Positions 1 to 24,000 of a stretch of 24,000 bases of DNA are shown piece by piece. Below the pieces are notes generated by a model. It was not told the DNA's origin. It saw only the letters and a program-made list of their open reading frames with translations, and searched no databases. This DNA comes from Kineococcus sp. SYSU DK006 (lineage in GTDB: Bacteria; Actinomycetota; Actinomycetes; Actinomycetales; Kineococcaceae), in NCBI RefSeq assembly GCF_050871885.1, contig NZ_JBJLSF010000018.1, positions 4,677 through 28,676 on the forward strand. Direction: 5' to 3'. Every line of letters starts with the position of its first letter. Position 1 is the first letter of the stretch. The translations under genes and the position numbers were made by a program.

Positions 1-2
1 CC

Positions 3-494
3 GAGGCCGTCGCGCAGGTCGACGGGTGCGTCGACACCCTGGTGCGCTGGGCCGGCTGGAGCGACAAGCTGGACCTGCTGCTGCCCGCCGCCACGACCGG
101 GCGCCGCCCGCCGACGGTGGCGGTCCTGGCGCCGCCCGACCTCCTCGGCACCACCCGCGCCCTCGGCTCCGCGCTGGCGGCCGGCGCCCGCTGCGTCCTC
201 GCGCACGACTCCGCCGCCGTCGGCGCGCTGGCCGTGCTGCTGGCCGCCGAGTTCGGCGACGGCGCGGTGTCCGTCGTCGACCGCGACCCGGGCACCGTGC
301 GCGGGGCCGTCGCGGGGGTCTCCCTGCTCGACGCGCGCGCCGCGACGGCCCGGGAGTTCGACGCGCCGCTGCGGCTGGCCTGCGCCGCGGCCGGCACCCG
401 CGTGCTGGCCCCGCTGCCCGCGCAGGAGCTGCGCGCCACCGGTGACCTGGACCTCGTGGCGGCCCTGTTCACCGGGGCGGCGACCACCGTCTGA
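3..494 (+). CDS. aldehyde dehydrogenase-superfamily protein, 3' part (5' end outside the window); unusually short after the AGW(A/S)DK motif
   Basis: Frame 3 is open from the window edge (EAVAQVDGCVDTLVRWAGWSDKL...). This resembles the conserved ..AGWADK.. segment of ALDH enzymes. A Rossmann-like VAVLAPP...ALAAGARCVL stretch follows. TGA at 492-494; third codon positions are G/C-rich. Only about 137 residues follow the motif, so the canonical catalytic Cys/Glu region seems absent. Confidence 0.5.
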   Translation, partial: EAVAQVDGCVDTLVRWAGWSDKLDLLLPAATTGRRPPTVAVLAPPDLLGTTRALGSALAAGARCVLAHDSAAVGALAVLLAAEFGDGAVSVVDRDPGTVRGAVAGVSLLDARAATAREFDAPLRLACAAAGTRVLAPLPAQELRATGDLDLVAALFTGAATTV

Positions 495-540
495 GGACGG
501 CGCCCCGCCACCGGGCCGCCACCGCCGTAGGGTTCCTCCC

Positions 541-1017
541 GTGCCCGACGAGCGCGAGGGACCCGACGAGCGCGGGGACTGGCGGGCCCGCCGCAGCCAG
601 GCGGCCGCGGCCCACGCGGCGGCCGCCGAGCGCGCCCGGGCGCAGGAGACCGCGCGGGCGCGGGAGGCGCTGGCCTCCTTCGCCGCCGAGCTGCGGCGGC
701 GCGGGGTGGCCGCCGGGCCGCTGCGGGCGCGGGCCGGGCGCGCCCGCTGCCGCACCGGCCTGACCGGCTGGTACCTGCGCCGGGACGGTTCCCTCGGCCT
801 GGGCGTGGACGGGGGGTTCTACGTCCTGGACGTCGCACCCCGCCTCCTCGCCCGGCTGCGCGGCGTCCGCCTCGAACCCTCCGACCCGCCGCTGCAGGTG
901 GGCCGCGGGGCCCGCGACGGGGAGTCCGTCGAACTGCTCGTGCTCCTGGAGCGCCGGCTCGCCGAGCTGAGCGCGCCGCGCGAAAACCCCTCGCCCCCGG
1001 ATCGGGGGGAAACCTAG
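541..1017 (+). CDS. hypothetical protein (Arg/Ala-rich N-terminal part, no recognisable motif)
   Basis: The track ORF is 442-1017. The ATG at 442 would overlap the upstream gene by 53 nt, so the in-frame GTG at 541 is preferred. Third codon positions are almost all G/C in this frame. The gene ends with TAG at 1015-1017, 9 nt before rsgA. I recognise no family signature. Confidence 0.45.
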   Translation: MPDEREGPDERGDWRARRSQAAAAHAAAAERARAQETARAREALASFAAELRRRGVAAGPLRARAGRARCRTGLTGWYLRRDGSLGLGVDGGFYVLDVAPRLLARLRGVRLEPSDPPLQVGRGARDGESVELLVLLERRLAELSAPRENPSPPDRGET

Positions 1018-1026
1018 CCTCGACGC

Positions 1027-2145
1027 GTGCCCGAGAACCCCGAGACCGCGCAGACCACGCCCGCCGCGCCGTCCGCACCCGAGGACCACCTGGCCGCCCT
1101 CGGCTGGGACGGCGGGTGGGCGCAGCACTGGGAGGACTTCCGCGTGCGGTTCCAGCGCGAGCACCCCGGCGAGCACGTCCTGCCCGCCCGCGTCGTGCGC
1201 GTCCACCGCGGCGCCTGCGACGTCGAGACGCCGCTGGGGCCGCAGCGGGTCGACGTGCCCGCGCAGGTCCCGGTGCCGGCGCCCACGACGGGCGACTGGG
1301 TGGGCGTCCGCCTCGACGGCCCGGGTTCCCCCGTGGTCGTCGGGGTGCTGCCGCGGCGCACCGTCCTCGCCCGCGCCTCGGTGACCGGGCGATCGGTCGA
1401 CCACCAGCTCGCCGCGAACGTCGACACGGTCGTCGTCACCGTCGCCGCGGACACCCGCTCCACGCTGGGCCGGGTGGAGCGCCTGCTGGCGCTGGCGTGG
1501 AACTCCGGCGCCCAGCCGGTGGTCGCGCTCACCAAGGCCGACGTCCTCGCACCGCGCGAGGTCGCCGCGCGCGTGGCCGAGGTGGCCTCCGACACCGTCG
1601 GCGTCGAGGTGCTCGCGGTGAGCACGCGGGACGACGCGAGCGTGGAACGCCTGCGGGACAGGCTCTCCGGGACCGTGGTGTTCCTGGGTTCCTCCGGCGC
1701 GGGAAAGTCCACGCTGGCCAACGCGCTGCTCGGCGAGGACCGGTTCGCCACCGGCGCGGTGCGCGCGGTGGACGGCCGGGGACGGCACACCACGGTGACC
1801 CGCGAACTCGTCGCGGTGCCCGGCGGGCTCGTCCTGCTCGACACCCCGGGTCTGCGCACCCTCGGCGTCGCGGAACTGGAGGAGGGCCTGGAGCGGACGT
1901 TCTCCGACGTCGAGGAGGTGGCCGTGGACTGCCGGTTCGCCGACTGCTCGCACACCGCCGAACCCGGCTGCGCCGTGCTCGCCGCCATCGAGGCGGGGGT
2001 CTTCAGCGCCCGCCGGCTGGAGAGCTACCGCAAGCTGCAGCGCGAGCAGGAGTGGTTCGCCTCCCGCACCGACGCCCGGCTGCGCGCCGAGCGCCAGCGC
2101 GAGTGGAAGCAGCGGGTGAAGGCGGTGCGCGCCCAGCGCCGCTGA
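1027..2145 (+). CDS. rsgA: ribosome small-subunit-dependent GTPase A (RsgA/YjeQ/EngC family)
   Basis: The GTPase motif order is circularly permuted: G4 LTKADV comes before the P-loop GSSGAGKSTLANALLG, followed by LLDTPG. A C-terminal zinc knuckle CRFADCSHTAEPGCAV is present. GTG start at 1027. Confidence 0.9.
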   Translation: MPENPETAQTTPAAPSAPEDHLAALGWDGGWAQHWEDFRVRFQREHPGEHVLPARVVRVHRGACDVETPLGPQRVDVPAQVPVPAPTTGDWVGVRLDGPGSPVVVGVLPRRTVLARASVTGRSVDHQLAANVDTVVVTVAADTRSTLGRVERLLALAWNSGAQPVVALTKADVLAPREVAARVAEVASDTVGVEVLAVSTRDDASVERLRDRLSGTVVFLGSSGAGKSTLANALLGEDRFATGAVRAVDGRGRHTTVTRELVAVPGGLVLLDTPGLRTLGVAELEEGLERTFSDVEEVAVDCRFADCSHTAEPGCAVLAAIEAGVFSARRLESYRKLQREQEWFASRTDARLRAERQREWKQRVKAVRAQRR

Positions 2146-2173
2146 ACCCGGCCGCGCACCCGGGGCCGGGTTC
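2144..2173. terminator. shared hairpin between convergent genes (bidirectional terminator candidate)
   Basis: Perfect 10-bp inverted repeat: gaacccggcc (2144-2153) and ggccgggttc (2164-2173), with a 10-nt loop. The arms overlap the rsgA stop (TGA 2143-2145) and the stop of the minus-strand gene (tca 2172-2174). There is no obvious U-tract. Confidence 0.45.
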
Positions 2174-2822
2174 AGCCGGCGGGCCGGCCCAGCCAGGCGG
2201 CCAGCCGCACGTGCGCGGGAGCGTCGGCCGGGACGTCGACGACGGGGCCGAAGGGGACGGGCCCGCCGCGCGGGCTGGCGGGCAGGAACCGCGTGGAGAC
2301 CTCGAGCATCCGCCGGGCGAGGTCGTCGTCGAGCAGGTCGGTGCGCCCGAGCGCCGCCGCGAGGTCCCCGGCGTGCACGGTGAACTCCTGCACGTAGATC
2401 GTCCCGGCCACGGCGCCGGGCATCTCGCCGGCCGGGTGCACGACGGTGCGGGTGAGCAGGTCGTCGTCCGCCCACGCCGCCTCGAGGTCCGCGCGCCCGG
2501 CGCGCCAGGCGGCCGGCCAGTCGTCGCCGGGGACGGCCTCGACCAGCGAGGGCAGCTCGAAGGGCCGGCCGCCGCGGGCGATGTGCGCGACGCGGTGGGT
2601 CACGGCCACGAGGTGGGCGAGCAGGTCGCGCACGCTCCACCCCGCGCAGGGCGTCGGCGCGGCGAGGTCGGCGGGGCCGACGAGGACGAGCAGCCGCTCG
2701 ACGACGTCCATGGCGCTGCCCATCAGGGGACGCGGGTCGGCCGGCGGTGCGGCGGGGTCGGTGGCGGGCTCGGCAGCGGTGGCGGGAGCGGTGGCGGAGC
2801 TCGTCATGGCGGAGTTCGTCAT
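2172..2822 (-). CDS. DinB-fold / mycothiol maleylpyruvate isomerase N-terminal domain family protein (TIGR03086-like metal-binding protein)
   Basis: VVERLLVLVGPADLAAPTPCAGWSVRDLLAHLV is the typical N-terminal DinB/MDMPI signature (PTPCxGWxVRDLxxHL). The start is ambiguous. In-frame candidates are ATG 2822, ATG 2807, GTG 2846 (preceded by GGAGG with a 4-nt spacer), ATG 2723 and ATG 2711. The region between 2723 and 2822 encodes a low-complexity Ala/Thr/Pro stretch. Confidence 0.7.
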   Translation of the reverse strand: MTNSAMTSSATAPATAAEPATDPAAPPADPRPLMGSAMDVVERLLVLVGPADLAAPTPCAGWSVRDLLAHLVAVTHRVAHIARGGRPFELPSLVEAVPGDDWPAAWRAGRADLEAAWADDDLLTRTVVHPAGEMPGAVAGTIYVQEFTVHAGDLAAALGRTDLLDDDLARRMLEVSTRFLPASPRGGPVPFGPVVDVPADAPAHVRLAAWLGRPAG

Positions 2823-2846
2823 GGCGGCAGCCTGCCGGGGAAACAC

Positions 2847-2859
2847 GACACCTCCTGTC
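2847..2859. promoter_or_regulatory. small palindrome in the divergent DinB-like / WYL-regulator control region (operator candidate)
   Basis: GACAcctccTGTC (gaca 2847-2850, tgtc 2856-2859) lies in the only lower-GC patch between the two divergent starts. CATCCT at 2872-2877 ends 6 nt before the regulator GTG at 2884. That spacing fits a -10 box for a leaderless transcript. Confidence 0.25.
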
Positions 2860-2883
2860 ATGTCCTGCTGGCATCCTCGACGG

Positions 2884-3873
2884 GTGCGCGCCGACCGGTT
2901 GCTGTCCACCGTCCTGCTGCTGCAGACCCACGGCCGGCTGTCCGCGCCCGTGCTGGCGCAGCGGCTGGAGGTCTCGGTGCGGACCGTGCTGCGCGACGTG
3001 GAGGCGCTGTCGGCCGCCGGGGTCCCCGTCTACACCGAGCGCGGCCGCGGCGGCGGGATCGCGCTGCTGCCCGGCTGGCGCACCGACGTGTCGGGTTTCA
3101 CCACCGCCGAGGCGCGGGCGCTGTTCTCCGGCACGAGCGGCAGCGACGACCCGCAGCGCCCCGCCTGGGAGTCGGCGCTGCGCAAGCTCATGGCGGCCAC
3201 CCCCGAGGGGCGGCGCGAGCCGCTGCAGCGGGCCGCGGAACGGGTCATCGTCGAACCCGCGGGCTGGCGCAGCCGGCCGCGCCCGGTCCCCTGGCTGGCG
3301 GCGCTGCAGGAGGCGGTGTTCGCCGCGCGCCGCGCCGTGCTGACCTACCGCTCCAGCGGCGCCGAGCGCTCCTCGCGGTGCACCGTCGACCCGGTGGGAC
3401 TGGTCGCCAAGGGCGGCACCTGGTACCTCGTGGGGCTGCACCGGGGACGCCCGCGGCTGTTCCGCGTCGAGCGCGTCAGCGCGGTCGACGTCCTCGACGC
3501 GGCCACGCCCGCGGACCTGCCGCCGCTGGCGCAGGTGTGGAGCGCGCTGCGCGAGCAGGTGGAGCGACCGCGCACGAGCTGCGAACCCGTGCGGCTGCTC
3601 GTGCGCGGGAGCGCGCTGGAGGTGCTCCTGCGGGTGGCCGAGGGCCAGCTCGTCGACGAGCCGGCCCTCGGCGCGCTCGCCGGCGACCGGCAGGAGGTCG
3701 TGCTGCGGTTCCGGGCGCTGCCCGCCGCCCGCGCGGTCCTGCTGGGGTTCGGCGCGGACGTGGAGGTCCTGGAACCCGCCGAGCTCGTCGCGGACCTCGT
3801 GCAGACGGCCCGCGACGTGCTCGGCACCTACCGCGCCGAGGGCGTCAGCCCTGCGCGTACGCCGGGCGGATGA
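2884..3873 (+). CDS. YafY-family transcriptional regulator (N-terminal HTH, WYL domain)
   Basis: [65 protein letters not shown] is a typical YafY/DeoR-type HTH. The WYL domain signature follows, with a literal [25 protein letters not shown] 2884 gives 329 aa; ATG 2860 is an in-frame alternative. The long track ORF from 2446 is an upstream extension. Confidence 0.85.
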
Positions 3874-4945
3874 CCTCGCCCGCCAGCGCCAGGCGGTCGG
3901 GGAAGGGCAGGAACGACGCCGACAGCGCGGTGATCGTGGCGCGCTCGACGTCGGCCAGGTCCCAGCCGGCCTCGTCGGTGAGCAGCGCGAACTCCCGCGA
4001 CAGCGAGGTGCCCGACATGAGCCGGTTGTCGGTGTTCACCGAGATCGAGAAACCCAGGTCCTTGAGGACCGTCACCGGGTGCTCGGCGACGCTGGTCGCC
4101 GCCCCCGTCTGCACGTTGCTCGACGGGCACAGCTCCAGGACGATCCCGCGGTCGCGCACCCACGTCGCCAGCCGGCCCAGCCGCGCGACCGGCAGGCCGA
4201 GGCGGTCGCGGCCCTCGCCGAGCTCGATGTCCTCGACGATGCGCACGCCGTGGCCGATCCGCTCGGCGCCGCAGGTGTGCAGGGCGTCGCGGATGCTCTC
4301 CGGGCCCACGGCCTCGCCGGCGTGGATCGTCACCGGGAAGTCGTCGGCGTGCAGCCGGTCGAAGGCCGCCTTGTGGTTCGAGGGCGGGAAGCCGATCTCG
4401 GCGCCGGCGATGTCGAAGCCGACGACCCCGGCGTCGCGGTGGCGCAGCGCCAGCTCGGCGATCTCCATCGAGCGGTCCGCGTGGCGCATGGCCGTCACCA
4501 GGGTGCCGACCCGGATCGGCGTCCCGGCCTCGGCCGCCAGCCGCTCCCCGCGGCGCATGCCCTCCTCCACGGCCACGACGACCTCGTCCAGGCCCAGCCC
4601 GCCGCGCAGGTGCTGCTCGGGGGCGTAGCGCAGCTCGCCGTAGACCACGCCGTCGGCCGCCAGGTCCAGGACGGCCTCGGTGGCCACCCTGGCCAGCGAC
4701 TCGGCGTCCTGCATGACGGCGATCGTGTGGTCGAAGGTCTCCAGGTAGCGCACCAGGGAACCGGAGTCGGCGGCGTCGCGGAACCAGGCGCCCAGCTCGG
4801 CCGGGTCGGTCGTCGGCAGCGCGTGACCGTTGGCGGAGGCGATCTCCACGATCGTCGCGGGCCGCAGGCCGCCGTCGAGGTGGTCGTGCAGCGACACCTT
4901 GGGCAGGCGGCGCACGCGCTCCAGGGTCGTCTCGGAAGTGCTCAC
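3845..4945 (-). CDS. add: adenosine deaminase
   Basis: [16 protein letters not shown] is the metal-binding HxHxDG motif. [21 protein letters not shown] and a 366-aa length all fit Add. GTG start at 4945, preceded by AGGATGGAG. Confidence 0.95.
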
Positions 4946-4979
4946 CGCTCCATCCTGACAGCCCGCGCGGGGGCGCTCC

Positions 4980-4985
4980 TACGAT
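4980..4985 (+). promoter_or_regulatory. -10-like hexamer TACGAT positioned for a leaderless transcript of the GNAT gene
   Basis: TACGAT (TANNNT class) ends 7 nt before the GTG at 4993. No SD lies between them, and the add-GNAT divergent spacer is only 47 bp. Confidence 0.3.
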
Positions 4986-4992
4986 CCGGTGC

Positions 4993-5523
4993 GTGCCGAC
5001 CCGCCTGATCCGCCCCGCCACCGCCGCCGACGCGCCCGCCTGCGCCGGGATCTACGCGCCCTACGTGCGCGGGACCGCCGTCTCCTTCGAGACCGAGCCG
5101 CCGGACGCGCCGGAGGTGGCCGCCCGCATCGAGGCCGCCTCGGCCGGGCACGCGTGGCTGGTGCTGGAGGAGGGCGGCGAGGTCCGCGGCTACGCCTACG
5201 GCGCCCCGTTCGCCGCCCGCGCCGCCTACGCCTGGTCCTGCGAGACGAGCGTCTACCTGGCCCCGGGGCTGCGCCGCACCGGCGCCGGCCGCGCCCTGTA
5301 CGAGGCGCTGTTCGAGCGGCTGGCCGAACGCGGGTACCGGACCCTGGTCGCGGGGATCACCCTGCCGAACGAGGCCAGCGTCGGGCTGCACCGCGCGCTC
5401 GGCTTCGAGGTCGTCGGCACCTTCTCCCGCATCGGGTTCAAGCACGGGCGCTGGCACGACGTGCTGCGCCTGCAGCGGCCGCTGGGCCCGGGGGACGGCT
5501 CGGCGCCGGCACCGCTGCGCTGA
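4993..5523 (+). CDS. GNAT family N-acetyltransferase, phosphinothricin/methionine-sulfoximine acetyltransferase (PAT)-like
   Basis: IRPATAADAPACAGIYAPYVRGTAVSFETEPP..., SVYLAPGLRRTGAGRALYEALFERLAERGY (acetyl-CoA binding R/Q-x-x-G-x-G/A) and GFKHGRWHDV are typical of PAT-type GNATs. Length 176 aa. Confidence 0.85.
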   Translation: MPTRLIRPATAADAPACAGIYAPYVRGTAVSFETEPPDAPEVAARIEAASAGHAWLVLEEGGEVRGYAYGAPFAARAAYAWSCETSVYLAPGLRRTGAGRALYEALFERLAERGYRTLVAGITLPNEASVGLHRALGFEVVGTFSRIGFKHGRWHDVLRLQRPLGPGDGSAPAPLR

Positions 5524-6409
5524 GGCGGTCGCGGGCCTCGGCGCGCCGGCCCCAGGAGGTCCCCACCAGCAGCAGCAGCGCACCGCACGCGGCGGCCGGC
5601 CCGAGCACCTCGCCGCCGAGCGCCACCCCGATCGCCACGGCCCACAGGGGTTCGGTGCCCAGCAGCAGGCCGGCGCGCGAGGCGGAGGTGCGCCGGACCG
5701 CCCACGACTGGGCCAGGAAGGCGAAGACGGTGCACCCCAGCGCCAGGTGGGCGATCCCGAGCCACTGGCCCGGGGTGGCGGCGCCGGCCGCGGCCACCAG
5801 CCCCCGCGGGTCCAGGGCGGCGAAGAGCACCGCCCCCACGAGCAGCTGCACGAGGGTGAGGGCGCGCAGGTCCAGCGGGTGGCGCCGGGCGAGCACGCCG
5901 AGGGCGGTGACGTGCCCGGCGCGGACCACGGCGGCGGCCAGCACCAGCAGGTCCCCGGGCAGCAGGGCGTGCAGCCCGCCGCGCCCCACGAGCAGCCCGA
6001 TGCCCACCAGGGCCACCAGCGCGGCCGCGAAGAAGGACGGAGGCAGCCAGCGGCGGCGCACCAGCGACTCGGCGAGCGGGGTGAGCAGCAGGGTGGAGGC
6101 GATGAGCAGCCCCGCGTTGGTGGCGCTGGTGCCCGCCAGCCCCTGCGTCTCCAGGCCCAGCACCGCGGCCTGCGTCAGCCCCAGCACGAGCCCGCAGCGC
6201 AGTTCCGCGCGCCCGGGGCGGACCCCCGCGGCCACCGCCACGAGCCCCAGCGCGAGCGCGGCGCCGGCGTAGCGCAGCGCCAGCAGCGGGGCGACGCCGA
6301 GGCCGACGAGCAGCTTGGCGGACAGGTAGCTGCTGCCCCAGACGAGCGCCACGCCCAGCAGGACGAGGTCGACGCGGCGGTCGGTGCGCGCGGGGCGGGA
6401 GGTGCTCAC
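5438..6409 (-). CDS. EamA/DMT-superfamily transporter
   Basis: The N-terminus DLVLLGVALVWGSSYLSAKLL is typical of EamA. About ten hydrophobic segments form two EamA-like halves. GTG start at 6409. The C-terminal tail overlaps the GNAT 3' end. Confidence 0.85.
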   Translation of the reverse strand: MSTSRPARTDRRVDLVLLGVALVWGSSYLSAKLLVGLGVAPLLALRYAGAALALGLVAVAAGVRPGRAELRCGLVLGLTQAAVLGLETQGLAGTSATNAGLLIASTLLLTPLAESLVRRRWLPPSFFAAALVALVGIGLLVGRGGLHALLPGDLLVLAAAVVRAGHVTALGVLARRHPLDLRALTLVQLLVGAVLFAALDPRGLVAAAGAATPGQWLGIAHLALGCTVFAFLAQSWAVRRTSASRAGLLLGTEPLWAVAIGVALGGEVLGPAAACGALLLLVGTSWGRRAEARDRLSAAVPAPSRPPGPAAAAGAARRASARA

Positions 6410-6435
6410 CCCGAGAGCCTGGAGGACCGGGACAG

Positions 6436-6460
6436 TTCAGAACAGCCACCAGTTCCTGAA
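6436..6460. promoter_or_regulatory. imperfect palindrome in the EamA-LysR divergent spacer (LTTR operator candidate)
   Basis: TTCAGAAC-agccacca-GTTCCTGAA lies in a lower-GC 72-bp divergent spacer, 22 nt upstream of the LysR ATG. It is a T-N11-A-type dyad, as expected for LysR autoregulation. Confidence 0.35.
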
Positions 6461-6481
6461 CCCCTCCGTTAGCGTCGCTTC

Positions 6482-7414
6482 ATGGATGCGCGTCAGCTGG
6501 TGGTGCTGCGGGAGCTGTCCGAACGCGGCAGCCTGGCCGCCGTCGCCCGCGCCCTGCACGTCACGCCGTCGGCGGTCTCCCAGCAACTGGCTGCGCTGCA
6601 ACGCACCAGCCCGGTCCCCCTGACCGAGCGCCGGGGCCGGCGGCTGGCCCTCACCCCCGCGGGCGAGGCGCTGGCAGCGGCCGCCGTCGACGTGGCGGCC
6701 GCCCTGGACGCCGCGTCCCGCGCCGTCTCCGAGCACCTGGAGTCCCCCGGCGTCCCCGTCGGCGTCGCCGCGTTCCAGAGCGCGGCGCTGGCCTGGTTCG
6801 GCCCGCTGCTGCGCGAGGTCGCCGCCGCCGGCGGGCCGCCGCTGCGCTGCAGCGACCAGGACGTCGCCCAGCGCGACTTCCCCGCGCTCGTCGCCGACCA
6901 CGACGTCGTCGTCGCGCACCGCCCGCCGGCGGGCCCGGCCTGGCCCGAGCGGCGGCTGCGCGTGGTGCCGCTGCTCACCGAGCCGCTGCACGTCGCCCTG
7001 GCCGCCGACCACCCGCTCGCCGGGCGCCGGCGGCTCGCCGTGGCCGACGTGGCGGGCGAGCGGTGGATCTCCGTCCACGAGGGGTTCCCGCTCGCCGGGT
7101 CGCTGGACGCGGTCGCCGCCGCGGCCGGGCGGCCGCTGGAGGTCGTGCACCGCATCAACGACTTCTCCGTCGCCGCCTCCGTCGTGGCCTCCGGCGACGC
7201 GCTGGCGCTGCTGCCGGCCCGCACCGTCGGCCCCGGGCCGGGCGTCGTCGTGCGCGCGCTGGCCGACGCCGCCCCGGCCCGGCAGGTCGACGCGCTGCTG
7301 CGCCCGGAGGCGCTGGCGCGCCGGGGCGTGCGCACGGTCCTGGCCGCCCTGCAGCGCGTGGCCGCCCGGCCCGCCGACGGCGGGCGCCCGCACGGCCCGC
7401 GACGCGCGCCTTGA
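6482..7414 (+). CDS. LysR family transcriptional regulator
   Basis: MDARQLVVLRELSERGSLAAVARALHVTPSAVSQQLAALQ is a canonical LTTR N-terminal HTH. Length is 310 aa with a C-terminal substrate-binding-like domain. Confidence 0.9.
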   Translation: MDARQLVVLRELSERGSLAAVARALHVTPSAVSQQLAALQRTSPVPLTERRGRRLALTPAGEALAAAAVDVAAALDAASRAVSEHLESPGVPVGVAAFQSAALAWFGPLLREVAAAGGPPLRCSDQDVAQRDFPALVADHDVVVAHRPPAGPAWPERRLRVVPLLTEPLHVALAADHPLAGRRRLAVADVAGERWISVHEGFPLAGSLDAVAAAAGRPLEVVHRINDFSVAASVVASGDALALLPARTVGPGPGVVVRALADAAPARQVDALLRPEALARRGVRTVLAALQRVAARPADGGRPHGPRRAP

Positions 7415-7439
7415 GCTGCAGCGCGCTGGAGCACCTAGC

Positions 7440-8858
7440 GTGCGACGGGTGAGCACCAGCACCGCCCCGGCGCCGGGGATCTTCTCCCGCCACCACCTGC
7501 GCACCACCGTCGGCACGACGGCCCTGGTCTTCCTGACCGCCTTCGAGAGCCTGGCCGTCACGACGGTCATGCCGATCGTCAGCGCCGACCTCGACGGCCG
7601 CGGCGCGTACGCCACCGCGTTCTCGGCCACGCTCGCCGCGAGCGTGCTGGGGATGGTCGTCGCCGGCGGCTGGGCGGACCGGCGCGGGCCGGCGCGCCCG
7701 CTGCTGGCCGCCGTCGCCACCTTCGGCCTCGGCCTGCTGGCCGCCTCCCTGGCCCCGACGATGGGGGCCTTCGTCGCCGCGCGGTTCCTGCAGGGGCTGG
7801 GCGCGGGCGGGATCAGCGTGACGCTGTACGTCGTCGTCGCCCTCGTCTACCCGCCGCCGCTGCGCCCGGCGGTGTTCGGGGTGTTCGCCTCGGCGTGGGT
7901 GCTGCCCTCGCTCGTCGGGCCGCCGCTGGCGGGGCTGGTCGCCGAGTCGATCGGCTGGCCCTGGGTGTTCTCCGGCGTGCTGGTGCTCGTCCTCGCGGCC
8001 GCCGCGCTCGTGCTGCCGACCGTCCTGCGCATCCCGGCGCCCGCCGCCCCCGCGCGGGCGGGCTCGCCGGGCACCCGGTTCGCGCTGGCCGCCGGGGTCG
8101 CCGTCGCGGTCGTGGGCCTCAGCTCGGCGGGCAGCACCGGCCCGGCGCGCTGGGCGGTGGCCGCGCTCGCGCTCGCCGTGCTGGTGGTGTGCGTGCGGCC
8201 GCTGCTGCCGCGCGGGACCCTGAGCGCGCAGCACGGGATGCCCGCGACCGTGGCGCTGCGCGGCCTGCTCGCCGCGACGTTCTACAGCACCGAGGTGTAC
8301 CTGCCGCTGATGCTGCACGAGCGCTTCGGGGTGCCGGTGTGGGGGGCCGGGGTCGTGCTCACCGCCGCCGCGGTCTCCTGGGCCTCCGCCTCGGCGGTGC
8401 AGGGGCGGCTGGGCCACCGCCTCCCGCACGCGCTGGCCGTGCGCATCGGCACCGTGGCGCTGCTGGCCGGGGTGCTCGTCCAGGTCGCGACCGCGGTGCT
8501 GTCCCCGGCCGGGGCGGCGGGCCCGGCGGCCGCGGCCGCCGGCTGGTTCGTGGCCGGCCTGGGCATGGGGTTCGCCTTCCCGCGCACCACCGTCCTCGTC
8601 CTGGAGCTGTCCCCCGCCGGCGCCGAGGGGGCCGGGTCGGCCGCGCTGAACACCTCCGACGCGGCGGGCGGCGCGACCGCGCTGGCGCTCACCGGGCTGC
8701 TGTTCGGCGCGTTCTCGACGCTGTCGGGGTGGGCGGCGTTCGCCGGGACGCTGCCGCTGTGCGCGCTGCTGGCGGTGCTGGCGCTCCTGGTCGCCCGGCG
8801 GGTGCGCCTGCCCGCGGCGCACGGGGTGGCCGCGCCGGTCTCACAGGGCACGCACTGA
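7440..8858 (+). CDS. MFS transporter (probable 14-TM efflux type)
   Basis: The protein is multi-spanning and hydrophobic. It carries the MFS motif A-like GGWADRRGPARPLL after TM2. Length 472 aa. GTG start lies 25 nt after the LysR stop. Confidence 0.85.
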   Translation: MRRVSTSTAPAPGIFSRHHLRTTVGTTALVFLTAFESLAVTTVMPIVSADLDGRGAYATAFSATLAASVLGMVVAGGWADRRGPARPLLAAVATFGLGLLAASLAPTMGAFVAARFLQGLGAGGISVTLYVVVALVYPPPLRPAVFGVFASAWVLPSLVGPPLAGLVAESIGWPWVFSGVLVLVLAAAALVLPTVLRIPAPAAPARAGSPGTRFALAAGVAVAVVGLSSAGSTGPARWAVAALALAVLVVCVRPLLPRGTLSAQHGMPATVALRGLLAATFYSTEVYLPLMLHERFGVPVWGAGVVLTAAAVSWASASAVQGRLGHRLPHALAVRIGTVALLAGVLVQVATAVLSPAGAAGPAAAAAGWFVAGLGMGFAFPRTTVLVLELSPAGAEGAGSAALNTSDAAGGATALALTGLLFGAFSTLSGWAAFAGTLPLCALLAVLALLVARRVRLPAAHGVAAPVSQGTH

Positions 8859-8901
8859 CGGAGCACGGGTCCGGCACGGGGGAGGCCCCGACGGTGGGTG
8901 C

Positions 8902-9870
8902 ATGAGGAGCTCCCGCGACACCCGCCCCCGCTACGAGGGCCGCCCGCTGCCGCGCCCGCACGAGGACGTGGAGGACCAGGGCCTCGCCTTCGACATCGCC
9001 ACGATCACCAGCCGCCGCGGCGCGCTGCGCGCCCTCGGCCTCGGCGCGGTGGCCGCCGGCCTGACCGCCTGCGCCAGCACCGCCGAGGCCGGCTCGGCGA
9101 GCGGCACCACCAGCTCGGCGGGCGCCGGCGGCGCGCTCACCGAGATCCCCGACGAGACCGCCGGCCCCTACCCCGGCGACGGCTCCAACGGCGCGGACGT
9201 GCTGGAGCAGAGCGGTGTCGTGCGCAGCGACATCCGCTCCAGCTTCGGCACCTCCACCACCACCGCCGAGGGCGTGCCGATGACGCTCACGCTCTCGATC
9301 GTCGACATGGCCGGCGGGGACGTGCCCTTCGAGGGCGTCGCCGTCTACGTGTGGCACTGCGACCGCGCCGGGCGGTACTCGATGTACTCCGAGGACATCG
9401 CCGGCGAGAACTACCTGCGCGGGGTGCAGGTCGCCGACGCCGACGGGAACGTGAGCTTCACGAGCGTCTTCCCCGCCTGCTACGACGGCCGCTGGCCGCA
9501 CGTGCACTTCGAGGTCTACCCCGACGTGGACTCCACCACCGACGTCGCGAACTGCATCGCCACCTCCCAGCTGGCGATCCCGGCCGAGGCCGCCGCCGCC
9601 GTCTACGCCACCGCCGGCTACGAGCGGTCCGTCACCAACCTCGCGGAGGTCTCGCTCAGCAGCGACGGCGTCTTCGGCGACGACGGCGGCGCCACCCAGA
9701 CGCCCACGTGGTCCGGCGACGTCACCAGCGGCTACGCGCTGGCCCTCACCGTGGGCGTGGACACCACGACCACGCCCACGGCCGGGACGATGGCCGGGAT
9801 GGGCTCGGACTCCTCCGGCCACCCCGCCGGCGGCCCGCCGCCCGCGGGGGCGGGTCCCGCCCCCGCCTGA
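8902..9870 (+). CDS. intradiol ring-cleavage dioxygenase-like protein with Tat signal and lipobox (exported lipoprotein)
   Basis: Twin-arginine motif SRRGALRAL is followed by GLGAVAAGLTAC (lipobox L-T-A-C). The core ETAGPYPGDGSNG...VYVWHCDRAGRYS...YLRGVQVADADGNVSFTSVFPACYDGRWPHVHFEV matches the intradiol dioxygenase fold signature (Y..GR.PHIH.). The tail is Thr/Pro/Gly-rich. Confidence 0.8.
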   Translation: MRSSRDTRPRYEGRPLPRPHEDVEDQGLAFDIATITSRRGALRALGLGAVAAGLTACASTAEAGSASGTTSSAGAGGALTEIPDETAGPYPGDGSNGADVLEQSGVVRSDIRSSFGTSTTTAEGVPMTLTLSIVDMAGGDVPFEGVAVYVWHCDRAGRYSMYSEDIAGENYLRGVQVADADGNVSFTSVFPACYDGRWPHVHFEVYPDVDSTTDVANCIATSQLAIPAEAAAAVYATAGYERSVTNLAEVSLSSDGVFGDDGGATQTPTWSGDVTSGYALALTVGVDTTTTPTAGTMAGMGSDSSGHPAGGPPPAGAGPAPA

Positions 9871-9882
9871 GCGGGAGGGCCC

Positions 9883-10746
9883 TCAGCGGCGCGGGGGTGC
9901 CGCCCGCCGGGCCCGCCGGGCGGCCGGCAGCAGCGTCAGCGCCGCCTGCTGGGCCGCCGACCAGGCGGCGGAGACCGCCCAGTAGAGCAGCACCCCGACG
10001 GGGAAGTGCACGGCCGAGACCGCCACCACCACCGGGAGCACGACCTGCACGGCCGCCTGCCCGGGCACCGGCTCGGCGCCCCGGGCGGCCTGCTGCGCCG
10101 CCGACAGCCGCAGCACCAGCAGCTGCAGCAGCGCGCTCGCGGCCACGAGCAGGCCGGCGACGAGGACGGTCCGCGGGTCCGCGCCCCACGCGGCGGTCAG
10201 CGAGCCCGACAGCGGCGCACCGGCGAGCGTGGCGGCGCCCAGCTGCTCCAGCGGCGCACCCGAGAGCGGACCGACCGGGCGGGCGGCGGCCACCGCCTGC
10301 AGCGTGAGCGTGAGCGCGAGGAGCACCGGGGCCTGCAGCAGCCCCGGCAGGCAGCCGGCGAGCGGGCTGGTGCCCGCTCCCCGGTACAGCTCGGCCGTCC
10401 GCTGCTGCAGCTCGCGGCGGGCGGCGGGGTCGGTGCGCCCGCCGTAGCGGCGCTGCAGCGCCAGCAGCTGCGGGCGCAGCGCCGCGACGGTGGCCGCGGC
10501 GCGCTGCTGGCGCACGAACAGCGGCAGCAGCAGCGTGCGGGCGAGGACGACGAGGCCGACGACGGCCAGCGACCAGGCCGCTCCCCCGGCCGGGTCGAGA
10601 CCGGCGGCGGTCAGCAGCCCGTGCAGGAGGACCAGCACGTGGGCGACGGCCGCCTCGGCCGGCGCGAGGACGGCGTGGCCGAGGTCGAGCAGGGACGAGA
10701 GCAGGGACGAGGACGGCGACGAGGGCAGGGACGAGGGCAGGGGCAC
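9883..10746 (-). CDS. yidC: YidC/Oxa1-family membrane protein insertase, short paralog
   Basis: LLPLFVRQQRAAATVAALRPQLLALQRRYGGRTDPAARRELQQRTAELYRGAGTSPLAGCLPGLLQAPVLLAL matches the conserved 60-kDa-IMP core (..KQ..s...m..lqP.....kY......el..LY...g.nPl.GCLP.l.Q.Pi..al). LLYWAVSAAWSAAQQ lies near the C-terminus. GTG at 10746 is preceded by GGAG (10756-10753) with a 6-nt spacer. The N-terminal 20 residues are a Ser/Leu/Pro low-complexity stretch, so the exact start is uncertain. Confidence 0.8.
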   Translation of the reverse strand: MPLPSSLPSSPSSSLLSSLLDLGHAVLAPAEAAVAHVLVLLHGLLTAAGLDPAGGAAWSLAVVGLVVLARTLLLPLFVRQQRAAATVAALRPQLLALQRRYGGRTDPAARRELQQRTAELYRGAGTSPLAGCLPGLLQAPVLLALTLTLQAVAAARPVGPLSGAPLEQLGAATLAGAPLSGSLTAAWGADPRTVLVAGLLVAASALLQLLVLRLSAAQQAARGAEPVPGQAAVQVVLPVVVAVSAVHFPVGVLLYWAVSAAWSAAQQAALTLLPAARRARRAAPPRR

Positions 10747-10748
10747 GG

Positions 10749-10898
10749 CGGACTCCGGGATCGCGGGAACGGGGAGCGGCAGCTCCCGCGTCCGGTGCGG
10801 GGTCCTCGGGGCCGGGGTTCGAGCCGGGGTTCGAGCCGGGGTTCGAGCCGGGGTTCAGGCCGTGGACGCCGCGGGGCGCGGGAGCGGCGGCGCTCCCG
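10749..10898 (-). promoter_or_regulatory. candidate translational switch: duplicated, mutually exclusive GC stems linking the 3' end of the small ORF to the yidC SD
   Basis: All sequences below are read on the mRNA (minus) strand.
- CGGGAGC (10898-10892) pairs with GCTCCCG (10885-10879).
- A second CGGGAGC (10788-10782) lies inside CGCGGGAGC. It can pair with GCTCCC (10777-10772).
- As CGCGGGA (10790-10784) it pairs instead with TCCCGCG (10768-10762).
- CGGAC (10794-10790) is complementary to GTCCG (10753-10749), which lies between the SD and the GTG.
- GCTCCCG (10885-10879) is also perfectly complementary to the second CGGGAGC. Confidence 0.3.
10811..10858. repeat. 12-bp tandem repeat, three perfect copies plus one 10/12 copy
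   Basis: gccggggttcga occurs at 10811-10822, 10823-10834 and 10835-10846. A variant gccggggttcag follows at 10847-10858. The last copy contains the stop codon (10855-10857) of the small ORF. Confidence 0.9.
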
Positions 10899-11205
10899 GT
10901 GCCCGCGGCTGCGGGTTGCCCACGGCCGCCGGTTCGTTCTGCGGCAGCACCTCCGCGCGCACCCGCGACCGCCGCGGCGGTGCGGGGGCGATCGCGGTGA
11001 GCAGGACGGCGACGACGGCGCGGACGGCGACGACGCTGAGCAGGCAGGTGGCGGCGACGCCGAGCGCCGCGGCCAGCAGGGGGGTGTGGGCGCCGGCGGG
11101 CGGGACGACCGCCAGGGCCGTCAGCAGGGCCGTCAGCAGCGCCGGCACGAGCAGCAGCGCGGCGGAACCCCGCTCCGTCAGCGACGGGCGCGCGTGCGGC
11201 ACCAT
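10855..11205 (-). CDS. small two-TM membrane protein with Pro-rich C-terminal tail containing R-A-P-G; candidate ApcA/MifM-like regulatory nascent peptide for the downstream YidC paralog (possibly the DUF6412 family seen next to actinobacterial yidC paralogs)
   Basis: The ATG at 11205 is preceded by GGGGGAGGAGGG (11221-11210). Hydrophobic stretches span about residues 15-34 and 43-72, with a short PPAGAHTP loop between them. A basic PPRRSRVR cluster follows, and the tail reads ...NPQPRAPGAPPLPRPAASTA. TGA stop at 10855-10857. I recognise no enzymatic motif. Confidence 0.6.
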   Translation of the reverse strand: MVPHARPSLTERGSAALLLVPALLTALLTALAVVPPAGAHTPLLAAALGVAATCLLSVVAVRAVVAVLLTAIAPAPPRRSRVRAEVLPQNEPAAVGNPQPRAPGAPPLPRPAASTA

Positions 11206-11236
11206 CCGGCCCTCCTCCCCCTGCGGAACGAGCCTA

Positions 11237-11258
11237 GCGCCCGGTGGTGCCCGGGCGC
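11237..11258 (-). terminator. strong hairpin immediately after deoA (terminator or processing-site candidate)
   Basis: Perfect 8-bp GC stem: gcgcccgg (11237-11244) and ccgggcgc (11251-11258), with a 6-nt loop. It starts 5 nt after the deoA stop. On the mRNA strand the moderately U-containing UAGGCUCGUUCC follows. Confidence 0.45.
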
Positions 11259-11262
11259 CGCG

Positions 11263-12546
11263 TCAGGCGGTGACGCGCTCGTGCACCAGCGGCACCGCGG
11301 CCGGGGCGGTGGCGGTGATCGGGTACCCGCCCGCCAGGGCCTGCAGCGCCCAGTCGAAGCGCTCGGGGGTGTCGGTGTGCAGCGTCATCAGCCGCTGCCC
11401 GGCGCGCACCCGCTCGCCGCGCACGGCGTGCAGCTCGACACCGGCACCGGCCTGCACGGCCTCCTCGCGCCGCGAGCGCCCGGCGCCCAGGCGCCAGGCG
11501 GCGACGCCGACCGCGAGCGCGTCGACGTCGAGGAACCCGTCGGCGTCGGCGACGACGTCGGTGGTGTGCCGGGCCACCGGCAGGGCCGCGTCCGGGTCGC
11601 CGCCCTGGGCGGCGACCATGCGCCGCCAGGCGTCCATGGCCCGGCCGTCGGCGAGGGCGTCGGCGGGGTCGACCGCGTCGAGGCCGACGGCGGCGAGCAT
11701 CTCGCGGGCCAGCACCAGGGTGATCTCGACGAGGTCGGCGGGGCCGCCGCCGGCGAGGACCTCGACGGACTCGCGGACCTCCAGCGCGTTGCCCGCGGTG
11801 CGCCCCAGGACCGTCGACATGTCGGTGACCACGGCCGTGGTGCGCACCCCGGCGTCGGTGCCGAGGGCGACCATCGTGCGCGCCAGCTCCAGGGACTGCC
11901 CGAGCTCCTTCATGAAGGCGCCGGAACCGGTCTTGACGTCGAGGACGAGCGCGCTGGTGCCCTCGGCGATCTTCTTGCTCATGATGGAGCTGGCGATCAG
12001 CGGGATCGCCTCGACGGTGCCGGTGACGTCGCGCAGCGCGTAGAGCTTCTTGTCGGCCGGGGCGAGGTCGCCGGTGGCCGCGCAGATCACCGCGCCGACG
12101 TCGGTGAGCTGGCGGCGGATCTCCTCCAGCGACAGCGAGGCGCGCCAGCCGGGGATGGCCTCCAGCTTGTCCAGGGTGCCGCCGGTGTGCCCGAGCCCGC
12201 GGCCGGACAGCTGCGGGACGGCCGCCCCGCACGCGGCGACGAGCGGTGCCAGCGGCAGCGTGACCTTGTCGCCGACCCCGCCGGTGGAGTGCTTGTCCAC
12301 GCTGGGGCGGGGCAGGTCGGTGAAGTCCAGCCGCGCGCCGGAGGCGATCATCGCGGCCGTCCAGCGCGAGACCTCGCGCCGGCTCATGCCGTTGAGCAGC
12401 ACGGCCATCGCCAGCGCCGACATCTGCTCCTCGGCGACCTCGCCGCGGGTGTAGGCGTCGACCACCCAGTCGACCTGCTCGTCCGACAGCTCCCCCCGGT
12501 CGCGCTTGGTGCGGATGACGTCGACGGCGGCGAACTGCTGGCTCAC
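11263..12546 (-). CDS. deoA: thymidine phosphorylase (pyrimidine-nucleoside phosphorylase)
   Basis: DVIRTKRDRGELSDEQVDWVVDAYTRGEVAEEQMSALAMAVLLNGMSRRE...VDKHSTGGVGDKVTLPLAPLVAACG...SGRGLGHTGGTLDKLEAIPGW are hallmark DeoA motifs. The GTG at 12546 gives 427 aa and overlaps the cdd stop (GTGA). The track ORF extending to 12795 is an upstream extension into cdd. Confidence 0.93.
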   Translation of the reverse strand: MSQQFAAVDVIRTKRDRGELSDEQVDWVVDAYTRGEVAEEQMSALAMAVLLNGMSRREVSRWTAAMIASGARLDFTDLPRPSVDKHSTGGVGDKVTLPLAPLVAACGAAVPQLSGRGLGHTGGTLDKLEAIPGWRASLSLEEIRRQLTDVGAVICAATGDLAPADKKLYALRDVTGTVEAIPLIASSIMSKKIAEGTSALVLDVKTGSGAFMKELGQSLELARTMVALGTDAGVRTTAVVTDMSTVLGRTAGNALEVRESVEVLAGGGPADLVEITLVLAREMLAAVGLDAVDPADALADGRAMDAWRRMVAAQGGDPDAALPVARHTTDVVADADGFLDVDALAVGVAAWRLGAGRSRREEAVQAGAGVELHAVRGERVRAGQRLMTLHTDTPERFDWALQALAGGYPITATAPAAVPLVHERVTA

Positions 12547-12977
12547 TTCTGCGGGGCCTTCCTCGCGGGGTCTTCCAGGTCGTGCGGGCCGAACGCGTCG
12601 GGCAGCACCTCGGTCATCGGCAGCACCCCGCGCGGGGTGTCCACGAGCAGCTCGGGGCCGCCGAACTCGAACAGCAGCTGCCGGCAGCGCCCGCACGGCA
12701 TGAGCACGTTGCCGGCGGCGTCGACGCAGGCGAAGGCGACGAGCCGGCCGCCGCCGCTCATCCGCAGCTGCCCGACGAGGGTGCACTCCGCGCACAGCGT
12801 CACGCCGTAGGAGGCGTTCTCGACGTTCGCGCCGGTGACGACGCGGCCGTCGTCGACGAGCGCGGCCGCGCCGACGGGGAAGCCGGAGTACGGCGAGTAC
12901 GAGCGGGTCAGCGCCTCGCGGGCCGCGGTGCGCAGCGCGTCGAAGTCGTGGCCGGCCTCGGGTGCGGGGGTGCTCAT
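12543..12977 (-). CDS. cdd: cytidine deaminase (homotetrameric type)
   Basis: SYSPYSGFPVGAAAL...NVENASYGVTLCAECTLVGQL...PCGRCRQLLFEF contains the CAE and PCGxCRQ zinc-binding motifs. ATG at 12977 gives 144 aa and overlaps the upstream permease stop (ATGA). Confidence 0.93.
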   Translation of the reverse strand: MSTPAPEAGHDFDALRTAAREALTRSYSPYSGFPVGAAALVDDGRVVTGANVENASYGVTLCAECTLVGQLRMSGGGRLVAFACVDAAGNVLMPCGRCRQLLFEFGGPELLVDTPRGVLPMTEVLPDAFGPHDLEDPARKAPQK

Positions 12978-14281
12978 GCCGGGTACGGCTCCCCGCTGGC
13001 CGCCGGGGGGCGCACCCGCCCGACGAAGCCGGCGACCGCGAACAGGGTCGCCAGGTACGGCAGCGCGGACAGGAAGCTGGAGGGCACCGACGAACCGTAC
13101 GGCAGGACGCCCACGAGGGTCTGCAGGGCGGCGAAGAAGCCGAACAGCAGCGAGGCCGCGACGGCCCCCTTGGGCGTCCAGCGGCCGAAGATGACCGCGG
13201 CCAGCGCGATGAACCCCTTGCCGGCGGACATGTTCTCCGTGAACGGGCCGATGGTGCCGACCGACAGGAACGCCCCGCCCAGCCCGGCGATGCCGCCGGC
13301 GACGACCACGTTGACGTAGCGGATGCGCAGGACCGGCACGCCCAGGGTGGCGGCGGCCTTGGGGTGCTCGCCGACCGCGCGGGTGCGCAGTCCCCAGCGG
13401 GTGCGGAACAGCACCACCTGCAGCGCCACGATGAGCGCGTACATCACGTAGACGACGACGTTGGCCTCGAACAGCAGCGGGCCCAGCACCGGGATCTCCG
13501 AGAGCACGGGGATCGGCACCGCCTGCAGCTGGCCCGGCGCGTTGTAGCGCTCGGTGTCGGACTGCATCAGCGCCTTGTAGGCCCAGCCGGTGAACCCGAG
13601 GGCGGCCGCGTTGAGCACCACGCCGAGGATGACCTGGTTGACGCGGTAGCGGATGGCGAACACCGCCAGCAGCCAGCCGACCAGCGCGCCGGACAGGACC
13701 CCGCCGACGACGCCGGCGCCGAGGCTGCCGGCCAGGGAGCCGACGAGCGCGGCGGTGAAGGCGCCGGTGAGCAGCTGCCCCTCGATGGCGACGTTGACGA
13801 CGCCGCTGCGCTCGCCGAGCACGCCGGCCAGCGCGCCGAGGATCAGCGGGGTCGCCAGGAACAGGGTCTGGCGCAGCAGCCGCACCACGTCGATCGAGGC
13901 CGCGTCGCCGCCGCTCATCGCCCAGCACAGGAAGGAGACCATGAACGCGGCCACGGCCACGCCCACCAGCAGCGGCCCGCGGCGGGCGCGGAAGCCGCGC
14001 ACCAGCTGGAACAGGCCCAGCACCACCACGAGCGCGCCGAGCACCACCGGCGTCGCGGTGCCCGGGACGGTGAGGTCGGGCAGGCGCACCGCGGTGTCCC
14101 CGCCGAAGGCGAAGGTGGCGTCCCCGCGGCCGGAGCCGAGGCCCCAGCCCAGGACGGTGACGGCACCGGTCAGCACCAGCAGCGAGCCGGTCACCACCCG
14201 CTTGCGCAGGCCGACGGGCTGCTCGAGCACCTCGTGGACGACGACGGCCTCCGGACGGGCCTGCTGCTCCGCCGCGCTCAC
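12974..14281 (-). CDS. ABC transporter permease, BMP/nucleoside uptake family (NupQ/YufQ-like)
   Basis: The protein is multi-spanning, with ATPLILGALAGVLGERSGVVNVAIEGQLLTGAF and GLRTRAVGEHPKAAATLGVPV motifs typical of BPD/CUT2-type permeases. The GTG at 14281 overlaps the upstream stop (GTGA). The remainder of the 898-aa track ORF is an extension. Confidence 0.9.
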   Translation of the reverse strand: MSAAEQQARPEAVVVHEVLEQPVGLRKRVVTGSLLVLTGAVTVLGWGLGSGRGDATFAFGGDTAVRLPDLTVPGTATPVVLGALVVVLGLFQLVRGFRARRGPLLVGVAVAAFMVSFLCWAMSGGDAASIDVVRLLRQTLFLATPLILGALAGVLGERSGVVNVAIEGQLLTGAFTAALVGSLAGSLGAGVVGGVLSGALVGWLLAVFAIRYRVNQVILGVVLNAAALGFTGWAYKALMQSDTERYNAPGQLQAVPIPVLSEIPVLGPLLFEANVVVYVMYALIVALQVVLFRTRWGLRTRAVGEHPKAAATLGVPVLRIRYVNVVVAGGIAGLGGAFLSVGTIGPFTENMSAGKGFIALAAVIFGRWTPKGAVAASLLFGFFAALQTLVGVLPYGSSVPSSFLSALPYLATLFAVAGFVGRVRPPAASGEPYPA

Positions 14282-15504
14282 CTGCTCCACCCCCCGGCCA
14301 GCTCGGTCCCGACGCCGCCGCCGCCGGCGCGCAGCCGGAAGACGGCCCGCACGAGGGCGGGGGCGGCGATGAACAGCACGATGAGGGCCTGCAGGACCCC
14401 CACCAGGTCCACCGGCACGCCGGTGGTGGACTGCATCTGCACCCCGCCGGCGCGCAGGCCGCCGAACAGCAGGCCGGCCCCGATGACGCCGTAGGGGTTG
14501 TTGCGGCCCAGCAGGGCCACGGTGATCGCGTCGAAGCCGATGGTGCCGGCCACGCTGCCGGTCACGCTGCCGCTGACGCCGAGCACCTGCGAGGCCCCGG
14601 CCAGCCCGGCCAGCCCGCCGGAGAGGGCCATCGCGACCACCTGCAGGCGGCCCACCGACATCCCGGCGGTGCGGGCGGCCTCCGGGTTGGCGCCCACGGC
14701 GCGCAGCCGGAACCCCAGCCGGGAGCGGCTGAAGAGCCAGTGCACGGCCACGGCCGCGAGCAGCGCCAGCAGCAGGCCGGCGTGCACGCGCAGCGGGCTG
14801 CCCAGCAGCAGCGGCAGGCGCGCGCCGGCGTCGACCTGCTCGGAGATGGCCTGCCCGTAGGGCGGGCGCTGGAAGCCCCGGGTGCTCAGCAGGAAGTTCA
14901 GCAGGTTCAGCGCGACGTAGTTGAGCATGATCGAGGTGATGACCTCGTGGGCGCCGGTGCGGGCCTTGAGCCAGCCGATGAGCCCGCCCCACAGCACGCC
15001 GCCGAGCAGGCCGCCGACCAGGGCCAGCAGCAGGTGCAGGCCGACCGGCAGGTCCCAGGTGAACCCGATCCAGGCGGCGCCGACCGCGCCGAGCACGACC
15101 TGGCCCTGCCCGCCGATGTTGAACAGGCCCACCCGGAACGCCAGGGCGACGGCGAGACCGCCGAGGATCAGCGGCGTGGCGTTGACCAGCGTCTCCGAGA
15201 TCGGGCCGAGGGCGCCCTTGCCGGACAGGTCGGGGCTGTAGACCGCGCCCTCCAGCAGCGCCAGGTAGGCGTCGCGCACCGCGTACCAGGCGTTGGAGAA
15301 GGTGTCCCAGGGGTAGCTGAAGAAGTAGCACGCCGCGGCGCGGGTGCGCGCGTCGCCGACGGCGATGAGGACCGCCCCGACGAGGGCGGCACCGACGACG
15401 GCGAAGACGGTGACGAGCCAGGTCCGGCGCGGGGCGGGCCGCCGGGGCGCGGCGCCCGCCGGGCCCGCGGGCGGGACCTCCTTCGCGGGGGTCTCGGTGC
15501 TCAC
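14278..15504 (-). CDS. ABC transporter permease, BMP/nucleoside uptake family (NupP/YufP-like)
   Basis: ATPLILGGLAVALAFRVGLFNIGGQGQVVLGAV and GFRLRAVGANPEAARTAGMSV motifs are present. The GTG at 15504 overlaps the ATPase stop (GTGA). Length 408 aa. Confidence 0.9.
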   Translation of the reverse strand: MSTETPAKEVPPAGPAGAAPRRPAPRRTWLVTVFAVVGAALVGAVLIAVGDARTRAAACYFFSYPWDTFSNAWYAVRDAYLALLEGAVYSPDLSGKGALGPISETLVNATPLILGGLAVALAFRVGLFNIGGQGQVVLGAVGAAWIGFTWDLPVGLHLLLALVGGLLGGVLWGGLIGWLKARTGAHEVITSIMLNYVALNLLNFLLSTRGFQRPPYGQAISEQVDAGARLPLLLGSPLRVHAGLLLALLAAVAVHWLFSRSRLGFRLRAVGANPEAARTAGMSVGRLQVVAMALSGGLAGLAGASQVLGVSGSVTGSVAGTIGFDAITVALLGRNNPYGVIGAGLLFGGLRAGGVQMQSTTGVPVDLVGVLQALIVLFIAAPALVRAVFRLRAGGGGVGTELAGGWSR

Positions 15505-17015
15505 GCGGTTCCCTCCTGCGGTCGCGCGCCGGCCATGAGCAGGCCCAGCTGCTCGGAGCCGGCGTCGGGGCCGACCTCCCCGGCGATGCGTCCGCGGTAC
15601 ATGACGACGATGCGGTCCGCCAGGGCGCGCACCTCGTCCAGTTCGGTGGAGACGAGCAGGACGGCGGCACCGCGGTCGCGCTCGGCGACGATGCGCTGGT
15701 GCACGAACTCCTGGCTGCCGACGTCGACGCCGCGGGTGGGCTGGGCCACCACGAGCAGCTTCAGCGGCCGGGACATCTCGCGGGCCAGCACGACCTTCTG
15801 CTGGTTGCCGCCGGAGAGGGTGGACACCGCCGCCTGCGCGCTGGAGGTGCGGATGTCGAACTCCGCGACGCGCTCGGCGGCGTTGCGCGCCACGGCGGCG
15901 CGGTCGAGCGAAGGGCCGGCGGAGTACGCGGGGGTGTCCACGAGGTCCAGCACGAGGTTCTCGGCGATGCTGAAGGAGCCGACGAGGCCGTCGTGCAGGC
16001 GGTCCTCGGGCACGTACCCGACGCCGCGCTGCAGGACCTGCCGCACGGACAGGCCGGTGAGGTCCTCGCCCGACAGGCGCACGCTGCCGGAGTCCACCGG
16101 CTGCAGGCCCACGACGCTGCGGGTCAGCTCGCTCTGGCCGTTGCCGTCGACACCGGCGATCGCGAGCACCTCCCCCGCGCGCACGGTGAGGCTGACGTCG
16201 TCGAGCAGCAGCGCGCCGGCGGGGTCGGTCACCCGCAGGCCGGACACCTCCAGCACCGGCTCGCCCGGGGCGGCGGGCGCCTTGTCCACGACCAGGCGCA
16301 CGTCGCGCCCGACCATGAGCGCGGCCAGCTCCTCCTGCGAGGCGGTGGGCTCGGCGGAGCCCACGACGCGGCCGCGGCGGATGACGGTGATGCGGTCGGC
16401 GACGGCCCTCACCTCGCGCAGCTTGTGCGTGATGAAGACGATCGAGGTGCCGGAGTCGGCGAGCTCGCGCATGACGCGCATGAGGTCGTCGGTCTCGGCG
16501 GGCGTGAGCACCGCGGTGGGTTCGTCGAGCACGAGCACCTTCGCCTCGCGCAGCAGCGCCTTGAGGATCTCCACGCGCTGCTGCACGCCGACGGCGAGGT
16601 CGGAGACCAGCGCGTCCGGCGGCACCGCGAGCCCGAAGCGCTCGGAGGTCTCCAGCACCCGCGCCCGCGCCCGCCGGCGGTCCAGCAGGCCGCCGCCGCG
16701 GGTCAGCTCGGAGCCGAGGACGATGTTCTCGGTGGCGGTGAAGCCCGGCACCAGCATGAAGTGCTGGTGCACCATGCCGATCCCGGCGGCCATCGCGTCG
16801 CCCGGCGAGGAGAACCGCACCGGTTCGCCGTCGACGAGGACCTCCCCCTCGTCGGGCGCGTGCAGCCCGTAGAGGACGTTCATGAGCGTGCTCTTGCCCG
16901 CGCCGTTCTCGCCGAGCAGGGCGTGGATCTCGCCCTCCCGGACCGTCAGGTCGATCCCGTCGTTGGCGACGAGGGACCCGAAGCGCTTGGTGATGCCTCG
17001 GAGTTCCAGCTCCAC
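15501..17015 (-). CDS. ABC transporter ATP-binding protein with duplicated ATPase domains (nucleoside/sugar CUT2 type, NupO/YufO-like)
   Basis: Walker A GENGAGKSTLMNVLYG, signature LAVGVQQRVEILKAL and Walker B VLVLDEPTAVL are present. The second domain has GVDGNGQSEL, LSGGNQQKVVLAR and LLVVAQPTRGVDVG. Length 504 aa. Confidence 0.93.
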   Translation of the reverse strand: MELELRGITKRFGSLVANDGIDLTVREGEIHALLGENGAGKSTLMNVLYGLHAPDEGEVLVDGEPVRFSSPGDAMAAGIGMVHQHFMLVPGFTATENIVLGSELTRGGGLLDRRRARARVLETSERFGLAVPPDALVSDLAVGVQQRVEILKALLREAKVLVLDEPTAVLTPAETDDLMRVMRELADSGTSIVFITHKLREVRAVADRITVIRRGRVVGSAEPTASQEELAALMVGRDVRLVVDKAPAAPGEPVLEVSGLRVTDPAGALLLDDVSLTVRAGEVLAIAGVDGNGQSELTRSVVGLQPVDSGSVRLSGEDLTGLSVRQVLQRGVGYVPEDRLHDGLVGSFSIAENLVLDLVDTPAYSAGPSLDRAAVARNAAERVAEFDIRTSSAQAAVSTLSGGNQQKVVLAREMSRPLKLLVVAQPTRGVDVGSQEFVHQRIVAERDRGAAVLLVSTELDEVRALADRIVVMYRGRIAGEVGPDAGSEQLGLLMAGARPQEGTA

Positions 17016-17045
17016 GTGCGCGTCGTTCCCCTCGTGGCCTTCGTG

Positions 17046-17078
17046 GGTGGTGCAGCGGTGGTGCTGCGGTGGTGCTGC
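17046..17078. repeat. 11-bp tandem repeat x3 in the lipoprotein-ATPase intercistronic spacer
   Basis: ggtggtgcagc (17046-17056), ggtggtgctgc (17057-17067) and ggtggtgctgc (17068-17078). On the mRNA strand this reads GCAGCACCACC GCAGCACCACC GCTGCACCACC. Confidence 0.85.
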
Positions 17079-17080
17079 GT

Positions 17081-17109
17081 GCCCGGCCGGGCGCTGGACC
17101 CGGCCGGGC
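17081..17109 (-). promoter_or_regulatory. intercistronic stem-loop after the substrate-binding-protein gene (partial terminator or mRNA-stabiliser candidate)
   Basis: Perfect 11-bp GC stem: gcccggccggg (17081-17091) and cccggccgggc (17099-17109), with a 7-nt loop. It begins 7 nt after the lipoprotein stop codon (17116-17118). Confidence 0.4.
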
Positions 17110-17115
17110 CGGGTG

Positions 17116-18207
17116 TCAGCTCGCGGCGATCGCGCTGGGCGAGGTGATCTCGATGGAGCCGTCGACGATGCCCGCGCGGACGGTCTCCAGCTCGCTCTTC
17201 AGCTCGGCGGGGACCTGCGCGTCGAACTCGTTGAACGGCGCCAGGCCGACGCCCTCGTTCTCCAGGGTGCCCACGTAGGAACCGGTCGGGGCCTCGCCGT
17301 CGGCGGCGGCGAGCACGTACTCCTTCACGGAGTCGGTGAGGTTCTTGGTGACCGAGGAGATGAAGTACTGGCAGTACTGCTCGGCGCTCTCGCAGCCGTC
17401 GGTGTCCACCCACACGAGGTTGAGGCTGCCGCCGGCGGCCTCGGCGGCCGCACCGGCGCCGAGGCCGGCCTGGCCGGCCACCGGCATGATGACGTCGGCG
17501 CCCTGGCCGGCGAGGGTCTCGGTGATGGAGCGGCCCGCGGCCTGGTCCTGGAAGCTGTTGGCGAAGGTGCCGCCGCCGGGGTTGTTCTCGTCCCAGCCGA
17601 GGACGCGGACGTTCGTGCCCTTCTGCTGGTTGTGGTGCTGCACGCCCTCCCAGAAGCCGTCCATGAAGATGGTGACCGGCGGGATGGGCAGACCGCCCCA
17701 GGTGCCCACGACGCCCGTCTTGGTCATGCCGGCGGCGAGGTAACCGCCCAGGAACGCGGCCTCGGCGGTGTTGTACTGCAGCGCGTAGACGTTGGGCTCC
17801 TCGGAGGAGGAGTCGATCTCGGCGAAGGACTGGTCCGGGTTCGCGGAGGCCACCTCCTTCATGGAGTCGGCCATCAGCCCGCCCACGCCGATGATCGTGT
17901 CGCAGCCCGCCTGGACCTGGGCCTGCAGGTTCGGCGTGTACTGGGTGTCGTCGGCGGAGGGCACGTAGGAGATCTCGATGTCCGGGTTCTCCTCCTTGGC
18001 CGCCTCCATGCCGGCGTAGGAGCTCTGGTTGAACGAGCGGTCGTCGACGCCGCCGGTGTCCAGGACCATGCACGCCTTGAAGGCGTCACCGCCGCCGGAA
18101 CCCTCCGCCGGGCCGGCGCTGTCGTCGGGCCGGCTGCCGCAGGAGGCCAGCAGCAGGGCGGCGGCGCCCACGGCGGCCACCGGGGCGAAGCGGTGCAGGG
18201 TCTTCAT
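17116..18207 (-). CDS. BMP-family ABC transporter substrate-binding lipoprotein (PnrA/NupN/Med-like nucleoside receptor)
   Basis: The signal peptide has a lipobox: MKTLHRFAPVAAVGAAALLLASCGS. CMVLDTGGVDDRSFNQSSYAGMEAA... is the typical BMP N-terminal motif. The ATG at 18207 is preceded by GGAGGA. Length 363 aa. The 1242-aa track ORF is an upstream extension through the neighbouring genes. Confidence 0.92.
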   Translation of the reverse strand: MKTLHRFAPVAAVGAAALLLASCGSRPDDSAGPAEGSGGGDAFKACMVLDTGGVDDRSFNQSSYAGMEAAKEENPDIEISYVPSADDTQYTPNLQAQVQAGCDTIIGVGGLMADSMKEVASANPDQSFAEIDSSSEEPNVYALQYNTAEAAFLGGYLAAGMTKTGVVGTWGGLPIPPVTIFMDGFWEGVQHHNQQKGTNVRVLGWDENNPGGGTFANSFQDQAAGRSITETLAGQGADVIMPVAGQAGLGAGAAAEAAGGSLNLVWVDTDGCESAEQYCQYFISSVTKNLTDSVKEYVLAAADGEAPTGSYVGTLENEGVGLAPFNEFDAQVPAELKSELETVRAGIVDGSIEITSPSAIAAS

Positions 18208-18296
18208 GGGGGAGGTCCTCCAGGTCGGGGGCGGAGGCGGACGACGACGCGGAAGGCTGGATCGGCGAACGCGCGGACATCGTACGGCGCGAAAAG

Positions 18297-18312
18297 CACG
18301 GTTCCGTCCGTG
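18297..18312. promoter_or_regulatory. palindrome CACGG-N6-CCGTG upstream of the nucleoside importer operon (operator candidate); adjacent -10-like TACGAT
   Basis: cacgg (18297-18301) and ccgtg (18308-18312) lie in the lower-GC patch of the 200-bp spacer. On the minus strand TACGAT sits at 18284-18279, about 70 nt upstream of the lipoprotein ATG. The palindrome falls where a -35 element would be. Confidence 0.25.
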
Positions 18313-18370
18313 CGAGCGGGCAGGTTGTCCAGATCGAGACCATCCGGGCGATGGATCCGGACGGGACGGC

Positions 18371-18401
18371 CGGGCGGAGGGGTCGGGCGGAGGGGTCGGG
18401 C
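18371..18401. repeat. 13-bp tandem duplication (2.4 copies) just downstream of the amidohydrolase stop
   Basis: cgggcggaggggt occurs at 18371-18383 and 18384-18396, followed by a partial cgggc. GGGCGG (just after the stop on the minus strand) can pair with either CCGCCC copy. Confidence 0.85.
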
Positions 18402-18407
18402 CCGCCC

Positions 18408-19694
18408 TCAGCCCGCGGACCTGCGCGGGCCCTGCAGCAGCGCCCGCCGGGAGGCGGCCGTCGCCGCGAGGACGCCGATGCCGGTGGCCAGCGCCGCCTC
18501 GTCGGGGGCGTAGTCGCCGCGGTGCAGGTCGTAGGTCGTGCCGCCGGGGGTGCGCGTGCCCAGGCGGACCATCGCCCCGGGCACGTGGTGCAGGTACCAG
18601 GCGAAGTCCTCCCCGCCCAGCGACTGGCGGGTGGGCAGCACCGCGTCGTCGCCGAGCAGCCCGCGCGCGGCGTGCTCCAGCGCCGCGGTGGCGCGGACCT
18701 CGTTGTCGACCGGCGGCACCCCGCGCACGAGGACGACCTCCGCGCTCACCGCGTACGGGCGCACCAGGTCGGCGACGACGGACTCGACGAGCTCGCCGGC
18801 GTGCTGCCAGGCCTCGGTCTCCATGCACCGCAGCGTCCCGGCGGCGTAGCCCTCGGCGGGCACGGCGTTCGCGGCGTCCCCGGCGTGCACCGCGCCCCAG
18901 GTGAGGTTCACCCCGGCGCGCGGGTCGACGCGGCGGGCCAGCACGGCCGGCAGCTGGGTGACGACCTGCCCGAGGGCGAAGACGAGGTCCCCGGCCAGGT
19001 GCGGGCGGGAGGTGTGGCCGCCGGTGCCGCTCAGGCGCACGGTGACGTGGTCGGAGGCGGAGGTGATCGGCCCCGCCTTCAGCCCGACCGTCCCGACGTC
19101 CAGGGTGGGGTCGCAGTGCAGGCCGTAGACGGCGGCGGCGCCCTCCAGGACGCCGGTGCCGATGACGTCGAGCGCACCGCCGGGCATGACCTCCTCGGCG
19201 GGCTGGAACAGCAGCCGCACGCCGTGCGGGAGCTCCCCGGCCCGGTGCAGCGCCGCGAGGACCATCCCGGCCCCGGCGACGGCGGCGGTGTGCACGTCGT
19301 GCCCGCAGGCGTGCGCGGTGCCGGGCACCGTGGAGGCGTAGGGCAGGCCCGTGGCCTCCTGCACGGCCAGCGCGTCGATGTCGGCGCGCAGCACCAGCCG
19401 GGGGCCGTCGGCCGGCCCGACGTCGGCGACCAGGCCCGTGCCCGGCAGCAGGCGCACCGCGAGCCCCGCCCGCGCCATCGCCTCCGCCAGCAGGCGGGTC
19501 GTGCGGTGCTCGGCGCGGGCGAGCTCGGGGTGGGCGTGCACGTCGCGGCGCAGGGCGCGCGCGGCGGGCTCGTGCTCGGCGACCAGGGCAGCGAGCTCGT
19601 CCAGCCCTGCGGTCGCGGCCGCGGGGCTGCTGGTGTCGCTGCTCACGCCGGGCGACGCTACTCCGCGAGCGCGGCGCCCCGCAGGCCGCACCAC
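18408..19694 (-). CDS. M20-family amidohydrolase (N-acyl-L-amino acid amidohydrolase / hippurate hydrolase-like, AmiA/AmiB type)
   Basis: LRRDVHAHPELARAEHRTTRLLAEAM..., LRADIDALAVQEATGLPYAS...AHACGHDVHTA and GGEDFAWYL are M20D signatures. GTG at 19694 lies 12 nt after the manC stop. An alternative in-frame GTG at 19646 would give a more typical N-terminal length. Confidence 0.85.
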   Translation of the reverse strand: MVRPAGRRARGVASPGVSSDTSSPAAATAGLDELAALVAEHEPAARALRRDVHAHPELARAEHRTTRLLAEAMARAGLAVRLLPGTGLVADVGPADGPRLVLRADIDALAVQEATGLPYASTVPGTAHACGHDVHTAAVAGAGMVLAALHRAGELPHGVRLLFQPAEEVMPGGALDVIGTGVLEGAAAVYGLHCDPTLDVGTVGLKAGPITSASDHVTVRLSGTGGHTSRPHLAGDLVFALGQVVTQLPAVLARRVDPRAGVNLTWGAVHAGDAANAVPAEGYAAGTLRCMETEAWQHAGELVESVVADLVRPYAVSAEVVLVRGVPPVDNEVRATAALEHAARGLLGDDAVLPTRQSLGGEDFAWYLHHVPGAMVRLGTRTPGGTTYDLHRGDYAPDEAALATGIGVLAATAASRRALLQGPRRSAG

Positions 19695-19706
19695 CCGGGC
19701 GGGTGC

Positions 19707-20861
19707 TCAGACGATGGAGTCCAGCCCGGCCTCCTTGGCGCGCGCGACGAGCTTCTTGACCTCCTGGGCGCGCGCCCGGGTGGTCACCAGGAGCGCGTCG
19801 GGGGTGTCCACGACGACGAGGTCGTCGACGCCGAGCAGCGCCACGACGCGCCCGTTGGCCGGCACCACCAGGCCCCCGGCGACGCCCTCGGTCAGGACGA
19901 GGTCGGCGTCGCCGAGCACCTTGGGCTGGTCCACGTCGGCGGGCAGCAGCTCGGCCAGGGAGGAGAAGTCGCCGACGTCGTCCCAGCCGAAGGTGGCGGG
20001 CACGACGGCCACCCGGCCCTCCTCGGCGGCGGGCTCGGCGACGGCGTGGTCGATGGCGATGGAGGGCAGCGCGGGCCACTGCTCGGCCAGCACGGCCTCG
20101 CGCTGCGGGGTCTCCCAGGCGTCGGCGATGCGCTGCAGCCCGGCGTGCAGGGCGGGCGCGTGGGCGGCCAGCAGCTCCAGCAGGACGTCGGCGCGGGCCA
20201 CGAACATGCCGCCGTTCCAGCGGTAGTCGCCGGTGGAGAGGTAGGCCGCGGCGGTGCGCGCGTCGGGCTTCTCCTTGAACTGCAGGACGCGGCGGGCGTT
20301 CGGTGCGCCCTGCAGCCGCAGCCGCTTGCCCAGGCGGATGTAGCCGAAGCCGGTCGCCGGGTGCGAGGGGGCGATGCCGATGGTGACGACGAAGCCGCGG
20401 CGGGCGGTGACGACGGCCTCCTCCACGGAGGACTCGAAGTCGTCGCGGCCGGAGATGTTGTGGTCGGCGGCGAAGGAGCCCAGGACGGCGTCCGGGTCGC
20501 GGCGCACCAGGACGGCCGCCGCCAGGCCGATGGCCGCCGCGGAGTCGCGCTGGCACGGCTCGCGCAGCAGGTTGGCGGGCGCCAGGTCCGGCAGCTGGTC
20601 GGCGACGGCCCCGGCGTGCGAGCGGCCGGTGACCACCAGGGTGCGCGAGGCGTCGGTCAGCGGCAGCAGCCGGTCCCAGGTGGACTGCAGCAGGGTGCGG
20701 CCGCGGCCGGTGAGGTCGAGCAGGAACTTGGGGCGGCCGCTGCGCGACAGCGGCCACAGCCGGGTGCCGGCCCCGCCGGCGGGCACCACGGCGTGGAAGT
20801 CGGACAGGTCGATCGTCGCGTCCTCGAGGTCGTCCACCGACCACGTTCCCCCGTCAGTCAT
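19707..20861 (-). CDS. manC: mannose-1-phosphate guanylyltransferase (GDP-mannose pyrophosphorylase, no PMI domain)
   Basis: HAVVPAGGAGTRLWPLSRSGRPKFLLDL is the nucleotidyltransferase G-x-G-T-R-L-x-P-L-S motif. GYIRLG, FKEKPD and YRWNGGMFV are typical ManC motifs. ATG at 20861 gives 384 aa. The track ORF start at 21041 is an upstream extension. Confidence 0.88.
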   Translation of the reverse strand: MTDGGTWSVDDLEDATIDLSDFHAVVPAGGAGTRLWPLSRSGRPKFLLDLTGRGRTLLQSTWDRLLPLTDASRTLVVTGRSHAGAVADQLPDLAPANLLREPCQRDSAAAIGLAAAVLVRRDPDAVLGSFAADHNISGRDDFESSVEEAVVTARRGFVVTIGIAPSHPATGFGYIRLGKRLRLQGAPNARRVLQFKEKPDARTAAAYLSTGDYRWNGGMFVARADVLLELLAAHAPALHAGLQRIADAWETPQREAVLAEQWPALPSIAIDHAVAEPAAEEGRVAVVPATFGWDDVGDFSSLAELLPADVDQPKVLGDADLVLTEGVAGGLVVPANGRVVALLGVDDLVVVDTPDALLVTTRARAQEVKKLVARAKEAGLDSIV

Positions 20862-20908
20862 GGCCCGGAACCTACCGGTGCGCCGCGCCGCGCCAGGGGC
20901 GGTCGGCG

Positions 20909-20936
20909 CGATCGGGTGGACCTGCTCACCCGATCG
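20909..20936. repeat. perfect 10-bp inverted repeat with 8-nt spacer in the manC-sdhC divergent region (operator or 5'-UTR hairpin candidate)
   Basis: cgatcgggtg (20909-20918) and cacccgatcg (20927-20936), 48-75 bp upstream of the manC ATG. A second GC hairpin lies at about 20948-20969 (gccgcgggg ctt ccccgccggc, one bulge). Confidence 0.85.
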
Positions 20937-21090
20937 GCCTGCGGCGGGCCGCGGGGCTTCCCCGCCGGCTCCCCGTCCCCTAAGGTAGGTGAGCCTGACC
21001 TGCGTGATCCCTGCCGCACAGCGCCGTGAGTCCTTCGTCACAAAAGCTCCGCACGGCCTCCTGCGGGCGCTCCCGCGACCCCTGCGCGCC

Positions 21091-21096
21091 TACAGT
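21091..21096 (+). promoter_or_regulatory. -10-like hexamer TACAGT upstream of sdhC, bracketed by a 6-bp inverted repeat
   Basis: TACAGT fits the actinobacterial TANNNT class and lies 72 nt upstream of the sdhC GTG. cctgcg (21081-21086) and cgcagg (21100-21105) flank it. I see no convincing -35. TAAGGT at 20981-20986 is an alternative. Confidence 0.25.
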
Positions 21097-21168
21097 GGAC
21101 GCAGGACGCCGCCGCCCGAGCGCCGTAGCCCGGGGAGCCGGCGTCGAGGACACTCGAGGAGGACGCCG

Positions 21169-21588
21169 GTGGCCACGAGCCTCACCCCACCCGGACAGGG
21201 CAGCCCTGTCGGCAAGCTGAAGCCAGCGGGCACGCTCTACCGCGGCCGCGAGGGCATGTGGTCGTGGGTGATGCACCGCATCACCGGCGTGGCCATCTTC
21301 TTCTTCCTGTTCGTGCACGTCCTGGACACCGCGACGGTGCGCGTGTCGCCGGAGGTCTACGACGGCGTCATCGCCCAGTACAAGAACCCCGTCATGGGCC
21401 TGGGCGAGGCCGGCCTCGTCGGCGCGGTGGTCTTCCACGCGCTCAACGGCGTCCGCATCATCCTCGTGGACTTCTGGTCCGGCGGGACCAAGCACCAGCG
21501 CAAGCTCTTCTGGGGCGTCGTCGCCCTGTGGACGGTCCTCATGGTCCCCTTCCTGATCCGCCACCTGACCATCGTCTTCACCCACTGA
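21169..21588 (+). CDS. sdhC: succinate dehydrogenase cytochrome b subunit
   Basis: LYRGREGMWSWVMHRITGVAIFFFLFVHVLDTA...FHALNGVRIILVDF contains the SdhC heme-ligand His contexts. The GTG at 21169 is preceded by GAGGAGGA (21155-21163). The track ORF from 20989 is an upstream extension. Confidence 0.85.
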   Translation: MATSLTPPGQGSPVGKLKPAGTLYRGREGMWSWVMHRITGVAIFFFLFVHVLDTATVRVSPEVYDGVIAQYKNPVMGLGEAGLVGAVVFHALNGVRIILVDFWSGGTKHQRKLFWGVVALWTVLMVPFLIRHLTIVFTH

Positions 21589-21598
21589 GGGCCGAACC

Positions 21599-22108
21599 GT
21601 GAGCGCACCCGAGCAGACCCCCGGCGGCTCCTACGCCCCGGCCCTGGAGACCCCCCGCTCGCCGTACCGGCGCAGCCGCTCCACGCACACCAACTGGGAG
21701 CTGTACGGCTGGCTGTTCATGCGGATGTCGGGCGTGGTCCTGATCGTCCTCGTCTTCGGCCACCTCTTCGTCAACCTCATGACCGGCGAGGGCATCCACC
21801 AGGTCAACTGGGGCTTCGTGGCCGGCAAGTGGTCCAGCCCGTTCTGGCAGGTCTGGGACCTGCTGATGCTGTGGCTGGCGCAGCTGCACGGCGCCAACGG
21901 CGTCCGCACGATCATCAACGACTACGCCGAGCGCGACGCCACCCGCTTCTGGCTGAAGATGGCCCTCTACCTCGCCAGCGCCATCGTCATCGTCGTCGGC
22001 ACGCTCGTCATCTTCACCTTCGACCCGTGCGCCGACCCCAGCCAGACCTTCGACTTCTGCCGTCCGGCGATCGACAACGTGCCCACCGTCACCAGCCCCA
22101 ACAGCTGA
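21599..22108 (+). CDS. sdhD: succinate dehydrogenase hydrophobic membrane anchor subunit
   Basis: NWELYGWLFMRMSGVVLIVLVFGHLFVNL...LAQLHGANGVRTIINDY is typical of actinobacterial SdhD. The GTG at 21599 is preceded by GAGGG. Its position between sdhC and sdhA also fits. Confidence 0.88.
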   Translation: MSAPEQTPGGSYAPALETPRSPYRRSRSTHTNWELYGWLFMRMSGVVLIVLVFGHLFVNLMTGEGIHQVNWGFVAGKWSSPFWQVWDLLMLWLAQLHGANGVRTIINDYAERDATRFWLKMALYLASAIVIVVGTLVIFTFDPCADPSQTFDFCRPAIDNVPTVTSPNS

Positions 22109-22133
22109 CCGGCGAGCGAGGAGGAGCTAGACC

Positions 22134-23966
22134 ATGCAGACGCACCAGTTCGACGTCGTCATCGTCGGCGCGGGCGGCGCGGGCATGCGCGCCGCGCTCG
22201 AGTCCGGCCAGCGGGCCCGCACGGCCGTGCTCACCAAGCTCTACCCGACGCGCTCGCACACCGGTGCGGCCCAGGGCGGCATGTGCGCCGCGCTGGCCAA
22301 CGTCGAGGAGGACAACTGGGAGTGGCACACCTTCGACACCGTCAAGGGCGGTGACTACCTCGTCGACCAGGACGCCGCCGAGGTGATGTGCAAGGAGGCC
22401 ATCGACGCGGTCCTGGACCTGGAGAAGATGGGGCTGCCGTTCAACCGCACCCCCGAGGGCCGCATCGACCAGCGCCGCTTCGGCGGCCACACCCGCGACC
22501 ACGGCAAGTCGCCGGTGCGCCGCTCGTGCTTCGCCGCCGACCGCACCGGGCACATGATCCTGCAGACCCTCTACCAGCAGTGCGTCAAGCACGAGGTCGA
22601 GTTCTTCAACGAGTTCTACGTGCTCGACCTGCTGCTGGTGCCGGCCTCCGAGGCGCGGACGGGGACCGAGATCGAGGGCGCGGCCGACCAGCCCGGCCTG
22701 GCCACGCCCCCGACCATCGGCGTGCCCGGCGACAAGCGCGTCGCCGGCGTCGTCGCCTACGAGCTGGCGACCGGCGAGATCCACGTCTTCCAGGCCAAGT
22801 CGGTGGTCCTGGCCACCGGCGGCGCCGGCAAGGTCTACAAGACGACGTCCAACGCCCACACCCTCACCGGTGACGGCATGGGCATCGCCTACCGCCGCGG
22901 CATCCCGCTGGAGGACATGGAGTTCTTCCAGTTCCACCCGACCGGCCTGGCGGGTCTGGGCATCCTGCTCTCCGAGGCCGCCCGCGGCGAGGGCGGCATC
23001 CTGCGCAACGCCGACGGCGAGCGGTTCATGGAGCGCTACGCGCCCACCATCAAGGACCTCGCGCCGCGCGACATCGTCGCCCGCTCGATGGCCAACGAGG
23101 TCCGCGAGGGCCGCGGCGCCGGGCCGAACAAGGACTACGTCCTGCTCGACCTGACCCACCTGGAACCCGCGCACATCGACGCCAAGCTGCCGGACATCAC
23201 CGAGTTCGCGCGCACCTACCTCGGCGTGGAGCCGTACACCGAGCCGGTCCCGGTGTACCCGACGGCGCACTACGCCATGGGCGGGGTGCCCACGAACGTC
23301 GACGCGGAGGTCCTGCAGGACAACACTCGCGTCGTGCCCGGCCTCTACGCCGCCGGCGAGGTCGCCTGCGTGTCCGTGCACGGCTCGAACCGGCTGGGCA
23401 CGAACTCGCTGCTCGACATCAACGTCTTCGGCCGCCGCGCCGGCATCGCCGCCGCGGAGTACGCCACGAAGGCCGAGTGGATCGCGCTGCCGGAGAACCC
23501 GGAGGCCGACGTCGTCGCGCAGCTGGCGACGCTGCGCGACCGCCCGCAGGGCGAGCGGATCGCCGACATCCGCCGCGACCTGCAGGAGACGATGGACCTC
23601 AACGCCCAGGTGTTCCGCACCGAGGCGACGCTCAAGCAGGCGCTCACCGACATCGAGCGGCTCAAGGAGCGCTACGCCCGCGCCTCGGTGCAGGACAAGG
23701 GCAAGCGCTACAACACCGACCTGCTCGAGGGCCTGGAGGTCGGCTTCCTGCTCGACCTCGCCGAGGTGATGTGCCTGGGCGCCCTGGAGCGCAAGGAGTC
23801 CCGCGGCGGGCACTTCCGCGAGGACTACCCCAACCGCGACGACGTCAACTACATGCGGCACACGATGGTCTACCGCGAGAAGGACGCCGCCGGTCAGCAC
23901 ACCTTGCGCCTGGACTTCAAGCCCGTCGTCCAGACGCGCTACCAGCCGATGGAGCGCAAGTACTGA
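22134..23966 (+). CDS. sdhA: succinate dehydrogenase flavoprotein subunit
   Basis: The FAD-binding motif [17 protein letters not shown] is present. So are [10 protein letters not shown] (the covalent FAD His context), FHPTG, RGEGG, HYAMGG and SRGGHFRED. The ATG at 22134 follows the SD GAGGAGGAG. Length 610 aa. Confidence 0.97.
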
Positions 23967-24000
23967 TGTCCACCTTCGAGACCAGCCCGTCGGAGACGAA
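23966..24000 (+). CDS. sdhB: succinate dehydrogenase iron-sulfur subunit, first 11 codons only (3' end outside the window)
   Basis: The ATG at 23966 overlaps the sdhA stop (TGATG) and the frame is open to the window end ([11 protein letters not shown]). The call rests on the canonical sdhCDAB order, not on motifs. Confidence 0.65.
   Translation, partial: MSTFETSPSET

Follow-up and report, generated by a model that had tools for sequence, protein, structure and literature searches.

Upstream of a yidC paralog (yidC2) in Kineococcus sp. SYSU DK006 lies a 116-codon ORF whose product has two hydrophobic segments and an R-A-P-G motif near its C-terminus. Is this upstream ORF (uORF) an arrest peptide, and by what route would a stalled ribosome influence the downstream gene? 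We addressed both questions in a 24,000-nt window, the whole stretch of DNA analyzed. The coordinates that an earlier note had given for the ORF, its Shine-Dalgarno (SD) sequence, the RAPG codons, the spacer, and the 287-aa YidC all matched when the sequence was read again.

The uORF occupies positions 10855..11205 of the minus strand, running from an ATG at 11205 to a stop codon at 10857-10855, with an SD-like run, GGGGGAGGAGGG (11210..11221, minus), 4-8 nt 5' of the ATG. It is genuinely coding, with GC contents of 0.85/0.63/0.95 at the three codon positions in a pattern identical to those of yidC2 and deoA. Farther upstream, a 9-bp GC hairpin (11236..11259, minus) follows the deoA stop. The earlier note took it to close the deoA operon; the hairpin is present, but it carries no T-run and received no intrinsic-terminator call in a terminator/promoter scan that returned 0 terminators and 0 sigma-70-like promoters.

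Directly 3' of the uORF stop, the mRNA carries a perfect 12-nt tandem repeat (ACCCCGGCUCGA, 3.8 copies, 100% matches by TRF; 10811..10856, minus). This repeat is mostly missing from a 95%-identical relative (L014), where the uORF-yidC spacer is 90 nt. The spacer here, which separates the stop of the uORF from the yidC2 start codon, spans 108 nt (10747..10854, minus) and is C-rich and G-poor (C 54, G 31); its C-skew of 0.27 falls in the top 1.2% of same-strand 108-nt windows. On the same strand follows yidC2 (9883..10746, minus), which starts with GTG at 10746 and encodes a 287-aa YidC/Oxa1-family insertase paralog (PF02096, 1.4e-32; TIGR03592, 8e-37). Its SD, GGAG (10753..10756, minus), lies 6 nt 5' of the GTG in the context cgcgatccc(c)ggagt, for which K. 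radiotolerans has homologous sequence.

The uORF-yidC order, which the earlier note had proposed comparing across actinobacteria, proved to be conserved in the relatives examined. A YidC gene lies immediately 3' of the uORF at this locus and in 15 of the 15 relatives whose context was read, and the order is shared by Kineococcus, Oerskovia, Xylanimonas, Rhodococcus, and Herbiconiux. Primary yidC genes in relatives instead come after yidD. A contig scan with YidC2 returned mainly these primary genes, such that 3 of 12 loci were informative.

Taken together, homology comparisons indicate that the uORF very probably encodes a divergent orthologue of ApcA (DUF6412), an arrest-peptide uORF of yidC2 that would act by the mechanism proposed below. 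Its product matched DUF6412 (PF19950) in the correct register with 16.3 bits, below a gathering cut-off of 26.9 that is operational for a 30-column model and not a biological criterion. The clade relatives behaved in the same way (14.7-21.3 bits, register correct), so that the Pfam model overlooks the entire Kineococcus/Oerskovia branch of ApcA. A search with the clade profile reached PF19950-annotated proteins of Rhodococcus, Herbiconiux, and Xylanimonas (E 1e-16 to 1e-4), profile-profile alignment with Rhodococcus ApcA by hhalign gave a probability of 97.7% (E 1.6e-12), and BLASTP to Rhodococcus ApcA gave E 2e-6. The best Rhodococcus match belongs to a 90% cluster that includes a 108-aa R. 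erythropolis PR4 protein, which the published ApcA residue numbers fit exactly (PMC7897499). One Kineococcus orthologue is already named DUF6412 by NCBI. At 116 aa, the uORF product is inside the 80-200 aa range used to define ApcA, and its hydrophilic, Pro-rich C-terminal region (residues 74-116; 43 aa) compares with the at least 40 aa of that definition. The search for DUF6412 and ApcA homologues suggested in the earlier note thus yielded a sub-threshold but correctly registered match. The family itself is known (Sakiyama et al. 2021 NAR, PMC7897499; Fujiwara et al. 2024 Nat Commun, PMC10987492), and because the ORF belongs to it, the earlier note rediscovered a described system. For annotation, a "hypothetical" ORF should be renamed an ApcA-family (DUF6412) arrest-peptide uORF of yidC2.

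Conservation is limited to the last ~15 residues ahead of a predicted A-site Gly. The arrest core, P92-x3-G96-N97-P98-Q99-P100-R101-A102-P103-G104, is encoded at 10894..10932 (minus), within the segment P92-A-A-V-G96-N-P-Q-P-R-A-P103 followed by G104. The RAPG codons occupy 10905-10894, and 12 codons follow Gly104. In an alignment of 17 sequences with 25-60% identity, P92, G96, P98, P100, R101, A102, P103, and G104 were invariant, giving the pattern P-x3-G-x-P-x-P-R-A-P-G, and the codons of conserved residues differed at synonymous sites. RAPG with its flanking P/G/P/P residues is invariant while the remainder varies, the outcome that the earlier note had named as support. Family-wide, RAPG occurs in 189 of 197 members and P101 in 194 of 197. 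Translated in six frames, the window yields RAP[G/P] 36 times. The motif by itself therefore carries no significance, and the weight rests on homologue conservation; the caveat originally attached to the motif was justified. Those 36 occurrences favor the view that both the ORF and its RAPG arose by chance in a frame rich in GC and in Pro/Ala/Arg/Gly, a reading of negligible probability that is refuted by the conservation data, with homologues carrying the invariant motif, synonymous codon variation, yidC synteny, and a coding GC3 signature all standing against it.

The position of arrest can be predicted from R. erythropolis ApcA (ReApcA). Using its toeprint and Northern data (PMC7897499), mapped through the alignment, we predict a stall that places codon 103 (Pro, 10899-10897) in the P site and GGA codon 104 (Gly, 10896-10894) in the A site. 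Arrest has been shown for R. erythropolis ApcA only, with B. subtilis ribosomes (PMC7897499), and experiments that underpin arrest family-wide are reported in PMC7897499, PMC10987492, and PMC12992588. Alanine scanning of ReApcA identified R98, P99, Q100, R102, A103, and P104, together with distal L83, G85, F87, and R88, as needed for arrest, which is largely lost when Arg98 is changed to Ala (PMC7897499). The uORF product keeps P99, Q100, R102, A103, P104, and G105, and has Asn97 at the position of Arg98 and V/A/V/L at the distal L83/G85/F87/R88. Of ~10 arrest-relevant positions, 5 differ between the clade and the tested protein. Within the G-R-P-Q-P block that flanks RAPG in the family, only the Arg98-equivalent position differs; Asn is found there in 11 of 197 family members, and the distal positions vary family-wide. 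RAPG is a weak arrest core that depends on upstream context.

The altered residues are what would favor a second reading, in which the uORF product causes no regulatory arrest and instead assists YidC2 as a structural or accessory partner in the membrane, with its Pro/Arg/Gly tail serving as an interaction motif. We consider this very improbable. The conserved block matches the mapped ReApcA arrest core residue for residue, conservation is confined to the stretch just ahead of the A-site Gly, and the distance from TM2 is fixed, as one would expect of a force sensor. From TM2 start to arrest Pro we counted 60 residues, compared with a family median of 63 (sd 2.5, n = 148). The hydrophobic segments cover residues 15-34/36 and 43-73/74 and are joined by a short loop, PPAGAHTP; Pro103 sits 29-30 residues past the end of the second segment. 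The hydrophobic stretches and loop described in the earlier note are thereby confirmed, while its 32-residue distance to the motif was too long. The conserved measure is also not the ~30-residue spacing between TM2 and the motif but the interval of about 60-63 residues from TM2 start to arrest Pro. Reading the uORF product as an ApcA/MifM-like arrest peptide is thus supported by homology, the invariant RAPG, and conserved synteny; arrest itself we infer from homology.

We propose the following mechanism. The two N-terminal hydrophobic segments would insert with the help of YidC as a hairpin, whose likely N-in/C-in orientation is suggested by the basic residues found at the N-terminus and again following TM2. 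By homology to ReApcA, the C-terminal segment would arrest the ribosome, the P site holding peptidyl-Pro103-tRNA and the A site Gly104-tRNA. By analogy with MifM, membrane insertion of TM2 would release arrest via a pulling force, so that the duration of arrest would report insertase capacity. The literature searched contains no demonstration of ApcA feedback on yidC2, the type member included, nor, for any ApcA, of insertion-released arrest or of induction when the machinery is limiting. In this clade, arrest would probably be passed to yidC2 other than by simple stalled-ribosome unmasking of its SD. The likeliest transducer would be a conserved four-segment mRNA element, with segment 1 within the stalled ribosome and segment 2 pairing with a spacer segment ~40 nt 5' of yidC2.

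Unmasking of the MifM/SecM type, in which a ribosome at Pro103 melts a stem sequestering the yidC2 SD and so turns translation on, appears improbable here. In the unconstrained fold, the arrest-site region does pair with a stretch whose end lies 5 nt 5' of the SD (z = -2.96). In a Herbiconiux relative (L022), the footprint holds an anti-SD, CCUCCUGACG, paired to the SD, and the opening cost falls from 11.2 to 5.4 kcal/mol; unmasking is predicted there, unlike in this clade. Three tests (a 27-nt footprint slid along the uORF, truncation models, and SD unpaired probabilities) revealed no consistent arrest-dependent opening in the clade. Neither at this locus nor in 12 clade relatives did a footprint placed on the stall site lower the cost of opening the ribosome-binding site (RBS); at this locus the cost went from 7.9 to 9.0 and from 5.0 to 8.7 kcal/mol. 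The yidC2 SD moreover lies outside the long helix described below, and the authors of the ApcA paper likewise saw no SD-sequestering hairpin. We also considered whether a Rho site might be blocked as in tnaC. The spacer is rich in C, but the stalled ribosome would be ~40 nt upstream of it and therefore would not cover such a site, which leaves this idea as speculation only.

The sole new detail at the locus is a conserved mRNA helix adjoining the arrest site. A local hairpin (hp1; GGGAGCG-CCGC-CGCUCCC, 10880..10897, minus, -13.7 kcal/mol) begins with the final nt of the P-site codon and is 92% paired across 13 clade loci. No covariation was found for it in these 13 loci, and it may therefore merely reflect the conserved G-A-x-x-L-P peptide. 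The long-range helix is formed by seg2 (GCUCCCGCG, 10877..10885, minus) and seg3 (CGCGGGAGC, 10782..10790, minus), which lies in the spacer and is the exact reverse complement of seg2. Relative to the first nt of codon 103, which would occupy the P site, seg2 spans +14..+22; it starts exactly at +14, where the leading edge of the stalled ribosome would lie. Seg3 overlaps the 5' arm of a spacer hairpin predicted by folding (hp2; GGGAGC-UGCC-GCUCCC, 10772..10787, minus), which has an anti-SD-like 3' arm and is found in most of the 13 loci with variable loops. Neither hp2 nor the post-deoA hairpin qualifies as an intrinsic terminator; both lack T-runs and the scan called none.

Conservation and covariation both point to helix 2:3. 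The seg2:seg3 duplex was stronger than with shuffled spacers in 12 of 13 loci, and the helix was 93% paired in the 13 loci, compared with 36-67% in slid registers. Pair 22:35, which at this locus corresponds to C10878 and G10789, is C:G in eight loci and U:A in five. This change arose in both sub-clades, an additional A:U change is present, and the encoded residue varies (R/C/L/H). The partner of seg2 keeps a distance of 47-53 nt to the start of yidC2 (47-69 in the duplex search, where the two outliers are extended alternative duplexes) in spacers of 51-128 nt. The helix is absent from the Rhodococcus and Herbiconiux ApcA loci in the duplex comparison, and Rfam gave no family match at E <= 1.

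Four mutually complementary segments, SD-like or anti-SD-like in sequence, can be delineated: seg1, GGGAGCG, within the stalled ribosome; seg2, CGCUCCCGCG; seg3, CGCGGGAGC; and seg4, GCUCCC, which ends 15 nt 5' of the yidC2 SD. In each of the 13 clade loci, segments 1:2, 2:3, and 3:4 are complementary, with covariation backing 2:3 only. The compensatory changes in helix 2:3 (C:G x8, U:A x5) suggest a putative attenuator-like switch. Arrest would permit only 2:3 and free seg4; otherwise 1:2 and 3:4 (or 1:4 and 2:3) would form. We hold this reading tentatively and, with the same reserve, the proposal that the switch alters yidC2 transcriptional read-through, mRNA fate, or SD access. In its favor are the universal complementarity, the register-specific and covarying pairing of 2:3, the fixed distance of the seg2 partner from yidC2 despite variable spacers, and the start of seg2 at the ribosome edge. 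Against it, only two pairs covary and the sequences are related, hp1 may be a by-product of the peptide, and the element is missing from the Rhodococcus and Herbiconiux loci. Furthermore, hp2 has no U-tract and is therefore not a canonical terminator. Pairing of seg4 with the SD is predicted in only ~6/13 loci, and arrest would through it repress yidC2, the wrong sign for homeostasis. Of the hallmarks of leader-peptide attenuators, the locus has the alternative 1:2/2:3/3:4 pairings and a segment 1 that the stalled ribosome would cover, while its 3:4 hairpin is neither an intrinsic terminator nor SD- or start-bearing.

It is possible, if doubtful, that in the Kineococcus/Oerskovia/Xylanimonas branch of ApcA a conserved mRNA helix abutting the stalled ribosome reads out arrest or reinforces it. 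The helix could be the missing, attenuator-like link from arrest to yidC2. Alternatively, it could be a roadblock that offsets an arrest peptide weakened by Asn97 and the altered distal residues. Such an mRNA device may be undescribed for any RAPP-like arrest peptide. The comparison also provides three handles, namely a natural Arg98-to-Asn variant, the Herbiconiux anti-SD within the footprint, and the covarying helix beside the arrest site.

Among known systems, R. erythropolis ApcA is likewise a two-TM small protein whose gene precedes yidC2 in the same orientation, with the invariant P-x3-G-x-P-Q-P-R-A-P-G near its C-terminus, the same TM2-to-arrest geometry, and GGA at the A-site Gly. The uORF product differs in scoring below the Pfam cut-off, in Asn97 for Arg98 and V/A/V/L for L83/G85/F87/R88, in a second hydrophobic segment of 31 versus ~20 residues, and in a tail of 12 versus 3-6 residues after the Gly; the mRNA helix at the arrest site is clade-specific and absent in Rhodococcus. 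The RAPP-like arrest peptides ApdA, ApdP, SecM, and the RQH family share a core, R-A-P-(G/P) or R-A-G-P, that prevents peptidyl transfer when its third residue is in the P site. Unlike the uORF, they lie upstream of secDF or secA, possess signal peptides and long variable spacers, and have stronger RAPP/RGPP cores that require little upstream context. The trp-leader and ermC-leader attenuators also contain four consecutive, mutually complementary segments with the first under the stalled ribosome and 2:3 as the alternative. Here, in contrast, segment 4 has neither an SD nor a U-tract terminator, and the stall would depend on nascent chain and force instead of amino acid or drug. B. subtilis MifM, the monitoring substrate for SpoIIIJ/YidC2, has no sequence homology to the uORF product, uses an acidic cluster and multiple arrest sites, and melts an SD-sequestering stem by stalling, which is not predicted here; it is nonetheless a small membrane uORF upstream of yidC2 with a short fixed TM-to-arrest spacer and proposed force release. 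Unrelated in sequence, phylum, and arrest mechanisms, CliM of Clostridia (PMC13183943) is also an arrest-peptide uORF of yidC, and one that has been shown to monitor YidC activity.

The apcA-like uORF (11205..10855, minus strand) and yidC2, which encodes a 287-aa YidC paralog, are an already known system, ApcA/DUF6412-yidC2. The ORF list and sequence give the uORF 116 residues behind the SD-like run GGGGGAGGAGGG (11221-11210, minus), and 108 nt separate its end from the yidC2 GTG (10746). Upstream lie the stop codon of deoA (thymidine phosphorylase; 11265-11263, minus) and, between deoA and the uORF, a 9-bp GC hairpin (11259-11236, minus). All of these features stand as described in the earlier note. 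GC content at codon positions 1/2/3 was 0.85/0.63/0.95, the same signature as in yidC2 and deoA, and the uORF is therefore coding in its frame. Hydropathy analysis revealed hydrophobic stretches at residues 15-34 and 43-73. PPAGAHTP connects the two, and PPRRSRVR and a Pro-rich tail come after them. R101-A102-P103-G104 (10905-10894, minus) leaves 12 codons after Gly104. While these codons and their distance from the stop had been placed correctly, Pro103 lies 29-30 residues past the hydrophobic stretch, not 32.

The gap between the deoA stop codon and the start codon (ATG) of the uORF measures only 57 nt (11206-11262). As this gap contains no sigma-70-like promoter and its hairpin lacks a T-run, the uORF-yidC2 pair of the window may be co-transcribed with deoA. 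At the K. radiotolerans locus, other genes lie between deoA and the uORF, which there comes after a divergent gene.

Six-frame translation of the window yields RAP[G/P] 36 times, so the tetrapeptide by itself proves nothing, and the earlier caution about chance matches was right. Pfam DUF6412 matched uORF residues 82-107 below threshold (16.3 bits vs a cut-off of 26.9). Sequence searches recovered one metagenomic protein (95% identical) and Kineococcus-type proteins (51-68% identical) with divergent TM regions and tails reading TLPQNEPAAVGNPQPRAPGA; NCBI names one Kineococcus orthologue "DUF6412 domain-containing protein". At yidC-paralog loci of Oerskovia and Xylanimonas, uORFs end in PGRPQPRAPGAxxLP. 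A profile of this "GAxxLP-tail" clade, the Kineococcus/Oerskovia/Xylanimonas branch holding the uORF, retrieved many PF19950-annotated proteins of Rhodococcus, Herbiconiux, and Xylanimonas. Profile-profile comparison of the clade with 20 canonical members (97.7% probability, E 1.6e-12) placed the uORF in ApcA/DUF6412, where the earlier note had proposed to search. The best Rhodococcus match shares a 90% cluster with a 108-aa R. erythropolis PR4 protein, which ends in DDERCLRGAFRRQSSPDAPGRPQPRAPGIGL and fits all of the published ApcA numbering (D78, L83, G85, F87, R88, S92, R98, P101, R102-A103-P104, G105). ApcA is a published arrest peptide encoded upstream of yidC2; arrest takes place when Pro104 occupies the P site and Gly105 the A site, and ~1,590 homologues have been catalogued from Actinobacteriota (PMC7897499, PMC10987492). 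With the uORF, a known family was thus found anew; what had been observed is confirmed, and its interpretation as an arrest-peptide uORF of a yidC paralog is supported.

Among 17 aligned sequences (25-60% identity), the only invariant columns were P92, G96, P98, P100, R101, A102, P103, and G104. Family-wide (n = 197), RAPG was present in 189 members, the preceding Pro in 194, Gly in 186, and the distal Pro in 183, so that the anticipated conservation of RAPG against a variable remainder was borne out. Conserved codons differed synonymously across loci (Arg CGG/AGG/CGA/CGC; Ala GCA/GCG; Pro CCG/CCA), which argues that selection acts on the peptide. A YidC gene followed the uORF in all relatives with readable gene context, and synteny (deoA ... 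uORF-yidC-dioxygenase-MFS) links the window to the K. radiotolerans locus. Convergent to yidC2, on the plus strand, are a Dioxygenase_C-domain protein (8902-9870) and an MFS transporter (7440-8858). K. radiotolerans and also Kineococcus sp. SYSU DK001 have these neighbours beside yidC2, which speaks for a Kineococcaceae-like origin of the window.

Of the fixed distances expected for RAPG, that from TM2 start to the arrest Pro is constant (median 63, sd 2.5, n = 148 family members; 60 in the uORF). Measured from the end of the hydrophobic stretch, the distance falls into two groups (about 44 or about 26-31), since the second hydrophobic segment of the clade has 31 residues. Across the family proteins P0001-P0201, this segment measures ~20 vs ~31 residues at a constant TM2-start-to-arrest distance of 63 ± 2.5. 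In the uORF clade, the stretch between TM2 and the arrest domain has turned hydrophobic.

The uORF branch falls under the Pfam DUF6412 threshold and differs from R. erythropolis ApcA (ReApcA) at arrest-relevant positions. Asn97 replaces Arg98, whose substitution (R98A) largely abolished ReApcA arrest (PMC7897499); only 11 of 197 members have Asn here, and almost all of these belong to the Kineococcus-type branch. The distal L83/G85/F87/R88 of ReApcA correspond to V82/A84/V86/L87, and the post-Gly tail of 12 residues is unusual against a family mode of 6. Since RAPG is a weak core that relies on upstream contacts of ApcA itself with the tunnel (PMC12992588), arrest by the Asn97 variant is likely but not certain. 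By homology with the Rhodococcus protein, which arrests B. subtilis ribosomes at RAP|G (PMC7897499), the ribosome would stop at Pro103|Gly104. By analogy to MifM, YidC-dependent insertion would release the arrest, which would feed back on yidC2. The ApcA authors themselves describe insertion release and feedback as yet to be demonstrated (PMC7897499), and our search among the later papers available found no demonstration of either.

This locus packs three in-frame 12-nt repeat arrays into ~500 nt. Directly after the stop codon of the uORF comes a perfect tandem repeat (x3.8, 10811-10856, mRNA unit ACCCCGGCUCGA). The metagenomic locus with 95% identity has essentially one copy and a spacer of 90 nt, compared with 108 nt in the window; the array has thus expanded recently and varies between strains. 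A second array (x4.5, 10689-10742) covers the first ~18 codons of yidC2 and encodes a low-complexity N-terminal extension, PLPSSLPSSPSSSLLSSLL, missing from K. radiotolerans YidC2 (233 aa) despite homology of the SD and of the sequence around the start; the array is extremely rich in C and poor in G (C-skew 0.46, rut-like). The third (x2.7, 11113-11144) encodes ALLT-ALLT-AL in TM1 of the uORF. The mRNA strand of the uORF-yidC2 spacer (10747-10854) is unusually rich in C and poor in G (C 54, G 31), ranking in the top 1.2% of same-size windows, and resembles a Rho-utilisation site in composition; C exceeds G in most relatives' spacers as well.

The new detail is a covarying mRNA helix beside the arrest site. 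All 13 "GAxxLP-tail" loci carry four mutually complementary mRNA segments, on the minus strand in the window: seg1 (GGGAGCG, 10897-10891) begins with the final nt of the P-site codon; seg2 (CGCUCCCGCG, 10886-10877) belongs to the tail of the uORF, immediately past the 3' edge of the footprint predicted for the stalled ribosome; seg3 (CGCGGGAGC, 10790-10782) is in the spacer ~40 nt upstream of yidC2; and seg4 (GCUCCC, 10777-10772) precedes the yidC2 SD by 15 nt. The seg2:seg3 duplex (10877-10885 with 10782-10790 in the window) beat dinucleotide-shuffled spacers in 12 of 13 loci (p ≤ 0.037). With spacers of 51 to 128 nt, the seg2 partner keeps a distance of 47-53 nt to the start of yidC2 in 11 loci; in the other two, where the duplex search took an extended alternative, it lies up to 69 nt away. 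This search found no such duplex at Rhodococcus and Herbiconiux loci. Across the 13 aligned loci, the 10-bp helix was 93% paired, vs 36-67% in slid registers, and its covariation score exceeded all 500 shuffles. Pair 22:35 is C:G in eight loci and U:A in five without exception, switching in both sub-clades, and pair 23:34 shows a single A:U change. As the codon at the covarying site specifies Arg, Cys, Leu, or His, the conserved feature there is not the peptide. The seg1:seg2 hairpin (hp1) is equally conserved, with no covariation found among the 13 loci. In 12 of 13 clade loci, and likewise in Rhodococcus, the A-site Gly (10894-10896 in the window) is encoded by GGA, a rare codon ending in A, in genomes whose GC3 is ~95%. 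Base pairing of the RNA (hp1 or the seg3:seg4 spacer hairpin, hp2) could account for this choice, as could selection in favour of one particular or slow tRNA-Gly where the ribosome arrests.

Counted from the P-site codon, seg2 begins at +14, which corresponds to the leading edge of a ribosome halted on Pro103. Such an arrest would bury seg1, keep seg2:seg3 intact, and free seg4, a logic similar to that of trp/erm attenuators; hp2 has no U-tract. If seg4 pairs with the SD, as predicted in only about half of the loci, arrest would repress yidC2. We regard a function for this element as possible but rather doubtful. The helix might bear on the coupling between ApcA arrest and yidC2; with the divergent, sub-threshold Asn97 branch, it makes up a modest remaining interest.

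The ApcA authors report finding no SD-sequestering hairpin (PMC7897499). We set a 27-nt footprint on the stall site and computed the energy needed to open the yidC2 RBS, alongside a truncation model. SD unmasking is not predicted for the window, where the cost was not lowered (from 7.9 to 9.0 kcal/mol; truncation model, from 5.0 to 8.7 kcal/mol), and the footprint lowered it in no clade relative. In contrast, at the Herbiconiux solani locus L022 (2800-2915), an anti-SD, CCUCCUGACG, lies inside the footprint, 6-15 nt past the P-site codon, and is predicted to pair with the yidC2 SD, CGUCAGGAG; excluding the footprint from folding reduced the predicted cost from 11.2 to 5.4 kcal/mol. Different ApcA loci therefore seem to have different output solutions, with that of L022 resembling the classical MifM-like design.
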